In this document: positions 1 to 64,000 of the stretch, in pieces | Layout: every line of letters begins with the position of its first letter | How positions within the stretch are numbered: the stretch's first letter is position 1 | Assembly (NCBI GenBank): GCA_032127745.1 | Contig: JAQBHL010000041.1 | Location: 10,230-74,229, forward strand | Direction of reading: 5' to 3' | Origin: Acidobacteriota bacterium | GTDB taxonomy: Bacteria > Acidobacteriota > Vicinamibacteria > Fen-336 > JAGNNV01 | Length of the DNA: 64,000 nucleotides | Position numbers and translations under genes: made by a program | The notes under the pieces: generated by a model | Seen by the model: the letters and a program-made list of their open reading frames with translations, nothing else | What the model was told of the DNA's origin: nothing | The model's database searches: none

Positions 1-1443
1 GTCGTGGGCGGCCAGTCGATTGAAGCCGAGACTCTGTAGAAAGGCGGGATCGGCAAGCTTTTCCGCCTTGACGTTCCCATCTCCCCCCGCCCATGCGGAG
101 AGGGATGGCCGGAGAGCCAGGGCGTAGACCGCGATCAGGCCAAGAATCACGATGGCGGCGACGCGCAGGGTCGCGGCATGACGGCGAAGCACGGTCATCA
201 ACCTGGGTCCGTTTCGCCAGACCAGGAAGGCCAGGATGGAGGAGGCGATGACCGCGAACAGCCAGAACGAGAGGGAATGATTCCAGTAGCGGCGGGTGAG
301 GATCTGGTGCGCGTATCTCTTGCTGAAGAAGAGGGCGTGGACGGCGGAGTGAGCGAGAAGAATGGCGAAGGGAAGGACCACGCTCGCCACTCGCGACCGC
401 CACTTCCCCTCCCGGATCAGAACCTGGACCGCCACCCAGGAGGCCAGGGGGAAAAGAAGCAGAATGCTGTCGATTCGAACCAGAAGGGTGAGTCCAAAGA
501 GCGCCCCGGCCAGCCACCCAAAGGCCCGGGTGTCGCTCTCCTGATCGAGATGGTGGGCCAGCAGTCCCCCCAGAATCAGGAATTGAGAGAACCCTTCGGA
601 GACGGGATAGCGAGCGAACCAGACTTCAAGCACGGTGGTGGCGAGGCCGAGGGCGCCGATCAGGGCCACCGCGGTGCCGAACATCCGGCGAGCCAGAAAG
701 AAGGCGGCGAGCGTCCCCAGAATTCCAAAAATGGGCGGGGTGGCGAGGGCGCCGCGCACCCCCATGGTTTCGAAGAGATAGGCCCCGAAGGCTGGAAAGA
801 GGTGGAAGAACTGGGGTGTGATCAGTCCGCTCTTCGGGTGATCGAGCTCGAACCCCATGAAGCGGGGCCACGACGGCTGGCGCTTTTCTTCATTGACGTC
901 GAAGGTGAAGCGAAACGGCGGCTGGTCCAGATTGGCGTAGAAGAGTCCCAGATCTTCGGCCGGAATGGAGGCCACCACCGGATCGAGGTGGGTGATGGCG
1001 CCGGTGCGCGCAATGACCCCCATGGCCGAGACATAGGCTCCGGGATCGCGACCGCCGACGATGTACTCGCTGGGCCTCGCCTGCAGCACGAAAGCCACCA
1101 GGAGAACGGCCAGGGTGGGGGCAAGACTCCGCAGGCTCGAAGGCCGGTTAATGGGGGCGGCCAGCCTGGTCCCGCGCCAGCGGGCGAACATGACCACGAC
1201 CGCGCACACGACGAACTCCGTCACCGCGGCTCGAACCGTCCCGAACCTCCCCAGCTCCGCGAGCAGAAGCGCCACCCATGCGGAAGCGCCCACGGATACA
1301 GCGCCGATCAGGAACAGCCGTTCATCGAGGCCCAGCCGGTCGCGCGCGGACGCGCGCAGGAGAGAAAGAAAAGTGAGTCCGGGAAGCAGCAGGAGAACGA
1401 AGGCTGCGGGTATGGCGTAGGCGGCTCCGAGGGTCTGTGGCAA
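1..1443 (-). CDS. GT-C fold membrane glycosyltransferase, ArnT/PMT (GT39/GT83)-like; partial, 3' end beyond window edge
   Basis: The minus frame codon-aligned to the listed + ORF 178..1458 is open across the whole region and translates to a polytopic hydrophobic protein (..LPQTLGAAYAIPAAFVLLLLPGLTFLSLLRASARDRLGLDERLFLIGAVSV.., ..PIFGILGTLAAFFLARRMFG..). It has a DE-containing first periplasmic loop typical of ArnT/PMT enzymes. It is missing from the ORF track because it runs off position 1. The first canonical start is TTG at 1443; an in-frame stop lies at 1474-1476. Confidence 0.55.
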   Translation of the reverse strand, partial: MPQTLGAAYAIPAAFVLLLLPGLTFLSLLRASARDRLGLDERLFLIGAVSVGASAWVALLLAELGRFGTVRAAVTEFVVCAVVVMFARWRGTRLAAPINRPSSLRSLAPTLAVLLVAFVLQARPSEYIVGGRDPGAYVSAMGVIARTGAITHLDPVVASIPAEDLGLFYANLDQPPFRFTFDVNEEKRQPSWPRFMGFELDHPKSGLITPQFFHLFPAFGAYLFETMGVRGALATPPIFGILGTLAAFFLARRMFGTAVALIGALGLATTVLEVWFARYPVSEGFSQFLILGGLLAHHLDQESDTRAFGWLAGALFGLTLLVRIDSILLLFPLASWVAVQVLIREGKWRSRVASVVLPFAILLAHSAVHALFFSKRYAHQILTRRYWNHSLSFWLFAVIASSILAFLVWRNGPRLMTVLRRHAATLRVAAIVILGLIAVYALALRPSLSAWAGGDGNVKAEKLADPAFLQSLGFNRLAAHD

Positions 1444-1484
1444 GCGATGGATTCTTGAACGGACCCTGGAACTTCAGGTCCTGA

Positions 1485-2600
1485 CTAGGCGCCGACGGCT
1501 TCCTTGACCGCCGCGATCACGACTCCGACCTGCTCGTCCGTGAGTTCGGGGTAGACCGGCAGAGAAACGATTTCATCCGCCGCCTTCTCCACCATCGGCC
1601 GATCTCCGGGCTTCCCGCCCAGCGAGGCATACGCGCGTTGAAGGTGGAGGGCTATGGGATAGTGAACGAGCGTGCCCACGCCGCGCTCGGCGAGCGCGGC
1701 CATGAAAGTCGCGCGGCGTGGATGTCGCACCACGAAGAGGTGATACACCGCCGTTGCGTAGCTTTGTTCCTCGGGAAGGCCGAGGGAGAGTCCCCGGAAG
1801 GCTTCGAAATACCGCTCGGCAATCTCCCGCCGGCGCGAAGTCTCCGCTCCAAGGGTCTCCAGAAGCTCGCGCAGAATCGCGGCCTGCATCTCGTCGAGCC
1901 GGGAGTTGATCCCGATGATCTCGTGCATATACCGCTCGCTCTGACCGCCGTTGCGCAGTTTGCGAAGCTGGCGCGCGAGGTCGGGATCGTCGACCAGAAT
2001 CGCTCCGCCGTCGCCGAACCCGCCCAGATTCTTGGTGGGATAGAAGGAGAGCGCTCCGATTCCGGCGAGGCTGCCCACCGGGCGGCCTTGGTAGCGCGCT
2101 CCGTGGGCCTGGCAGGCGTCCTCCACGACCTGAAGCTTGTGTTCGCGCGCGATGGCCATGATCGGATCGAGATCCGCGGGATGGCCGTACAGATGCACGG
2201 GCAGAATGGCCCTGGTCCGGGGCGTGATCCGGGCCTCGATGGTGGCGGGGTCGAGATTCATGGTCGAAGGATCGATATCGCCGAACACCGGGGTGGCGCC
2301 CAGACGCGAGATGGCCAGGGCGGAGAACGCGGCCGACATCGGCGAGGTGATGACCTCGTCTCCCACGCCGACGCCGCGGGCTTCAAGGGCAAGGGTGATG
2401 GCATCGGTACCGTTGGCCACCGCGACCGCGTCCTTCATGCCCATGGCGGAGGCGAGTTCCCGCTCAAAGGCCTCGACCTCGGGGCCCAGGATGAAATAGC
2501 CGCGGTCGAGGACGCGCGCGATGGCCCGGTCGATGGAGGCGCGGTGGGCCGCGACCTTCGGTTTCAGATCGTTGAAAGGGACGGCCAGGGGGGCGGTCAC
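1485..2600 (-). CDS. DegT/DnrJ/EryC1/ArnB-family PLP-dependent sugar aminotransferase
   Basis: The C-terminal 372 aa of the listed 675-aa ORF: ..DAITLALEA..SFYPTKNLGGFGDGGAILVDD.. (PLP lysine motif). A GTG start at 2600-2598 overlaps the TGA stop of the upstream epimerase (GTGA); the listed N-terminal 300 aa is an overlap artefact. Confidence 0.9.
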   Translation of the reverse strand: MTAPLAVPFNDLKPKVAAHRASIDRAIARVLDRGYFILGPEVEAFERELASAMGMKDAVAVANGTDAITLALEARGVGVGDEVITSPMSAAFSALAISRLGATPVFGDIDPSTMNLDPATIEARITPRTRAILPVHLYGHPADLDPIMAIAREHKLQVVEDACQAHGARYQGRPVGSLAGIGALSFYPTKNLGGFGDGGAILVDDPDLARQLRKLRNGGQSERYMHEIIGINSRLDEMQAAILRELLETLGAETSRRREIAERYFEAFRGLSLGLPEEQSYATAVYHLFVVRHPRRATFMAALAERGVGTLVHYPIALHLQRAYASLGGKPGDRPMVEKAADEIVSLPVYPELTDEQVGVVIAAVKEAVGA

Positions 2601-3589
2601 AAATAGTGTTCCTTGTGGGCCCGGTAATACTCGATGGTTTTGGCCAGGCCATCGACAAAGGGCGTGGTCGACTTCCAGCCCAGGGCGGCTTCGATCTTGC
2701 GGGCGTCCGAATAGAAATCCCCGATGTCGATTCTCTTCCGTTCCTCGGGAAAAGGGACGACCAGGACCTCGCTCTTTCCGGACAGACGCGCGAGGTCCTG
2801 GGCGAGATCGAGCAGAGAGATCGGCGGCCCGCCCCCCAGATTGAAGACCTGCCCGTTCGAGGCCTCGCTCGCGCCCGCCCGCAGGAAGGCGTCGACCACA
2901 TCGTCCACGTAATCGAAATCGCGCCGCTGCGCGCCGTCGCCGAAAACCTCGATGGTCTCTCCGAGCACCGCCTTCTTCATGAACCAGCCAATGAAGCCCT
3001 GCCGGTTGTGCCGGATGAGCTGCCGCGGGCCGTAGGTGTTGGTGAGACGCAAGGAACAGGCGCGGATTTTGTAGACCTGGTGATAGACGAGATGGTAGAA
3101 CTCGCCCGAAATCTTGTTGATGCCGTTCACATCGGCGGGGGCGAGGGGGTGGCTCTCGTCCACGGGAAGGCGCTGGGGCCGGCCGTAGATCTGGCGGGTT
3201 CCCGCGTAGACGATCTTCGCCTCCGGGTTCCGCTTGCGCAGCGCTTCCAGAATCCACAACTGCGACCGGCAGTTGATCTCGAGATCGGTGAACGGATCGG
3301 TCATGGAATCGATGTGCGAGACCTGGCCGGCCAGATTGAAAACCACGTCCTGGCCCTGGACCAGATACTCCATGGCATGGCCGCGCACGTCGGCGACGTT
3401 GATCCGGACCTTGTCCGCGTATCCGTCCAGATTGAAGAGATTCCCCCCGTAGTCGGGAAGAAGCGAATCGACCGCGGTGACCCGGGCCCCGAGGTCGGCC
3501 AGCCGCCGGCACAGGTTCGACCCGATGAAGCCCAGACCTCCAGTGACGAGGACGGCCCGATTCCGATAAGCGTCGAGATGCCCGGGCAC
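2597..3589 (-). CDS. NAD-dependent epimerase/dehydratase (extended SDR, UDP-sugar decarboxylase/epimerase-like)
   Basis: Rossmann motif VLVTGGLGFIGSNL, extended-SDR layout, conserved ..NTYGPRQ... The catalytic Y-x-x-x-K position reads N-G-I-N-K (see findings). Confidence 0.9.
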   Translation of the reverse strand: MPGHLDAYRNRAVLVTGGLGFIGSNLCRRLADLGARVTAVDSLLPDYGGNLFNLDGYADKVRINVADVRGHAMEYLVQGQDVVFNLAGQVSHIDSMTDPFTDLEINCRSQLWILEALRKRNPEAKIVYAGTRQIYGRPQRLPVDESHPLAPADVNGINKISGEFYHLVYHQVYKIRACSLRLTNTYGPRQLIRHNRQGFIGWFMKKAVLGETIEVFGDGAQRRDFDYVDDVVDAFLRAGASEASNGQVFNLGGGPPISLLDLAQDLARLSGKSEVLVVPFPEERKRIDIGDFYSDARKIEAALGWKSTTPFVDGLAKTIEYYRAHKEHYL

Positions 3590-3590
3590 C

Positions 3591-4322
3591 TCAGGCCCCC
3601 GCCTTCAGGTGGCTCTTGGTGATGGTGAGTTCCACCCACAGATCGACGAGGTCGCGCAGGGTTCGAAAGACCCGGGGGAAGTTGAAGAACTGACTCTTCC
3701 CGTACGTCCGATGGTAGTGATGTACCGGGACTTCCGTGATCTTGAACTTGTAGTCGTGGACCTTCTTCATCAGCTCCACGCAGATGACGCCGGAGGAGCG
3801 GTTCAGCTTTACTTTGTCGAAGATGCTTTTCCGCATCAGACGAAAGTCACAGTCCACGTCCCTCACCTTCAGGCCGAACGCCAGCCTCACGAAGTGGTGA
3901 TACACGCGCCCGATCCACTTCCGGTGAAGGGGGTCATTCCGGGAGATTTTGTACCCGTTCACGAAGTCGATGTCGGCGGAGTAGGCGTCGAGGAGAAGGG
4001 CGAACTCCCTGGGGTCGTACTGCGCGTCTCCATCGGTGTAGAGGACCAGTTCCTTGGAGGCGGTCTCAAACCCGGTTCGCAGGGCGCCGCCGTATCCTCG
4101 ATTCTCCTGGTGGTGAACCACTTTGAGCCAGGGGTTCACCCGGGCCATTTCGTCGAGGAGTTCGCCGGTGTGGTCCGGGCTGCCATCGTTGACCACGATG
4201 ATCTCGTAATCGTCCGAGTAACGCCGCACCGTCATATGGGCCAGAATCACGAGGCTCGCGATCGTTCCGGCGTCGTTGTAGGCGGGAAAGAAGACGGAAA
4301 CGGAGGGACGAGGCTTTTCCAT
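3591..4322 (-). CDS. Glycosyltransferase family 2 (soluble, about 244 aa)
   Basis: SVFFPAYNDAGTI..IVVNDGSPD..YTDGDAQYD is a GT-A fold with a DxD motif. The start is taken at Met6 (MEKPRPSVSVFF); the ORF stop is 1 nt from the epimerase start. Confidence 0.85.
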   Translation of the reverse strand: MEKPRPSVSVFFPAYNDAGTIASLVILAHMTVRRYSDDYEIIVVNDGSPDHTGELLDEMARVNPWLKVVHHQENRGYGGALRTGFETASKELVLYTDGDAQYDPREFALLLDAYSADIDFVNGYKISRNDPLHRKWIGRVYHHFVRLAFGLKVRDVDCDFRLMRKSIFDKVKLNRSSGVICVELMKKVHDYKFKITEVPVHHYHRTYGKSQFFNFPRVFRTLRDLVDLWVELTITKSHLKAGA

Positions 4323-4341
4323 CGGACTTGTCTGCAAACGT

Positions 4342-6717
4342 TTATTTTCCCTCTTCGCGACGGGTTTTGAGGAACGCGTTCACAATCTCCGGTTTCCTGA
4401 GGAGCAAGGCGATGGTGAGGAAGCCAAGAAAGGCGACGAACACACTGGGGACAAAGAGGCGTGGCGCGTACCGCAGATGAACCGGGGTTCTCTCCGGAGC
4501 CAGCACTCGAATCCGGCCGGACAGGTCCGAGAGAGGCGCGTCGGCGCGCCAGCCCGGCAAAAACGGAACGGCCACGTCGACGGTTTGCGCCGCCTCAGAG
4601 TGGAAAGTCAACCGCCCTCCCGGATCCGGCCCACGGTCGCGCTCCACCGGCATCGTTCCCGAGACCAGGGGCCTGGCGCCCATAACTCGGAACACCCGGA
4701 TCTGGGGTGTGGGCGCTATCTCCTGAAACGCCGGTTGGGAGAAATAGGCCGAGAGTCGGGATGCGTGAAGGTTGAATCCGTCCTGGGTTTCCACCCCGAG
4801 GTCGGTGAGCCGCATGAGTGGCGAAGGCTTCCCGGCTTCGGCCCGCGCCTTGATGATGATCGCGTCCGCGCGGTAGGAGGGTGACGACACCACCGCGGTC
4901 GCCGAAGTCGGCTGGAGGGTGCCGATCAGGATCTCGCGTTCGCCGTTGACCCGGGCAAGGACATCCAACGGCGCTTGAGGCATGGAGCCGAAGCTCAGGG
5001 TGATGTTCTTGAGCCTCAGAAACGGCAGGGCAAACACGCGCCTTGCCCCTGGTTCAAGCACCACCTCGAAACCCTCCTCGCCCGGCGCGCGAACCAGATC
5101 GGCGGTCTGCACCTGGATCGCGTCGATGGACCAGTCGCGAAGCAATTGGATGTCGGGAGTGAGCGAACGCTCGGTGAGGAAGCCGCGAGCCCCCATCTCC
5201 CCCAGCACCCGCCGCACCGATACCGGCGCCATGGGGTCGTACCCGTTCGCCTGAACTCTCGGAGCGAGCGCTCCATAGCCCGCGAACCCGAGATCCAGGG
5301 CCAATTCGGAGGGGAAGGAACGGACGAGGGTGAGAACCCGCGGCTCATGGCCCAATTCGGCCAGGGCGTGATCGACCGCGCGGCGGGTCGGAGTTCCGCC
5401 CACGAGCTGAGAGCGCGTTGGGGCATCCTTGAACACTTCGCGACTGGAGGGTTGGAGGGCGAAGGAGACCGCGAGCGGAAGGAGAAAGACTCCAGCTGCT
5501 ACGTCGCTTGCGGCATCGGCCAGCGCGAAGTAGGTGATCAACGCAATCGCATACACGCCCACCGCGGCGGCCAACCGTTCCGGAAGACCGCCGAGCGTCG
5601 CGGCGGCGATTGAAAGAACCCCCACGGAGGCCAGCGACGCCACCAGGAAGTAGGCCCGGAGTTGACGGCCTCTGCGTGTCTTCCTTTCCCGCCACTGTTC
5701 ATCGAGGGCCAGCCCCGCGAGGGCGGCGAGAGCAAACTCGAGAACCAGGGGCAAAGCGCCGGGAGCGAGGAGCGGTCCCCGGCCCACCTGAAGAGCCAGG
5801 GACGAGAGAACGGCAAGAAGGAGAACCCGCACCGGCAGGCGCTCGAGGAGAAGGGGCAGACTGGCCAGGGCAAGGCTCGCCGCCGGGGTGTGGGTCACGG
5901 TGTTCAGGATGAGTCCGGTCAGACCCGGGACGGACTCCGAGGCGCTCTCGGCGACAAGGCCCGTCACCTGTCGCCCGGCGGACGGGAGTAATTCCAGCGC
6001 GGGCAGCCACTGCGGCGCCGACAGGGCGAGTCCGATGAGGATGGCCAGCACGGTGGCGAAGCGCGACGGCGTGCGAGGGGAACGGCCCAGCGTGTGCCCC
6101 AGGAGGAGGCGGCCAAAGAGCAATGCGCCTCCCGCCCGCAGCGCCTCCGGTGAACCGGCAAAGACAAGAAGAGCGATGGACACCCCCAGGCCAATCAGGC
6201 GCGTAGAGGACGAGCGATTCATGTGGGATTCGGCAGCCAGCATGACCAGGGGCAGCATGGGCGCGGCCACCAGGGTGGCCGTGTCTTCGAAGTGGCTCAG
6301 CAGATAGGGGCCGTAGGCGAAGGACAAGGCACCCACGAAGGCTCCGGGAGCGCCCACGCCCAACCGCTTCAGGTACAAGAAGGTGAGGAAGCCGGCCAGG
6401 GAAAGCGAGATGACCACGAGGGCCTGAAAGGCGGAGAAGGGATCGAAGGGGGCGAGGAGAATGGTCAGGGGATAGAGAACTCCGCCCCTATAAGCGGCCA
6501 GGAGCGGGGTGCCCAGAAATTCCCTGGTGTTCAGGAAGGGCAGGGAAAGATCGCGATAGGCCCGGAAGGCCTCGGTGCGCAGGGGCAGGTGAAGAGCGAC
6601 CCCATCGCCGGGTCCAAGAAGCCGGTGCTCGAGAAGCGGCTCGAGGTATGCGAGGAGCGGAAAGACGGTGAGAACGACGAGGGCGAAGACGTCGGCTTTG
6701 AAGTAGGCCCGTCTCAA
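4342..6717 (-). CDS. YfhO-family polytopic membrane protein (GT-C-like glycosyltransferase family)
   Basis: The N-terminal region ..LPLRTEAFRAYRDLSLPFLNTREFLGTPLLAAYRGGVLYPLTILL.. matches the YfhO signature. Many TM helices are followed by a large C-terminal periplasmic domain. The first 110 codons of the listed ORF overlap the upstream GT2; TTG at 6717 overlaps that gene's TGA (TTGA). Confidence 0.8.
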   Translation of the reverse strand: MRRAYFKADVFALVVLTVFPLLAYLEPLLEHRLLGPGDGVALHLPLRTEAFRAYRDLSLPFLNTREFLGTPLLAAYRGGVLYPLTILLAPFDPFSAFQALVVISLSLAGFLTFLYLKRLGVGAPGAFVGALSFAYGPYLLSHFEDTATLVAAPMLPLVMLAAESHMNRSSSTRLIGLGVSIALLVFAGSPEALRAGGALLFGRLLLGHTLGRSPRTPSRFATVLAILIGLALSAPQWLPALELLPSAGRQVTGLVAESASESVPGLTGLILNTVTHTPAASLALASLPLLLERLPVRVLLLAVLSSLALQVGRGPLLAPGALPLVLEFALAALAGLALDEQWRERKTRRGRQLRAYFLVASLASVGVLSIAAATLGGLPERLAAAVGVYAIALITYFALADAASDVAAGVFLLPLAVSFALQPSSREVFKDAPTRSQLVGGTPTRRAVDHALAELGHEPRVLTLVRSFPSELALDLGFAGYGALAPRVQANGYDPMAPVSVRRVLGEMGARGFLTERSLTPDIQLLRDWSIDAIQVQTADLVRAPGEEGFEVVLEPGARRVFALPFLRLKNITLSFGSMPQAPLDVLARVNGEREILIGTLQPTSATAVVSSPSYRADAIIIKARAEAGKPSPLMRLTDLGVETQDGFNLHASRLSAYFSQPAFQEIAPTPQIRVFRVMGARPLVSGTMPVERDRGPDPGGRLTFHSEAAQTVDVAVPFLPGWRADAPLSDLSGRIRVLAPERTPVHLRYAPRLFVPSVFVAFLGFLTIALLLRKPEIVNAFLKTRREEGK

Positions 6718-7562
6718 CGCCTGTCCTGCATGGACGCGATCTGCTCGGAGATGAGCCCAAACAGGAACACCACCACCCCGAGCTGGATCAAAAGGGCCGA
6801 ACCCATGGGAATCTTGCCGAACTTCATTATGTTCCAGGCTCCGTAGGCGACCCCGGTCGAAAGCGCGGCCGCGGCGATGGGGGCGAAGACGCGGAGCGGT
6901 GCGTAGAGGGTCACGATCTTGAAGATGATCAGGATGAACAAGAATCCATCCCGGAGCGGCCGGATCTTCGAGGTACCTAACCGCGGGCGCGCGGTGATGG
7001 GCACGAAGAGGACGCTTTGCCCTGATTTCATGAGGGCGAGGCACGATGTGGTGGGGTACGAGAACCCGTTGGGGAGCAGGTGAAGAACGTCGAGAAGGGC
7101 CTGGCGCCGAACCGCGCGATAACCGGAGGTGAGATCGGGGATGGGCCGGCCGGTGAGCCAGGAGGCGAGAGCCCGGAAGATGGCGTTGCCGGCCGCGCGC
7201 AGGGTCGACTGGTCCCGGAGCGAGCGGGCGCCAATCACCATGTCGTACGGGCCGATCGGGCCCACGAGCTTGAAGGCCTCGGCGGGGTCGTGCTGGGTGT
7301 CGGCGTCAATGAGAAGTACCACCTTCGATGAGGCTTCACGGATGCCGGTCTTGACCGCGGCGCCATTTCCCTGGTTATAGGGATGACGCACGACGCGCGC
7401 GCCCGCTCCCTCCGCCCGGGCCGCGGTCTGGTCGGTGGAGCCATCGTCGATGACCAGGATTTCCGCGAATCCCTGCGTCTTCAGGCCCTCCACGGTGGCA
7501 ACGATCCCCTCCCCTTCGTTGAAAGCGGGAATGACCACCGTGGTGTCGCGAGCCTCAGCCAC
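6714..7562 (-). CDS. GT2 polyprenol-phosphate glycosyltransferase (GtrB/ArnC/DPM1-like) with C-terminal TM helices
   Basis: TTVVIPAFNEGEGI..LVIDDGSTD..LLIDADTQHD..SGYRAV plus a C-terminal hydrophobic pair. A GTG start at 7562 overlaps the upstream stop (GTGGCTGA). Confidence 0.8.
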   Translation of the reverse strand: MAEARDTTVVIPAFNEGEGIVATVEGLKTQGFAEILVIDDGSTDQTAARAEGAGARVVRHPYNQGNGAAVKTGIREASSKVVLLIDADTQHDPAEAFKLVGPIGPYDMVIGARSLRDQSTLRAAGNAIFRALASWLTGRPIPDLTSGYRAVRRQALLDVLHLLPNGFSYPTTSCLALMKSGQSVLFVPITARPRLGTSKIRPLRDGFLFILIIFKIVTLYAPLRVFAPIAAAALSTGVAYGAWNIMKFGKIPMGSALLIQLGVVVFLFGLISEQIASMQDRR

Positions 7563-8511
7563 GGGGCTCCCCGCCGCTCGACAACTCCGCCTTTCGAACC
7601 CGGTAGAGAACATCCTCGATCAGCTTGCGATTGCTCGCGATCAGATCGGCCATGAGACCCCACTGCAAGGTCTGGAAGCCCAGAATGAGGAGGAGGACGG
7701 AGAGAATCGCCGATTGCACGTGACCGCGGATGTCCCCCTGCCACCAGAAATAGGCATAGCGAAGTCCCAGGGCGGCGCCGGCGGAGGAGAGAAGGCCGCC
7801 CAGGACCATGAAGACCTTGAACGGTTCGTACATGGCGTAGATGCGCAGGATGGTGGCCACGGACCTCTTCACGTATTCGAAGGTGGACCCGAACAATCGT
7901 GAGGGACGGGTCTGGCGGGCTTCTATGGGCAGGTGGGCGATGGCGAGCCGCTTCTTTCCTGCCTGGATGATCGATTCCAGGGTGTAGGTGAACTCGCTGA
8001 CGATGTTGATCCTTAAGGCGGCCTCGCGAGAGAACGCGCGGAAGCCTGAGGTGGTGTCGGGGACATCGGTCCCGGACACTTTCCTCACCACCCAGCTCCC
8101 GAGCATCTGGAGCCGCTGCTTCATCCAGGAGAAGTGCGCGACTTCGGAGACCTGCCGGTCGCCGATGGTCATGTCGGCCTCACCCCGCAGGATGGGGCCG
8201 ATCAGGCGGGGGATGTCCTCGGCGGGGTACTGGTTGTCGGCGTCGGTATTGACGATGATGTCGGCGCCCAGCTTGAGGCTGGCGTCGAGACCGGCCATGA
8301 AACCGCTGGCCAGGCCCTTGTGTCTGGTGAAGCGAAGAACGTGGTCGGCGCCGTGGGCAAGAGCCACCTCCCGGGTTCGATCCTTCGATCCGTCATCGAT
8401 CACCAGGACCACGACTTCGTCGATGCCCTCGATGGTCCTCGGGATCACGCGGAGGGCGGCGGGGAGAGTTTCCTCTTCGTTCAGGCAGGGGATCTGGACC
8501 ACGAGCTTCAT
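7555..8511 (-). CDS. GT2 polyprenol-phosphate glycosyltransferase (GtrB/ArnC/DPM1-like) with C-terminal TM helices
   Basis: MKLVVQIPCLNEEETL..LVIDDGSKDRT..NTDADNQYP..TSGFRAF plus two C-terminal TM helices. The start is taken at Met8. Confidence 0.85.
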   Translation of the reverse strand: MKLVVQIPCLNEEETLPAALRVIPRTIEGIDEVVVLVIDDGSKDRTREVALAHGADHVLRFTRHKGLASGFMAGLDASLKLGADIIVNTDADNQYPAEDIPRLIGPILRGEADMTIGDRQVSEVAHFSWMKQRLQMLGSWVVRKVSGTDVPDTTSGFRAFSREAALRINIVSEFTYTLESIIQAGKKRLAIAHLPIEARQTRPSRLFGSTFEYVKRSVATILRIYAMYEPFKVFMVLGGLLSSAGAALGLRYAYFWWQGDIRGHVQSAILSVLLLILGFQTLQWGLMADLIASNRKLIEDVLYRVRKAELSSGGEPRG

Positions 8512-8556
8512 GCGAAGGGAAGAAGGTAGCACAAGGCGCTTCCAATCGTCCCCTGC

Positions 8557-9504
8557 TCACCCCGAGCCAAGGTTCAATCGTTGTTTCCCGACCGCGCCTC
8601 GCCAGGCTGAATACTCACGAAACTGGGCCACGTTGTCCAGGACAATGACCTTGGGTTCCTTGCCCGCGCCCTTCGCGGTCTTCTTCAGTCCGGTCAGATC
8701 GCTCGGCGGATCCGCTCCGAGAGAGAGAGCAGGAACGATCGTCTTGAAGGCTTCGTCATGGGGCGCCCGGACCGAGAGGCGGCGAACAAGGTCGAGAGTG
8801 CTCATGTGCGCGGAGGCGAGGCTGGCGCCCTCGTACCCTGTCCGTCGCGGATCGATCTCCCAGGGCCGGGCCTCTTTCTTGAGATGGAGGTGGACCAGAA
8901 AGGCGTCTTGCAAACGGCTGTCGGCGCGGGCGCGGAGCGAGGAAGCGTCCTTCACTCTCTCGCGCTTGATCGAGGCCGAGACGATCAAAGCCACGTCCGG
9001 CTCGATCAGCTCTCGGCGGGTCGCGGGGGCCTCGGCATGGTGGCGAAGCGTGCATTGAAGAGGAGCGGCGGAGAGGTCGACCGACTCCAAAACGATGGGG
9101 TTTCGGGCGGGGGCCACGGTGTGTTCGGGAAGGGCAAGGAAGGTGAGGCCAATTTCTTTGAAACCTGATTCCTGGGCTCCGTCTGGGAGCTCGGCACTGA
9201 CCTTGAGCAGGCGGTAGCGCGATGCCGCCCGCCATTGCCGCGCCTCCCAGACGGAAATGGAACAGGCTCGGGCCAGGGTTTCCGGGGTTGTCCCGGCGGT
9301 GTCGATGATCAGGTACCGTCTGGTGGTCTGATCTCGGGTCGGGCCCCTGGCCGCGGCTTCGAGATGGTCGAGGCTTTTCGATTGGAGGACCCGTTCGGCC
9401 GCGAGCGCGGCCGCTTCCAGAACCTTGGCGGAAAGCGGAGCGCCGCAATAGACGCAGTTCTCTCGGGCCATGGCAACCGGTCGGGCGCAGGCGGGACAGT
9501 GCAT
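8557..9504 (-). CDS. Hypothetical protein with N-terminal zinc-ribbon (CPAC..CVYC); first gene of the glycosylation operon
   Basis: A 315-aa ORF begins MHCPACARPVAMARENCVYCGAPL. There is no TM segment and I recognise no family. It lies about 45 nt upstream of the first GT2 on the same strand. Confidence 0.6.
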   Translation of the reverse strand: MHCPACARPVAMARENCVYCGAPLSAKVLEAAALAAERVLQSKSLDHLEAAARGPTRDQTTRRYLIIDTAGTTPETLARACSISVWEARQWRAASRYRLLKVSAELPDGAQESGFKEIGLTFLALPEHTVAPARNPIVLESVDLSAAPLQCTLRHHAEAPATRRELIEPDVALIVSASIKRERVKDASSLRARADSRLQDAFLVHLHLKKEARPWEIDPRRTGYEGASLASAHMSTLDLVRRLSVRAPHDEAFKTIVPALSLGADPPSDLTGLKKTAKGAGKEPKVIVLDNVAQFREYSAWRGAVGKQRLNLGSG

Positions 9505-9659
9505 TCCCTGGAAAGGTCGGCCGGCGTGGACCGGCTAGGACGGGTCAGCGGGAAAACGCATGGATCGTCGAGGAGGCTGAACTCTCATTCTGGCCGGGAA
9601 GTCTAAAGGGGGACGCCGATTCTGGGAGCGGCAGGGAACGCCGAATTACACTTCGCAGC

Positions 9660-11738
9660 GTGAGGCCTCGAACTCCGGTTCCGATACGACGAATCACCAT
9701 CCTCCGGGTCGGGGTTCTCTGCACCCTGACGCTTTCCTGCGCGAGCGCGGGTTCGCGGCGAGGGCTGGGCTCGTTCGGCCCCCTGTCCCGGATCGACATC
9801 CTGGCCCAGATTGTGGTGCTGGAGGACTCTCGAACCCTCGGAGGCGGGTCGCTGGCCGCCTTTGTGAAGAGCGACGATCCCGCAATTCGGCGCCGGGCCA
9901 CGCTGGCGGCCGGACGCATTGGGGATCCCCTGGCCGCCCGGGACCTCATCCCGCGACTCGCGGATCCCGAACTGGAGGTGCGCCGGACGGCCGCCTTCGC
10001 CCTGGGGCTGCTGGGGACCCCCGAAGCCGCGCCCGCGCTCAGCGCCGCGCTTATGGACTCGGATGCGATCACCCGCGGCCGCGCCTCGGAGGCGCTGGGT
10101 CGGATCGGACAAAAGGATTCGGCTCCCCTCATCGCCGAAGCCTTCCGCCGATCTTTGCCCCGGACCGCGGGCGTGCTGCGGATCCGCGGCGATGATCCGG
10201 GTCGCGCGGACGACCCTTGGGTGGAGTTGCGTCTCCATCTGGTCGCGCTGGCACGATTGAAGAACGCGGCGGCTTTCGCCACCGCCGTGCTGGGCCCCGA
10301 TGCTCAGCCGGTGGTCGACTGGTGGGCCTGTGTTTGGGCGGCCATGCGCATTGCGGACCCCAGACTCGCCAGCGTCTTTCTCGCGGGCGCGCACGCCGAA
10401 GAACCCTACCTCCGGTCCCTCGCGGCGCGGGGCCTGGGCGAACTCAGGAGCCCGATTCATCTCGGCGCCTTGCGGCAACTGGCCGGGGACAGCGACCCCA
10501 GGGTCGCGCTCCAGGCTCTTCGCGCCCTGGGGCTCCTCGGTTCAGGGGGGGCCTCGGCCGTGGTCGCTCAGTACCTCGAATCCCCGAATCTCGTGCTTCG
10601 CCACGAGGCCCTGACCGCCCTCGCCGCCCTTCCTGCCGACCCACGGTGGCGGTCACGGGTGATTGAGAACGTCGGTCATGCGGATCCATGGATTCGATCC
10701 GCGGCCTGGCCGGCCCTCATCCGTATGGACGCGGACGCGGTGGGGCTGGTCCTCTCGACGATCGGGCCGGACCCGGACTGGCGGGTTCGTCGGGCGGTGG
10801 CGGCCGCGGTGGCCGAGACCGGAGACAACGCGGCGGCGCTGCTTGTCCCAATGTTGAGCGACCCCGACCCCCGCGTCCTCCCTGGGGTCCTCACCGCCAT
10901 CGCCCGGGCCCGGGGATCGAACGCAGTCCCGACCCTGACGGGCTACCTCGAGAGCCCCGACCTGGGAATTCGCGCGGCCGCGGTGGAAGGCCTCTCTTCC
11001 CTGGAAGGCACGAGCGACGAGTCCTTCACCCGCTATTTCACCCGGGCCTATGACGCTTCGCTCAAGGACGATGATCTCGAGGCGCGCGTGAACGCGGTGG
11101 ACGCGGTCGCGAAGAGCGTGGGCGAGGAATCGCGAACCTGGCTGCGACGCGTGGCCGGTTCAGACCCGTCGCGGGTGGTCCGACAACGCGCCATGAGCGC
11201 CCTCTCCCAGGGATGGGCCGCGCCGGAAGCGCGGGCGGTTCGCGCTCCGGACGCCCGGCGTCTGGTGGCGGTCTACGAGCCTCAGACGACGGCCCTCTTC
11301 TCCCCGCGTGCGTTGATCTCGACACGCTACGGAGGCATAGAGCTGAGCCTCGATCTGGTCGAGACTCCTCTGACCTCGCTGTCCTTCGTGCAACTCGCCC
11401 GGAGCGGCTTCTTCAACGGTCTCACCTTCCACCGCGTGGTTCCGGGTTTCGTGGCGCAAGGCGGGGACCCTCGCGGCGACGGCTATGGCGGTCCGGGTTT
11501 CACTCTGCGGTGCGAGTACAGCGAACGACCTTATGGCCGGGGCTCCGTAGGGATGGCCCTCACCGGCAAGGACACGGGCGGGTCGCAGTTCTTCATCGCT
11601 CTCGAGCCCCAGCCACACCTCGACGGCCGGTATACCCAGTTCGCCCAGGTGCTCTCCGGCATGGATATCGTCGACCAGATCCGCCCCGGCGACGTGATCG
11701 AGCGGGTTGAGATCTTCGACGGGCGCGAGTCGCGTTGA
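9660..11738 (+). CDS. Secreted HEAT/PBS-lyase-repeat protein fused to C-terminal cyclophilin-type peptidyl-prolyl isomerase
   Basis: A signal peptide is followed by many DPxVRxxAxxALGxIG repeats. The C-terminus ..FHRVVPGFVAQGGDPRGDGYGGPGFTLRCEY..GSQFFIAL.. is cyclophilin. It starts with GTG. Confidence 0.85.
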   Translation: MRPRTPVPIRRITILRVGVLCTLTLSCASAGSRRGLGSFGPLSRIDILAQIVVLEDSRTLGGGSLAAFVKSDDPAIRRRATLAAGRIGDPLAARDLIPRLADPELEVRRTAAFALGLLGTPEAAPALSAALMDSDAITRGRASEALGRIGQKDSAPLIAEAFRRSLPRTAGVLRIRGDDPGRADDPWVELRLHLVALARLKNAAAFATAVLGPDAQPVVDWWACVWAAMRIADPRLASVFLAGAHAEEPYLRSLAARGLGELRSPIHLGALRQLAGDSDPRVALQALRALGLLGSGGASAVVAQYLESPNLVLRHEALTALAALPADPRWRSRVIENVGHADPWIRSAAWPALIRMDADAVGLVLSTIGPDPDWRVRRAVAAAVAETGDNAAALLVPMLSDPDPRVLPGVLTAIARARGSNAVPTLTGYLESPDLGIRAAAVEGLSSLEGTSDESFTRYFTRAYDASLKDDDLEARVNAVDAVAKSVGEESRTWLRRVAGSDPSRVVRQRAMSALSQGWAAPEARAVRAPDARRLVAVYEPQTTALFSPRALISTRYGGIELSLDLVETPLTSLSFVQLARSGFFNGLTFHRVVPGFVAQGGDPRGDGYGGPGFTLRCEYSERPYGRGSVGMALTGKDTGGSQFFIALEPQPHLDGRYTQFAQVLSGMDIVDQIRPGDVIERVEIFDGRESR

Positions 11739-12601
11739 GCCCTTCCCCTTCGCGGTCCATCCGTCTTCTGGCCCTGGACATCGACGGAACCCTGCTGAAT
11801 TCGAAGAAGGAGATCTCGCCCCGCAACCACGCGGCCATCGCCGCCGCTACCCGGGCAGGGGTGCGAATCGCTCTGGTGACGGGGCGACGCTACCCGGCGG
11901 CGAGGAGAATCGCGGACCTCCTGCCCACCCGCCCTCCGCTGGTCCTCCACAACGGCGGGCTCGTCATCGAGAACTCGGTGGCGATCCGAGTCTCGCCCCT
12001 GGGACGTTCCTCGGCGATCGCCGTGGTCTCGTTCGCGAAAGCCCTGGGGGCCGATCCGGTTGTCCATTATGGTCATCGGGGCGAGGGGTTGCTCTATGTC
12101 GAGACCGCGTCGCCGTCTCACACTCTCCTCGCCTATTACCTCTCTCGCTCTCATCCCGATGTGCGGGTGGTGGAAAGCCTAGAGACCGCCCTCGCCGCCG
12201 AATCCGAGGACCCGCTTCAAGTGATGTTCGGGGGTTCGATGGGTGACATGGAACGCCTGGCCGCCGCCATCGGGAGCGAGCGCTTCGAGGTCTCGGCGCT
12301 CCGGACCACCTACCCAAAAGACGACCTTTCCCTCATCGACGTGGTCGCGCCGTCGGTGGACAAGTCGGAGGCCTTGGGCTTCCTCTGCCAGCGATGGGGC
12401 CTGGGCATCCATGAGGTTCTGGCCATCGGCGACAACTGGAACGACCGGCTCATGCTTCTCTCCGCGGGCAAAGGCTGCGTCATGGGCAACGCGGATCTGG
12501 GATTGCGTTCGCTGGGACTCGAGGTGATTCCGGGCAACGACGAGGACGGGGTCGCGTACGCGGTGGAGCGCTATGTTCTTCGGGACCCGATCGGGGAATA
12601 A
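11735..12601 (+). CDS. Cof-type HAD-IIB phosphatase
   Basis: LLALDIDGTLLNS..ALVTGRRY..IGDNWNDRLMLLSAG. Its ATG overlaps the upstream stop (ATGA). Confidence 0.9.
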   Translation: MSPSPSRSIRLLALDIDGTLLNSKKEISPRNHAAIAAATRAGVRIALVTGRRYPAARRIADLLPTRPPLVLHNGGLVIENSVAIRVSPLGRSSAIAVVSFAKALGADPVVHYGHRGEGLLYVETASPSHTLLAYYLSRSHPDVRVVESLETALAAESEDPLQVMFGGSMGDMERLAAAIGSERFEVSALRTTYPKDDLSLIDVVAPSVDKSEALGFLCQRWGLGIHEVLAIGDNWNDRLMLLSAGKGCVMGNADLGLRSLGLEVIPGNDEDGVAYAVERYVLRDPIGE

Positions 12602-12627
12602 AAAAAAGGGGGTGATCGCTCACCCCC
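12600..12627. terminator. GC hairpin with an A/T run (bidirectional; intrinsic terminator for the minus strand)
   Basis: A8 then GGGGGTGA-tcgc-TCACCCCC. On the minus strand the stem is followed by T8. On the plus strand it sits directly after the Cof stop but lacks a U tract. Confidence 0.5.
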
Positions 12628-12651
12628 TCCTGAAGCCGCAAATGGAAGCGA

Positions 12652-12702
12652 CTACTTCTTCTTCTTCTTTGCAGCCTTCTTAGCAGCTTTCTTAGCGGCC
12701 AT
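12652..12702 (-). CDS. Candidate micro-ORF encoding a 16-aa Lys/Ala peptide (MAAKKAAKKAAKKKKK)
   Basis: ATG is preceded 10 nt upstream by AAAGGGGGG; TAG is followed by the terminator hairpin. An alternative upstream in-frame ATG at 12777 would give 41 aa. Confidence 0.3.
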   Translation of the reverse strand: MAAKKAAKKAAKKKKK

Positions 12703-12788
12703 GGTGTGTAATCCCCCCTTTCGATCTAGGTATTGCCGACCCTTGTTTCCAACATTTTGTGTTGACAACAGGGGCATGCACTAGTTGG

Positions 12789-12817
12789 AGCGTAGGTAAT
12801 GACTTGCACATTGTCAA
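12789..12817 (-). promoter_or_regulatory. Candidate sigma70-type promoter TTGACA-N17-TACGCT driving the tiny minus-strand unit
   Basis: Minus-strand reading: cctcTTGACAatgtgcaagtcattaccTACGCTcc. The -35 is a perfect hexamer and the -10 keeps T1, A2 and T6. Confidence 0.35.
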
Positions 12818-13122
12818 GAGGTCGCCATGAATTTTCATCGGCGCGTCTCCCTTCATTTCAGCGCCTTAGCCTGTGGAAGTTCTGTTGAGAACCTGTTGTG
12901 GAAGGGTGCGAATTCATCATTTGTATGGTTTATTCAACACAAGGTACGGAAACACCGATTCCCGCGGACCTCGCTTCGCTCTAGTGATGACGCAGGCGGG
13001 CGCGGGATCATCAACTCCGAGGAAGAACGAAAGCCGTTGAATGGTTCCTTATATGGGGTCGGCGCGGCCATGCGATGGGGACGCATTCCCTATACTCAGC
13101 GGAAACCGAGTTCGAAATTTCT

Positions 13123-14229
13123 TTGACTTTTTTTGATTTTCAAGTTGACGCGCGTGCGGGTCGCGCTCGAGCGGGACGACTCACGACGCCGCACGGCGCG
13201 ATTCAGACCCCGATCTTCATGCCCGTCGGGACCTCGGGGTCGGTCAAGGGACTGACCGCGACGCAGCTGGAAGAGGTGGGCGCGCAGATCATTCTCGCCA
13301 ACACGTATCACCTGCACGTCCGTCCCGGCGAGGACCTGGTGAAAGAGTTGGGCGGCCTCCACGGCTTCACCGGTTTCAGGCGCCCGTTTCTCACCGACAG
13401 CGGCGGTTATCAGGTCATGAGTCTGAGCGCGCTGCGCCAACGCACCGAGCAGAGCGTGGTTTTTCGAAGCCACCTGGACGGTGCGCGGCTGGAGTTGTCC
13501 CCGGAACGCTCGATCGAGATTCAGATGAAACTCGGCGCCGACATCATCATGGCTTTCGATGAATGTCCGCCGTTCCCCGCCTCGCGCGACGAGGTCGAGG
13601 ACGCCACGGAGAGGACGGCGCGATGGGCGGCGCGCTCGAAGCGGGCGCACACCCGCGATGATCAGTGGCTCTTTGGAATCGTTCAGGGCGGCGTCCACGA
13701 CGATCTGCGAGAGGAGAGCGCCCGCGCGATCACCTCCATCGGCTTTCCCGGCTATGCCATCGGGGGGCTCTCGGTGGGCGAACCGAAGGAGGACATGGTG
13801 CGGATCCTGGAGGTGATGGACCGCGCCCTTCCCGAGAACCAGCCGCGTTACCTCATGGGGGTCGGGACACCGGAGGACCTTCTCGCCGGGATCGCCCGCG
13901 GCGTGGATATGTTCGACTGCGTGCTGCCGACGCGCAATGCACGCAACGGGCAGGTGTTCACCTGGGGGGGGAAGTTGTCGCTCCGAAACGCCAGGTTCGC
14001 CCGGGATCCCTCTCCCCTGGATCCCAACTGCCGGTGCCCCACCTGCCGGATTTCCTCGCGGGCGTACCTGCGCCATCTGCACATGGCGAACGAAATGACG
14101 GGCGCGGTTCTGGCCACCCTTCACAATCTCTTCTTCTATCTTGATTTGGTAGGAAAGGCGCGGGAGAGTATCGTCGCGGGTCGCTTTGAAACGTTCCGGC
14201 AGGAGACCATCGAGGGTCTCAGGGCTTGA
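13123..14229 (+). CDS. tgt: Queuine tRNA-ribosyltransferase
   Basis: ..FMPVGTSGSVKGLT..ILANTYHL..LTDSGGYQV..MAFDEC..CVLPTRNARNG..CRCPTCR zinc site. The start is moved to TTG 13123 (MTFFDFQVDARAGRARAGRL aligns with the usual MKFELDTTDGRARRGRL-type N-terminus); the listed ATG at 13075 is an alternative. Confidence 0.9.
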   Translation: MTFFDFQVDARAGRARAGRLTTPHGAIQTPIFMPVGTSGSVKGLTATQLEEVGAQIILANTYHLHVRPGEDLVKELGGLHGFTGFRRPFLTDSGGYQVMSLSALRQRTEQSVVFRSHLDGARLELSPERSIEIQMKLGADIIMAFDECPPFPASRDEVEDATERTARWAARSKRAHTRDDQWLFGIVQGGVHDDLREESARAITSIGFPGYAIGGLSVGEPKEDMVRILEVMDRALPENQPRYLMGVGTPEDLLAGIARGVDMFDCVLPTRNARNGQVFTWGGKLSLRNARFARDPSPLDPNCRCPTCRISSRAYLRHLHMANEMTGAVLATLHNLFFYLDLVGKARESIVAGRFETFRQETIEGLRA

Positions 14230-14345
14230 GCCATTGTCGGGGAGCGCTCGAGAGACATCGTGGGCTCCGCACCCTGCGTTTCGATGGGCTCTTCCTCGGA
14301 AGAAGCGTATCGGCGCATTCCCAGGAAAACTAGACCTCAATCAAC

Positions 14346-14687
14346 ATGGATTCCGTTCTTCTCGCTACCTTGCAGGCCGCCCCGGCGCAGCCGAGCGTTT
14401 TCGAGGCCTTTCTTCCCATGGCCATCGTCTTCGGCATCTTCTACGTTCTGGTGATCGGTCCGTCGCGAAAGAAACAGGCCGCCCAGGACGCCCTTCTGAA
14501 GTCGCTTAAGAGCGGAGACCGGGTGATTCTGGCCTCTGGGATCTACGGAGTCATAGAGGGCGTCGAGGAGACCGTGGTCTACGTCCGCATCGCCGACAAG
14601 ACGAAAATCCGGGTTCAACGCAGCGCGGTGGCGGCGCTGGAAGGCGGCGGCCATGAACCCACAAAAGGCCATGAACCCACAAAATAG
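14346..14687 (+). CDS. yajC: Preprotein translocase subunit YajC
   Basis: A single TM segment then ..KQAAQDALLKSLKSGDRVILASGIYGVIEGV... It sits directly upstream of secDF. Confidence 0.85.
   Translation: MDSVLLATLQAAPAQPSVFEAFLPMAIVFGIFYVLVIGPSRKKQAAQDALLKSLKSGDRVILASGIYGVIEGVEETVVYVRIADKTKIRVQRSAVAALEGGGHEPTKGHEPTK
14649..14684 (+). repeat. Perfect 18-bp tandem duplication (ggccatgaacccacaaaa x2) at the yajC 3' end
   Basis: Seen directly. It encodes GHEPTKGHEPTK immediately before the stop. Confidence 0.9.
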
Positions 14688-14690
14688 GAA

Positions 14691-16328
14691 ATGAAGATGG
14701 ACAGTCTCACAAACAACCCATTCCTGCTCTGGCTCGTGATCTCGATCGCGGTCGGAGCGCTCGCCTGGACGTTTTTGCGCAAGGAATTGCGGACCCGAGC
14801 CATCCTCTACGGTTCGTTCCTGATTGCCTGTTTCGTCTCCTTGTGGCCGCTTCAGGAAAAGATCAAGCTGGGGCTCGATCTAAAGGGCGGGATGCATCTG
14901 ATCATGAAGGTCGTCACCGACGACGCTTTCCGGGCCACGGTCTCAGATGGGGTCTCGCTGGCTTCGAGCGAACTGGGCCGGGCGGGCATGCCCGGGGCGA
15001 AGGTCGCCGCGACGGGAATCGATGAGTTCTTGGTCGAAGGCGTTGAACCAGCCCGTATGAAGGATGCGCGCACGACCTTGCGCGACTTCTTCCGTTCCAT
15101 CGAATGGAATACGAGCGAGACCAGCACCGGTTTCTCGATCAAGATGACCGACGCCTACAAGCGCGTCCTCAAGGACCAGACGGTCGCGGAGTCGATACGC
15201 ACGCTGGAGCGGCGGGTGAACGTCCTGGGCGTGTCCGAACCGGTCATCACCCCTCATGGCAGCGCGGGGGATCAGATTCTGGTCCAGCTCCCAGGAGTCA
15301 CCGACGTGGCCCGGGCCAAGGACATGATCAAGCGCACCGCCCAGCTCTCGTTGAAACTGGTCGAGAACGAAGCCTCCACCAGGGAGATGCTTCTTCCCCC
15401 GGGCCAGACCGAACCCGCACCCAATATGGAGATCGTGAGCGGCGCCGGCGCTGAGCCAGGGACTCGCTCGTTCTATCTGGTGCGAAAGGAGGCGGTGATC
15501 ACCGGCCGCGACCTCAAGAACGCGCGGCCCAGCGTGAGCGGCGAGACCGGACTTCCGGACATCTCGTTCTCCTTGACTCCGACGGGGGCCCAGAAGTTCG
15601 GCCTGGCGACCGGGGCCAACGTGGGGCGGCGTCTCGCGGTGATTCTCGATGGCACGGTTGAGTCTGCTCCGGTCATCAACTCGCGCATCACCGACCAGGG
15701 CGTGATTCAGGGATCCTTTTCTCAGGAGGAGGCGGACACGCTCGCCAAGGTCCTTCGCGCCGGCGCGCTTCCGGCCACCCTGAACTTCCTGCAGGAGCAG
15801 ACCGTGGGCGCCTCCCTCGGGCGGGACTCGATTCGGTCGGGGGTCATGGCCTCGGCCGCGGGCATGAGTTTCATCGGCATCTTCCTGCTCATCTACTACC
15901 GGCTCGCCGGCGTGAACGCCGTGGTTGCCCTGTTGGCCAACCTGCTCATTCTTCTCGGGGCGATGGCGTACGCCGGGGCCACGTTGACCCTCCCCGGCAT
16001 CGCCGGCGTCATTTTGACCGTCGGCGTGGGCGTCGATACGAACGTTCTCGTCTTCGAACGCATTCGCGAAGAGCTCCGCTCCGGCAAGACGGTCAAGACC
16101 GCGGTCAATAATGGTTTCGACCGCGTCTGGATCACGATCCTCGATACGCACGCGACCGCGCTCATCGCCGCCGCATTCCTCTTTCAGTTCGGTACCGGTG
16201 CGATTCGTGGTTTCGCGGTGACCCTCGTATGGGGCCTGATCGCGAACATTTTCGCCTCGTACTTTGTCAGCAAGTTCCTTTTCGAATGGGTGCTCGGCGA
16301 CCGCAAAGTCGACACCCTCTCCATCTAA
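14691..16328 (+). CDS. secD: Protein translocase subunit SecD
   Basis: ..LGLDLKGGMHL.., a periplasmic domain and a C-terminal 6-TM bundle; typical length. Confidence 0.95.
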   Translation: MKMDSLTNNPFLLWLVISIAVGALAWTFLRKELRTRAILYGSFLIACFVSLWPLQEKIKLGLDLKGGMHLIMKVVTDDAFRATVSDGVSLASSELGRAGMPGAKVAATGIDEFLVEGVEPARMKDARTTLRDFFRSIEWNTSETSTGFSIKMTDAYKRVLKDQTVAESIRTLERRVNVLGVSEPVITPHGSAGDQILVQLPGVTDVARAKDMIKRTAQLSLKLVENEASTREMLLPPGQTEPAPNMEIVSGAGAEPGTRSFYLVRKEAVITGRDLKNARPSVSGETGLPDISFSLTPTGAQKFGLATGANVGRRLAVILDGTVESAPVINSRITDQGVIQGSFSQEEADTLAKVLRAGALPATLNFLQEQTVGASLGRDSIRSGVMASAAGMSFIGIFLLIYYRLAGVNAVVALLANLLILLGAMAYAGATLTLPGIAGVILTVGVGVDTNVLVFERIREELRSGKTVKTAVNNGFDRVWITILDTHATALIAAAFLFQFGTGAIRGFAVTLVWGLIANIFASYFVSKFLFEWVLGDRKVDTLSI

Positions 16329-16343
16329 CGGAATCGACAGAAA

Positions 16344-17270
16344 ATGTTCGAGATTCTAAAGAACCCAAATTTCGACTTCCTCGGCAAGACGAAGTACTTC
16401 GTCGCTCTGAGTCTCACCGCCATCCTGGGTGGCTTCGGATACATGGTGGCGAACGGCCTCTATTTCGGGGCCAACCCGAAAGGTTACGGCGTCGAGTTCT
16501 CGGGTGGAACCCAGCTCATTCTCCACTTCGAAAAGACTCCCGAAATCGATCGGATCCGCGCCGCGATCGCCGACGCCACCATCCAGACCTACGACGATCC
16601 GGCCAAGAATCAGGTCCTGGTGAGAATCGCGGCCGCCGATGAGGAAAACCTCGACCAGGCTGCGAATGCGGCCAAGGCGGCGGTCGCGGTCCAATACCCG
16701 GAAAACCGGATCCTGGAGTCCTCGTCTGAAATCGTGGGGCCCACCGTGGGCGCGGACCTTCGGCAAAAAGCGATCCAGCTCACGGTCTGGGGCCTGCTCT
16801 TTCAGTTGCTGTACATTACGTGGCGCTTCGGGGGGGCCATCTGGGGCGCCGCGGCCACCTTGGCGGTGTTTCACGATGTTCTGGTGACCCTCGCCTGTCT
16901 CGCCGTGTTCGGCTACGAGATCACGCTGAATATCATCGCCGCCCTGCTGACCCTCGTGGGCTATTCGGTCAACGACACCATCGTCATCTTCGATCGCGCC
17001 CGAGAGAACCTCAAGACGAAGAAGAAGGATTCTCTGGCAAAAGTGCTGAACGACTCGTTGAATCAGACGCTGACCCGGACCCTGATCTCGAATGGCACCA
17101 CGTTTCTGGCCGTTCTGGGCCTCTATCTGTTTGGCGGCGAGGTCCTCCGGGGCTTTGGCTTCACCATGGCGGTGGGCATTCTGGTAGGCACATATTCCAC
17201 CATCTATATCGCCAGCCCGGTTGTGGTCTGGTGGCGTCAGCGTCAGGCAGGCAGAGGCAGGGCCGTCTAG
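16344..17270 (+). CDS. secF: Protein translocase subunit SecF
   Basis: ..FSGGTQL.., C-terminal TM bundle ..YSVNDTIVIFDRARE... Confidence 0.95.
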   Translation: MFEILKNPNFDFLGKTKYFVALSLTAILGGFGYMVANGLYFGANPKGYGVEFSGGTQLILHFEKTPEIDRIRAAIADATIQTYDDPAKNQVLVRIAAADEENLDQAANAAKAAVAVQYPENRILESSSEIVGPTVGADLRQKAIQLTVWGLLFQLLYITWRFGGAIWGAAATLAVFHDVLVTLACLAVFGYEITLNIIAALLTLVGYSVNDTIVIFDRARENLKTKKKDSLAKVLNDSLNQTLTRTLISNGTTFLAVLGLYLFGGEVLRGFGFTMAVGILVGTYSTIYIASPVVVWWRQRQAGRGRAV

Positions 17271-17422
17271 CCGCCTCCGGTTCCGTGAAAGGACGTATGC
17301 CTGGCCCTGAGCCCCTCAGACTGGGCCAATCGCGGGCCACCGGAGCGACTGTGGTCGGGGGGTAGACTCCGCGGACTCTCCAGATGTGGCAGTCTTCTTG
17401 CTGCAGCTCGGCAGAGTCGCCT

Positions 17423-18211
17423 ATGACCGAGAACCTCCAGCCTCAAGAAGACCAAGCCGAGCTCTTCTCTCTGTTCGCGGGAGAGGTGCGCGACTCCAAG
17501 GGTCGAGGACGATGGTTCTCGGTGTCGGTGGGGCTTCACAGCGCTCTGGTCCTGGCTCTGCTCCTGTCTCCCCTCTTCTACCCGGACGAGAGTCCGCCGC
17601 CGGTCGACTACCTTCGGGTCCTGATCTACAATCCGCCCCCGCCCCCGCCCCCGCCGCTGCCCCGGGGCGCCTCGAGCAAGCCGGTCGAAAGGGCCCCGGA
17701 AAAAACGGGGGCCAAGCCTCCCGATCCGGACGTTCTGGTGGAACCGGTCCTGCCGGAGGATCCCAAGCCGATTGAACCGGAGAAGGGCATCGACCCCCTG
17801 AAGCTGTTCGGCGTGGAGAATGGTTCGGATGCCGGATCCGAGGCTGGCATGGAGGCCGGGGTCGAGGGCGGAACCGTGGGGGGAACCCTTGGCGGCACCC
17901 TCGGCGGCGTGTTCGGCGGCACCGGTGACAGCCCGGTCATGGACTACGACCAGCCCCCCCGCCTCCTGAAACAGACCCGGCCGGTCTATCCGCAGGAAGC
18001 GTTCATCAAAAAGATCGAAGGCGTCGTAACCCTGGAGATTCTCATCGGGGTGGACGGCAAGGTGCGCCGGGCGCGCGTGTTGCGGTCCGTCCCGCAGCTC
18101 GACGCCGCGGCCCTCCAGACCGTCCGGCAGTGGGTCTTTGCCCCCGCCATCAAGGGCGGGCGCCCGGTGCCGACGACAGCGCAGGCTCCGGTGAGCTTCC
18201 GAATCTACTGA
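17423..18211 (+). CDS. TonB-family energy transducer (stand-alone)
   Basis: An N-terminal TM, a Pro-rich spacer (PPPPPPPPLP) and a C-terminal TonB domain ..YPQEAFIKKIEGVVTLEILIGVDGKVRRARVLRS... The start is taken at Met14; the listed start is 17384. Confidence 0.75.
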   Translation: MTENLQPQEDQAELFSLFAGEVRDSKGRGRWFSVSVGLHSALVLALLLSPLFYPDESPPPVDYLRVLIYNPPPPPPPPLPRGASSKPVERAPEKTGAKPPDPDVLVEPVLPEDPKPIEPEKGIDPLKLFGVENGSDAGSEAGMEAGVEGGTVGGTLGGTLGGVFGGTGDSPVMDYDQPPRLLKQTRPVYPQEAFIKKIEGVVTLEILIGVDGKVRRARVLRSVPQLDAAALQTVRQWVFAPAIKGGRPVPTTAQAPVSFRIY

Positions 18212-18385
18212 GGCTCTCGAGGGGCGCGCCCGTCCTCTGCGGAGGCTAAAGGTGTCCACGACCCGGGACAGGGTCAGGCCCAAGTCCTCAGGGCAGGGGC
18301 GTCCGGCCGTGGCGCGTCTTTTGCTCTGACCGACTTGCCGTGACCTAATATGAGACTGTCTTTTTTTTCTGAGGAGCGCCTCTCG

Positions 18386-18814
18386 ATGACGCGATTCCGC
18401 TTTCTTCTTGCCACCTGTCTTCTTCTCTCCGTCTCTCCGGCCCATGCCGACGATACGAAGGATGCCAAGAAGGAAATTGCCTTCGGCATCAATGTCGCTC
18501 GGCGCGGACTCTGGCATGAAGCGCGATTCCGATTCGAGCGGGCGGCGGCGAAAAATCCGGACTCGGCTTCGGCTTTCAATAATCTCGGGGTCACCCTCGA
18601 GCAGCAAGGGGAGTTCGAAAAGGCACGGGCGGCCTACGAGCGCGCTTTGCAGCTGGAGCCCAAGAACCTCTCCATCCAACAGAACTACGATCTGTTCCGC
18701 GAAGCCGACGAGAAGCGGAACCGCAAGCTTAAGAAGGACGCGACGCCCCCGAAGGCGACGCCCACCCCTGACCCCGCGGCTCCCATAGGACCCGCAGTGG
18801 AGACGGTTCGATGA
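18386..18814 (+). CDS. Secreted TPR-repeat protein
   Basis: Signal peptide MTRFRFLLATCLLLSVSPAHA then ..AFNNLGVTLEQQGEFEKARAAYERALQLEPKN... A GAGGAG RBS lies 9 nt upstream of ATG 18386. Confidence 0.7.
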   Translation: MTRFRFLLATCLLLSVSPAHADDTKDAKKEIAFGINVARRGLWHEARFRFERAAAKNPDSASAFNNLGVTLEQQGEFEKARAAYERALQLEPKNLSIQQNYDLFREADEKRNRKLKKDATPPKATPTPDPAAPIGPAVETVR

Positions 18815-19554
18815 GTAGTCCAGTTCGCTTCCTCGGCCTCGCGGCTCTCATTGCTTCCGGCTGCGCCTCCGCTCTCGAGGTCCCTATCGAGACGCCGCTC
18901 AAGTCGAAGCTTGACGTCTCCAAGTTCCGCCGGGTCCTGGTGGCCGGTTTCGTCACGGACCTGGTGGATGATGGCATCGACCTCTCCCCCGAGACCTCTC
19001 GCCTTCTCCAGAACCAGCTCCGATCCGCATCGAAGCTCCAGGTGCTTGAACCCGATCGGCCCCCCTTGAACCAGGAACTGGCGAAGGCCTTCAAGCCGTC
19101 GGAAGATGTTCGAGTCACGCGGGAGGATCGGGACCGTTACCGGGCGGCGGGCGAACGGATCCTGGGTGACGGCGCTTTCTGGAGGAAACTCGGAGAGGAG
19201 TACCAGAACCCTCTGATCGTGACCGGCAAGCTCGCCTTCGAGGAGCAGAATCGAGCCGGGTTTCAGCAGGAGTCGTCCCTGGCTCGCGATAACCGGGGCC
19301 GCGTACGCGAGGTTCGAGGCAATCGGTACGCGGAGCGGAAGGCTTTCACTCTGTCCGCTGATTTTTCTTTCATCGACGGGTCCACCGGCCGGCTGCTCCA
19401 CAAGGAGCGGTTTTCGGAAGAGGTGGTCTACGGGGAGGAACAGAAGGTCTCTCCCTTGTCTTCCTACTTCGAACTTATGGACCGCCTTTTGCCGAATTTC
19501 CTGGGCGTGATCTCGCCTCAGAAGATCCGGGGAACCCGGGTCCTGATCCCCTGA
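18811..19554 (+). CDS. Hypothetical lipoprotein
   Basis: Lipobox ..LIASGCAS... Its ATG overlaps the upstream stop (ATGA). I recognise no family. Confidence 0.65.
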   Translation: MSSPVRFLGLAALIASGCASALEVPIETPLKSKLDVSKFRRVLVAGFVTDLVDDGIDLSPETSRLLQNQLRSASKLQVLEPDRPPLNQELAKAFKPSEDVRVTREDRDRYRAAGERILGDGAFWRKLGEEYQNPLIVTGKLAFEEQNRAGFQQESSLARDNRGRVREVRGNRYAERKAFTLSADFSFIDGSTGRLLHKERFSEEVVYGEEQKVSPLSSYFELMDRLLPNFLGVISPQKIRGTRVLIP

Positions 19555-19637
19555 GTCACTGAAGACCGGGAGCCCGAGCGCCAAAGCCGCCTTTTTCGAG
19601 TCGACGCCTTCTGAGGATGACGATGACCCTGAGCTTC

Positions 19638-22571
19638 ATGAAACGACCGCTGCGGCTGGCCGCGCTGGGCGTGCTGGCCACCCTGCTGGCCCCCATGGCC
19701 TTCGCCCAGTACATCCCGTACTTCGGGAAGAACAAGGTGAACTACGACAAGTTCGCGTGGCGCGTGTACAAGAGTCCCCACTTCGAGGTTTACTACTACC
19801 CCGAGTTTGAACAGCATCTGGGACGGCTCGTCTCCTACCTTGAGAGCAGCTATCAGCATGTGTCCTCGGAGCTCAAGCACGAAATCCAGTCGTCGATCCC
19901 GGTGGTCTTCTACAAGACCCACTCCGAGTTCGAGCAGACCAACCTCTTTCCCGATTTCGTGCCCGACCAGGTGCAGGCCTTCTCCGAGTCCATCCGCAAT
20001 CGGATGGTCATCCCGGTGGACGGCGCTCCCGATCGTCTCCAGGGGCTCATCACTCACGAGTTGACCCATATCTTTGAATTCGACCTGATCCCTCGGGGGC
20101 TGGTGTCGCGCGGCATACCGCTGTGGGTCGATGAGGGCCTCGCCGACTACCTCCGCGGGGACTGGGACTCGCACGATCTGATGACGGTCCGGGACGCGGC
20201 CCTCAACGATCAGATCCCCCGCATGTCGAAGATGCAGGTGGCGGGAGGTCGGGTCGACTACAACCTCGGTCACGCCACCTTCGATTTCATGGCCGCCCGC
20301 TTCGGCAAGGAAGGCATCCGCCAGTTCCTCTACACCCTGCGCAAGAGCATCATCAGCACCTCCAGCGACAGCGTGTACCAGCAGGCCTTCCGGATGACCC
20401 CGAAGGAGTTCGACGAGGCCTTCGAGAAGTGGGTCAAGGAGCGCTTCAAGCCTTTTCGCGACCGCCAGCGGCCGACGGACTACGGCTCGGAAATCTCTCC
20501 TGATCCGGAGAAGACCTCCTATTCGCAGGTCTATGCCTTCGCCCCTTCCCCTTCCGGAGAGGTGGTTGCGGCCATCACGGGAAACCGCAATGACGGGGAG
20601 GCCGACATCGTGGTCCTGTCCACCAAGGATGGATCGGTGGTGAAGAATCTCACCAAGGGCTACACCGGCAGGTACGAGAACATTACCTTCCCCGGCGAAG
20701 GCTTCGTCACCGGTCGAACCATCGACTTCTCCCCCAACGGCGACGCGGTGGCTTTCATCGGAAGAACCGGAAAGAAGCGGAGTCTGTTCCTGGTTTCGCC
20801 GCTCTCCGGCGACATCATCAACAGGGTCTCGCTCGATCTCGACGAAGTGGAGTCTCCCTGCATTCTTCCCAACGGGAAGCAGGCGCTCGTGGCCGCCACC
20901 AAGGAGGGAGTGGCCGACATCTACCTGGTGAACCTCGAGACCGGGGAATACAAGAATCTCACCGACGACGCTTTCTTCGACGCCAACCCGCGCATTTCTC
21001 CGGACGGGACCCTGGTGGTCTACAACCGAAGGATCAGCGGAAACAACAAGATCGTGATGTTCCCGCTTGGCAATCCCTCACGGCGCATCGACCTGACCTT
21101 CGGACCCTTCGCCGATTTGGCGCCGTATTTCTCCAGCGATGGCGCGGAGGTGCTCTATTCATCGGACGAAGATGACGGGATCTACAACCTTCGAAGCATC
21201 AACATCAAGACCGGGGTGATCAAGCAGTTCACCGACACGCTGGGCGGGAACATGGCGCCCGCGCCCTTGACCTCCGAAACCGGCGATCGCATCGGTTTCA
21301 TCTCCTACTTCAAGGGCCGATACCAGCTCTACAGCCTCGACCCCTCGGAACCGACTCGCGAGGTGGAACAAACCGTTTCCATAGCACCCAACGAGGTCGT
21401 CGATTTCGAGCCGGACGTGACCCATCAGGTGGTGGCTGAGAACAAGCGACGGAAACGGCTGTTCGAAGGACTCTACCTGGAGGGCCGACCGCCGTTGAAT
21501 ATCGGAGTCACCTCCAATGGGGACTTCTTCGGAGGCACGCAGGTGGCGCTCACCGATGTCCTGGGCGACCAGGCCATATTGTTCACGGCGAGTTCGGTTC
21601 GCGAATTCCGGAACTACGAGGCCCTGTACGCAAACCGCTCGTCGCGGTGGAACTGGGGCGTCGTGGCCTCCGACTTCACCAGGTATTACTTCTCGCCCTA
21701 CAATTATTCACTCTCCTATACGCGCGAGGGCGCGATCGCCACCGAACGCTACACCGGCGCCGTCGGCTTCGCGACCTACCCCTTGGACAAGTTCAACCGG
21801 ATTCAGGTTTCCGCGGGCTACTCGCGAGTCAAGACCGGGTATCAGGATCCCCTGATTCAGGAGCAGATCCTTCAGCAGGCCGCCCAGCTTGGGCAGACGG
21901 TTCCCCTCTACAATGGCAGCGCGCTGCCGGTGACGATCGGCTACACCCGAGAGACAACCCGCTTTCGGGAGTTCGGACCTTTGGCGGGTTCAACCGTCAA
22001 TATGTCCTTTGAGTACTCACCACCGGTCGGATCGTTCCTTTCTCGAAATACGCTGGAGGTCGACGCCCGGAAGTATCTGCGCGTGGGGGGGACGTCGATG
22101 CTCCTGGCCACCCGCATTCGCGGCTTCAGGTCAACCGGAGATCAGCCTCGCTTGTTTGGCTTTGGCGGAAACATGGAGTTGCGGGGCTACAACTACCTCT
22201 CCTTTGTCGGTTCCGAGGGCTTCTTCGCCAACGCCGAGCTCCGAATCCCGCTGATCGACGTGATGCTGACCCCTATCGGGCTGCTCGGGCCCGTGAGGGG
22301 CACTTTCTTTGGCGGGGTAGGCGGCGCCCACTATCCGGGCGAGCCTTTCAAGTTCTGGACCAACGAGCCGGGCCTGTCTTTCGTCAACGATCCTCTATTC
22401 GGTCAGCCCGTGACCGGCCGAAGACTGGTGGACGGCCGCGGCTCGTTTGGGGTGAGCATCGAGGCCTTCTTGCTGGGCCTCCCTATGCACTTCGACTGGA
22501 GCTGGTTCACCGATCTGCAGGTTCGAAGCACATCGTCGCGGTTCCAGTTCTGGATCGGCTACGACTTCTAG
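19638..22571 (+). CDS. Omp85-family outer-membrane protein with N-terminal HExxH metallopeptidase-like domain and PD40 beta-propeller repeats
   Basis: Signal peptide MKRPLRLAALGVLATLLAPMAFAQ (listed start 19617). HELTH..WVDEG gluzincin-like motif. Repeated ..SPDG../..SPNG.. TolB-like blades. The C-terminus ..FGFGGNMELRGYNY..FFANAELRIPL.. ends ..FWIGYDF. Confidence 0.8.
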   Translation: MKRPLRLAALGVLATLLAPMAFAQYIPYFGKNKVNYDKFAWRVYKSPHFEVYYYPEFEQHLGRLVSYLESSYQHVSSELKHEIQSSIPVVFYKTHSEFEQTNLFPDFVPDQVQAFSESIRNRMVIPVDGAPDRLQGLITHELTHIFEFDLIPRGLVSRGIPLWVDEGLADYLRGDWDSHDLMTVRDAALNDQIPRMSKMQVAGGRVDYNLGHATFDFMAARFGKEGIRQFLYTLRKSIISTSSDSVYQQAFRMTPKEFDEAFEKWVKERFKPFRDRQRPTDYGSEISPDPEKTSYSQVYAFAPSPSGEVVAAITGNRNDGEADIVVLSTKDGSVVKNLTKGYTGRYENITFPGEGFVTGRTIDFSPNGDAVAFIGRTGKKRSLFLVSPLSGDIINRVSLDLDEVESPCILPNGKQALVAATKEGVADIYLVNLETGEYKNLTDDAFFDANPRISPDGTLVVYNRRISGNNKIVMFPLGNPSRRIDLTFGPFADLAPYFSSDGAEVLYSSDEDDGIYNLRSINIKTGVIKQFTDTLGGNMAPAPLTSETGDRIGFISYFKGRYQLYSLDPSEPTREVEQTVSIAPNEVVDFEPDVTHQVVAENKRRKRLFEGLYLEGRPPLNIGVTSNGDFFGGTQVALTDVLGDQAILFTASSVREFRNYEALYANRSSRWNWGVVASDFTRYYFSPYNYSLSYTREGAIATERYTGAVGFATYPLDKFNRIQVSAGYSRVKTGYQDPLIQEQILQQAAQLGQTVPLYNGSALPVTIGYTRETTRFREFGPLAGSTVNMSFEYSPPVGSFLSRNTLEVDARKYLRVGGTSMLLATRIRGFRSTGDQPRLFGFGGNMELRGYNYLSFVGSEGFFANAELRIPLIDVMLTPIGLLGPVRGTFFGGVGGAHYPGEPFKFWTNEPGLSFVNDPLFGQPVTGRRLVDGRGSFGVSIEAFLLGLPMHFDWSWFTDLQVRSTSSRFQFWIGYDF

Positions 22572-22671
22572 CCTCCCCAACTGCCGGAAGCCTGGCCGGA
22601 AAAGAAGTTCGTCGGCGCGGCCGCGTTAGGGTAGAATCACGGGCTCTATTTGAGTCTAGACGGAGGCTACC

Positions 22672-22989
22672 TTGGTTTACGCAATCGTCCGCTCCGGCGG
22701 GAAACAGTACCGTGCCGAACCTGGAGCGAAGCTTCAGGTCGATCGGCTTGAGAACAAGGTCGGCGACAAGATCACGTTCTCGGATGTCCTGCTGGTCAGC
22801 ACCGATGCGGGCGTCTCCGCCGGTAACCCGGTTTCGGGCGCTTCCGTGAGCGCCACCGTGGTCGCCCAGATTCGCGACACCAAGGTGCGCGTTTTCAAGT
22901 TCAAGCGCCGCAAGCACTACAAGAAGACGCGCGGCCACCGTCAGTACCTCACGACCGTCCTCGTCGATGTCGACGGCGTCCAGGCCTAA
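22672..22989 (+). CDS. rplU: 50S ribosomal protein L21
   Basis: [15 protein letters not shown]..; TTG start after GGAGG. Confidence 0.95.
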
Positions 22990-23003
22990 GGAGATCCAGA
23001 AAA

Positions 23004-23264
23004 ATGGCTACCAATAAGGGCGGCGGATCCTCTCGCAACGGGCGCGACTCGAATTCCCAACGCCTTGGGGTCAAGGCATTTGGCGGCGAGCTGGTCTCGG
23101 GCGGAAGCATCATCGTTCGACAGAAGGGCACGGGTTTCAAGCCCGGCCGGAACGCGGGCCTGGGCCGGGACCACAGTGTCTTCGCCAAAGTGAGCGGCCA
23201 CGTGCTCTTCGAAGATCACGGCGGACGGGGAAAGTTCATCAGCATCGTGCCGGTCGAGGCTTAA
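23004..23264 (+). CDS. rpmA: 50S ribosomal protein L27
   Basis: [24 protein letters not shown].. Confidence 0.95.
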
Positions 23265-23329
23265 GCGCTTTCCGAAGCGCCTCAAAACCCTCAGTCGAGG
23301 GCTGAAAGCTTCGGTCCAGGGTCTCCACA

Positions 23330-24340
23330 GTGTTCGTCGACCGCGTCAAGATATTCGTAAAGGGCGGCGATGGCGGCCGCGGCTGTTCGAGCTTCCGGCG
23401 CGAGGCCTATGTGCCCATGGGCGGTCCTGATGGCGGCAACGGAGGGGCGGGCGGCCACGTGATCCTGGTGGGTCGGGTCAACCAGAACACCCTCCTGCCG
23501 CTTCGCTTCCATACCGAGTTTCGGGCCAAACGGGGCGGGCACGGCGGGCCGAGCAACCGAACCGGCCGGGACGCCCGCGACACTCGTATCGATGTGCCTC
23601 TGGGGACCATCGTCCGCGAGGAAGGAACAGACCTCGTGATGGGCGAGGTGATAGCGGACAAAGAGGAGCTCCTGATCGCCAGGGGCGGTCGCGGCGGCCG
23701 CGGGAACAAGAGCTATCTCTCGAACACGAACCGCGCGCCCCGAAATGCCGACCCGGGAGAAGCGGGGGAGGAACACTGGCTCTGGCTCGACCTGAAGCTC
23801 CTGGCCGACGTCGGTCTGGTGGGCCTGCCCAACGCTGGAAAATCGACGTTACTGTCCAAGATTTCCGCCGCCAAGCCGAAGATCGCGGACTATCCGTTCA
23901 CCACCCTCACTCCGGTTCTTGGCATGGCCTCCTGGGATGACACGGATTTCGTGGTCGCCGATGTGCCCGGGATCATCGAGGGGGCGTCCACTGGGTCCGG
24001 TCTGGGTCTTGACTTCCTGAGACACATCGAGCGAACGCGGGTGATCGCGCATGTGATCGACGCCTCAGGCCTCTCGGGCCGAGACCCCATTGCCGACCAC
24101 GATACCGTCCGCCGCGAACTCGACGCCTTTTCGCCCGCCCTGTCGAGCCGTCCCCGGGTCATCGTGGCCAGCAAACGCGATCTCGTCCGGGAAGAAGATG
24201 ACCCGCTCCCCGCCATCCGGGCCATCGCGAAGCGAGACGGCCTGGAGTTGTTCGAGGTTTCGGCCGCCACGGGCCAGGGCCTCAAGGAGCTCACGCAATA
24301 CCTCGCGGAGGCCCTTCGGGTTCCGCAGGAAGTGGCCTGA
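23330..24340 (+). CDS. obg: GTPase Obg/CgtA
   Basis: MFVDRVKIFVKGGDGGRGCSSFRRE.. Gly-rich Obg fold followed by a GTPase domain (GLPNAGKST). Confidence 0.95.
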   Translation: MFVDRVKIFVKGGDGGRGCSSFRREAYVPMGGPDGGNGGAGGHVILVGRVNQNTLLPLRFHTEFRAKRGGHGGPSNRTGRDARDTRIDVPLGTIVREEGTDLVMGEVIADKEELLIARGGRGGRGNKSYLSNTNRAPRNADPGEAGEEHWLWLDLKLLADVGLVGLPNAGKSTLLSKISAAKPKIADYPFTTLTPVLGMASWDDTDFVVADVPGIIEGASTGSGLGLDFLRHIERTRVIAHVIDASGLSGRDPIADHDTVRRELDAFSPALSSRPRVIVASKRDLVREEDDPLPAIRAIAKRDGLELFEVSAATGQGLKELTQYLAEALRVPQEVA

Positions 24341-24345
24341 GGCCC

Positions 24346-24900
24346 ATGCGAGTGGGTTTACTGGGCGGTTCCTTTGATCCTGTTCACTACGGTCATCTGC
24401 GGGCCGCACAGTGGTCGCTCGAGAATTTCGACCTCGCGGAGGTTTGGCTCGTGCCGGCTCGGCAATCGCCCTTCAAGGGCCCGGCCATCGCCTCCGGAGA
24501 GGATCGGCGCGCCATGTTGACCCTCGCCACCACCGACCACGAGGCGCTGCGGGTTGAAGAGTGCGAGTTGGGTCGGGCGGCGCCCAGCTACACCGTCGAC
24601 ACGCTCCGAGCCCTGACCGAAAAATCGCCCGGGGACAAGTTCGTTCTGATCCTCGGCTCGGACGCGGCCGCGGGTTTCGATCTGTGGCGCAGCGTCGCGG
24701 AAGTGCGGCGCCTCGCGGAAATCCGGATTCTCCGCCGGCCCGGAGATGTCCCGGCCGGCGATGGCTCGGAAGCGGCCTTTGATGGACTCTCCATTTCCTC
24801 CACCGATCTTCGGAAGACCATCAAGGAAGGGCGGTCCATTCGCTATCTCGCTCCCGAGGGCGTGCGGCATTACATCGAGGAGAAGGGGCTTTACAAGTGA
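24346..24900 (+). CDS. nadD: Nicotinate-nucleotide adenylyltransferase
   Basis: GLLGGSFDPVHYGHL (HxGH). Confidence 0.9.
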   Translation: MRVGLLGGSFDPVHYGHLRAAQWSLENFDLAEVWLVPARQSPFKGPAIASGEDRRAMLTLATTDHEALRVEECELGRAAPSYTVDTLRALTEKSPGDKFVLILGSDAAAGFDLWRSVAEVRRLAEIRILRRPGDVPAGDGSEAAFDGLSISSTDLRKTIKEGRSIRYLAPEGVRHYIEEKGLYK

Positions 24901-25241
24901 ACGCCATGGACTACTGTCGGACCGCTGCCCGGGCGGCCCTGGCCAAGCAGGCCGAGGATGTCGTCGTGCTCGAACTGGCCGAGGGTTCGGGCCTGGCCGA
25001 TGGTTTCGTGATCGCGACCGGCCGCAACCAGAGGCAGGTCGTGGCCGTCGTCGACGCGATCGAAGAGAAACTCCGCCTGGAGGGGGTCAAACCCCGCCAT
25101 CTTGAGGGCTATCCCCGGCGGGAGTGGATCCTGATGGACTACGGCCCGTTCGTGGTCCACATCTTCACTCCCAAAAGCCGTGAGTTCTACGACCTGGAGC
25201 GACTCTGGGGCGGGGCCCGGCGCGAGGAGGTCAGGGATTGA
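24897..25241 (+). CDS. rsfS: Ribosomal silencing factor RsfS (Iojap)
   Basis: ..VVLEL..GLADGFVIATGRNQRQV..DYGPFVVHIF.. Overlaps the nadD stop. Confidence 0.9.
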   Translation: MNAMDYCRTAARAALAKQAEDVVVLELAEGSGLADGFVIATGRNQRQVVAVVDAIEEKLRLEGVKPRHLEGYPRREWILMDYGPFVVHIFTPKSREFYDLERLWGGARREEVRD

Positions 25242-26176
25242 GCCCTGAACCCATGATCGCCGCGTCGAAGGCCATGCTGGCCATCGAGTCCAGCCTGCCC
25301 CGAATCGCGGCCGCTACCGCGCCGGTGGTGATCGAGGGCGAGACCGGTTCCGGCAAGGGCCGGATCGCAGAAGCGCTGCATGGTCTGAGTCTGAGGCGAG
25401 AGGGTCCCTACGAGGTTCTCTCCTGCGGTGCGATCGCCGAATCGCTGGCCGACTCCGAGTTCTTTGGGCACGGGCGGGGAGCCTTCACCCATGCCTTCGA
25501 AGCGCAGGGCGGGAGGTTGGAACGGGCCCATGGGGGAACCCTGGTGCTCGACCATGTCGAGGACCTCGCTCCGGCCATCCAGGCGAAGCTCCTGCGCGCC
25601 ATCGAGGATGGGAAGATCCAGAGGCTGGGCGAGAGTTCGGAGCGTCAGGTGGATGTGCGCTACGTGGCCACCTCCCGCGGGCCACTGAAGGACGCGGTCG
25701 CGCTCGGGACGTTCCGGGACGATCTTTACCATCGCCTTTCCGTGATCACCATACCGGTGCCCCCCCTGCGGGAGAGGATCGAGGACATTCTTCCCCTGGC
25801 CACGGCCTTTCTGGCCGCGGAACGGCGCCGGTCGCGAACACAGGCCGACGGTTTCTCCGACCGGGCGCGACGGATCCTTGAAAGCTATGCCTGGCCCGGG
25901 AACGTGCGCGAACTCCAGTCGGCGATCGAACGGGCAGCCCTGCGCCACGAGGGCGACGGGGTGCTCGATGCGGCCGCGTTCCCCGCGCATCTGCTGACCG
26001 CGGAGACGGTCATTCGCTCGTTCGGATCCGTCCAGCCCACGCTAAAGGAAGTGGAACGAACCTACATATCGTGGGTGCTCGAGAACTCTAGAGGCACGAA
26101 GGCCGAGGCGGCCCGGACGCTTGGCATCTCGCGCAAATCGCTCTGGGAGAAGTGCAAACGTTTCGGGATCGCCTGA
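25238..26176 (+). CDS. PspF-like sigma-54 enhancer-binding protein (AAA+ plus HTH, no regulatory domain) with degenerate GAFTGA and Walker B motifs
   Basis: GETGSGKG Walker A, ..GAFTHA.., ..LVLDHVEDL.., ..FRDDLYHRLSV.., ..WPGNVRELQSAIERA.., C-terminal Fis-type HTH. A TTG start overlaps the rsfS TGA (TTGA). Confidence 0.85.
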   Translation: MSPEPMIAASKAMLAIESSLPRIAAATAPVVIEGETGSGKGRIAEALHGLSLRREGPYEVLSCGAIAESLADSEFFGHGRGAFTHAFEAQGGRLERAHGGTLVLDHVEDLAPAIQAKLLRAIEDGKIQRLGESSERQVDVRYVATSRGPLKDAVALGTFRDDLYHRLSVITIPVPPLRERIEDILPLATAFLAAERRRSRTQADGFSDRARRILESYAWPGNVRELQSAIERAALRHEGDGVLDAAAFPAHLLTAETVIRSFGSVQPTLKEVERTYISWVLENSRGTKAEAARTLGISRKSLWEKCKRFGIA

Positions 26177-26229
26177 GCCGCAAGGCGACGCCGGGTGGAA
26201 AGAAGATCATCAAGGAGAGAAGATCGGAC

Positions 26230-26583
26230 ATGGATTCAAAGACGCTCAAGATCTATCGGAAGCGCCTCGTCGAACAGAAGACCGACATAACCAAGGGTTA
26301 TGACAACACCCGCTCTCAAGGTAAGCAGGTCGATTCGGACGTGTACCACGATCCCGTCGATAAAGCCGCCAACTCCTACACCAAGGAATTCCTGTTCAGC
26401 CTCTCGAACAAGGAACGCGATGAGATTCAGATGATCGATGACGCGATCGTCCGAATCGACGAGAAGCGCTTTGGCGCCTGCGTGGTTTGCGGCGATGACG
26501 TGGAAAGAAAGCGCCTGGAGGCGGTCCCCTGGGCCAAGCACTGCCTCAGTTGTCAGGAAAAGATCGAAGCGGGAATCATCTAG
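26230..26583 (+). CDS. DksA/TraR-family C4 zinc-finger protein
   Basis: ..CVVCGDDVERKRLEAVPWAKHCLSCQ.. Start at ATG 26230 (AGGAGAGA RBS), downstream of the listed 26152. Confidence 0.8.
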   Translation: MDSKTLKIYRKRLVEQKTDITKGYDNTRSQGKQVDSDVYHDPVDKAANSYTKEFLFSLSNKERDEIQMIDDAIVRIDEKRFGACVVCGDDVERKRLEAVPWAKHCLSCQEKIEAGII

Positions 26584-26748
26584 TGTCCTGCCTCGTAAGT
26601 ACGTGGCACATGCGAGGGTCGAGGCGCCCGGAGCGCAAGGCGCCGAGGCGGCCGCATATCCAGCATAGGCAAGGAGCGCGAAGCCTGCCCTCGGGGCACG
26701 AGCAACGCCGCGATCCGGGATGCATCGGCGGTCCCAGGTGACGCGTAC

Positions 26749-27504
26749 TTGCGAGGCCGAACACCAGGGAAGGTAGCCCGGGGGTTGACGCTGTTCTGGA
26801 CCAGGACGTGGGATGCGCTCGCCGGGGCGCTGTTCCCGACCCCGTGCGTTTCGTGTGGCGGACTGATCGCTGCTCATGACCCTCCCTTGTGCGCGCTCTG
26901 CTGGGATCGGCTTCCCCTGATCGAGGGAGTTCAGTGCTCCTGTGGTACGCCCCTGCCGGGGTCTTGGGGTGAAGATTGCGGTCGGTGCCGGCGAGGCCGC
27001 TCGGTGATTTCAAGGGGCGCGTCTTTCGGGTTCTATGGCGGGCCCTTGCGCGACTGCGTGGTCGCTCTCAAATACCACGGCCGGCACAAAGCTGCGAAGC
27101 GCCTGGCCGTCCGGTTGCTCGAGAATGGCCGGTGCCGGGAGATTCTTGAGCGCGCCGATTTGATCGTCGCCGTGCCGCTGCACCCGGACCGGCTTCGCCA
27201 TCGGGGATTCAATCAGGCCGGGCTCATAGCCGCCGCTCTCGGGGAAGCCGGCCCGGGGTTCGTCTCGCACTGTCTGGTGCGAACCAGGAATACCCGTTCC
27301 CAGACCGATCTGGGAGCTCGAGAACGGCGGCTTAACGTCCTGAACGCGTTCTCGGTCCAGCCCGATCCGGCTCTGCAAAGCGCCACCGTGGTCCTCGTCG
27401 ATGACGTCATCACCACGGGCGCGACCCTCCGCGAGTGTGGGGCGACTCTCCTGGCCCACGGGGCCCGTGAAGTTCGGTCGATCACGGTGGCGCGAGCAGA
27501 ATAG
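26749..27504 (+). CDS. ComF-family protein (phosphoribosyltransferase domain)
   Basis: N-terminal Cys pairs (CVSCG..CALC, CSCG..CGRC), C-terminal ..VVLVDDVITTGATL... Confidence 0.85.
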   Translation: MRGRTPGKVARGLTLFWTRTWDALAGALFPTPCVSCGGLIAAHDPPLCALCWDRLPLIEGVQCSCGTPLPGSWGEDCGRCRRGRSVISRGASFGFYGGPLRDCVVALKYHGRHKAAKRLAVRLLENGRCREILERADLIVAVPLHPDRLRHRGFNQAGLIAAALGEAGPGFVSHCLVRTRNTRSQTDLGARERRLNVLNAFSVQPDPALQSATVVLVDDVITTGATLRECGATLLAHGAREVRSITVARAE

Positions 27505-27535
27505 GGTGTCAAAAGACGTCACTCGGAGGAAATTG

Positions 27536-28342
27536 ATGAAACTGACGACTCTCTCGCGGCTCGGCCTTTCTATTCTGATCGCCCTTCTGCCCGGACCTTC
27601 ATTCGCCTGGAGCGATGCAATCTACCGGCTGGTGTTGCGAAAGGCCATCGACACCCTGCCCAAGGCCCAGAAGAAGTATTTCGAGTCACATCGATACGAG
27701 ATGCCGAGCCTCATTCCCGATGAAGATCCACCCATTCGACCCGAAGGCCGGCGTTTTGCGATCGACGCCTTTGGGGCCTATCCCTTCAATGACGTGCCTC
27801 GAGACGAGGCCGCGTTGAAGGCCAAGGGCGATCCGGAGGTGATCGGGCGGCTCCCCTTCCTGCTCATGGAGGCCCAGGGTCGTCTCATCGAGGCGTTCAA
27901 GAGCGGCGACAAGGAAAGGATCCTCGTGGAGGCGGACGCGGTGGGCGTCCTGGCCACCGACCTCAACAATCCTCTGGCCCTTTCGGAGAATTTCGACGGA
28001 CAGAAGACGGATCAACCCGGCCTTTCAAAGCGGTTCACCTCCCGGGTGGGGGAAAGCATGGAGGGACGGCTGAAGCTGAACCCCGAAGCCGCGCGGCTTC
28101 TGGACGATCCGCAGGGGTACATCTTCGGAACCATGGTCCGGAATCATGTCTGGGTGGACAACATCCTTTACGCGGACAACCTCGCCCATCGCGGCAAGTC
28201 CAGTTACAGTGGCGCATACTTCGAGGCGCTTGAACTCCGCGCGGGGCGGATTCTGAGCGACATTCTCTCCAGCGCCGCCGCCGACGTGGGCAGCTTCTGG
28301 TATACCGCGTGGACCGAAGCGGGACGGCCTGAACTGCGCTGA
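27536..28342 (+). CDS. Hypothetical secreted protein
   Basis: Signal peptide MKLTTLSRLGLSILIALLPGPSFA. The mature domain is unrecognised; any similarity to a phospholipase C/P1 nuclease-type fold is only speculative. Confidence 0.6.
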   Translation: MKLTTLSRLGLSILIALLPGPSFAWSDAIYRLVLRKAIDTLPKAQKKYFESHRYEMPSLIPDEDPPIRPEGRRFAIDAFGAYPFNDVPRDEAALKAKGDPEVIGRLPFLLMEAQGRLIEAFKSGDKERILVEADAVGVLATDLNNPLALSENFDGQKTDQPGLSKRFTSRVGESMEGRLKLNPEAARLLDDPQGYIFGTMVRNHVWVDNILYADNLAHRGKSSYSGAYFEALELRAGRILSDILSSAAADVGSFWYTAWTEAGRPELR

Positions 28343-28401
28343 CCTTCGGGCCCCTTCTTTCCGACTTCACCCCCACCCGAATTTCAAGATCCATCTCCAA
28401 A

Positions 28402-28983
28402 GTGCTCCCCCCCCGAACCGAACCGCGGCCCGAGGACGTCATCATGGTCGCGAGGTGCCTGGAGGGGGACGGCGCCTCCTGGGAGACGCTGTTGGAGAAA
28501 CACCGGCGGCGCGTCTTCAACATCGCGTACAAATTCACCGGGCGTCACGATCGCGCCGAGGATCTTTCTCAGGAAATCTTCCTCCGCATCTTCAAGAACC
28601 TCGGCAAGTTCGACCCCGCCGCCGATTTCTCGAAGTGGCTCGCATCCGTGGCCAGGAACCACTGTATCGACAACTACCGCTCGACCCGGCGAGAGCAGCG
28701 AACCATGGTGGATGACGGCCTGGCCTTCGATCAGGCGGTGGCGTCGTCGTCCACCGACCCCTTTCGGTCCCTGGAGGCCTCGGAGGCGAAGGAGTTCCTC
28801 CGAATCGGCCTCGCCGCCCTCCCGGAGAAGCTGAGGGAGGCGGTGGTTCTAAGGGATCTCAGGGGCCTTGCTTATGAAGAGATGGCCGTGAGACTCTCGC
28901 TACCGGTCGGAACAATCAAGAGTCGGATCAATCGAGGACGCGAAGAGCTGGCGCGCGCCCTCCGCGCGAAGGGGCCCCGATAG
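28402..28983 (+). CDS. ECF (group 4) sigma-70 family RNA polymerase sigma factor
   Basis: Region 2 ..AEDLSQEIFLRIFKNLGKFD.. and region 4 ..REAVVLRDLRGLAYEEMAVRLSLPVGTIKSRINRGREEL... The start may be Met15 at 28444. Confidence 0.9.
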   Translation: MLPPRTEPRPEDVIMVARCLEGDGASWETLLEKHRRRVFNIAYKFTGRHDRAEDLSQEIFLRIFKNLGKFDPAADFSKWLASVARNHCIDNYRSTRREQRTMVDDGLAFDQAVASSSTDPFRSLEASEAKEFLRIGLAALPEKLREAVVLRDLRGLAYEEMAVRLSLPVGTIKSRINRGREELARALRAKGPR

Positions 28984-29000
28984 GCTTATGAGACACTTGC

Positions 29001-29372
29001 TTGAAGGAGAAGACCGTGGATCTTTTGATTGAGAAGAACGGCGCCACGACGGTCATACGTATCCAGACCGCGCGCGTGATCTATCCCCTGCTTCCGGCCC
29101 TGGTCGAGAAGACAAAGGCCGAGGTGGAGGGAGGAGCCCGCTCCCTGGTCCTCGATCTGGCCGCGGTGTCCTACATCGACAGCGCGACCATCGGATGCAT
29201 CATGGACATCTACAGACTCGCCCAGGAACAAGGCGGGGCGCTCCACATCCTGGCGCCCCAGGCCCGGGTGGAGACCATGCTGTCGATGGCCGGGGTTCAC
29301 AAGATCGTCCCCATTTTCCGCGAGGAAGAGGAAGCGGTTCGGGCGTTCGCGCCTTCTTCAGGAAGACAATAA
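29001..29372 (+). CDS. STAS-domain anti-sigma-factor antagonist (SpoIIAA-like)
   Basis: ..LVLDLAAVSYIDSATIGCIMDIYRLAQEQGG... Confidence 0.85.
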   Translation: MKEKTVDLLIEKNGATTVIRIQTARVIYPLLPALVEKTKAEVEGGARSLVLDLAAVSYIDSATIGCIMDIYRLAQEQGGALHILAPQARVETMLSMAGVHKIVPIFREEEEAVRAFAPSSGRQ

Positions 29373-29710
29373 TGCCGAAGACACGGAGCGTCCGACTGTC
29401 GACCGGCTTCAAAGTGCCGCTGGATGGCGATCTGCTCGCCATTATCGAGGCCCTCTACCAGGAAGTCACGATCGCGAACGTCTTGAACCCTTCCTTCGAG
29501 AGGATGCGGTCAGAAATCCTCTCTCTGATCGGCCAGATGAGCCCCGCCGAGCGCCAGTCCTACCTCGCGGAGTCCCTCTTTCTCAACTCGGTCAACTACG
29601 AGAACGAGATGCTTTCGGCCTACGTCCGGCGGCTGGGAGCCAAAGCCCCGGCCCCCGCGACAAGGAGGAAACCTTCGACCGCCCAACCCAGGGCTTCAAA
29701 GGCCCGCTAG
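29372..29710 (+). CDS. Small hypothetical protein (112 aa) translationally coupled to the STAS gene
   Basis: Its ATG overlaps the upstream TAA (TAATG); MPKTRSVRLSTGFKVPLDGDLLAIIEALYQ... I recognise no family. Confidence 0.5.
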   Translation: MPKTRSVRLSTGFKVPLDGDLLAIIEALYQEVTIANVLNPSFERMRSEILSLIGQMSPAERQSYLAESLFLNSVNYENEMLSAYVRRLGAKAPAPATRRKPSTAQPRASKAR

Positions 29711-29794
29711 TGTCCTGCCTCGCAGGTCAGGGTTAGGACTCTGGCCGCCCGGGGCTCTTGGGCGCCCCGGGTCTGGCGATTGGGACGGGGTGTC

Positions 29795-30829
29795 TTAGCT
29801 CGACGTGACCGCGGCGGCGGCTCTCGCCTTTTCGGCGAGCTCCTCATCCTGCTGCTTCTTCAACTCGCCGGCCTGCTTCTGCAGGACCTGCGCCTCTTCC
29901 AGAAGGCTGTTCCGGGTGGCCGGATTGGTGGTCAGCTTGGCCTGCTCGCGAAGCAGCAGGCCCTTGTAGACGAGGGCTTCCACGAAGTCGCTCTTGAGAC
30001 CGAGGGCCTTGTTCACGAACTCCATTCCCTCGTCGGCAAGCCCTTTCTTCTGGGCGGGACTGAGATCGGGCGCGCGGTAGCACTGATCCCAATAGTAGGT
30101 GGCCACGGTGTAGAAGCCCTTGGGGTCGGTGGCGTCGAGCTCCGCGCACACCTTCAGCTGGTTTACGGCGTCGTCAAAACGACCCGCGCCCGACATGCCG
30201 TCTTCGACCGGGGTGCCGGTTTCGTCCCAGAGGGTCTTGTTGTAGAAACCCGCCAGCGCGCCGCAGGCCTTCGGGTCTTTCGGCGCGAGGGCGAAGGCCT
30301 TCTTGTAGGCTTCTTCGGCCTCGTTGACCTTGCCGAATTTCTCGTAGAGATTGGCCATGGAGAACATGTACTGAAGGTTGTTCGGCTCGGCGCTGGTGAG
30401 TTCCACGGCGTAGGTCATGGAGGTGTCGAAGTCGCGGTAGGGGTCTTCGGCATAGATCGAGGTGAGGGCAGTGAGCGCATTGCGCTTCAAGGTGGGGTAT
30501 TTGGGATCGTCAGTGGACGCGGAGGAGGCGAGAACCGCCTTGTAGTCCTTCACTGCGTCCTCCAGGTTGACCATAGTGTCGTCCTTACCGGGGCGGTACA
30601 GCTGCTGGTAGGAACTGCCGCGATAGAAAACGGCTTCGGTGTTGGCGGGCTCGAGCTCGATCACCAGGTTGTACTCGTCGATCGCTTTTCGGAAGCTCTC
30701 GTCCTTGTAGAGCCGGTGTCCCTCGTGAAGGGCCGCCCGGGACTGAATTCGAGCACAATTCAATACGGGAATGGCAAGGAGAACAATGACCAGGGTTCGA
30801 ATCGCGTGCCGCATTTTGGTTTCTTTCAA
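29795..30829 (-). CDS. TPR-repeat lipoprotein
   Basis: Signal peptide plus ..VLNCAR.. lipobox; multiple TPR-like motifs (..AVFYRGSSYQQL.., ..MFSMANLYEKFGKVNEAEEAYKKAFALAP..). Confidence 0.8.
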   Translation of the reverse strand: MKETKMRHAIRTLVIVLLAIPVLNCARIQSRAALHEGHRLYKDESFRKAIDEYNLVIELEPANTEAVFYRGSSYQQLYRPGKDDTMVNLEDAVKDYKAVLASSASTDDPKYPTLKRNALTALTSIYAEDPYRDFDTSMTYAVELTSAEPNNLQYMFSMANLYEKFGKVNEAEEAYKKAFALAPKDPKACGALAGFYNKTLWDETGTPVEDGMSGAGRFDDAVNQLKVCAELDATDPKGFYTVATYYWDQCYRAPDLSPAQKKGLADEGMEFVNKALGLKSDFVEALVYKGLLLREQAKLTTNPATRNSLLEEAQVLQKQAGELKKQQDEELAEKARAAAAVTSS

Positions 30830-31107
30830 AGGACTGTCCTCGCAGCGACCGCTTGGTCCGGTCGGTGAGTGTTTTGGGGCTTCGTTCTCCTAGAAGGGCG
30901 ACCCGTCGTCAAACAAGACGTTCGGCCCGGGGAGGATGGATCGGTTGCGACAAAAGTGGACGTATTCTTGGATTGTAGGGCAGCGATCAAAGTTCCGTCA
31001 ACGATTCAAGTGTTTGGCGCGTCTTCCGTCTGTGCGTTCGACCAAGGCATTTTATGCCTTCGGGCGGCTGCGGCCAAAGAAAGTGCAGCAAATTGCGCGG
31101 GGAATCG

Positions 31108-31137
31108 TTGACAGTGTTTCATCGCGGTGTCTAGAAT
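31108..31137 (+). promoter_or_regulatory. Candidate sigma70 promoter TTGACA-N18-TAGAAT upstream of tonB-exbB-exbD-exbD
   Basis: cgTTGACAgtgtttcatcgcggtgtcTAGAATcc, about 110 nt upstream of the tonB ATG. A 6-1-6 palindrome CTTCAAcTTGAAG lies in the leader (about 31215-31227). Confidence 0.5.
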
Positions 31138-31247
31138 CCCCGCACTTCAATTTCGACGAGAACCTTCTCGATTGGTTCTTCACCGTATCCACCATCGGAA
31201 CGTCTCTTGGTCTTCAACTTGAAGTTAAGGCAAGGGCGAGGTAACAG

Positions 31248-31958
31248 ATGGAACGAAAACTTTTCGCAGACCTGGTTGAATCGGACGGCAAGGCTCACAA
31301 GCCAAAGAGGAGTCTTGTCTTCATCATCTCTCTGAGCCTCCATGTGGGCGGGTTGCTGGCTTTGTTCATCGTTCCGCTGCTTCAGGCCCAGGAACTTCCC
31401 GAACCCGCGGCCGCCGTGAAGGCCTTCTTTGTGGAGCCCGCCGCACCCCCGCCACCACCACCGCCGCCGCCACCACCCAAGCCGCAGGTCGCACGAGTGG
31501 CTCCGCCTCCACCGCCTCAGGAGACACGGTTCATCGCCCCGGTGGAGGTGCCCCAGGAGATCAAGCCCTCGACCAGCGGTATTGATCTTTCCGGGGGTGA
31601 AGGCGTCGCCGGTGGAGTGGCGGGTGGAATCGTGGGCGGACTGCCCCCGGCTCCGACGCCGCCGCCGGTCCAGGCGGTGCGCGTGGGTGGCAATATTAAA
31701 GAGCCCACCAAAATCAAGAACGTCGCCCCCGTCTATCCCGATATCGCCAAACAGGCCAGAGTTCAGGGAATTGTCATTCTCGAATGCACGATCAGTCCTC
31801 AGGGCCGGGTCACCGACGTGAAGGTGCTGCGCGGCATCCCTCTGCTGGATCAGGCGGGTATCGATGCGGTCAAGCAGTGGCAGTACACTCCCACGCTTCT
31901 GAACGGCGTGCCCGTGCCGGTTATCATGACCGTGACCGTCAACTTCAGGCTCAACTAG
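31248..31958 (+). CDS. tonB: TonB-family energy transducer
   Basis: N-terminal TM, PPPPPPPPPPPKP spacer, C-terminal ..YPDIAKQARVQGIVILECTISPQGRVTDVKVLRG... Confidence 0.85.
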   Translation: MERKLFADLVESDGKAHKPKRSLVFIISLSLHVGGLLALFIVPLLQAQELPEPAAAVKAFFVEPAAPPPPPPPPPPPKPQVARVAPPPPPQETRFIAPVEVPQEIKPSTSGIDLSGGEGVAGGVAGGIVGGLPPAPTPPPVQAVRVGGNIKEPTKIKNVAPVYPDIAKQARVQGIVILECTISPQGRVTDVKVLRGIPLLDQAGIDAVKQWQYTPTLLNGVPVPVIMTVTVNFRLN

Positions 31959-32056
31959 CTGCACCTCGTCCCCAAAAAGGGGATTCCCACTTCACCCCCG
32001 TTTCCTCCGCACCAACGATCCTCTCAAACAAAATCGACCTCTAGGAGTCTTTCAAC

Positions 32057-32728
32057 ATGCAATTCGATTTACCACATCTCTGGGCCAGCATGGGCTTGGT
32101 TGCCAAGGGTGTTGTCTTCACCCTCCTCATCATGTCCATCTGGTCGATCGCGATCATGTTTGACCGCTGGAAGCTCTACTCCAGCGCCAGGACCCAGTCC
32201 CGGAAGTACGCGGCCGATGTGGCTCGTCTCCTGAAGGCCGGAAAGTTGAAGGAGGCGGTGGATCTTTCGAGTTCGGCCGGCGTGAAGTCTTCCCACCTCG
32301 CCAAGGTCTCGCTCGCGGGGCTTCAGGAATGGCAGTTCCAGGGCGCCACCGGTGAGACCGATAAAGACGAGGCTCTCGAGGCGGCCAAGCGCGCCATGCA
32401 GCGGGCCACCTCGGTCAATCTGGCGGAGCTCAAGAAGGGCCTCTCCTTCCTGGCCACCACCGGCGCCACCGCGCCCTTCGTGGGTCTTTTCGGGACGACC
32501 TTCGGCATCATCAACGCCTTCGCCGGTATGGCCCTCACGGGTTCGGGCGGAATCGGCGCGATCGCCGGCGGTATTGCGGAAGCTCTCATCACCACCGCGC
32601 TCGGGCTGATCGTGGCCATCGTCGCGGTCTGGGCGTACAACTACTTCTCCGGCCAGGTGGACGGTTTCACGGTCGAGATGGACAACTCGGGCTCCGAGTT
32701 GCTCGATTTCGTGAAGAAGAGCGCCTAG
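32057..32728 (+). CDS. exbB: MotA/TolQ/ExbB proton-channel protein
   Basis: Three TM segments; ..TTGATAPFVGLFGTTFGIINAF... Confidence 0.9.
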   Translation: MQFDLPHLWASMGLVAKGVVFTLLIMSIWSIAIMFDRWKLYSSARTQSRKYAADVARLLKAGKLKEAVDLSSSAGVKSSHLAKVSLAGLQEWQFQGATGETDKDEALEAAKRAMQRATSVNLAELKKGLSFLATTGATAPFVGLFGTTFGIINAFAGMALTGSGGIGAIAGGIAEALITTALGLIVAIVAVWAYNYFSGQVDGFTVEMDNSGSELLDFVKKSA

Positions 32729-32834
32729 CCGCCGCCTGAGAGCCCCCCGGCGCGGCCGCCACCTTGGCGGTTGTCGGCTTGGGGGGCCTCCTCTGGCTCC
32801 CGCTTATTTCTTTCTACGGAGGCTCGTAACAAAC

Positions 32835-33266
32835 ATGTCGATGGCAGTTGGCGAAAAGAAGGGCGGACCGCTCGCGGACATCAACGTGACGCCCATGGCC
32901 GACGTAATGATCGTGCTCCTGATCATCTTCATGGTGATCACTCCCTTGATCAACAAGGGAATCGATGTCGAACTCCCCAAGGCCGCGCACACCACGGTGC
33001 GCAAGGACGATCCCGACAGCATTCAGATCGGGTTCACCAGAGGCTTCACCATCTATTTCAGGGGGGTTAAGGTGGAAGGTGGAACCGTGGAACTCCTGCA
33101 GCGGATCAAGGCCGCGCTCGACGAAAAGGCGGACACCGAGAAAGTGGCCTATCTCAAGGCGGATATCAATATGGAATACGGGGAAGTGATGAAGATCATG
33201 GATGTCTGTCGCGAGGCGGGCATTGAAGAGATCGCCCTCATTTCCGAAGCCAAGGTGGAGGGCTAA
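32835..33266 (+). CDS. exbD: Biopolymer transport protein ExbD/TolR
   Basis: ..INVTPMADVMIVLLIIFMV... Confidence 0.9.
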   Translation: MSMAVGEKKGGPLADINVTPMADVMIVLLIIFMVITPLINKGIDVELPKAAHTTVRKDDPDSIQIGFTRGFTIYFRGVKVEGGTVELLQRIKAALDEKADTEKVAYLKADINMEYGEVMKIMDVCREAGIEEIALISEAKVEG

Positions 33267-33270
33267 ACCG

Positions 33271-33729
33271 GTGGCGCAAGTGAAGAAGAAGGTCAAGCAC
33301 CAGGAGGCCCACTACCAGAAGGGTCCGGCCTCGGTTTCGGACATCAACATCACCCCTCTCATCGATGTCATGCTGGTTCTGCTCATCATCTTCATGATCG
33401 TGACGCCGACCGCGCAGAAGGGGGTCGACATCGCTCTCCCTCAGGACAATAAGGAAGAGCAGCCCAAGCAGCAGACCGAAGTCATCGTGCTGGAGGTCGC
33501 CGAGTCGGGTTCTATCACGGTCAACAAGCTGCCCATGGCCAGCCTCGCCGAGCTGGACCAGAAGCTGAAGGATGTCTTTCAGACCCGCAACGACAAGACC
33601 ATCTTCGTCAAGGGCGCGGCCAAGTCGCTGTATGGAAAGGTGGTCGAGGCCATGGACATTGCTCGTGGAGCTGGTGTGGAAAGGGTGGGAATCATCTCGG
33701 ACACCGGAGCCGGCGCGGCGCAACCCTAA
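33271..33729 (+). CDS. exbD: Second ExbD/TolR paralogue
   Basis: ..INITPLIDVMLVLLIIFMIVTP.. GTG start at 33271, just after the upstream TAA. Confidence 0.85.
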   Translation: MAQVKKKVKHQEAHYQKGPASVSDINITPLIDVMLVLLIIFMIVTPTAQKGVDIALPQDNKEEQPKQQTEVIVLEVAESGSITVNKLPMASLAELDQKLKDVFQTRNDKTIFVKGAAKSLYGKVVEAMDIARGAGVERVGIISDTGAGAAQP

Positions 33730-33767
33730 TAGCCACTAATAGCGTTGATGCTCTGAGAAGGAGCACC

Positions 33768-33802
33768 AAAAAAAGGCCCGCCTCCATTGGCGGGCTTTTT
33801 TG
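33768..33802. terminator. Rho-independent terminator (bidirectional)
   Basis: aaaaaaaGGCCCGCCtccattGGCGGGCttttttg lies between convergent exbD and lpxC. Confidence 0.8.
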
Positions 33803-33843
33803 TTTGATGGGCTTCTTCTCTTGGGAAGGGCCGGCCAGAACTC

Positions 33844-34755
33844 TCAGGCCGAAGCGACCGCGTACTCGAAGCCCGCCCCCTGGGGGGCGCTGGTTTCAAT
33901 GGACCAGGCGGCGTGGTCCTTAAGGAGCGCACCCACCAGTTCGGCATGAAGGGCGTGACCCGCGCACTGGGCGACCACCCGACCGCGAAGCCGGAAGCCC
34001 ATCAGGGCCAGATCTCCCACTACGTCGAGAGCCTTGTGTCGTACGAATTCGTCCTTCATGCGGGGATTCGACAAGAAACCGTCCTCGCCAATGACCACGG
34101 CGCTGTCCAAGGAGCCGCCCAGAGCCAGGCCGCGGGAACGCATGGCCTGTACATCCTTCAAGAAGCAGAAGGTCCGCGCAGACGAGAGCTCGTTCCGGAA
34201 ACTCTCTTCCGTGATATCGAGCGCCACCCGCTGTTTTCCCACCATGGGGTGGCTGAAGTCGATCGAATAGTCGACCTCGAAAGTGTTGGCGGGCTCGACC
34301 AGAACAAAGCGATCACCATGGGGAGAAGCGACGCGAACGGAACGGCGTACGACCAGGGTGCTTTGAAAGCCGGCAAGGTTCTTGATGCCGGCTTCATCGA
34401 TCAGATGAAGGAACATTCTCGAAGAACCGTCAAAAACCGGGACCTCCGGGCCGTCGAGCTCGACTCGCACATTGTCGATACCGGTCGCATACAGAGCGGC
34501 CAGGAGGTGCTCGACCGTCATCACCTGGGCGCCATCGCGACAGAGCGACATGGCCAGTTCCTGCTGCGCCACCCATTCGGCCCGAGCCGGAACCTCACGG
34601 CCATCAAGATCGGTGCGAACAAAGACAATCCCACTGTTGGTTGGGGCGGGCAAAAGCCGAAGCGAAACCAGCCGGCCGGAATGAAGGCCGACGCCCTGGG
34701 TTTCTACGGATCTTTGAAGGGTGCGTTGGCGCACAGTTGTACTCTGGCTTTGCAA
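33844..34755 (-). CDS. lpxC: UDP-3-O-acyl-N-acetylglucosamine deacetylase
   Basis: ..QRTLQRSVETQGVGLHSGRLVSLRLLPAPTNSGIVF..HLLAALYATGIDN.. ; TTG start. Confidence 0.95.
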   Translation of the reverse strand: MQSQSTTVRQRTLQRSVETQGVGLHSGRLVSLRLLPAPTNSGIVFVRTDLDGREVPARAEWVAQQELAMSLCRDGAQVMTVEHLLAALYATGIDNVRVELDGPEVPVFDGSSRMFLHLIDEAGIKNLAGFQSTLVVRRSVRVASPHGDRFVLVEPANTFEVDYSIDFSHPMVGKQRVALDITEESFRNELSSARTFCFLKDVQAMRSRGLALGGSLDSAVVIGEDGFLSNPRMKDEFVRHKALDVVGDLALMGFRLRGRVVAQCAGHALHAELVGALLKDHAAWSIETSAPQGAGFEYAVASA

Positions 34756-35045
34756 TTGCTGTTCCCTCCTTGTTTCATTCCTGTCGAGTCCCGTAAGTGC
34801 CTGTTAAAAATAAGCTTGAAGCTTTGATGCGATTGCAGTGTCCCTGTGGCCCCGCCACCACTGAAGGCAAGCTCTCCGTGTCCGTCCGGCCACGCGGCGG
34901 TTCTATTGGACACAGACCAAAAACCTGTGCTCTGTGGTACATTCGTCGGTCCCGCGCACCGTTTCCTTGGCCGCCGGAAGCTGCTGTCCTTGTGTAGTTT
35001 GTGTAGTTTCAGCTTCCCCTCCTGTTAGAAAGAGACCGTCACCCC

Positions 35046-35552
35046 ATGTCGAAGAAGCCCCTGGCGGATGATCGCCGCAGAGAACTCGCCACCGAAGCGT
35101 TCGCCAAACTCGTTCGCGCGGCCTTCAAGGGTGAGACCGACAAGACCGGAGAGCTCCTGGCTATCATTGAGTCCCAATTCGGGGAGGAGATCGACATCCT
35201 TGACCGGGCTCGCCGCTACGCGGCCATCGATGTCGCCCGGGGCGCGACTCGGTCGGGACGGCCCAGGAATTCCGCCGAACGGTTGCTCGCCGCCATCATG
35301 GCCTTGAACTCGGATGATCTCGACGCGGCGGAGAGGGACCTCGAGCAGGTCGTGGCCGAGGAGCCGAAGAACGCCGATGCGCATTACGTTCTCGCCATTG
35401 TCCGCGTGCGGCGGGAGAGAGTTGAGGAAGCGGTCGCCTCCCTCACTACGGCTTGCGGCCTTTCCGCGGAGCGCCGGGCCCAGGCTCCTCTGGACGCCGA
35501 GTTCGCCACCCTCGTCGGAAACCCTGACTTCGAAGCCCTGACCGCGGCCTGA
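35046..35552 (+). CDS. Hypothetical helical protein
   Basis: 168-aa ORF with good codon structure and a possible TPR-like helix pair (..NADAHYVLAIVRVRRERVEEAVASL..). Confidence 0.5.
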   Translation: MSKKPLADDRRRELATEAFAKLVRAAFKGETDKTGELLAIIESQFGEEIDILDRARRYAAIDVARGATRSGRPRNSAERLLAAIMALNSDDLDAAERDLEQVVAEEPKNADAHYVLAIVRVRRERVEEAVASLTTACGLSAERRAQAPLDAEFATLVGNPDFEALTAA

Positions 35553-35599
35553 GTGCGGACGTCCACCTCCTCTGGGTCGCCTTCCGTGCCCATGCGGTA

Positions 35600-37006
35600 A
35601 TGGCTTCTTCGCTCCGGGCGGTCGTGCTGGCGGCCGGAAAAGGTACGCGAATGAACGCCGCGCTGCCCAAGGTACTCCACCTCGCGGCCGGGCGACCCTT
35701 GCTCCACTACACGTTGGATCTGTGTGAACAGATCGAGGCCGGCACCGTCGTGGTGATTGGGCACGAGGCGGCCGCCGTCCAGGCGGCCTGCGCGGGGAGA
35801 ACGAACCTCTCCTTCGTGACCCAGGAACCGCAACTGGGTACCGGTCACGCGGTTCAGGTCGCGCTGGCGGCAATGACCGCCGACCTCGGGACCGGCGTGC
35901 TTGTTCTGGCTGGAGATGTTCCCCTTCTCCGCAAGGAGACCCTGCGCGCCTTGTGTTCGATCCGAGAGAAGTCCGGGGCGGCCGCCGCGTTGATCTCCTT
36001 CCGTACATCCTCGCCCGCCGCCTACGGTCGGGTGGTCCGCGACGCTCAAGGCGGCGTCTCACGCATCGTCGAGGCCCGGGACGCGACGGCCGAGGAGTTG
36101 CTGATTACGGAAGTCAATGCCAGTGTCTACATATTCAACAGCCAGCGCCTGCTTGCGACCGTTCAGGGGTTGTCTCCGAACAACACCCAGGGCGAGTTTT
36201 ATCTGACCGACGTGGTCGGGCTGATGGTCGCCTCCGGGCACCGAGTCGAGGCCCTGATGCTGGACGATCCCGCCGAGGCGACGGGGGTCAACACCCTCGC
36301 GGAGCTTTCGGGCGTTGATACCGAGATCTATCGGCGGCGCGCCCTCGACTATGTATCCGCCGGCGTCTCGATCGAGCGACCGGATTCGGTCCTCATCGGC
36401 CCCGCGGTGCGTATCGCCCCGGGGGCGCGGATTCGAGCCTTCACCGTGCTCGAAGGGACGACGGTGATCGGGGTGGATGCGGTGGTTGGACCCTTCTGCC
36501 GGATCGAGGATTCGGAGATCGCCGCGGGCGCGGTGGTTCTGGATTCGTGCCTCATTCGACGCTCGAAGGTCTCGGCGGGCGCTTCCATTGGTCCTTTTGC
36601 CCACCTTCGCCCGGACTCGCTGGTGGGGGAGAACGCCAAGGTCGGCAACTTCGTGGAATTGAAGAAGACCATTCTCGGCCCCGGATCCAAGGCCCCGCAC
36701 CTTTCGTATCTGGGCGACGCCATCATTGGCGCAAAGGCCAACATCGGCGCCGGGTCGATCACCTGCAACTACGACGGCGAGGTCAAGAGCCAGACCACGA
36801 TTGAAGACGGGGCTTTCGTGGGCAGCAATTCGATCCTGGTGGCGCCGGTTACGGTCGGCCGCGGCGCCTACATCGCGGCGGGAAGCGTCATCACCAAAGA
36901 CGTGCCGGAAGGGGCCCTGGGCGTCGGACGCGCTCGCCAGGAGAACAAGGCGGGCTGGGCGAGCCGGCGAAGCCAGGAAATCTTGACCCGGCCAGGAATC
37001 AAGTAG
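35600..37006 (+). CDS. glmU: Bifunctional UDP-GlcNAc pyrophosphorylase / GlcN-1-P acetyltransferase
   Basis: AVVLAAGKGTRM.., C-terminal left-handed beta-helix hexapeptide repeats. Confidence 0.95.
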   Translation: MASSLRAVVLAAGKGTRMNAALPKVLHLAAGRPLLHYTLDLCEQIEAGTVVVIGHEAAAVQAACAGRTNLSFVTQEPQLGTGHAVQVALAAMTADLGTGVLVLAGDVPLLRKETLRALCSIREKSGAAAALISFRTSSPAAYGRVVRDAQGGVSRIVEARDATAEELLITEVNASVYIFNSQRLLATVQGLSPNNTQGEFYLTDVVGLMVASGHRVEALMLDDPAEATGVNTLAELSGVDTEIYRRRALDYVSAGVSIERPDSVLIGPAVRIAPGARIRAFTVLEGTTVIGVDAVVGPFCRIEDSEIAAGAVVLDSCLIRRSKVSAGASIGPFAHLRPDSLVGENAKVGNFVELKKTILGPGSKAPHLSYLGDAIIGAKANIGAGSITCNYDGEVKSQTTIEDGAFVGSNSILVAPVTVGRGAYIAAGSVITKDVPEGALGVGRARQENKAGWASRRSQEILTRPGIK

Positions 37007-37018
37007 AGGTCGAGGACT

Positions 37019-38881
37019 ATGTGCGGCATCGTTGGATACGTGGGCCCGCGCAATGCCACCCCTATCCTGGTGGACGGCCTGCGGCGGCTCGAGTATCGAG
37101 GCTACGACTCCGCGGGCATCGCGATACTGTCCGAGGGGCGGCTCGAACGTCGGCGGGCTCCGGGAAAACTGCGCCATCTCGAATCCGTGCTCGAATCAAT
37201 GCCGGTTTCGGGCCACATCGGAGTCGGACATACGCGTTGGGCCACTCACGGACGACCCAGTGAGGAAAATGCCCATCCCCATGCGGATGCGTCCAAGCAA
37301 CTCGTGGTGGTTCACAACGGCATCATCGAGAACTACCTGGAGATCAAGGAGCAGCTGAGCGCCACCGGGATCGTGTTCGAAACCGAGACGGACACCGAAG
37401 TAGTGGCCCACCTGGTCGCCTCGTACTACGAGGGTTCGCTCGAGCGGGCCACCGCCCGAGCGGCCCGGGACCTGCGAGGCATCTATTCTCTCGTCCTGAT
37501 GCACCTGAGCGAGCCCGAGCGTCTCGTGGCCACGCGTTTGGGACCGCCCCTGGTGATCGGTATTGGCGAGGGAGAACGCTTCTTCGCCTCCGATGTCCAG
37601 GCCCTTCTCGCCCACACCCGGCGTTTTGTCTTTGTCCCCGAGCAGACCGTGGCCGTGATCGAGGCGGACTCCATCCGGATCGTTGACGCCCAGGGTCGGA
37701 GCGTCTCTTTCAAGGAGGAAACGATCTCCTGGGATCCGGTTCAGGCCGAGAAGGGCGGGTACCACCACTTCATGCTCAAGGAAATCCACGAGCAGCCGCG
37801 GGCGGTGCGCGACACCCTGCTGGGGCGGATGAGTCTAGACACCGGGGATGTTCGGCTGGAGGAAATGGGGGCGGCGGCGATCGAGGCCATCGAGAAGGCG
37901 GAGCGGGTTCAGTTTCTCGCCTGCGGCACCAGCTGGCATGCCGGATTGATCGGCCAGTTCTTCATGGAGCAACTGGCCGGGGTCCCGGCCGCCACCGACT
38001 ATGCGAGCGAGTTCCGGTATCGCGATCCGGTCGTTTCCCCGGGCACGCTCGCGGTGGCCATCTCTCAAAGCGGCGAAACCGCCGACACGCTGGCGGCCAT
38101 GCGCGAAGCGCGCTCGCGCGGTGCTTCGGTGCTGGCCATCACCAACGTCGCGGGTTCGCAGGTGACCCGGGAGGCGGAGGGTGCGCTGCTGACCCACGCG
38201 GGCCCGGAGATCGGCGTCGCCTCCACGAAGGCGTTCACTGCCCAGGTGGCGGCGATCGCCCTGCTCGCGATCTTCCTTGGCCGTCGAAAGGGCGCCCTTT
38301 CGGCCGCTGCCGGACGCAATCTGCTGGCCTCGCTCGCCCGCATACCCCAGCTCATGGACCAGGCTCTTTCCTGCGCGCCGCACGTCGAGGACTTATCGCG
38401 CGGTCTTTTCAAGGCCTCGGATTTTCTCTTCCTGGGGCGCGGCGTGCAATACCCGATCGCGCTGGAAGGCGCGCTCAAGATGAAGGAGGTCTCGTACATT
38501 CATGCCGAAGGCTATCCGGCCGGAGAGATGAAGCACGGTCCCATCGCCCTCATCGACGAGTCGCTCCCGGTGGTGGCGTTGATTCCCCGGGGTCGCGGCT
38601 ACGACAAGATCCTGTCGAATGTTCAGGAAGTGAAGGCGCGCGGCGGCCGGGTGGTCGCGATCACCAACGTCGGGGACAACCACGTGCGAAAAACGCTGGG
38701 CGCGGACGACCTCGTCATCGAAGTGCCCGGGGTGGAAGTCGACGGCCTGGGCGTGAGTGATATCTTCTCCCCTTTTGTGACCGTGATTCCCCTGCAACTG
38801 CTGGCCTATCATGTGGCTCTTCGCGCTGGTCGTGACGTGGACCAACCGCGAAATCTGGCCAAGTCCGTGACCGTTGAGTAG
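37019..38881 (+). CDS. glmS: Glutamine--fructose-6-phosphate aminotransferase
   Basis: MCGIVGY.. Ntn-glutaminase domain, two SIS domains, C-terminal ..KSVTVE. Confidence 0.95.
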   Translation: MCGIVGYVGPRNATPILVDGLRRLEYRGYDSAGIAILSEGRLERRRAPGKLRHLESVLESMPVSGHIGVGHTRWATHGRPSEENAHPHADASKQLVVVHNGIIENYLEIKEQLSATGIVFETETDTEVVAHLVASYYEGSLERATARAARDLRGIYSLVLMHLSEPERLVATRLGPPLVIGIGEGERFFASDVQALLAHTRRFVFVPEQTVAVIEADSIRIVDAQGRSVSFKEETISWDPVQAEKGGYHHFMLKEIHEQPRAVRDTLLGRMSLDTGDVRLEEMGAAAIEAIEKAERVQFLACGTSWHAGLIGQFFMEQLAGVPAATDYASEFRYRDPVVSPGTLAVAISQSGETADTLAAMREARSRGASVLAITNVAGSQVTREAEGALLTHAGPEIGVASTKAFTAQVAAIALLAIFLGRRKGALSAAAGRNLLASLARIPQLMDQALSCAPHVEDLSRGLFKASDFLFLGRGVQYPIALEGALKMKEVSYIHAEGYPAGEMKHGPIALIDESLPVVALIPRGRGYDKILSNVQEVKARGGRVVAITNVGDNHVRKTLGADDLVIEVPGVEVDGLGVSDIFSPFVTVIPLQLLAYHVALRAGRDVDQPRNLAKSVTVE

Positions 38882-38896
38882 TTCCGAAGCCCTCTG

Positions 38897-41008
38897 GTGA
38901 GCTCCCTCGCGCTGAGCGCCGAGCAGCTCGCGGCGGTGCGTGCGACCCACGGGCCGACGCTCATCCTGGCCGGCGCGGGCAGCGGGAAGACGCGCGTCAT
39001 CACCGAGCGTGTGTCTTTCCTGGTGGCGGAGCTCGGGGTGGACCCGAGGAGCATCCTGGCCGTCACCTTTACCAACAAGGCTGCGGACGAGATGCGGCGG
39101 CGCGTCGAGGAGCGTCTGGGCTCGCGCGCGGCCTCTTCGTGGATCATGACGTTCCACGCTTTGTGCGTGCGAATTCTTCGCCGGCATCCGGAAGAGGCCG
39201 GTCTGCCGCGCCAGTTCGTCATTTACGATCAGGACGAGTGCCTGTCCCTGGTCAAGCGCGCGATCTCCTCTGTCGGCCTGTCTGACAAGACCTATTCCCC
39301 CCGCCGGGTCCTCTCCCTGCTGTCGATGCAGAAGAACGGCCGCCCCTACTCGGAAGCCGATGTCCGGGACTATCGGATCGAGGTCCTGAACGAACTCGCG
39401 GGGAGGTACAACGCCGGTCTTCGCGCGGCCAAGGCGGTGGACTTCGACGACCTGCTCGCCTTTTCGGCGCGCCTGCTCGAGGAGAGCGACGTCCTCGAAC
39501 GGGACTCGCAACTGGCCTTCCGCCACATCCTGGTCGACGAGTATCAGGACACGAACCGTCTTCAGTACCGGATCGTGCGCGCCCTGGCCACCACCCACCA
39601 GAACATCACCGTGGTGGGGGATGAGGACCAGTCGATCTACTCCTGGCGGGGCGCCGACATCAGGAACATCCTGGAGTTCGAGCGCGATTTTCCGGGGGCG
39701 TCGATCTTGCGCTTGGAGGAGAACTACCGCTCGACCCAGGCCATCCTCGACGCGGCCTCCGGACTCGTGGTCAGAAACGAGAATCGCATCGGCAAGACCC
39801 TGAGGGCGATGCGCCCGGGCGGAGCGCTGGTCGAGAGTCTGGTGGCCCGGGACGAGTACGAGGAAGCTTCGAAGGTGGCGACGGACATTCATCGGAAAGG
39901 GGACGGGCTCCGAATCGCGTGCCTGTATCGGATGAATGCACAGAGCCGGGCGCTCGAAGAGGCCCTGGCCGCGGTGCGGGTTCGCTACCAGGTGGTGGGT
40001 GCGGTCGGGTTCTATGCTCGTCGCGAGATTCGCGACTTGTTGTCCTATCTCCGGCTGAGCCTCAATGAGGACGATGATTCCGCTTTTCGCCGGGTGGTCA
40101 ACGTACCCCCGCGCGGGGTGGGCGAACAGACCCTCGGCGCCATCACCCTGGCCGCCCAGCGGCGCGGCGTTTCCCTCTGGAAGGGCCTGCTGGATGTTCT
40201 CGAGTCTTCGTCCCTGCCCGCCCGTACCCGGGGCGCCTTGGGCCGCTTCGTCGCTCTCATCGCCTCTCTCAAGGGCCTGGAGGAGACCCTCGGCCCGGGG
40301 GCGCTCGTCGATGCGGTGATTCAGCAGACCGGCTATGAGGCACTGATCGACGAGGAGCCGTCGCCGGCTCGGGAGGACCGACTGCAAAACCTCACGGAAC
40401 TGCGGCTCGCGGCCGCCGATTTCGAGGAACGTGAGGGCCTGGGCCTGCGGGAGTTTCTCGATCGCACGTTCCTGTTGGCCGACACCGACTCGATTCGCGA
40501 TGACGCGCCGGTCTTGCTCATGACCCTTCATGCCGCGAAGGGTCTCGAGTTCGACACCGTGTTTCTGGTGGGGCTGGAGGAGGGTCTGATTCCGCACCTG
40601 CGCGCGGTCCAGGATCCAGGCCAGATGGAAGAGGAGCGTCGCCTGTGCTATGTGGGCATGACGCGGGCCCGAAATCGGCTGGTTCTGACCCGCGCCCGTG
40701 AACGTTCCTACTTCGGAGATCGGAGGGTGACTTTGCCCAGCCGTTTTCTCTCGGAGATCCCTCCGGAGTGCTTCGACGGCCCCGGCCCGAGTCCGGCGCC
40801 AGCGCTTCCCCTGGCCGGCGAGGCGCGCTCAAACCAGCCCCCCACATTCCGCTTCAGGACCGGACAGAGCGTCATCCACGATCGTTTCGGCTATGGAACC
40901 GTGCTCCGGATCGAGGGCGCCGGGGAGGACGCGAAGCTCACCGTCTCCTTCCCGGGGCGGGGTGCGACCAGGCTCCTGGCGAGATTCGCCGGACTGAAGC
41001 CAGCCTGA
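38897..41008 (+). CDS. UvrD/PcrA-type ATP-dependent DNA helicase
   Basis: ..LILAGAGSGKTRV.. Walker A, ..ILVDEYQDTN.., ..TLHAAKGLEFD..; GTG start. Confidence 0.9.
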   Translation: MSSLALSAEQLAAVRATHGPTLILAGAGSGKTRVITERVSFLVAELGVDPRSILAVTFTNKAADEMRRRVEERLGSRAASSWIMTFHALCVRILRRHPEEAGLPRQFVIYDQDECLSLVKRAISSVGLSDKTYSPRRVLSLLSMQKNGRPYSEADVRDYRIEVLNELAGRYNAGLRAAKAVDFDDLLAFSARLLEESDVLERDSQLAFRHILVDEYQDTNRLQYRIVRALATTHQNITVVGDEDQSIYSWRGADIRNILEFERDFPGASILRLEENYRSTQAILDAASGLVVRNENRIGKTLRAMRPGGALVESLVARDEYEEASKVATDIHRKGDGLRIACLYRMNAQSRALEEALAAVRVRYQVVGAVGFYARREIRDLLSYLRLSLNEDDDSAFRRVVNVPPRGVGEQTLGAITLAAQRRGVSLWKGLLDVLESSSLPARTRGALGRFVALIASLKGLEETLGPGALVDAVIQQTGYEALIDEEPSPAREDRLQNLTELRLAAADFEEREGLGLREFLDRTFLLADTDSIRDDAPVLLMTLHAAKGLEFDTVFLVGLEEGLIPHLRAVQDPGQMEEERRLCYVGMTRARNRLVLTRARERSYFGDRRVTLPSRFLSEIPPECFDGPGPSPAPALPLAGEARSNQPPTFRFRTGQSVIHDRFGYGTVLRIEGAGEDAKLTVSFPGRGATRLLARFAGLKPA

Positions 41009-41066
41009 TCGCATCGGGGGGGCCGGAAGGGGCCCCCCTTGTCGAAGGTTCCGGCGTCGCGTGCGG

Positions 41067-41732
41067 CTACTGGGGGGTGATGGTCTGGATGAGCCAGCGG
41101 CTCATCACCTTGTTTCCCTGGCCGCCGGGCGCGACGTCGTACTTGCGGAGCTGGACCGTGTAGGTCTTGACCTCGCCGTCCGACTCGACCTCGACGGTTG
41201 CGCTGGACATCACGAGGTCGCCGGCCAGGCCATCCACAGCGCTGGTCTGCCCGGTGGACATGGTGACCAGTCGCTTTTCCCGGTCATAGGCGCTCTTGGC
41301 TTCCGCCGCCTTCGCCTTGAGCTCAATGTCCGCATCGTTGAATTTCTTCCACTCGTCTGCGGTCTTCTGGAGGTTGGCGGGCGCCGGTTTTCCGGCTTCG
41401 ACCAAGGGCTTGACCTTGTCGACTTCGAGCGGATGCGCGTTGAAGTAGGCGCTTGCTTCCTTCTTGTTCTCGGATACGGCTTCGTCGGCGGCCTTGAGGG
41501 CCTTGCTGAGGCTGCCGAGGGGGGCGGGCGATCGCTGCTCCTCGCCTACGCTCGTAACCTTCCAGCTCTGGACCTCCCCTTCGAACGGGATTATCGAGAA
41601 GCTCGAGACGGTCTCGGTGTCCTTCGCCTGAGTGGCTCGAAAGAAACTGTCGATAACCGTGGCTTCCTGGCTACCGCAGGCGATGGTGGCCACGACCGCC
41701 AGCGCTGTCAAACCGACATAGGACTTTTTCAT
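41067..41732 (-). CDS. Hypothetical lipoprotein
   Basis: Lipobox ..TIACGS..; Lys/Ala/Glu-rich. Its ATG overlaps the gyrA stop region. Confidence 0.6.
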   Translation of the reverse strand: MKKSYVGLTALAVVATIACGSQEATVIDSFFRATQAKDTETVSSFSIIPFEGEVQSWKVTSVGEEQRSPAPLGSLSKALKAADEAVSENKKEASAYFNAHPLEVDKVKPLVEAGKPAPANLQKTADEWKKFNDADIELKAKAAEAKSAYDREKRLVTMSTGQTSAVDGLAGDLVMSSATVEVESDGEVKTYTVQLRKYDVAPGGQGNKVMSRWLIQTITPQ

Positions 41733-44239
41733 GATTCGCTCCCTGGCGTTGCTGTTGGGGCCTCGTCTTCGGCCGTGTCACCTGTCTCCGCGGTTTCGTC
41801 CTTCTCGGCGAGGCGGGCGATGGAAACCAACTGGTCGCCATCGTCGGTCTGGATCAGGCGCACGCCCTGCGTGTTCCGGCCCATCGTCGAGATTTCGGTT
41901 GACCGCGTTCGTATGATCATACCCTTACCGGTGATCAGCATGACGCCCTCATCGCCGCTTATGAAAATCACTCCGATGACCGCGCCGTTACGGCCCTCGG
42001 TCTTGATGTTGATGATGCCCTTGCCGCCCCGGCCCTGGATTCGGTATTCCTCGACCGGGGTGCATTTTCCGTAGCCGTTCTCGCATACCGTCAACACCCG
42101 ACCCGACTCGCGGACCACCTCGAGCGACACCACCGCATCGCCTTCGTCGAGGTCGATGCCCTTGACCCCGTAGGCGGTCCGGCCCATGGGCCGTGCGTCC
42201 GTCTCTTCGAACCGGATGGCCATGCCTCCGCGGGTGCTCAGGAGCAGTTGGTCGGCGCCGGTGGTCTGAATGGCATCGATGAGCGCGTCGTCTTCCTCGA
42301 CCGAGAGGGCAATGATGCCGCCCGGCCTCGGTTTCGAGAATGAGGCCAGGGCGGTTTTCTTGATCACGCCCTTGCGGGTGGCGAGAACGATATGGCCCTC
42401 GGCCTGGAAATCCCGGCAGGCGACGAAAGCTGCGATCTTCTCGCCCTCCTGGAGGCGGACGAGGTTCACGGCGGCCTTGCCCTTGGCCCCGGGTCCCACG
42501 TCTGGAATCTCATGGACCTTGAGCCAGTAGAGCCTCCCCCGATTGGTGAAGATCAGTATGTAGGAATGGGTCGACGCCACGAACAGGTTCTCGACGAAAT
42601 CCTCTTCCTTGGTCTTCATCCCTACCCGGCCGCGGCCGCCCCGGCGCTGGCTGCGATAGAGGGTCATGGGGGTGCGCTTGATGTACCCCTCGTGGGTGAT
42701 GGAAATGGCCACGTCCTCGTCGGCGATGGTGTCCTCGATCGAAATATCGTCGGGCGCGTCGATCAGCTCGGTGCGACGTGGATCTCCGTGTGTTTCCTTC
42801 AGGCCCTTGAGTTCCGAAACCACGATCAGGTCGATCTCGCTCTTGCTGCCCAGGATGGTCTTGAGTCGCACGATGCTGGCCTCGATCTCCGCGAGCTCGC
42901 TAAGAATCTTCTGTCGCTCGAGGCCGGTCAGCCGCTGCAGTTGCAGCTCGAGAATCGCAACCGCCTGGATTTCCGAGAGTGCGAATCGTTCAATGAGCTG
43001 GCTGCGCGCCTCCTGGGGGGCGGGTGCTTCACGAATCAGTGCGATCACGGCATCCAGATTGTCGAGCGCGATCACATAGCCGCGCAGGACATGGGCCCGG
43101 GCCTCGGCCTTTCTAAGCTCGAACTCGATCCGGCGGCGAACCACTTCGCGGCGGAATCCAATGAAGTACTCGCAAGCCTGAAGAAGATTGAGCACCCGGG
43201 GCCGCCGGTGCACGATGGCGAGGAGAATGATCCCGAAGGTGTCCTGCAACTGGGTCTGCTTGTAGAGCTGATTGAGGATCACCTGTGCCGACTCGCCCTT
43301 GCGGATATCCACGACCATTCGCATGCCGCGCCGGTCGCTCTCGTCGCGAACCTCGGTGATCCCTTCGATCTTCTTCTCGCGCCAGAGCTCCGCGATCTTC
43401 TCGATGACCCGGGCCTTGTTGACCTGGAATGGAATCTCAGTGACCACGATGGATTCCTTGTCGCCCTTGCGCTTCTCGATCTCGGCCCGGGCCCGCATGG
43501 TGACGGAGCCGCGGCCGGTGCGATAGGCCTGACGGATTCCGCTCTTGCCGAGGATGTAACCCCCGGTGGGGAAGTCCGGGCCGGTGACGCGCTCGAGCAA
43601 ACCCTCGGTGCGCTCCTCGTCCGAGAGGGAGTGGTTCTCGATCAGGTAGACCAGACCGTCCACCACTTCGCCGAGATTGTGAGGCGGAATGTTGGTGGCC
43701 ATGCCCACCGCGATTCCCGAAGATCCGTTTACCAGCAAGGCCGGGAGGACGGTGGGCAGGACCGTCGGTTCTTCAAGGCGGTCGTCGTAGTTGGGCTGGA
43801 ACTCGACGGTTTCCTTGTCGAGGTCGGCCATCATGGCGGTGGCGATCCTGGTCAGCCGGGCCTCGGTGTAGCGCATGGCCGCGGGCCGATCCCCGTCCAC
43901 CGAACCGAAGTTGCCCTGGCCGTCCACCAGAATGGCGCGCATGTTGAACGGTTGGGCCATGCGGACGAGGGTGTCGTAGACCGCGGCGTCGCCGTGGGGA
44001 TGGTACTTGCCCATCACGTCGCCGACGATGCCGGCGCTCTTCCGAAAGGACCTCCCGGGGACGAGCCCCATTTCGTGCATGGTGTAGAGCACGCGACGGT
44101 TGGCGGGCTTCATGCCGTCGCGCACGTCTGGGAGGGCGCGGCCGATGATGACCGACATGGCGTAATCCATGTAGGACTGCTTCATCTCGTCGGCGATATT
44201 GACGGGGAGGGTGACGAGGGCGAAATCGTTTTGAGTCAT
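41729..44239 (-). CDS. gyrA: DNA gyrase subunit A
   Basis: ..[26 protein letters not shown].. and the GyrA-box region. Confidence 0.97.
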
Positions 44240-44264
44240 CGTTACTTCGCGGGTTGCGGTCTTT

Positions 44265-47895
<3,631 letters not shown>

Positions 47896-48154
47896 GGCCT
47901 GCTTTCCAAGAACCGATGGTTCCTTCTTCCTCTACTTGAGAACAAGAAGGAATAGTTATCAATTGAGATGAGAATGACGGTGTGATTGAGAATAGACAGA
48001 TGTCGTTTATTTTCAATCCGTTACGATATTCTAAACGATGTTGATTCATCTGTGAGTTTGTCGATGAAAACTGTTGGAACTTTGGGTTCCTTGCGCCATC
48101 CGGAATGAGGCGTTTTGAACTTGATGTGCAAAAAAAACGCTTCACTGGACAAAG
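47896..48154. other. Candidate oriC / DNA-unwinding element (AT-rich dnaN-dnaA spacer)
   Basis: A 259-bp region markedly AT-richer than its flanks, with A/T tracts (ttattttcaatcc, caaaaaaaacg) and degenerate DnaA-box-like 9-mers (TTATCAATT, TGTGATTGA). Canonical position between dnaA and dnaN. Confidence 0.4.
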
Positions 48155-49444
48155 CTATTTGAGAGAGGCAATAAGGCTGTTGAGGAGCCTGTCGAAATCG
48201 CTATCCGCCTTTCGGTCCGTCTCCACCTTTCGGATGGAGTGAATGACGGTCGAATGGTGTTTTCCGCCGAAGCCGCGTCCAATTTCCGGGAGCGAGGCGG
48301 TGGTGAGATGCTTTGAGAGATACATGGCAACCTGTCTCGGGATGGTGACGCTGCGAGAGTTGTTTCTGGCCTTGAGGTCTGAAATCTTCACCTTGTAGTG
48401 GTCGGCCACAAACTTCTGTACCGTCTCAATGGACAGTCTTTTCTCCGGGGCGTCCATGAGATCCTTCATGGCGGTCTGGGCGACTTCGATGTCGATGTCA
48501 ACGCCACGAAGGCTGGCGTGAGCCACTATTCGATTGAAGGCGCCCTCGAGTTCCCTGATGTTGGAACGGACTTTTGAGGCCACGAAAAGACCCACGTTGT
48601 CGGGCAGCATGATGTCTTCTGCGGCGGCCAGTCTCTGCAGGATGACGACCCGGGTCTCTATGTCGGGAGGACCCACATCAGCGGACATCCCCGAGGAGAA
48701 GCGACTCTGCATGCGCTCGTGCACCCCGGTCAGCATCTTCGGAGGAACGTCTGCGGAGATCACGACCTGCTTGCCGGCTTCATATAGGGTGTTGAAGAGA
48801 TGAAAGAACTCCTCCTGTGAGCGCTCCTTGTTGGATAAGAACTGAACGTCATCGATGACCAGAACATCGATCGCGCGATAACGCTGCCGGAAAGGAAGAA
48901 TGCGCTCATAGCGAATCGCGGAGACCACTTCGTTGACGAAGTGTTCGCTGGACACGTAGGTCAGGGTCAACTTTGGATTTCGCTTCAGCAGATAGTGGCC
49001 GATGGCCTGAAGCAGGTGCGTCTTCCCGAGACCTACCCCGCCGTAGATGAAAAGGGGGTTATAGGACTTCGAGGGTACTTCGGCCACCGCCTTCGCCGCG
49101 GCATGGGCCATCTGGTTCGATGCCCCCACGACAAAGGTCTCGAACGTGTATTTTGGGTTCAATGACGAAGCTTCGATGACGGGCAGAGACTCTGTCCCGC
49201 CGAGGATCTCCACGTCGCATTGGAGGCGCACATCCGCATGCCCGAGCCGGGTGAGCATTTCGGAAACCAGACTCGAGTAGTTCTTGAAGAACCAGTCTCG
49301 AAAGGGCGCGCTCGGAACGCTGATCGATAGCACGGACCCATCAAAGGCCCGGAAGGAGGTGGGCCGAAACCAGGTGACGAAGGAGTGCGAACTGACGCGA
49401 CCCTCCTTTTCGACAAGATCCAGGACCTGATCCCAAACGGTCAT
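48155..49444 (-). CDS. dnaA: Chromosomal replication initiator DnaA
   Basis: ..NPLFIYGGVGLGKTHLL.., ..DDVQFL.., C-terminal DNA-binding domain ..VTIPRQVAMYLSKHLT... Confidence 0.97.
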   Translation of the reverse strand: MTVWDQVLDLVEKEGRVSSHSFVTWFRPTSFRAFDGSVLSISVPSAPFRDWFFKNYSSLVSEMLTRLGHADVRLQCDVEILGGTESLPVIEASSLNPKYTFETFVVGASNQMAHAAAKAVAEVPSKSYNPLFIYGGVGLGKTHLLQAIGHYLLKRNPKLTLTYVSSEHFVNEVVSAIRYERILPFRQRYRAIDVLVIDDVQFLSNKERSQEEFFHLFNTLYEAGKQVVISADVPPKMLTGVHERMQSRFSSGMSADVGPPDIETRVVILQRLAAAEDIMLPDNVGLFVASKVRSNIRELEGAFNRIVAHASLRGVDIDIEVAQTAMKDLMDAPEKRLSIETVQKFVADHYKVKISDLKARNNSRSVTIPRQVAMYLSKHLTTASLPEIGRGFGGKHHSTVIHSIRKVETDRKADSDFDRLLNSLIASLK

Positions 49445-49659
49445 CGACTAGAAACCAAAGCTATCGTCAAAAGAAGGTGGATCAACCAGGGGAGCCCTTG
49501 AAAAGAGGCTCGGCAGTGGCAGAAATTCGCCCCGTGAAGGCTTCCAACGATAGCACGACCGCCCCCGCGAATCCGCCCGCAAAAGCGGTCGCTTTTGACG
49601 ATCCGGACAATACCCGATAACATCGTAGGTTCCACTTTTCGCAAGGACTCCATAAAACA

Positions 49660-49794
49660 GTGAAGAGAACGTTCCAGCCCAATAATCGTCGCCGAAGAAG
49701 GACTCACGGTTTCCTCGTCCGCATGCGTTCGCGGGGAGGAAGACTGGTGATCAAGAGACGCCGCGCCAAAGGCAGGCAGCGCCTGGGAGCATAG
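49660..49794 (+). CDS. rpmH: 50S ribosomal protein L34
   Basis: GTG-initiated 44-aa [47 protein letters not shown]. Not in the ORF track (under 60 aa); AAGGA lies about 12 nt upstream. Confidence 0.9.
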
Positions 49795-49899
49795 AAACCC
49801 ATCACCGAGAATCCCCAGGCCGAGGGGGCGTTCAACCCCAGGAGTGCTCGATTCGGCCGCCACCGGCGGATCGGGAAGAGCGCGGAGTTTGGCCTCGTC

Positions 49900-50214
49900 T
49901 TGAAGGCCGGCCGGCGCGGGGCGACGTCTCTGGTCAGCGTCTCCATCGTCTCGGCCCCCGGGCCGGGACGGATTGGTATTTCAGCATCGGCTAAAGTAGG
50001 CGGATCGGTTGAACGAAATCGCGCACGGCGCATGGTTCGGGAGTACTACCGGCACGCCTACCGGAATTCGGCTCCCTATGACATCGTCGTCAACCTCAGG
50101 CCCGGGTTCGCGACCCTGTCTGCGGAGGAAGTGAGGAAAACCCTCGATGAAGCCATCTCAAAAGCGATCGCCGCCGGAAGCCGCCCTGGTCGCCATCCTC
50201 ATTCTGAGCGTTGA
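49900..50214 (+). CDS. rnpA: RNase P protein component
   Basis: ..LGVKAFGG-type ..RIGISASAKVGGSVERNRARRMVREYYR... Coordinates follow the only canonical start (TTG 49900), but conserved N-terminal sequence continues upstream to 49795 in the same frame (see findings). Confidence 0.8.
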   Translation: MKAGRRGATSLVSVSIVSAPGPGRIGISASAKVGGSVERNRARRMVREYYRHAYRNSAPYDIVVNLRPGFATLSAEEVRKTLDEAISKAIAAGSRPGRHPHSER

Positions 50215-50392
50215 CGCCTATAGAGCGCTGCTTTCCCCCCTGTTTAGAGGTAGTTGCAGGTTCGAACCGTCCTGCAGTCAGTTCGCGCGCGAAGCCCTGT
50301 TCAGGCATGGCGCCCGAGGCGCATTCCTCGGCGCCCGGAGAATTCTCAGGTGTCGGCCGTTTGGTGGCTATGGCTTTGACCCTGTTCCCTGA
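50147..50392 (+). CDS. yidD: Membrane protein insertion efficiency factor YidD
   Basis: ..CRFEPSCSQFAREAL..; overlaps the rnpA 3' end as usual. Confidence 0.85.
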   Translation: MKPSQKRSPPEAALVAILILSVDAYRALLSPLFRGSCRFEPSCSQFAREALFRHGARGAFLGARRILRCRPFGGYGFDPVP

Positions 50393-50451
50393 AGCCGAAG
50401 AGGGAAGTCCCGGCACCCGCGCGGGAACCAAGAAAGAAGACTAGAAGACTC

Positions 50452-52095
50452 ATGGAAGAAAGACGGCTGATTCTGGCGTTTGCCCTATCGTTTGCCGTCC
50501 TGCTTGGCTTCAGGATGTGGACGAACGCCCGCTACCCGGCGCCCCCGGCCGGCGTCCCGCCGACCACGCCCCAGAGCGCAAGGGAGCCAACCCCGCCCGC
50601 CCCGCCGGTCCAGCCGCCGGCCCCGGGTCCAAGGATCCCAAGCGAACCGGTAATGGCCTCCGTTGCGGAGGCCGCCCCCATCGTGACCGCCGACGAACGA
50701 CGGGTCGAATTCAACACGAAAGAGGCGGAAATCGCCTTCAGTTCGAAGGGAGCCCGCCTTCTCTCCTGGAAGCTCCTGGAGTACAAGGACCAGCGGGGCA
50801 AACCCGTGGAAGCCCACCCGGGCGGAAATCCGGTGCCCGGCCCGCTCGACCTCGTGACCGGGAACGCCGAAGTGGATACACGCCTTCGCGCAGCACTCTT
50901 CCGCGTCACCGAGTTGCGCCAGGGCCAGGAGCAGGGCGCACGGTTCGACTTCTCGGACGGCTCGCTGGTCGTAACCAAGACCATTCAGAGCACGAAGGGC
51001 GGTCGCGCCTTTCTGATCGATGTCGAGGTGAAAGAGAACGGAGCGATTCTTCCAGCGCGCGTCTTCTGGGGCCCAGGTTTCGGCCAACCGTCGGACGAAG
51101 AAAAGGATCTTCGCGGCTACCTCCCCGCCGATGTTGTAGAAATCGACGAGGCAGGCAATGACGTTCGCCTTCCACCGAGTGCCCTGGTTGAGCCGCGGTT
51201 GGTCCGCGCGAAGCTGATCGGGGTTGAGAACAAGTACTTCGCGGCCGTTTTCATGAAGGACGACGGCGGCACCCTCGATGCGACCGCGACCGCCAGCTCT
51301 CCGGAAGCGCGGGTGGAAGTTCTGGTAACGCCTCCCGTGGCCTTGGCCATTGGCGCGAAGGATTACGACCGCCTGCGTTCGCTCGGACTCGGCGTCGAGA
51401 AGATCGTGCCCGTGGGAAGCTGGATCGGCCCTATTGTGGTGCCACTCACACGCGCGCTTCGCGCGGTCAACGCCCGGGTGGGGAATTATGGCGTGGCCAT
51501 AATCATTCTCACCATCGCCATCGCCGTGGCCATGGCGCCGCTGCGTCACTACGCCATACTGTCTTCCGCGAAGATGGCGAAAGTGGGCCCGCAGATACGA
51601 GCGGTTCAGGAGCGCTACAAGCGCTTGTCGTTGACCGATCCAAAGCGACAGCAGATGCAAAAAGAGATCGCCGAGGTCTACGAGAAGAACGGCATCGACA
51701 TGGTCCGCCAAACCGCCGCCGGGTGTCTCCCTACCCTCCTGACCATGCCTTTCCTCTTCGCCTTCTATCGGATGCTCGACATTTCGGTCGATCTCAAAGG
51801 CGCCCCGTTCCTGTGGATTCCAGACCTCAGCCTCAAGGACCCGCTCTTCATTACACCAGTACTCTCGGGCCTCTCCATGATTGCCATGCAACGACTGATG
51901 CCGGCACCGGCGGTAGATCCGGCCCAGCAGCGAATGATGCTGTTGATGCCGGTCATATTCGCAGGGATGTTCGCGTGGGCGCCGGGCGGCCTCAACCTGT
52001 ACTGGTTCGTGGCCAATCTGGCTGCCATGGGCCAGCAGGCCCTTGCCATGTACTTTGCCCCGCACCTGTTCCCAAAGGCCAAGGCCCCGTCCTAG
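50452..52095 (+). CDS. yidC: Membrane protein insertase YidC
   Basis: N-terminal TM, large periplasmic domain, C-terminal core ..LTDPKRQQMQKEIAEVYEKNGIDMV..PTLLTMPFLFAFYRML... Confidence 0.95.
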   Translation: MEERRLILAFALSFAVLLGFRMWTNARYPAPPAGVPPTTPQSAREPTPPAPPVQPPAPGPRIPSEPVMASVAEAAPIVTADERRVEFNTKEAEIAFSSKGARLLSWKLLEYKDQRGKPVEAHPGGNPVPGPLDLVTGNAEVDTRLRAALFRVTELRQGQEQGARFDFSDGSLVVTKTIQSTKGGRAFLIDVEVKENGAILPARVFWGPGFGQPSDEEKDLRGYLPADVVEIDEAGNDVRLPPSALVEPRLVRAKLIGVENKYFAAVFMKDDGGTLDATATASSPEARVEVLVTPPVALAIGAKDYDRLRSLGLGVEKIVPVGSWIGPIVVPLTRALRAVNARVGNYGVAIIILTIAIAVAMAPLRHYAILSSAKMAKVGPQIRAVQERYKRLSLTDPKRQQMQKEIAEVYEKNGIDMVRQTAAGCLPTLLTMPFLFAFYRMLDISVDLKGAPFLWIPDLSLKDPLFITPVLSGLSMIAMQRLMPAPAVDPAQQRMMLLMPVIFAGMFAWAPGGLNLYWFVANLAAMGQQALAMYFAPHLFPKAKAPS

Positions 52096-52264
52096 CCGTG
52101 TTCCTGTAGGAATTGTGAGTCCCCTGCGGGTCTTCACCATCCCGCCCGCGGGGGCAGCTCTATGCTCTTCCCTCGAACCGGGCCAGCCATGGGCGGGTTT
52201 TGGCGTTTCCACTAAAGATCCTCCTGCGCCATGACCCGGGGAAAGTGAAGGAGAAGGAGGCTTC

Positions 52265-52798
52265 TTGGTCGAAAGGCATCCCCTGATCGCAGACGAAGGC
52301 GCCGAGCGGCGCCTCAGTCAGTATATGGACTGTCTGTGCCGCTGGGCGTCGCGGATCAACCTGACCGGGGCGGATACACGGGCGGAAGCGTTCGACACCC
52401 TCGTGCTTCCCGTTCTCGGCGCCGAATCGCTTCTCTCCGCGCCGGTGATCGACGTGGGGTCCGGAAACGGTTCACCCGGCCTGATTCTCGCGGCTCTGTG
52501 CCCCGACCTGTCCTTCACGCTTCTCGAGCCCCGAGCGAAGAGGTGGGCCTTTCTCCGAGAGGCGGCGCGAGAAATGGGGGCGGCGAACGTGACCGTCCTC
52601 CGGCAACGAAGCGAAGCCTATTGCGGCCCAAAGGCCCGAACGGCGACCATGAGAGCGGTTGGGCTCGACCCCGAAAGGCTTCGCCCGCACCTGTCGCCGG
52701 GTGGCTGTGTTCTTGTGTTTGGCGGCCCACCCCTGCAAGGAGCGGAAGCGATCCGATTAGTGTCGGGGTCGATGGTTCAGCGACGATGTTTCACGTGA
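52265..52798 (+). CDS. rsmG: 16S rRNA m7G527 methyltransferase RsmG (GidB)
   Basis: ..WASRINLTG.., ..VIDVGSGNGSPGL.. SAM-binding motif. Confidence 0.85.
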   Translation: MVERHPLIADEGAERRLSQYMDCLCRWASRINLTGADTRAEAFDTLVLPVLGAESLLSAPVIDVGSGNGSPGLILAALCPDLSFTLLEPRAKRWAFLREAAREMGAANVTVLRQRSEAYCGPKARTATMRAVGLDPERLRPHLSPGGCVLVFGGPPLQGAEAIRLVSGSMVQRRCFT

Positions 52799-52830
52799 AA
52801 CGGTGATGCGAGCGCGGGTGATATTCTGAA

Positions 52831-53610
52831 ATGCGAATGGCCCGCGTCATCGCAATAGCAAACCAGAAGGGTGGCGTCGGCAAGACGACCACGGCAATCA
52901 ATCTGGCCGCAAGCCTGGCCGTAGCCGAAAAGAAGATTCTGGCCATCGACCTCGATCCACAGGGCAACCTCACCTCCGGCTTCGGTCTGGAAAAAGCTTC
53001 GGGACTTTACGACGCGCTCTTCTCTGGGGCGCCCTTACCCAGGCCGGCTGCGACCCCGCTCGATTATCTTCAAGTCATTCAGTCGGATCCCGATCTTGCC
53101 GGACTGGAGATAGCCCTGGCTGCGGGCGAGGATCGCGAATTTCGCCTCCGCGCCGCTATACAGTCCTCAAGGCCCCTTTTCGATTTCGTGATCCTGGACA
53201 CTCCGCCTAGTCTGGGGCTACTTGCCGTCAACGCCCTCACGGCCGCGGACTCCGTCCTGGTTCCGATCCAGTGCGAGTATTTTGCCCTTGAAGGGCTGGG
53301 CGCCTTCATGGGGACCCTCGAGCGGATCAGGGCCGCCCTCAACCCCAGGGTCGCCCTTGAGGGCGTCTTGCTCACGATGTCCGATGACCGGACGAACCTG
53401 TCCCAGCAGGTCTCCGCGGACGTGAGGGACCATTTTGGGGATCAGGTCTTCAAGACCAGCATCCCCCGAAGCATCCGGCTGGCGGAGGCGCCGGGTTTCG
53501 GAAAACCTGTTCTCCTTTACGACATCAAATCGCGAGCGAGTGAGTGTTATCTGGGACTGGCCCGCGAGGTCCTCGATGCAGCGGGAAGAAGGATCACCAA
53601 TGAGCAATAA
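52831..53610 (+). CDS. parA: Chromosome partitioning ATPase ParA/Soj
   Basis: ..IAIANQKGGVGKTTTAINLAASLA.. deviant Walker A. Confidence 0.95.
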   Translation: MRMARVIAIANQKGGVGKTTTAINLAASLAVAEKKILAIDLDPQGNLTSGFGLEKASGLYDALFSGAPLPRPAATPLDYLQVIQSDPDLAGLEIALAAGEDREFRLRAAIQSSRPLFDFVILDTPPSLGLLAVNALTAADSVLVPIQCEYFALEGLGAFMGTLERIRAALNPRVALEGVLLTMSDDRTNLSQQVSADVRDHFGDQVFKTSIPRSIRLAEAPGFGKPVLLYDIKSRASECYLGLAREVLDAAGRRITNEQ

Positions 53611-54478
53611 ACGCGTGGCTTTGGGCCGAGGGCTCTCCGCCCTTATTCCTGAAGCTCCCATCCTCCCACCGAATCCGCCCAACCTCCGGCCGAGCCCAGG
53701 CGAAGTCGCGGAGTCTCTGGTCCCGCTATCCCTCATCGACGCGAACCCGGTCCAACCCAGAACGAGCATTCGGTCCGAGGCCCTGGAACAACTGGCCCGG
53801 TCCATTCAGGAAAGCGGAGTGATTCAGCCGATCCTCGTCCGGCCCGCCCTCAACGGGCGGTTTCAAATCGTCGCTGGAGAGAGACGCTTTAGGGCGGCCC
53901 AGAAACTGGGCCTGTCGACCATTCCCGCGGTGGTCCGGAAAGTGGCGGATGATCGAATTCTGGAGTTCGCGCTGGTTGAGAACATTCAGCGCGAGGAACT
54001 CACCCCGATCGAGGAGGCTCAGGCCCTCCGCCGTCTGCAGGAAGAACTGGGGCTGACCCAGGAAGCCCTGGCCGGCAAGATCGGCAAGGACCGGGCGACG
54101 GTGGCGAACACCCTGCGCCTGTTGCGACTGCCGGCCGAGGTCCGCGAAGAGTTGCAGCGCGGTACACTCTCGGCGGGGCACGCGCGCGCGCTTCTGGCCA
54201 TCGAAGATCCGGTCCAGATCAGAGAGCTCGCGGACCAGGCCATAAAGCTTGGGTTGTCGGTTCGCCAGGTCGAGGCTCGCGTCAAGGCCCACCGGAATCC
54301 GAAGGGCGCCACGGTTCGGAAAGTCGATGCGAACACCCGAGCCGCCGAGGAGAAGCTTCGAGCGAAGCTGGGCGCGCGGGTGGAGATCAATCGAAAGCGG
54401 GGGAGGGGTGAGATCCGGATTGCGTTCGACAGCGAGTCGGAACTGAACCGCCTCTATCTCTGGATCGTACGGGGCTGA
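53600..54478 (+). CDS. parB: Chromosome partitioning protein ParB/Spo0J
   Basis: MSNKRVALGRGLSALIP.., ..GVIQPILVRP.., ..IVAGERRFRAA.. Start at ATG 53600, overlapping the parA end; the listed longer ORF is an overlap artefact. Confidence 0.95.
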   Translation: MSNKRVALGRGLSALIPEAPILPPNPPNLRPSPGEVAESLVPLSLIDANPVQPRTSIRSEALEQLARSIQESGVIQPILVRPALNGRFQIVAGERRFRAAQKLGLSTIPAVVRKVADDRILEFALVENIQREELTPIEEAQALRRLQEELGLTQEALAGKIGKDRATVANTLRLLRLPAEVREELQRGTLSAGHARALLAIEDPVQIRELADQAIKLGLSVRQVEARVKAHRNPKGATVRKVDANTRAAEEKLRAKLGARVEINRKRGRGEIRIAFDSESELNRLYLWIVRG

Positions 54479-54483
54479 AGGCG

Positions 54484-54834
54484 ATGGCACGACCCCCTCT
54501 CTTTTCCGAGAATCTCAACGGTTTCATCGACCAGGGCACGGAGTTCGTCGGCGAACTGCGGTTCCGCGATACCTTCCGCATCGACGGTACCGTTCGCGGT
54601 CGCATCGTTTCCGACAACATGCTGGTGATCGGGGAGCACGGAGTGGTGGAGGCCGAGATCGATTGCGGCGTGGTTTCGATCAGGGGCCGGGTTCGGGGAC
54701 ACGTCCATGCCCGCGACCGCATCGAAATCCTGGCCGGCGCGCATGTCGAGGCGACTCTGGACTCCCCCCGGATGATCGTGGAAGAGGGCGCCACCCTGAC
54801 CGGACAGACCGACGTGGGGACCAGAGGCCTTTAA
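54484..54834 (+). CDS. Bactofilin (CcmA-like polymer-forming protein)
   Basis: ..FRDTFRIDGTVRGRIVSDNMLVIGEHGVVEAEIDCGVVSIRGRVRGHVHARDRIEILAGAHVEATL.. beta-helical repeats. Confidence 0.85.
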   Translation: MARPPLFSENLNGFIDQGTEFVGELRFRDTFRIDGTVRGRIVSDNMLVIGEHGVVEAEIDCGVVSIRGRVRGHVHARDRIEILAGAHVEATLDSPRMIVEEGATLTGQTDVGTRGL

Positions 54835-54852
54835 TATAACAAACTATACAAA

Positions 54853-55893
54853 ATGACTGACCACCGACAGAGGATTCTCAGGCTCACGGAGCGAGTCAAG
54901 AGCGCCGGCTGAGCGAGCAAGCTCGGCCCCGCCGAACTCGCCCAGGTTCTGAGCGAACTCCCCCGCAGCACCGACCCCCGTGTTCTCGTCGACTACCGAA
55001 GTGGCGACGATGCGGGAATCTATCGCCTTGACGGGGGCACGCTCCTGGTCCAAACCGTCGATTTCTTCACCCCGGTGGTGGACGACCCGGAGGAGTACGG
55101 AGCGATCGCCGCCGCGAACGCTCTGTCGGACGTGTACGCCATGGGGGGCAGACCCCTCACCGCCCTTTCGATCGCCGCCATACCGGACAAGGATTTCCCT
55201 CCCGAGTGGACAGCCGCCATATTCAGGGGCGGCGCCGCCAAATTGAAAGAAGCGGGCTGCGCCCTCCTGGGGGGACATACGGTACGCGACCCGGAAATCA
55301 AGTTCGGCTACGCCGTCACCGGGGTTGTGGAGGAATCAGCGCTCCTCACGAACGCGCGGGCGCAGCCTGGCGACATTCTTGTCCTGACCAAGCCCCTGGG
55401 CACCGGCGTCATCGCCACGGCCCAGAAGGCGGGTCTGGCCCGCGAGGAATCAGTCCGCGCTGCGACCGCCAGCATGTTGCGACTCAACCGGATTCCGGCC
55501 GAACTGGCGAGGCGATACTGCGCCCGAGCCGCCACCGATATCACCGGCTTCGGCCTTTTGGGCCATGCGCTGGTTCTGGCCCGAGAGAGCGGGGTTGGTC
55601 TTGAAATCGATCTGCCGCTTCTACCGCTTCTCCCGGGAGCCCTGGAACTGGCCGAAAGCAGTCAAGCGGCCGGGCTGAAAGCCAATCGAAAACAGTTTGC
55701 CGGACGAGTGGACTTTCGAGGCGATGTGCCCCCCGATCTTCTGACCATGCTCTACGATCCTCAGACCTCGGGCGGACTGTTCCTCAGCATGCCAGAGGAT
55801 CGCGTCCGGCCCTTGCTTCTCGAACTCAAGGATGCCAGAGCGGTAGGCCGGGTCACCGCCGAAAACCAGGGCAGAATCCTCATCCTCGCGTGA
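54853..55893 (+). CDS. selD: Selenide, water dikinase (selenophosphate synthetase) with in-frame TGA (Sec) codon at 54910-54912
   Basis: ATG 54853 ..MTDHRQRILRLTERVKSAG-[TGA]-ASKLGPAELAQVLSEL..VDYRSGDDAGIYRL..VQTVDFFTPVVDDPEEYGAIAAANALSDVYAMGG.. continues into the listed ORF 55075..55893. The TGA sits exactly at the conserved active-site Cys/Sec position (E. coli ..HGAGCGCKIS..). Confidence 0.85.
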
Positions 55894-55920
55894 TATCCTG
55901 ATCCGTCAGGCGTCCGAACC

Positions 55921-56538
55921 GTGATGGACTGCCCTCCGGGCCGGTCGATGGCGTCCCAAAGCCCGAAAAAGCGCGTCCCCGCGCGCCACTTCTGCCCCAA
56001 AAACCGAACCTCAAGCTTGATCAACTCCAAGTCCGCAAGGCGCTACGCCCGCGCCATCATCGAAACGGCGACCGACACCCGCGCGGTGCGCGGTGAACTG
56101 GCCGCCATCTCAGCGACCCTGAAGGCGAATCGGGCGCTTTCCGACGCCCTTTCCAACCCTGGTGTGCCCGCGGCAAACAAGAAGGCGATGACGACCGCCA
56201 TCTTTCAGGGCCTTTCTTCGCCGCTCCCCCGACTTCTCGATATCCTCATCGACGCGTCCCGCACCGAACTGATCCACGAAATCGCCCGCCGTTATGGCGA
56301 CGAATGGAACAGCCGAAACAACGTTCACGCGGCCATCGTGACCACCGCCATGGAACTCGATCATGACGGCGCGGAGCGCGTGCGGCAGGCCATCGAAAAG
56401 GCGGTATCCGGGTCGGTCGAAATGACGCTCAGCACCGACGCCTCCCTCGTGGGCGGACTGAAGGTCGAGGTGGCCGGCCACCTGTTCGACGGCACGGTCA
56501 AGGCACGCCTCAAGGCGCTGCGGCAACATCTTCTGTAG
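55921..56538 (+). CDS. atpH: ATP synthase F1 delta subunit (OSCP)
   Basis: ..[48 protein letters not shown]... The true start is probably internal (ATG 55948 or TTG 56017). Confidence 0.85.
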
Positions 56539-56636
56539 ATTCGTCAAAGAGCCCCCGCGCCACTCCAAAGCCAAGGTTCAAAAACGACCGTCAGTTTCCT
56601 TCTCCCCTCAAAACAGGAAAACCGAAGAAGCCCCAC

Positions 56637-58151
<1,515 letters not shown>

Positions 58152-58181
58152 CCGCGGTCCGGGGCCAAGGGAGACAAGGGC

Positions 58182-59030
58182 ATGCCAGCGCTCATCGACA
58201 TCCGCAGACGGATCCGCAGCGTCAAGAACACGCAGCAGATCACCAAGGCCCTGAAAATGGTCTCGGCGGCGAAGCTCCGGCGCGCTCAGGAGTCCATGTT
58301 CGCGGCCCGGCCCTACGCACGTACCATGGCGCAGGTGCTCAAAGACGTGGCCGCCCGCACCGATGGCGAGGAGAATCACCCTCTCTTCCGAGCCGCTGCG
58401 AAGGACGGCCCCGTCCTGGTCATCGTGGTCACCAGCGACAAAGGTCTGTGCGGGGCCTTCAACTCGTCGCTGCTCCGCGTCTCCCAGCGCTTCCTCGCCG
58501 ACAATGCGCACCGGAAGGTTCTGGCCGACGCAGTGGGCCGCAAGGGCCGTGACTTTCTCCGGCGCCGGACCACCGTCCGCAAGGAATACGTCGGAGTCTT
58601 CCAGGCCCTAGGATTCTCGAAGGCGCAGGACATCGCCCAATCCGCGATGAAGGCGTTTCTCGACCGCGAAGTGGATGAAGTGGTTCTGCTCTTCAACGAG
58701 TTCAAGAGCGTCATCCAGCAGCGCATCGTGACCGAGCGGCTCCTCCCCCTCACCGTCATCGAGGGCGCGAAGAGCGCACAGGAGTATCTCTACGAACCCG
58801 CGCCCCGAGTGATCTTTGACAAGCTCCTTCCCAAGATCGTGGAAACCACGGTCTGGCAGGCCCTCCTGGAGTCCAACGCCGCCGAGCACGGAGCCCGGAT
58901 GGCGGCCATGGACTCGGCCACGCGGAACGCGTCGCAGACCATCGACAGCCTCACTCTGTATATGAACAAGGTGCGCCAGGCCGCGATCACCAAGGAAATC
59001 ATCGAAGTTGTCTCCGGCGCGGCCGCCTAG
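58182..59030 (+). CDS. atpG: ATP synthase F1 gamma subunit
   Basis: MPALIDIRRRIRSVKNTQQITKALKMVSAAKLRRAQ.. Confidence 0.95.
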   Translation: MPALIDIRRRIRSVKNTQQITKALKMVSAAKLRRAQESMFAARPYARTMAQVLKDVAARTDGEENHPLFRAAAKDGPVLVIVVTSDKGLCGAFNSSLLRVSQRFLADNAHRKVLADAVGRKGRDFLRRRTTVRKEYVGVFQALGFSKAQDIAQSAMKAFLDREVDEVVLLFNEFKSVIQQRIVTERLLPLTVIEGAKSAQEYLYEPAPRVIFDKLLPKIVETTVWQALLESNAAEHGARMAAMDSATRNASQTIDSLTLYMNKVRQAAITKEIIEVVSGAAA

Positions 59031-60518
<1,488 letters not shown>

Positions 60519-60530
60519 GGAACCACCATC

Positions 60531-60959
60531 ATGGCCGACGCTCCCCGCGCCACGAAGCTCACGCTCGAAGTCGTCACCCCGACCGGACTCCTTTTCCGAG
60601 ACGAGGTGGATTCCGTCCAGGCTCCCGGGTCCGAAGGGTCCTTTGGTGTTCTGCCCGGCCATATCCCGATGTTGACCATGCTGGGTGCGGGCGAAATCAT
60701 CTACCGCCAGGGACCCGAGACCGGTCGCATACTCTGTCTGTTCGGGTTCTGCGAAGTCCTGCCGGACCGGGTCCACATCATGGCCGAAAGCGGAGAGCGC
60801 ACGGACCAGATCGATGTGGCCCGGGCCGAGACCGCGAAGAAGAGTGCGGCGGAGCGGATGAAGAGGGTGAAGGACGAGGCCGGCTTCAAGGAGGCGCAGG
60901 CCGATTACGTCCGATCCGTCGCCCGCCTGGCCGCGGCCTCCGGCAACAAGGGCGCCTGA
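60531..60959 (+). CDS. atpC: ATP synthase F1 epsilon subunit
   Basis: ..LTLEVVTPTGLLF..VQAPGSEGSFGVLPGHIP... Confidence 0.95.
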   Translation: MADAPRATKLTLEVVTPTGLLFRDEVDSVQAPGSEGSFGVLPGHIPMLTMLGAGEIIYRQGPETGRILCLFGFCEVLPDRVHIMAESGERTDQIDVARAETAKKSAAERMKRVKDEAGFKEAQADYVRSVARLAAASGNKGA

Positions 60960-61162
60960 GCGCGAGGCCGCAGATCTTCGCTCAGATTCGAACGCTTTTC
61001 CGCTACAGGGCGCTCATCGAGAGCCTTGTCTCGCGCGAGCTCAAGGCCCGCTATCGAGGCAGCATCCTCGGTTTCCTCTGGAGCTTCATCAACCCCCTCC
61101 TCACCCTGCTGACCTATGGACTGGTCTTTGCGTACGTCCTGCCCGGACAAAGGCCCAGGGAG

Positions 61163-61759
61163 ATGGAACCGTTCCTCCTGTTTTTCGCCTGTGGAATTCT
61201 CCCCTGGACTTTCTTCCAGGCCGCCGTGCTGGAGGGTTCCACGGTCCTGGTGAGTAGTGGCGGCTTGCTTAAGAAGGTGCTCTTCCCTCCCGAGGTCCTC
61301 CCCACCGTCAGCGTGATCACCAATCTCTTCAACTTCGTGCTGTCCCTGCCCATCCTGCTCTTCTTTGTGGTCTGGAACCACAAACTCTCCTGGGCCGCTC
61401 TGCTCGTTCCCCTGCCGCTTCTGGTTCAGGTGATTCTGGCCCTGGGCATGGCTCTGGCCCTCTCCGCCCTCACCGTTCACTTCCGCGACCTGACCAACAT
61501 CCTCGGCCACCTCTTCCACCTCTGGTTCTTTGCCTCCCCCATCCTCTACGTGTACGGCTCCACTCACGGCACTCTTCGAGCCTTTCTTCGGCTCAATCCC
61601 ATGAGCCACATCATGGTGAGTTATCAGCAGATGCTGTTCGAGGGCCGATTCGACCACTGGGCCGGTCTGGCCGCGGCGGCCGCCGTCGCCGTTCTCGCCT
61701 TTGCCTTCGGCTGTTTTCTCTTCGATCGGCTTCGTGACGCCTTGGCGGAGGAGCTATGA
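61163..61759 (+). CDS. ABC-2 type polysaccharide exporter permease (Wzm/KpsM/TagG-like)
   Basis: Listed ORF from ATG 61163. Conserved N-terminal sequence (..LFRYRALIESLVSRELKARYRGSILGFLWSFINPLL..) continues upstream in frame to about 60960 without a canonical start (see findings). Confidence 0.8.
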   Translation: MEPFLLFFACGILPWTFFQAAVLEGSTVLVSSGGLLKKVLFPPEVLPTVSVITNLFNFVLSLPILLFFVVWNHKLSWAALLVPLPLLVQVILALGMALALSALTVHFRDLTNILGHLFHLWFFASPILYVYGSTHGTLRAFLRLNPMSHIMVSYQQMLFEGRFDHWAGLAAAAAVAVLAFAFGCFLFDRLRDALAEEL

Positions 61760-63597
61760 GTGCGCCGCCCGCCCACTCTGGCACCGGGGTCGCCATCATG
61801 GCTCGCGACCTGACCAAGGTCTATCGAAAATACCTTCACAAGAACCAATTCACCACCCTCAAGAGCGCCATCGTCTCCGGATCCCTGATCCGTGATCTAA
61901 GCCCCAGCGAACTTTTCACCGCCCTCGATCATGTCTCGTTCGACGTTCCGCGCGGCTGCACCTACGGAATACTCGGCGAAAACGGCTCGGGGAAGTCCAC
62001 CACCCTGAAGCTCCTCTCCGGCATCACCAAGGCCTCGAGCGGCACCCTCGAGGTCTCGGGGCGTGTTTCGGCGCTGATTGAACTGGGCGCCGGCTTTCAC
62101 CCGGAGATCAGCGGGCGCGAAAACGTGGCCATCAACGGGGTCATGCTCGGCCTCAGCCGGGCGGAGGTGACGAGGCGCTTCGACGAAATAGTCGAGTTCG
62201 CGGAGATGCAGGACTTCATCGATGCTCCGGTGAAGACCTACTCGTCCGGGATGTATGCCCGTCTCGGCTTTGCCGTGGCCATCCACGTGGATCCCGACGT
62301 TCTGCTGATCGACGAGGTGCTTTCGGTGGGCGACGAGGCTTTTACCAGGAAATGTCTGGAGAAGATTGGCGAGTTTCGCCGGCGGGGAAAGACCATCGTC
62401 ATCGTTACCCACAGTCTTGGTCTGGTGGAAAAGATGTGCGACGAAGCGCTCTGGCTGCGCAAGGGCAAAGCCATGGACTCGGGCGACCCCAAAAGAGTCA
62501 TCGACGCGTATCTGAGCTTCGTGGCCGCTCGGGAGAATGAATTGCTCGGGAAGAAAGAGCACCTCGAAGTGACCCCGGGCGACGCGCGAATCACCGGTGA
62601 AGCGCCCGAGGAAAAGCGGCGATGGGGAAGCGGGGAGATGATTTTCACCGACGTTCGCCTGAAGGACGCGGAGGATCGCACCGCCCACGTCTTTGTTCCC
62701 GGCGACACCCTCAGACTCGAACTCAAGGGCGAGGCCAGGGCTCCGGTGGAGGACTTCGTCTTCGGCCTTGGCATCTTCACCGCCGACGGCACGGCGGTTT
62801 ACGGAACGAACACCCACATCGAGCAGTACAAGTCTCGGCGAGCCGAGGGTGTCTTCAGCGTCACCATCGAGATCCAGGATCTGAGACTCGTCGAAGGCAG
62901 CTATTTGCTCGATGTCGCGATACACCGGAAAGACGGGACGCCGTATGACTACCATCGCGGCCTCTACGCCCTCAGGGTGCGCAGCCGGGTGAAGGATGTG
63001 GGGGTGTACCGGCCGCACCACACCTGGACCTTCTCCGCGGCGCTCCAGATCGACGAACCGCCGGAACGCCAAGAGCTCGAGCTTCGAGCGGTGGAGCGAG
63101 TCGAGCGAAGGAAGGCCGCAGATACCATAGAGGCCCTCCACCACGACCGAGCGAGCTTTCGGGCACTGGGCAGAATCGTGGTCTTCACCAACGGCTGCTT
63201 CGACATCCTCCACGCCGGACATGTCCGCCTGTTGGAGCGCGCCCGCGCCGAGGGTGATGTCCTGGTCGTGGGCATCAACTCGGATGCCTCCGTGAAGCGG
63301 CTCAAAGGCGACTCCAGGTCGGTGATCGAGGAGGCCGAAAGGGCGGAGGCACTCCTGGCCCTCGAATGCGTGGACCGGGTTGTGATCTACGACGAAGACA
63401 CTCCGCTCGAGACCATCGAGGCCTTGCGCCCCGACGTTCTGGTCAAAGGCGCCGACTGGGCGCTCGAAGACATCGTGGGTCGTGACGAGGTCGAGAGTAT
63501 CGGCGGGCGGGTGGTGCGGGTCGAGCTCCTGCCCGATCGGTCGACCACCGCGCTCATCGAGAAGGCGGAGGGCAGAGCCCACCCCGCTTCCAAGTGA
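61756..63597 (+). CDS. Polysaccharide ABC exporter ATP-binding protein (Wzt-like) fused to a C-terminal HldE-domain-II / cytidylyltransferase-like nucleotidyltransferase
   Basis: ABC ATPase (GENGSGKSTTLKLL, LSGG-type YSSGMYARLGF, ..LLIDEVLSVGDE..). A Wzt-C-like beta-sandwich follows (..FTDVRLKD..LRLELKG..YLLDVAI..). After a coiled linker comes ..RIVVFTNGCFDILHAGHVRLLERARAEGDVLVVGINSDASVKRLKG..VDRVVIYDEDTP..VLVKGADW.. (HxGH nucleotidyltransferase). ATGA overlap with wzm. Confidence 0.85.
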   Translation: MSAPPAHSGTGVAIMARDLTKVYRKYLHKNQFTTLKSAIVSGSLIRDLSPSELFTALDHVSFDVPRGCTYGILGENGSGKSTTLKLLSGITKASSGTLEVSGRVSALIELGAGFHPEISGRENVAINGVMLGLSRAEVTRRFDEIVEFAEMQDFIDAPVKTYSSGMYARLGFAVAIHVDPDVLLIDEVLSVGDEAFTRKCLEKIGEFRRRGKTIVIVTHSLGLVEKMCDEALWLRKGKAMDSGDPKRVIDAYLSFVAARENELLGKKEHLEVTPGDARITGEAPEEKRRWGSGEMIFTDVRLKDAEDRTAHVFVPGDTLRLELKGEARAPVEDFVFGLGIFTADGTAVYGTNTHIEQYKSRRAEGVFSVTIEIQDLRLVEGSYLLDVAIHRKDGTPYDYHRGLYALRVRSRVKDVGVYRPHHTWTFSAALQIDEPPERQELELRAVERVERRKAADTIEALHHDRASFRALGRIVVFTNGCFDILHAGHVRLLERARAEGDVLVVGINSDASVKRLKGDSRSVIEEAERAEALLALECVDRVVIYDEDTPLETIEALRPDVLVKGADWALEDIVGRDEVESIGGRVVRVELLPDRSTTALIEKAEGRAHPASK

Positions 63598-64000
63598 ATT
63601 CTCCAGCCCCGTTTCTGGCCCGGGAGCCAGGCTTTGTGGCCCTGCGGCGCGCGATGGACGAGGGCCGCACCACCCGCGTCACCGGTCTGTTCGGGCTGGC
63701 CCGTCTTCTGGTTCCGCTCGCGAGCACCGACCGCCTGCTGGTATTCGTCACCCCGCACGAAAAAGACATCGAATCGCTCTCGGGGGATCTCGATACCTTG
63801 ATCCCCTGGCTCGGAGGGCGAGGCGCCCTCGCCACCTTCAGGGACGTGCCCGCGCTCATGGCGGGGACCGGTCCAACCCCGGAGGACCACGAACGAACCC
63901 AGTCGACCCTGGCTCTGCACGATGGCGCGGTGCGTGCGGTGTTGCTCTGTGCCCCCGCCCTCGTCCACTCGGTGCCCGCGCCCGACGTCATCGATCGGAA
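63594..64000 (+). CDS. Partial CDS, possibly transcription-repair coupling factor (Mfd-like N-terminus)
   Basis: A GTG start overlaps the wzt TGA (GTGA). ..VTGLFGLARLLVPLASTDRLLVFVTPHEKDIESLSGDLDTL.. resembles the UvrB-homology N-terminus of Mfd. Runs off the window end. Confidence 0.45.
   Translation, partial: MNSPAPFLAREPGFVALRRAMDEGRTTRVTGLFGLARLLVPLASTDRLLVFVTPHEKDIESLSGDLDTLIPWLGGRGALATFRDVPALMAGTGPTPEDHERTQSTLALHDGAVRAVLLCAPALVHSVPAPDVIDR

Follow-up and report, generated by a model that had tools for sequence, protein, structure and literature searches.

What might a protein do that carries a metallopeptidase-like domain, a beta-propeller, and an Omp85-type barrel in a single chain? 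A gene of this kind is present in a genome of the Vicinamibacteria (Acidobacteriota), within a stretch of 64,000 nucleotides that was analyzed as a whole and is called here the window. The original prediction, made from the DNA letters alone, proposed an envelope quality control or secretion-associated protease. It described an open reading frame (ORF) of 984 aa on the plus strand, which was found exactly as described, and the motifs that it quoted (HELTH, WVDEGLA, GGNMELRGYNY, ANAELRIP, and the C terminus FQFWIGYDF) were all present at their claimed places.

19617..22571, plus strand: peptidase-propeller-Omp85 gene, 984 aa (ORF list)

The gene belongs to a large, known family

The true start is likelier to be M3, at position 19623, because GAGG lies 5 nt upstream of that ATG and the identical database protein, P0001, has 982 aa. 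A single database search returned at least 2,860 homologues, and a library clustered at 50% identity gave 1,043 clusters at E ≤ 1e-30; the ORF is therefore not a chance one. Matches at E ≤ 1e-3 in that library numbered 33,618, and the alignments were collinear and full length down to approximately 27% identity.

The protein is a member of the "WD40-like" (peptidase) Omp85 subfamily defined by Heinz & Lithgow in 2014 (PMC4104836), an assignment that rests on shared architecture and structural templates. In the supplementary tables of that study, the Pfam profiles of the subfamily are PF01103 and PF07676 repeats (Table S2), and the templates for about 95 members are a BamA/TamA barrel (4k3b/4c00), TolB (2w8b/2ivz), and a "best aminopeptidase hit" (1z5h, 4kxd, 3qnf, 4ar1, 4ar9) (Table S3). 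Our protein has the same domain order, templates, and PF01103-plus-PF07676 profile; the shared templates found for it were BamA, TolB, ColH (4ar1), ColT (4ar9), and ERAP1 (3qnf). The text of the 2014 study discusses the propeller alone, as a BamA-BamB-like fusion, and contains no analysis of peptidase motifs, motif invariance, or operon partners (PMC4104836); its main text nowhere mentions "Acidobacteria." In a 2024 paper, the Omp85 proteins of the subfamily are said to have "divergent WD40 and peptidase domains." Our literature searches returned no functional study or experiment on any family member.

The architecture had been called uncommon at the outset, a description that did not hold: a pattern scan detected a relative in at least 573 species-level genomes, and the family has been catalogued since 2014. 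The architecture is thus neither rare nor new. What is new is the co-conservation, in two acidobacterial orders, of upstream genes for a TPR protein and a lipoprotein. The broad distribution of the family, the single copy of the gene within the 64-kb window, and its adjacency to rplU-rpmA-obg give it a housekeeping character.

Signal peptide and mature N terminus

19617..19706, plus strand: Sec signal peptide, aa 1-30, MTMTLSFMKRPLRLAALGVLATLLAPMAFA, predicted cleavage between AFA and QY
19707..19757, plus strand: conserved mature N-terminal motif, aa 31-47, QYIPYFGKNKVNYDKFA

The first 30 residues show a basic n-region followed by a hydrophobic core and an AxA site, and the predicted cleavage point was placed from these features rather than by a dedicated predictor. 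A28, A30, and Q31 are conserved among 44 homologues. In the motif with which the mature chain would begin, G37 and N39 are at least 90% conserved over relatives with 24-58% identity. AF2 left this motif unmodelled, with pLDDT values below 50 for aa 24-47.

The N-terminal domain is predicted to be a gluzincin zinc peptidase

19758..20486, plus strand: gluzincin (clan MA) zinc-peptidase catalytic domain, aa 48-290 (Foldseek, family profile, Pfam in relatives)
20055..20069, plus strand: HELTH, aa 147-151, predicted zinc-binding and catalytic motif (H147, E148, H151), in 35/35 diverse relatives
20124..20144, plus strand: WVDEGLA helix, aa 170-176, with E173 as predicted third zinc ligand (conservation, M1/M9 alignment)
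20259..20261, plus strand: Y215, predicted transition-state-stabilizing Tyr, in 35/35 relatives

An HExxH..E domain of gluzincin type had been proposed for the N-terminal part, and fold matches, a family profile, and Pfam matches in relatives all confirmed it. Foldseek assigned a thermolysin-like catalytic fold to the predicted model of the domain (pLDDT 73, pTM 0.75). The peptidase domains of the M9 collagenases ColH, ColT, and ColG came first (8e-6 to 5e-5, TM 0.55-0.60), followed by the M1 enzymes PepN, LTA4H, ERAP, and IRAP and then by M61; gluzincins alone were found among the top matches, those of M9 and M1 spanning 8e-6 to 5e-3 with TM 0.45-0.62. A profile of 26 diverse N-terminal domains matched the M1 aminopeptidase 3cia at 3e-6 and M9 collagenases at 4e-4. 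The identity of the domain to the matched M1/M9 structures was 10-15%.

The profile alignment with 3cia brings HExxH, the Glu of the predicted third ligand, and the Tyr into register. HELTH corresponds to HELAH of 3cia, the WVDEGLA helix to lWLNEGF of M1 and WfdEGtAE of ColG, and Y215 to the "VPY" Tyr of 3cia as well as to a Tyr in M9 collagenases; we take Y215 to be the counterpart of the M1 catalytic Tyr (Y383 of LTA4H). The protein therefore has the HExxH and, on the next helix downstream, the predicted Glu ligand (H147-E-L-T-H151, E173) that define gluzincins. Among full-length relatives with 24-58% identity, H147, E148, H151, E173, G174, and Y215 are invariant (35/35) and W170 is found in 34 of the 35; the catalytic residues and G174 are retained by 76 or more of the 83 acidobacterial members. 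Ahead of HExxH, at a distance of 23 residues, there is a [GA]-F-[AS]-E-[PS] strand, whose E124 is present in 31/35 relatives. We assigned this strand as GxMEN-like from motif spacing only and not from structural superposition; the GxMEN-to-HExxH spacing of LTA4H is similar. The Peptidase_MA_2 model (PF13485) scored 21.4 bits on the protein itself (E=2.4e-4), below the gathering threshold of 32.4 bits, and matched 20 of the 35 relatives at E ≤ 1e-3 (best, 5e-18). Two of the 35 matched Peptidase_M9.

The domain thus resembles M1 aminopeptidases (PepN, LTA4H, 3cia, tricorn-interacting factor F3) and M9 peptidase domains in its thermolysin-like fold, its HExxH, the Glu in a W-x-x-E-G-x-A helix, and the downstream Tyr. 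Unlike them, it is a catalytic domain alone (approximately 240 aa), with neither the M1 N-terminal beta-domain, nor a C-terminal ARM/helical domain, nor the M9 activator. Membership in family M1 proper was rejected because a literal GxMEN is missing, the HExxH-to-Glu spacing is 21 instead of the 18 of M1, and the flanking M1 domains are absent. M9 collagenase proper was rejected on the absence of the activator domain and on the presence of only 17 mature residues before the catalytic domain. Altogether, the N-terminal domain appears to be an active zinc peptidase, and its invariant catalytic set makes catalytic competence likely. The M1-like motif set, that is, the GxMEN-like strand, W-x-x-E-G-x-A, and the Tyr, may contribute an exopeptidase-type trimming activity.

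A TolB-like propeller and a disordered linker precede the barrel

20514..21365, plus strand: six-bladed PD40/TolB-like beta-propeller, aa 300-583 (Pfam, NCBIfam, PDB, AF2)
21366..21494, plus strand: linker at the POTRA position, aa 584-626, 43 residues, predicted disordered (AF2)

The middle of the protein had been read as a TolB/PD40 propeller, in agreement with Pfam PD40 (E=1.5e-8), with the TolB equivalog TIGR02800 (E=1e-25 across aa 370-572), and with TolB structures. TIGR02800 scored 90.5 bits against a cutoff of 343 and was matched only at positions 197-393, its propeller portion. TolB crystal structures were the best PDB sequence match of the propeller (3e-12 by sequence, 4e-18 by profile) and were also matched by fold using Foldseek. 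The AF2 model shows six groups of four strands, and precomputed matches on homologues include the Tricorn_N and Tricorn_2nd propellers. A six-bladed PD40 propeller is thus common to this protein, TolB, and tricorn. Unlike TolB and tricorn, however, the protein has no N-terminal TolA-binding domain, stays far below the TolB cutoff, and has no tricorn serine-protease core.

The propeller and the barrel had been predicted to be joined without POTRA domains, and this proved correct: the POTRA model (PF07244) matched neither the 984-aa protein nor any of the 35 relatives in Pfam searches, and the disordered linker alone occupies that position. In the AF2 model, aa 584-627 have pLDDT below 50 and form neither helix nor strand. 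The linker sequence (VAENKRRKR..EGRPP) is conserved inside the class and not between phyla. According to the 2014 study, the published WD40-like and noNterm Omp85 subfamilies are likewise without POTRA (Heinz & Lithgow 2014, PMC4104836).

The C-terminal part is a predicted 16-strand Omp85 barrel

21495..22568, plus strand: Omp85/BamA-type 16-strand beta-barrel, aa 627-984, with C-terminal Phe (AF2, Foldseek, PF01103 in relatives)
22179..22190, plus strand: LRGY, aa 855-858, equivalent of loop-6 (V/I)RG(F/Y), between strands 11 and 12 (conservation, AF2)
aa 871-878, plus strand: ANAELRIP, a motif quoted in the original prediction

The Omp85 barrel first predicted for the C-terminal part was supported by the BamA fold, 16 strands, and PF01103 in relatives, but its size had been underestimated: it comprises approximately 358 aa (627-984) and not about 200. 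The strands span aa 627-980 in the full-length AF2 model (pLDDT 75.6, pTM 0.52), in which the geometry between domains is unreliable. With this model, the closest structural matches of the barrel were BamA proteins in various BAM complexes (Foldseek, 5e-11 to 1e-9), with TM values of approximately 0.6 on the barrel-only chains 7r1v and 7nre. PF01103 matched 16 of the 35 relatives at E ≤ 1e-3 (best, 5e-23), and the 984-aa protein itself gave no match to it at E ≤ 1. The curated NCBIfam cutoffs were missed as well (Omp85_fam, 20.2 versus 200 bits, E=3.4e-4; BamA, 14.4 versus 297 bits). Since the protein stays below curated thresholds, its domain membership rests on relatives and predicted folds.

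The loop-6 (V/I)RG(F/Y) motif is a hallmark of Omp85 proteins. Its equivalent LRGY lies inside a long loop, aa 842-866, in the AF2 model, and R856, E874, and R876 are invariant in 35/35 relatives. Among 83 acidobacterial members, the R is conserved in 80, the G in 76, and the Y in 73. The protein therefore resembles BamA and TamA in its 16-strand barrel, its loop-6 RG(F/Y), its C-terminal aromatic residue, and its TM value, but differs from them in that an enzyme and a propeller take the place of POTRA domains and in its score below the BamA cutoff.

Two upstream genes are co-conserved

18350..18814, plus strand: 154-aa secreted TPR protein (TPR_2, E=6e-13, and many other TPR families)
18811..19554, plus strand: 247-aa predicted lipoprotein of an unannotated family, N terminus MSSPVRFLGLAALIASGC

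The stop of the TPR gene overlaps the start of the lipoprotein gene by 4 nt (18811-18814). In the 17 loci with upstream sequence, the lipoprotein gene lies directly upstream of the orthologue (45-68% identity) and is itself preceded by the TPR gene (49-68% identity). The 984-aa protein is 45-87% identical in these loci, which represent two orders, including Marinacidobacterales. Farther upstream the genes differ, with secF/tonB here and dprA/topA at other loci, and the TPR and lipoprotein genes are still kept. The lipoprotein has at least 6,889 relatives, all "hypothetical" and with no Pfam domain, and its family profile had no match in PDB or Pfam. In Pfam and NCBIfam the TPR protein matched generic TPR families only, with no BamD model among them.

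No such partners are found beside the genes of a second acidobacterial group (64 loci, 41-47% identity; mostly Vicinamibacterales among the named ones), where the upstream neighbor is a divergently transcribed AhpC/TSA redoxin gene. A complex with these partners would therefore not be shared by the whole family. In the lineage studied here, conserved gene order suggests that the TPR protein, the lipoprotein, and the 984-aa protein probably form a three-part complex.

Possible function in the cell envelope

We favor, with moderate confidence, the view that this WD40-like subfamily member is an active zinc peptidase of the periplasm, anchored in the outer membrane and gated by its propeller, which serves in envelope quality control or turnover. 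In even-stranded Omp85 barrels, both ends face the periplasm. The barrel would span the outer membrane, and the linker would tether the 550-residue N-terminal part below it, in the periplasm. Propellers gate access to the active site in tricorn protease, prolyl oligopeptidase, and DPP-IV; by analogy, the propeller may form a gate or a binding platform that admits only unfolded chains or peptides and spares folded periplasmic proteins. As active-site access would be restricted to unfolded chains, the enzyme would act at the inner face of the outer membrane on envelope proteins that are unfolded or mis-assembled, removing or trimming them, probably together with the secreted TPR protein and the 247-aa lipoprotein in this lineage. 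The barrel may be no more than an anchor, and the activity, substrates, and topology of the protein are inferred.

Such a role would resemble that of BepA at the BAM complex. BepA, a zinc protease that also has a TPR domain, docks on BAM and degrades stalled outer-membrane proteins. The two systems would share a periplasmic zinc metalloprotease at an Omp85 machine and the involvement of TPR repeats. Unlike the present protein, BepA belongs to peptidase family M48, is soluble or peripheral, binds BamA non-covalently, and has its TPR fused to the protease, whereas here the protease is fused covalently to the barrel and a separate gene encodes the TPR protein.

The barrel might instead export its own peptidase-propeller passenger in a type Vd-like manner, yielding a surface-displayed or secreted protease that digests environmental protein for nutrition. 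A nutritional role of that kind is as expected of a soil oligotroph. Secreted collagenases are among the best fold matches, and the 43-residue disordered linker would be long enough to thread the barrel; however, the M9 activator domain, required for collagen unwinding, is absent, and export of approximately 550 residues, a closed six-bladed propeller among them, through a 16-strand barrel is implausible. In BamA and TamA the loop-6 motif sits inside the lumen, and the invariant RG(Y/F) kept here would leave little room for a passenger segment. The neighbors of the gene are also housekeeping genes, and its conservation is that of a core gene. For fusions of Omp85 with an enzyme, this topology was named as an option by Heinz & Lithgow (PMC4104836), who drew on the model then current for PlpD, the patatin-like Omp85 protein of Pseudomonas aeruginosa. 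That precedent has been overturned: the enzyme domain of PlpD, the sole Omp85-tethered enzyme tested, is exclusively periplasmic, which contradicts the older secretion model (Hanson 2024). PlpD likewise joins an N-terminal hydrolase to an Omp85 barrel with a periplasmic enzyme domain, a topology that we propose for our protein; it differs in having a patatin lipase domain and one POTRA and in forming homodimers, whereas here a zinc peptidase and a propeller are combined without POTRA. Export to the surface appears quite improbable. The functional guess originally made is reasonable as a hypothesis, its quality control, periplasmic half being better supported than its secretion half.

The barrel is closest to BamA structures and retains hallmark residues, which would also fit an outer-membrane-protein assembly factor. 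The protein would then be a BamA paralogue, with the propeller replacing the BamB/POTRA scaffold the HExxH domain acting mainly as a binding module, and catalysis being secondary, a "BamA-BamB fusion" as proposed by Heinz & Lithgow (PMC4104836). The TPR protein and lipoprotein alongside resemble BamD and other BAM lipoproteins. We nevertheless regard this as unlikely, as the propeller is six-bladed and TolB-like instead of the eight-bladed BamB type, the TPR protein has 154 aa and matches generic TPR families instead of a BamD model, and POTRA, the substrate- and BamD-docking element of BamA, is absent. That none of the five catalytic residues varies across phyla argues for catalysis as the selected function. 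Very improbable, finally, is a Tol-Pal-like tether, in which the propeller would bind a Pal/OmpA-type lipoprotein and the N-terminal motif would be caught by a TolA/TonB-type C-terminal domain; the barrel and peptidase would thereby be coupled to the proton-motive force or to cell-wall remodeling. The propeller is nearest to TolB by sequence and fold, the peptide after the signal peptide is conserved and unmodelled, like the disordered, TolA-binding N terminus of TolB, and in the window a gene for a protein with a TonB_C domain lies upstream of the TPR gene, at a distance of 139 nt. Yet a TonB-like gene was found upstream at no other locus examined, the protein lacks the alpha/beta domain found at the N terminus of TolB, and no Pal-like gene is adjacent.

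A bolder form of the quality control reading, which we offer as a speculation with limited chances of being right, is a self-contained machine for the disposal of outer-membrane proteins. The barrel would recognize the beta-signal of stalled or misfolded outer-membrane proteins, opening against it, and hand over the unfolded chain for processive trimming by the tethered, propeller-gated, M1-like peptidase, with the TPR protein and the lipoprotein as dedicated receptor or regulatory subunits. If this is true, the function of BAM plus BepA would be fused in one polypeptide that is widespread in non-model phyla.

The gene and its predicted product

An unbroken open reading frame of 984 codons was found at 19617..22571 (+) in the ORF listing of the window, and public data contain an identical protein of 982 aa. 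M3 is probably the true start, because the third codon is an ATG (at 19623) with a GAGG 5 nt in front of it. The original prediction was of an Omp85-type barrel preceded by an HExxH peptidase-like domain and a TolB-like propeller, and a check of the sequence placed every motif that it named where it had been reported.

Motifs in the protein sequence
aa 147-151 (+), HELTH
aa 170-176 (+), WVDEGLA
aa 855-858 (+), LRGY, inside GGNMELRGYNY
aa 871-878 (+), ANAELRIP
C-terminus (+), FQFWIGYDF

The N-terminus reads MTMTLSFMKRPLRLAALGVLATLLAPMAFA-QY, the hyphen marking a predicted AxA cleavage site. It looks like a Sec signal peptide, and residues A28, A30 and Q31 are conserved in an alignment of 44 homologues. 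The mature N-terminus, QYIPYFGKNKVNYDKFA (aa 31-47; window 19707-19757, +), is kept across phyla, with G37 and N39 present in at least 90%. Despite this conservation, its pLDDT in the AlphaFold2 model is below 50; possible roles are those of a docking peptide, of a regulatory segment or of a strand pairing with a partner or with some other domain. The genomic background of the gene is approximately 62% G+C, its close relatives all come from Vicinamibacteria or from Acidobacteriota metagenome-assembled genomes, and no second copy was found within the window.

The N-terminal domain resembles M1 and M9 metallopeptidases

Peptidase_MA_2 scored 21.4 bits on the protein itself, under the 32.4-bit threshold, and it matched 20 of 35 diverse full-length relatives (24-58% identity; best 5e-18). 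A few of these relatives matched Peptidase_M9, BSP, DUF6055, DUF6782 or DUF2268, several of which are peptidases or predicted metallopeptidases according to Pfam. We modeled the structure of aa 30-300 separately (pTM 0.75). In the PDB it came closest to collagenases H, T and G, through their peptidase domains (8e-6 to 5e-5, TM 0.55-0.60), followed by PepN, LTA4 hydrolase, ERAP1/2, IRAP and an M61 aminopeptidase. A profile built from 26 diverse N-terminal domains matched 3cia, a cold-active M1 aminopeptidase, at 3e-6, and collagenases of family M9 at 4e-4 to 2e-3. H147/E148/H151, E173 and Y215 line up there with the HExxH motif, the W-x-x-E-G helix and a downstream Tyr. Three independent lines, namely the Pfam matches of the relatives, the fold of the domain and its profile, thus agree on a peptidase.

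H147, E148, H151, E173 and Y215, together with G174 and D193, are present in all 35 relatives, and of the 83 acidobacterial members, 76 or more conserve them. Located 23 residues ahead of HExxH is a [GA]-F-[AS]-E-[PS] strand whose E124 occurs in 31 of the 35 relatives. This distance is similar to that between GxMEN and HExxH in LTA4 hydrolase. As a lead, the strand points to exopeptidase-type substrate binding, its equivalence to GxMEN being putative.

A TolB-like propeller is joined to a BamA-like barrel

Pfam PD40 matched the protein alone at E=1.5e-8, and the TolB equivalog TIGR02800 aligned with aa 370-572 at E=1e-25, with a score far under its cutoff. TolB crystal structures were matched by sequence at 3e-12 with the single sequence and 4e-18 with the family profile, and Tricorn_N and Tricorn_2nd matches were present in homologues. 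When the full-length family profile was compared with PDB sequences, only TolB and S9 propellers were retrieved, the peptidase and the barrel being unmatched. The AlphaFold2 model, with 44 homologues as input and a mean pLDDT of 75.6, shows six blades of four strands each over aa 300-583. Models of POTRA domains matched none of the 35 relatives.

Propeller and barrel are connected by a 43-residue segment (aa 584-626) that is disordered in the model. Within the class, P599, H603, K610, R611, K613, E617 and G623-R-P-P626 of this linker (window 21366-21494, +) are invariant; across phyla, only P599 is conserved. The positions invariant within the class include a basic KRRKR patch.

The modeled barrel has 16 strands (aa 627-980) and carries LRGY on a long loop, residues 842-866, between strands 11 and 12. 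Foldseek against the PDB retrieved the BamA chains of numerous BAM structures (E=5e-11 to 1e-9), and the TM to the barrel-only crystal forms 7r1v and 7nre was about 0.6. PF01103 did not match the protein itself at E<=1, and Omp85_fam gave 20 bits against a cutoff of 200; PF01103 matched 16 of the 35 relatives (best 5e-23). R856 of the loop-6 motif, E874 and R876 are invariant in the 35 relatives.

The protein belongs to a large, published subfamily

A representative library clustered at 50% identity yielded 33,618 matches at E<=1e-3 and 1,043 clusters at E<=1e-30, with single collinear alignments spanning aa ~10-984 down to about 27% identity. One distant cluster (31% identity) belongs to Candidatus Poribacteria, and a pattern scan with one genome per species returned at least 573 relatives.

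Heinz and Lithgow (2014; PMC4104836) defined a 'WD40-like' Omp85 subfamily without POTRA domains on the basis of Pfam PF01103 and PF07676. Their Table S3 assigns approximately 95 members a barrel template from BamA/TamA, another from TolB and a 'best aminopeptidase hit' (1z5h, 4kxd, 3qnf, 4ar1 or 4ar9) at a Phyre2 confidence of about 99%; several of these aminopeptidase entries came up again in our own fold search with the N-terminal domain. The text of PMC4104836 covers the propeller alone and proposes a BamA-BamB-like fusion. A 2024 Leptospira paper ascribes 'divergent WD40 and peptidase domains' to the subfamily, and Hanson et al. (2024), from an Omp85 laboratory, count it among the subfamilies that 'have not been well characterized' and are 'intriguing targets'. 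Full-text literature searches found no functional study of any WD40-like member. The 'Metallo' Omp85 subfamily of Heinz and Lithgow was rejected as a match. It bears PF00149, the calcineurin-like phosphoesterase family, which is not an HExxH peptidase.

All parts of the predicted architecture were recovered, and its description as uncommon was wrong, because the family is large and was published in 2014 (PMC4104836). The protein is a member of a known, experimentally uncharacterised subfamily and an ordinary case in a genome scan. We hold this structural and family assignment with high confidence.

Two partner genes lie upstream

Genes around the peptidase-propeller-barrel gene
16344-17270, secF, first in the gene order
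17384-18211 (+), TonB_C protein, long Pro-rich spacer, just 5' of the TPR gene
18350-18814 (+), secreted TPR protein, 154 aa
18811-19554 (+), predicted lipoprotein, 247 aa, LIASGC lipobox-like N-terminus
22672-25241 (+), rplU-rpmA-obg-nadD-rsfS, directly 3' of the gene
25238-26176, sigma-54 activator-like gene, after rsfS

The TPR stop and the lipoprotein start overlap by 4 nt. The order TPR-lipoprotein-peptidase/barrel-rplU is conserved in related genomes, with dprA/topA farther upstream instead. Among the 84 loci carrying relatives, both partners were found in 17 with upstream sequence, Marinacidobacterales included, where the main protein is 45-68% identical to ours and the lipoprotein likewise 45-68%; locus L013, with a copy 87% identical, comes without upstream sequence. 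The gene order on the downstream side is the same in related genomes (loci L001 and L003). The TonB-like gene is missing from other loci and was therefore not counted as a component of the system. A second TonB_C-like segment, near 31704-31952, is 39% identical over 83 aa to the protein of that gene.

Databases contain at least 6,889 relatives of the lipoprotein, every one of them named 'hypothetical'. The lipoprotein had no Pfam or NCBIfam match, and its family profile found nothing under E=0.6 among PDB sequences. Its C-terminal third, SPLSSYFELMDRLLPNFLGVISPQKIRGTRVL, is very strongly conserved, and in two acidobacterial orders its gene always lies immediately 5' of the peptidase/barrel gene. 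Both upstream gene products, TPR protein and lipoprotein, are concrete candidate interactors. Spacing and synteny suggest an operon; promoters and terminators, scanned for over 17200-23100, were not more numerous than in shuffled sequence, and none fell at the ends of genes. Rfam and tRNA scans covering the entire window had no match, and the 100-nt gap 5' of rplU showed no Rfam leader.

A second acidobacterial group of 64 loci (within L017-L084; 41-47% identity), mostly Vicinamibacterales where named, does not have the two partners next to the gene. In 53 of them a divergently transcribed gene for an AhpC/TSA-type redoxin lies upstream (e.g., L058, 3920-4480, minus strand). The longest ORF has a median of approximately 1,060 aa in this group versus about 1,005 aa in the first by the same measure; compared with our protein, the group has insertions after about aa 519, 693, 917-931 and 965-971. 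The 80 loci kept from the pattern scan are all Acidobacteriota by content, three of them under record titles of Bifidobacteriaceae or Betaproteobacteria, and the gene context covered is that of this phylum. Loci L024, L038, L046, L051 and L066 come from metagenome-assembled genomes titled 'Betaproteobacteria' or 'uncultured Bifidobacteriaceae', and their copies, 43-45% identical to our protein, fall among Vicinamibacterales sequences; these bins are probably mislabelled or contaminated. Bifidobacteriaceae are not known to have an outer membrane.

A periplasmic peptidase is the favored reading

An even-stranded Omp85 barrel has its two ends on the periplasmic side, and the retained loop-6 motif argues for a BamA-like occluded lumen. 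In PlpD, the only tested Omp85-enzyme fusion, the enzyme domain is exclusively periplasmic, against an earlier secretion model, according to Hanson et al. (2024). Because of these barrel ends, this lumen and this precedent, the N-terminal 550 residues would stay in the periplasm. The peptidase would be active, since its ligands, general base and Tyr are under strict selection, and by analogy with tricorn protease, prolyl oligopeptidase and DPP-IV the propeller may filter substrates. From such a site, activity and filter it would follow that the protein trims or degrades unfolded proteins of the envelope on the inner side of the outer membrane, a role functionally comparable to that of BepA at BAM. 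In this lineage the enzyme may act with the TPR protein and the lipoprotein. We give this periplasmic, propeller-filtered mechanism an even chance, and assignment and mechanism taken together slightly better than that.

An assembly factor for which catalysis is secondary is unlikely, as the catalytic residues are invariant, the propeller is of the TolB rather than the BamB type, and POTRA domains are absent. We consider a surface-exposed nutritional protease quite improbable in view of the PlpD result, the housekeeping gene context, and both the size and the fold that the passenger would have. A Tol-Pal-like tether acting through the conserved disordered N-terminal motif is very improbable, given that the TonB neighbour is not conserved and the N-domain of TolB is missing.

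The observation itself is confirmed, and its interpretation is partly supported: the architecture is correct, the claim of rarity is not, and a function as an envelope quality-control or secretion-associated protease is a prediction. Many phyla carry the WD40-like subfamily with a complete catalytic set. To this picture the window adds three points: invariant catalytic residues, an M1-like motif set and two partner genes that travel with the enzyme. Relative to the literature that we found, the cross-phylum invariance of the M1-like set and the conservation of both partners in two acidobacterial orders are new. If it does act as a quality-control peptidase anchored in the outer membrane, the protein would provide a second, BepA-independent route for clearing failed outer-membrane proteins, and it would be a further case, after PlpD, of an Omp85 barrel serving as scaffold for a periplasmic enzyme.

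Follow-up and report, generated by a model that had tools for sequence, protein, structure and literature searches.

The selD locus and its reading frame

The window analysed here, a 64-kb stretch of DNA from an uncultured member of the Vicinamibacteria in the acidobacteria, carries a gene for SelD (selenide, water dikinase) in the chromosomal origin region. Between positions 41729 and 60959 of the window the gene order is gyrA, gyrB, dnaN and dnaA on the minus strand, followed on the plus strand by yidC, rsmG, parA, parB, a bactofilin gene, selD and atpHAGDC, and this order is kept in relatives having either a Sec-type or a Cys-type selD, including the loci L164, L168 and L169. Farther along the plus strand (61756-63597), downstream of an ABC-2 membrane protein, lies a gene whose 613-aa product is an ABC-transporter ATPase that also bears a Wzt_C domain and, at its C-terminus, a cytidylyltransferase-like one; these domains (PF00005, PF14524 and PF01467) were read from the 99.8%-identical locus L164.

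As the earlier note had pointed out, the list of open reading frames splits selD, with the gene there being opened at GTG 55075 to give a product of 272 aa. When translation was instead begun at ATG 54853, the frame ran through a TGA at 54910-54912 and on to the TGA stop at 55891-55893, thereby giving 346 codons (Table 1). The translation reads MTDHRQRILRLTERVKSAG up to the in-frame TGA and ASKLGPAELAQVL from there; downstream of this codon comes ASKLGPAELAQVLSELPRSTDPRVLVDYRSGDDAG, with no other stop in frame ahead of 55891-55893. We entered the TGA as Cys in the protein searches, in which the product scored 351 bits with TIGR00476 (selD; cut-off 125), with residues 10-316 of 346 being covered, and 285 with NF002098, slightly under its cut-off of 299. 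The Pfam domains AIRS (PF00586, 7.6e-28) and AIRS_C (PF02769, 8.6e-15) were both recognised, and the best matches in a phmmer search against the PDB were the SelD proteins of E. coli (3U0O, 7.8e-70, residues 7-342) and Aquifex aeolicus (2YYE, 2.1e-63).

In the phmmer alignment to the E. coli enzyme, the segments GDDAG, VDFF, NALSDVYAMGG and TDITGFGLLGH of the selD product fall on the matching conserved motifs, and the glycine-rich N-terminal loop places SAG-U-ASK opposite GAG-C17-GC-K20. Translation, family model and alignment thus bear out the proposal that the frame opened by ATG 54853 has its TGA at the catalytic Cys/Sec position of SelD. Lys20 of the E. coli enzyme is essential, and its counterpart was found, as had been claimed, to be retained three residues past the TGA.

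Table 1. Features of the selD locus, with positions given in window coordinates.
Feature	Position	Strand	Description and basis
Full-length selD (selenide, water dikinase)	54853..55893	+	346 codons including one in-frame UGA, plus stop; translation, TIGR00476, Pfam and PDB matches
ATG start codon of selD	54853..54855	+	Same ATG in Cys orthologues; 18 nt past the bactofilin stop TAA (54832-54834)
In-frame TGA, almost certainly read as selenocysteine (residue 20)	54910..54912	+	Homologous to E. coli SelD Cys17; alignment, 142-locus comparison, other assemblies
AAG, Lys23	54919..54921	+	Aligned with E. coli SelD Lys20 (GAGCGCK versus SAGUASK)
hp1	54923-54935 (rel 14-26)	+	UCGGC-CCC-GCCGA, 5 bp, 3-nt loop, -6.6 kcal/mol; RNAfold, RNAalifold
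hp2, best bSECIS candidate	54938-54956 (rel 29-47)	+	UCGC(C)CAG-GUU-CUG(A)GCGA; RNAalifold, covariation, bSECIS-model scan
Alternative conformation	54910..54944	+	Lower stem UGAGCGAG with CUCGCCCA, hp1 on top; excludes hp2
Truncated ORF called SelD	55075..55893	+	GTG start, 272 aa; without Sec/Lys loop, GDDAG and VDFF

The start at ATG 54853 could be confirmed because the Cys-type orthologues begin at the equivalent ATG, with four of them (P0001, P0002, P0003 and P0007) having been called from it as proteins of 346 aa. Ahead of this ATG, the 18 nt that follow the bactofilin stop (54835-54852, TATAACAAACTATACAAA) are A/T-rich in a genome of 64% GC, and no obvious Shine-Dalgarno sequence was seen among them by eye, which suggests that initiation of selD may be independent of such a sequence or translationally coupled. 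Between the in-frame TGA and codon 75 there is no ATG, GTG or TTG in frame, so that the first possible start is the GTG at 55075, in agreement with the earlier statement that no start exists ahead of residue 74. We consider it highly probable that the locus holds a complete gene for a selenocysteine-containing SelD, the predicted function of its product being the ATP-dependent formation of selenophosphate from selenide.

Conservation of the TGA codon and of its flanking frame

For comparison, the DNA of 160 selD relatives was gathered from genome and metagenome collections, 142 of which had a recognisable site. The homologous codon was TGA in 115 of these and TGC or TGT in the other 27. The best matches were Vicinamibacteria MAGs (L001 with 84% and L002 with 80% identity), so that the window probably stems from this class of Acidobacteriota, and TGA was also found in three relatives of 93% identity (L161-L163). 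The 272-aa C-terminal product was found exactly in GCA_032124695.1 as well as in two Logan assemblies (ERR5010724 and ERR5010722), and all three matched the window exactly over the segment from 60 nt ahead of the ATG to the end of codon 77, with the TGA included. Contig JAQBCY010000015.1 of GCA_032124695.1 is a separate assembly, since it differs from the window by 40 mismatches over 18.9 kb (99.79% identity). The TGA is therefore due neither to chance nor to an error; a TGC or TGT in the true sequence is what the earlier note had named as a finding that would overturn its proposal.

We also determined whether the sequence on the two sides of the TGA evolves as coding DNA. Among the 60 sequences of the structural class to which the window belongs (class I, described below), the entropy at codon positions 1/2/3 was 0.82/0.60/1.21 upstream of the TGA and 0.63/0.48/1.18 downstream of it. 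Comparison of the window with the 93%-identical L161 gave 70 synonymous and 21 non-synonymous codon changes over the whole of selD, with 3 synonymous and 1 non-synonymous changes among the 19 codons ahead of the TGA. The frame is thus conserved on either side of the UGA and varies there in the manner of codons. Reassignment of the genetic code could be dismissed, because TGA serves as an ordinary stop for 25 of the 52 predicted genes in the window, selD included. A scan of the window found no other credible gene broken by an in-frame TGA.

In the protein search, close homologues were of two kinds, either full-length proteins of 346 aa having LTERCKSGGCASKLGP (75-78% identity) or N-terminally truncated calls of 272-314 aa (many, 77-93% identity). 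The starts of the latter are scattered over many different positions and there is consequently no conserved internal start. Two Cys-type loci (L168 and L169) show the gene order yidC, rsmG, parA, parB, bactofilin, selD, atpH and atpA onward, as in the window, and the Sec and Cys forms of selD can on that ground be regarded as orthologues. Most public entries among P0004-P0120 and L161-L166 are truncated SelD calls of 272-314 aa, and at least one NCBI entry that does bear the name SelD (P0013, Vicinamibacteria) is also truncated, at 314 aa. These clade-wide calls are a systematic misannotation of a selenoprotein, and SelD is often misannotated as truncated owing to its UGA (PMC13326102).

Stem-loops downstream of the UGA

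For the analysis of RNA structure, positions were numbered relative (rel) to the U of the UGA, which is taken as 1, with the window coordinate being 54909 + rel. By the layout of their downstream hairpins, the UGA-type relatives split into two structural classes. In selD of Terriglobia/Bryobacterales type there is only one hairpin (GUCCAA...UUGGAC), the loop of which falls at about rel 23-27 and often reads AGGUC or GGU. Class I, which is the Vicinamibacteria type and that of the window, was represented by 59 distinct sequences in addition to the window, aligned free of gaps, and for these the RNAalifold consensus, obtained with no structure supplied, consisted of two tandem hairpins, here called hp1 and hp2.

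The loop of hp1 lies 16 nt past the U of the UGA, which is where the minimal SECIS of E. coli fdhF would be, and in the window it reads CCC and has no G. This hairpin was paired in 96.9%, and its pair at alignment columns 23-29 was C-G in 51 and G-C in 8 of the 59 sequences. The second hairpin, hp2 (UCGCCCAG-GUU-CUGAGCGA), has a GUU loop closed by a G-C pair and separated from the UGA by 33 nt, and was paired in 97.8%. One of its pairs (33-43) was U-A in 31 sequences, C-G in 27 and C·A in one, the last being the window; a second pair was C-G in 55 sequences and G-C in two. Pair 33-43 is informative in that it links a synonymous Ala codon choice (GCC/GCU) with a Gly/Ser codon (GGY/AGY) three codons downstream. 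When placed on an NJ protein tree it has undergone at least four changes, the half-step of the window being one of them, with at least three independent switches. In keeping with these hairpins, the entropy at third codon positions was 0.67 over the 15 codons past the UGA, compared with about 1.2 on either side, as determined with the 60 class I sequences.

The C54942·A54952 mismatch in hp2 of the window is unique among the 60 class I UGA-type sequences, and it was found in the three other assemblies too. At this site the class I relatives have either C-G (Gly GGC) or U-A (Ser AGY together with Ala GCU). The C·A of the window looks like a half-way state in a compensatory switch from C-G to U-A, as judged from these pairings.

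The case for the hairpins was built on the comparative data because single-sequence folds of five sub-windows were not significantly better than those of shuffled sequences (z -0.04 to -1.56). Rfam gave no match over the whole window at the gathering score, nor any at 54800-55100 with E values up to 10. The earlier note had postulated a SECIS hairpin shortly downstream of the TGA, and that expectation agrees with the conserved, covarying stem-loops found 13-47 nt past the UGA and degraded in the Cys orthologues. The particular hairpin that it named, GAACtcgcccagGTTC, was on the other hand neither a predicted nor a conserved structure; its GAAC...GUUC pairing (rel 25-28 with 37-40) occurred in no single-sequence fold and not in the consensus fold, and is incompatible with both hp1 and hp2.

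One further structure was considered and set aside as the lower helix of a SECIS element. The isolated 66-nt sequence of the window has its MFE fold (-19.7 kcal/mol) in a long stem (rel 1-8 with 28-35) into which the UGA itself is paired. Across class I, 93% of the cells of this stem were paired; it was invariant, showed no covariation, and its A3·C33 position was unpaired and uncompensated in 28 of 59 sequences, and we keep it as an alternative conformer only.

We then enumerated hairpins obeying the published bSECIS model across the Sec and Cys forms of selD. That model calls for a stem of 4-16 bp, an MFE at or below -7.5 kcal/mol and a loop of 3-9 nt that has a G in its first two positions, usually as N1-G-[G|U]-N-N2, and lies 16-37 nt past the UGA (PMC13188914). 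The hp2 loop, G-GUN-C, agrees exactly with this loop pattern. A compliant hairpin reaching this energy was present in 59 of the 60 class I Sec forms, with a median of -10.1 kcal/mol; among the Cys forms the counts were 1 of 4 in class I and 3 of 23 in class II. The sole class I Sec form failing to reach the threshold was the window itself: its hp2, weakened to -6.2 kcal/mol by the C54942·A54952 mismatch, fits the model in loop, spacing and stem length only if this one mismatch is allowed. The closest Sec relatives (L161, L001 and L002) had -13.1 kcal/mol for hp2 and -6.6 kcal/mol for hp1, whereas the syntenic Cys orthologues had -0.7 to -6.3 and -0.7 to -3.9 kcal/mol, respectively. L081 encodes the same AQVLG peptide using the codons CAA, GUA and CUC, and does so without such a hairpin. 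Both hp1 and hp2 are thus selected together with the UGA. Of the two, hp2 is the better SECIS candidate and would be the more likely hairpin to bind SelB.

Some Terriglobia selD genes of the Cys type (L056, with TGC, and also L040, L072 and L140) still have a strong hairpin where the SECIS would lie, that of L056 having -12.2 kcal/mol. Such hairpins could be fossil SECIS elements of recent Sec-to-Cys conversions.

Decoding of the UGA and comparison with known systems

Taken together, the data lead us to propose that translation would start at ATG 54853 and that an mRNA stem-loop just downstream of UGA 54910-54912 would recruit SelB with Sec-tRNA(Sec), whereby selenocysteine would be inserted at the catalytic position corresponding to E. 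coli SelD Cys17, with elongation then proceeding as far as the stop codon that ends at 55893. We regard hp2 as the most likely recoding signal, with its G-GUU-C loop corresponding to the canonical bacterial SECIS pattern and located 33 nt past the UGA, while hp1 may either shorten the effective spacing or top the alternative long stem that includes the UGA. A more specific version of this mechanism is offered tentatively, as we think it somewhat less probable than its opposite: that the selD of Vicinamibacteria type has a two-hairpin recoding signal, with hp1 acting as a spacer or as part of the alternative lower stem and hp2 as the SelB site near the far limit of the UGA-loop distance, and that the lineage of the window is caught half-way (C·A) in a C-G to U-A switch that recurs in the clade, possibly at the cost of reduced Sec insertion.

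The selA, selB and selC genes would have to be encoded elsewhere in the genome. ARAGORN found no tRNA-Sec in the 64-kb window, and no tRNA gene at all there, and neither the G1 motif of SelB nor the PLP motif of SelA was matched in any of its frames. For the window, to which it applies, this negative result is meaningful, since the same searches detected selA, selB and tRNA-Sec beside selD elsewhere, for example at the TGA-selD loci L012, L043 and L068. Overall, selD was seen within a few kb of at least one of selA, selB and tRNA-Sec at L012, L035, L043, L057, L060, L064, L068, L079, L141 and L153, which include both Sec and Cys types; none of the Vicinamibacteria-type loci among those fetched showed such linkage.

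Three other explanations of the TGA were weighed against its decoding as selenocysteine. Should it be a true stop, selD would be a pseudogene or would yield only a truncated protein from GTG 55075, which would accord with gene callers giving products of 272-314 aa for this gene and its relatives, with the weakening of hp2 by its mismatch in the window and with the absence of Sec machinery from the window. A product starting at codon 75 would however lack the catalytic Sec/Lys loop, GDDAG and VDFF, and the 19 codons ahead of the TGA evolve as coding sequence, the TGA and its flanking frame are conserved in 115 loci, and the truncated calls begin at so many positions that no conserved internal start exists; we hence find a true stop very unlikely. 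A sequencing or assembly error in place of TGC or TGT would need only one base, and Cys orthologues do exist. Against this, GCA_032124695.1 and two Logan assemblies made from separate runs have the same sequence, and the TGA is shared by the relatives of 93% identity, L161-L163, and by a total of 115 loci, whereby an error, the least plausible of all the explanations considered, is effectively refuted.

It is also conceivable that the UGA is read through without selenium, either by near-cognate suppression (Trp/Cys) or by Cys being carried on tRNA-Sec under selenium scarcity, with most of the protein then having Cys or another residue at this position. Insertion of Cys for Sec at UGA is known in other systems and provides a precedent, the weakened hp2 of the window could lower the efficiency of Sec insertion, and a Sec-dependent SelD faces a bootstrap problem in making the selenium donor for its own synthesis. 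Such read-through would not require a stem-loop, however, and the conserved stem-loop with a canonical loop, being specific to UGA forms, favours SelB-mediated decoding; moreover, SelD proteins with Sec function in many bacteria (PMC4561486, PMC1794560). Selenium-free read-through is accordingly also improbable in our view, if by a narrow measure less so than a true stop, and the in-frame TGA of selD is almost certainly read as selenocysteine.

The finding does not change what is known of SelD or of Sec insertion. Among the selenoproteins of bacteria, SelD ranks second in how widely it occurs (PMC1794560, PMC5029168, PMC13188914), Sec forms make up about 19% of prokaryotic SelD genes and always have Sec at the same position (PMC4561486), switches from Sec to Cys and from Cys to Sec are documented in SelD (PMC1794560, PMC4561486), and SelD with Sec is a textbook case (PMC1794560, PMC4561486, PMC5029168). 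What is gained is a corrected annotation, with a selenoprotein of 346 residues in place of deposited 272-314-aa fragments lacking the catalytic loop, both for this gene and for dozens of relatives; an uncultured Vicinamibacteria lineage is also marked as a probable user of selenocysteine. The 59 aligned UGA forms together with the syntenic Cys orthologues moreover constitute a clean natural experiment on the RNA features tied to Sec decoding in this clade.

With regard to known systems, the product of the window shares with E. coli SelD (3U0O) the family, the N- and C-terminal AIRS domains, the glycine-rich loop, the Lys and the GDDAG, VDFF, NALSD and TDITGFGLLGH motifs, but has Sec and Ser (SAGUASK) where the E. 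coli enzyme has Cys17 and Cys19 (GAGCGCK). Alignment with the crystallised chain of Aquifex aeolicus SelD (2YYE/2ZOD) puts VKSAG-U-ASKLGP of the window at the same position as VRSSG-C-AAKVGP, in a protein that we take to contain Sec in its native form and to have been crystallised with Cys in its place. Natural SelD with Sec is also found in Pasteurellales and in many Deltaproteobacteria and Clostridia, and the window differs from these known cases in its host lineage, an uncultured member of the Vicinamibacteria in the Acidobacteriota. Selenophosphate synthetase is itself a selenoprotein in the mammalian SEPHS2 and archaeal SPS systems too, which implies a possible autoregulatory loop (PMC4561486), although the SECIS element is there located in the 3' UTR and read by other factors, whereas the signal of the window lies inside the coding sequence. 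Compared with the bSECIS consensus, hp2 agrees in its 3-nt GUU loop closed by G-C, its spacing of 33 nt (range 16-37) and its stem of 7-8 bp, but lies near the distal limit of that spacing and in the window, owing to its C·A mismatch, falls short of the -7.5 kcal/mol threshold, with hp1 occupying the fdhF-like position with a CCC loop devoid of G. The class of the window furthermore has two tandem conserved hairpins, and not one as in the consensus and in E. coli fdhF, while the SelD genes of Terriglobia/Bryobacterales differ from it in having a single hairpin with the loop at +23 to +27. Sec-containing SelD has thus long been known, and it is in the tandem hairpins, the distal canonical loop and the mismatch of the window that this locus departs slightly from the textbook picture.
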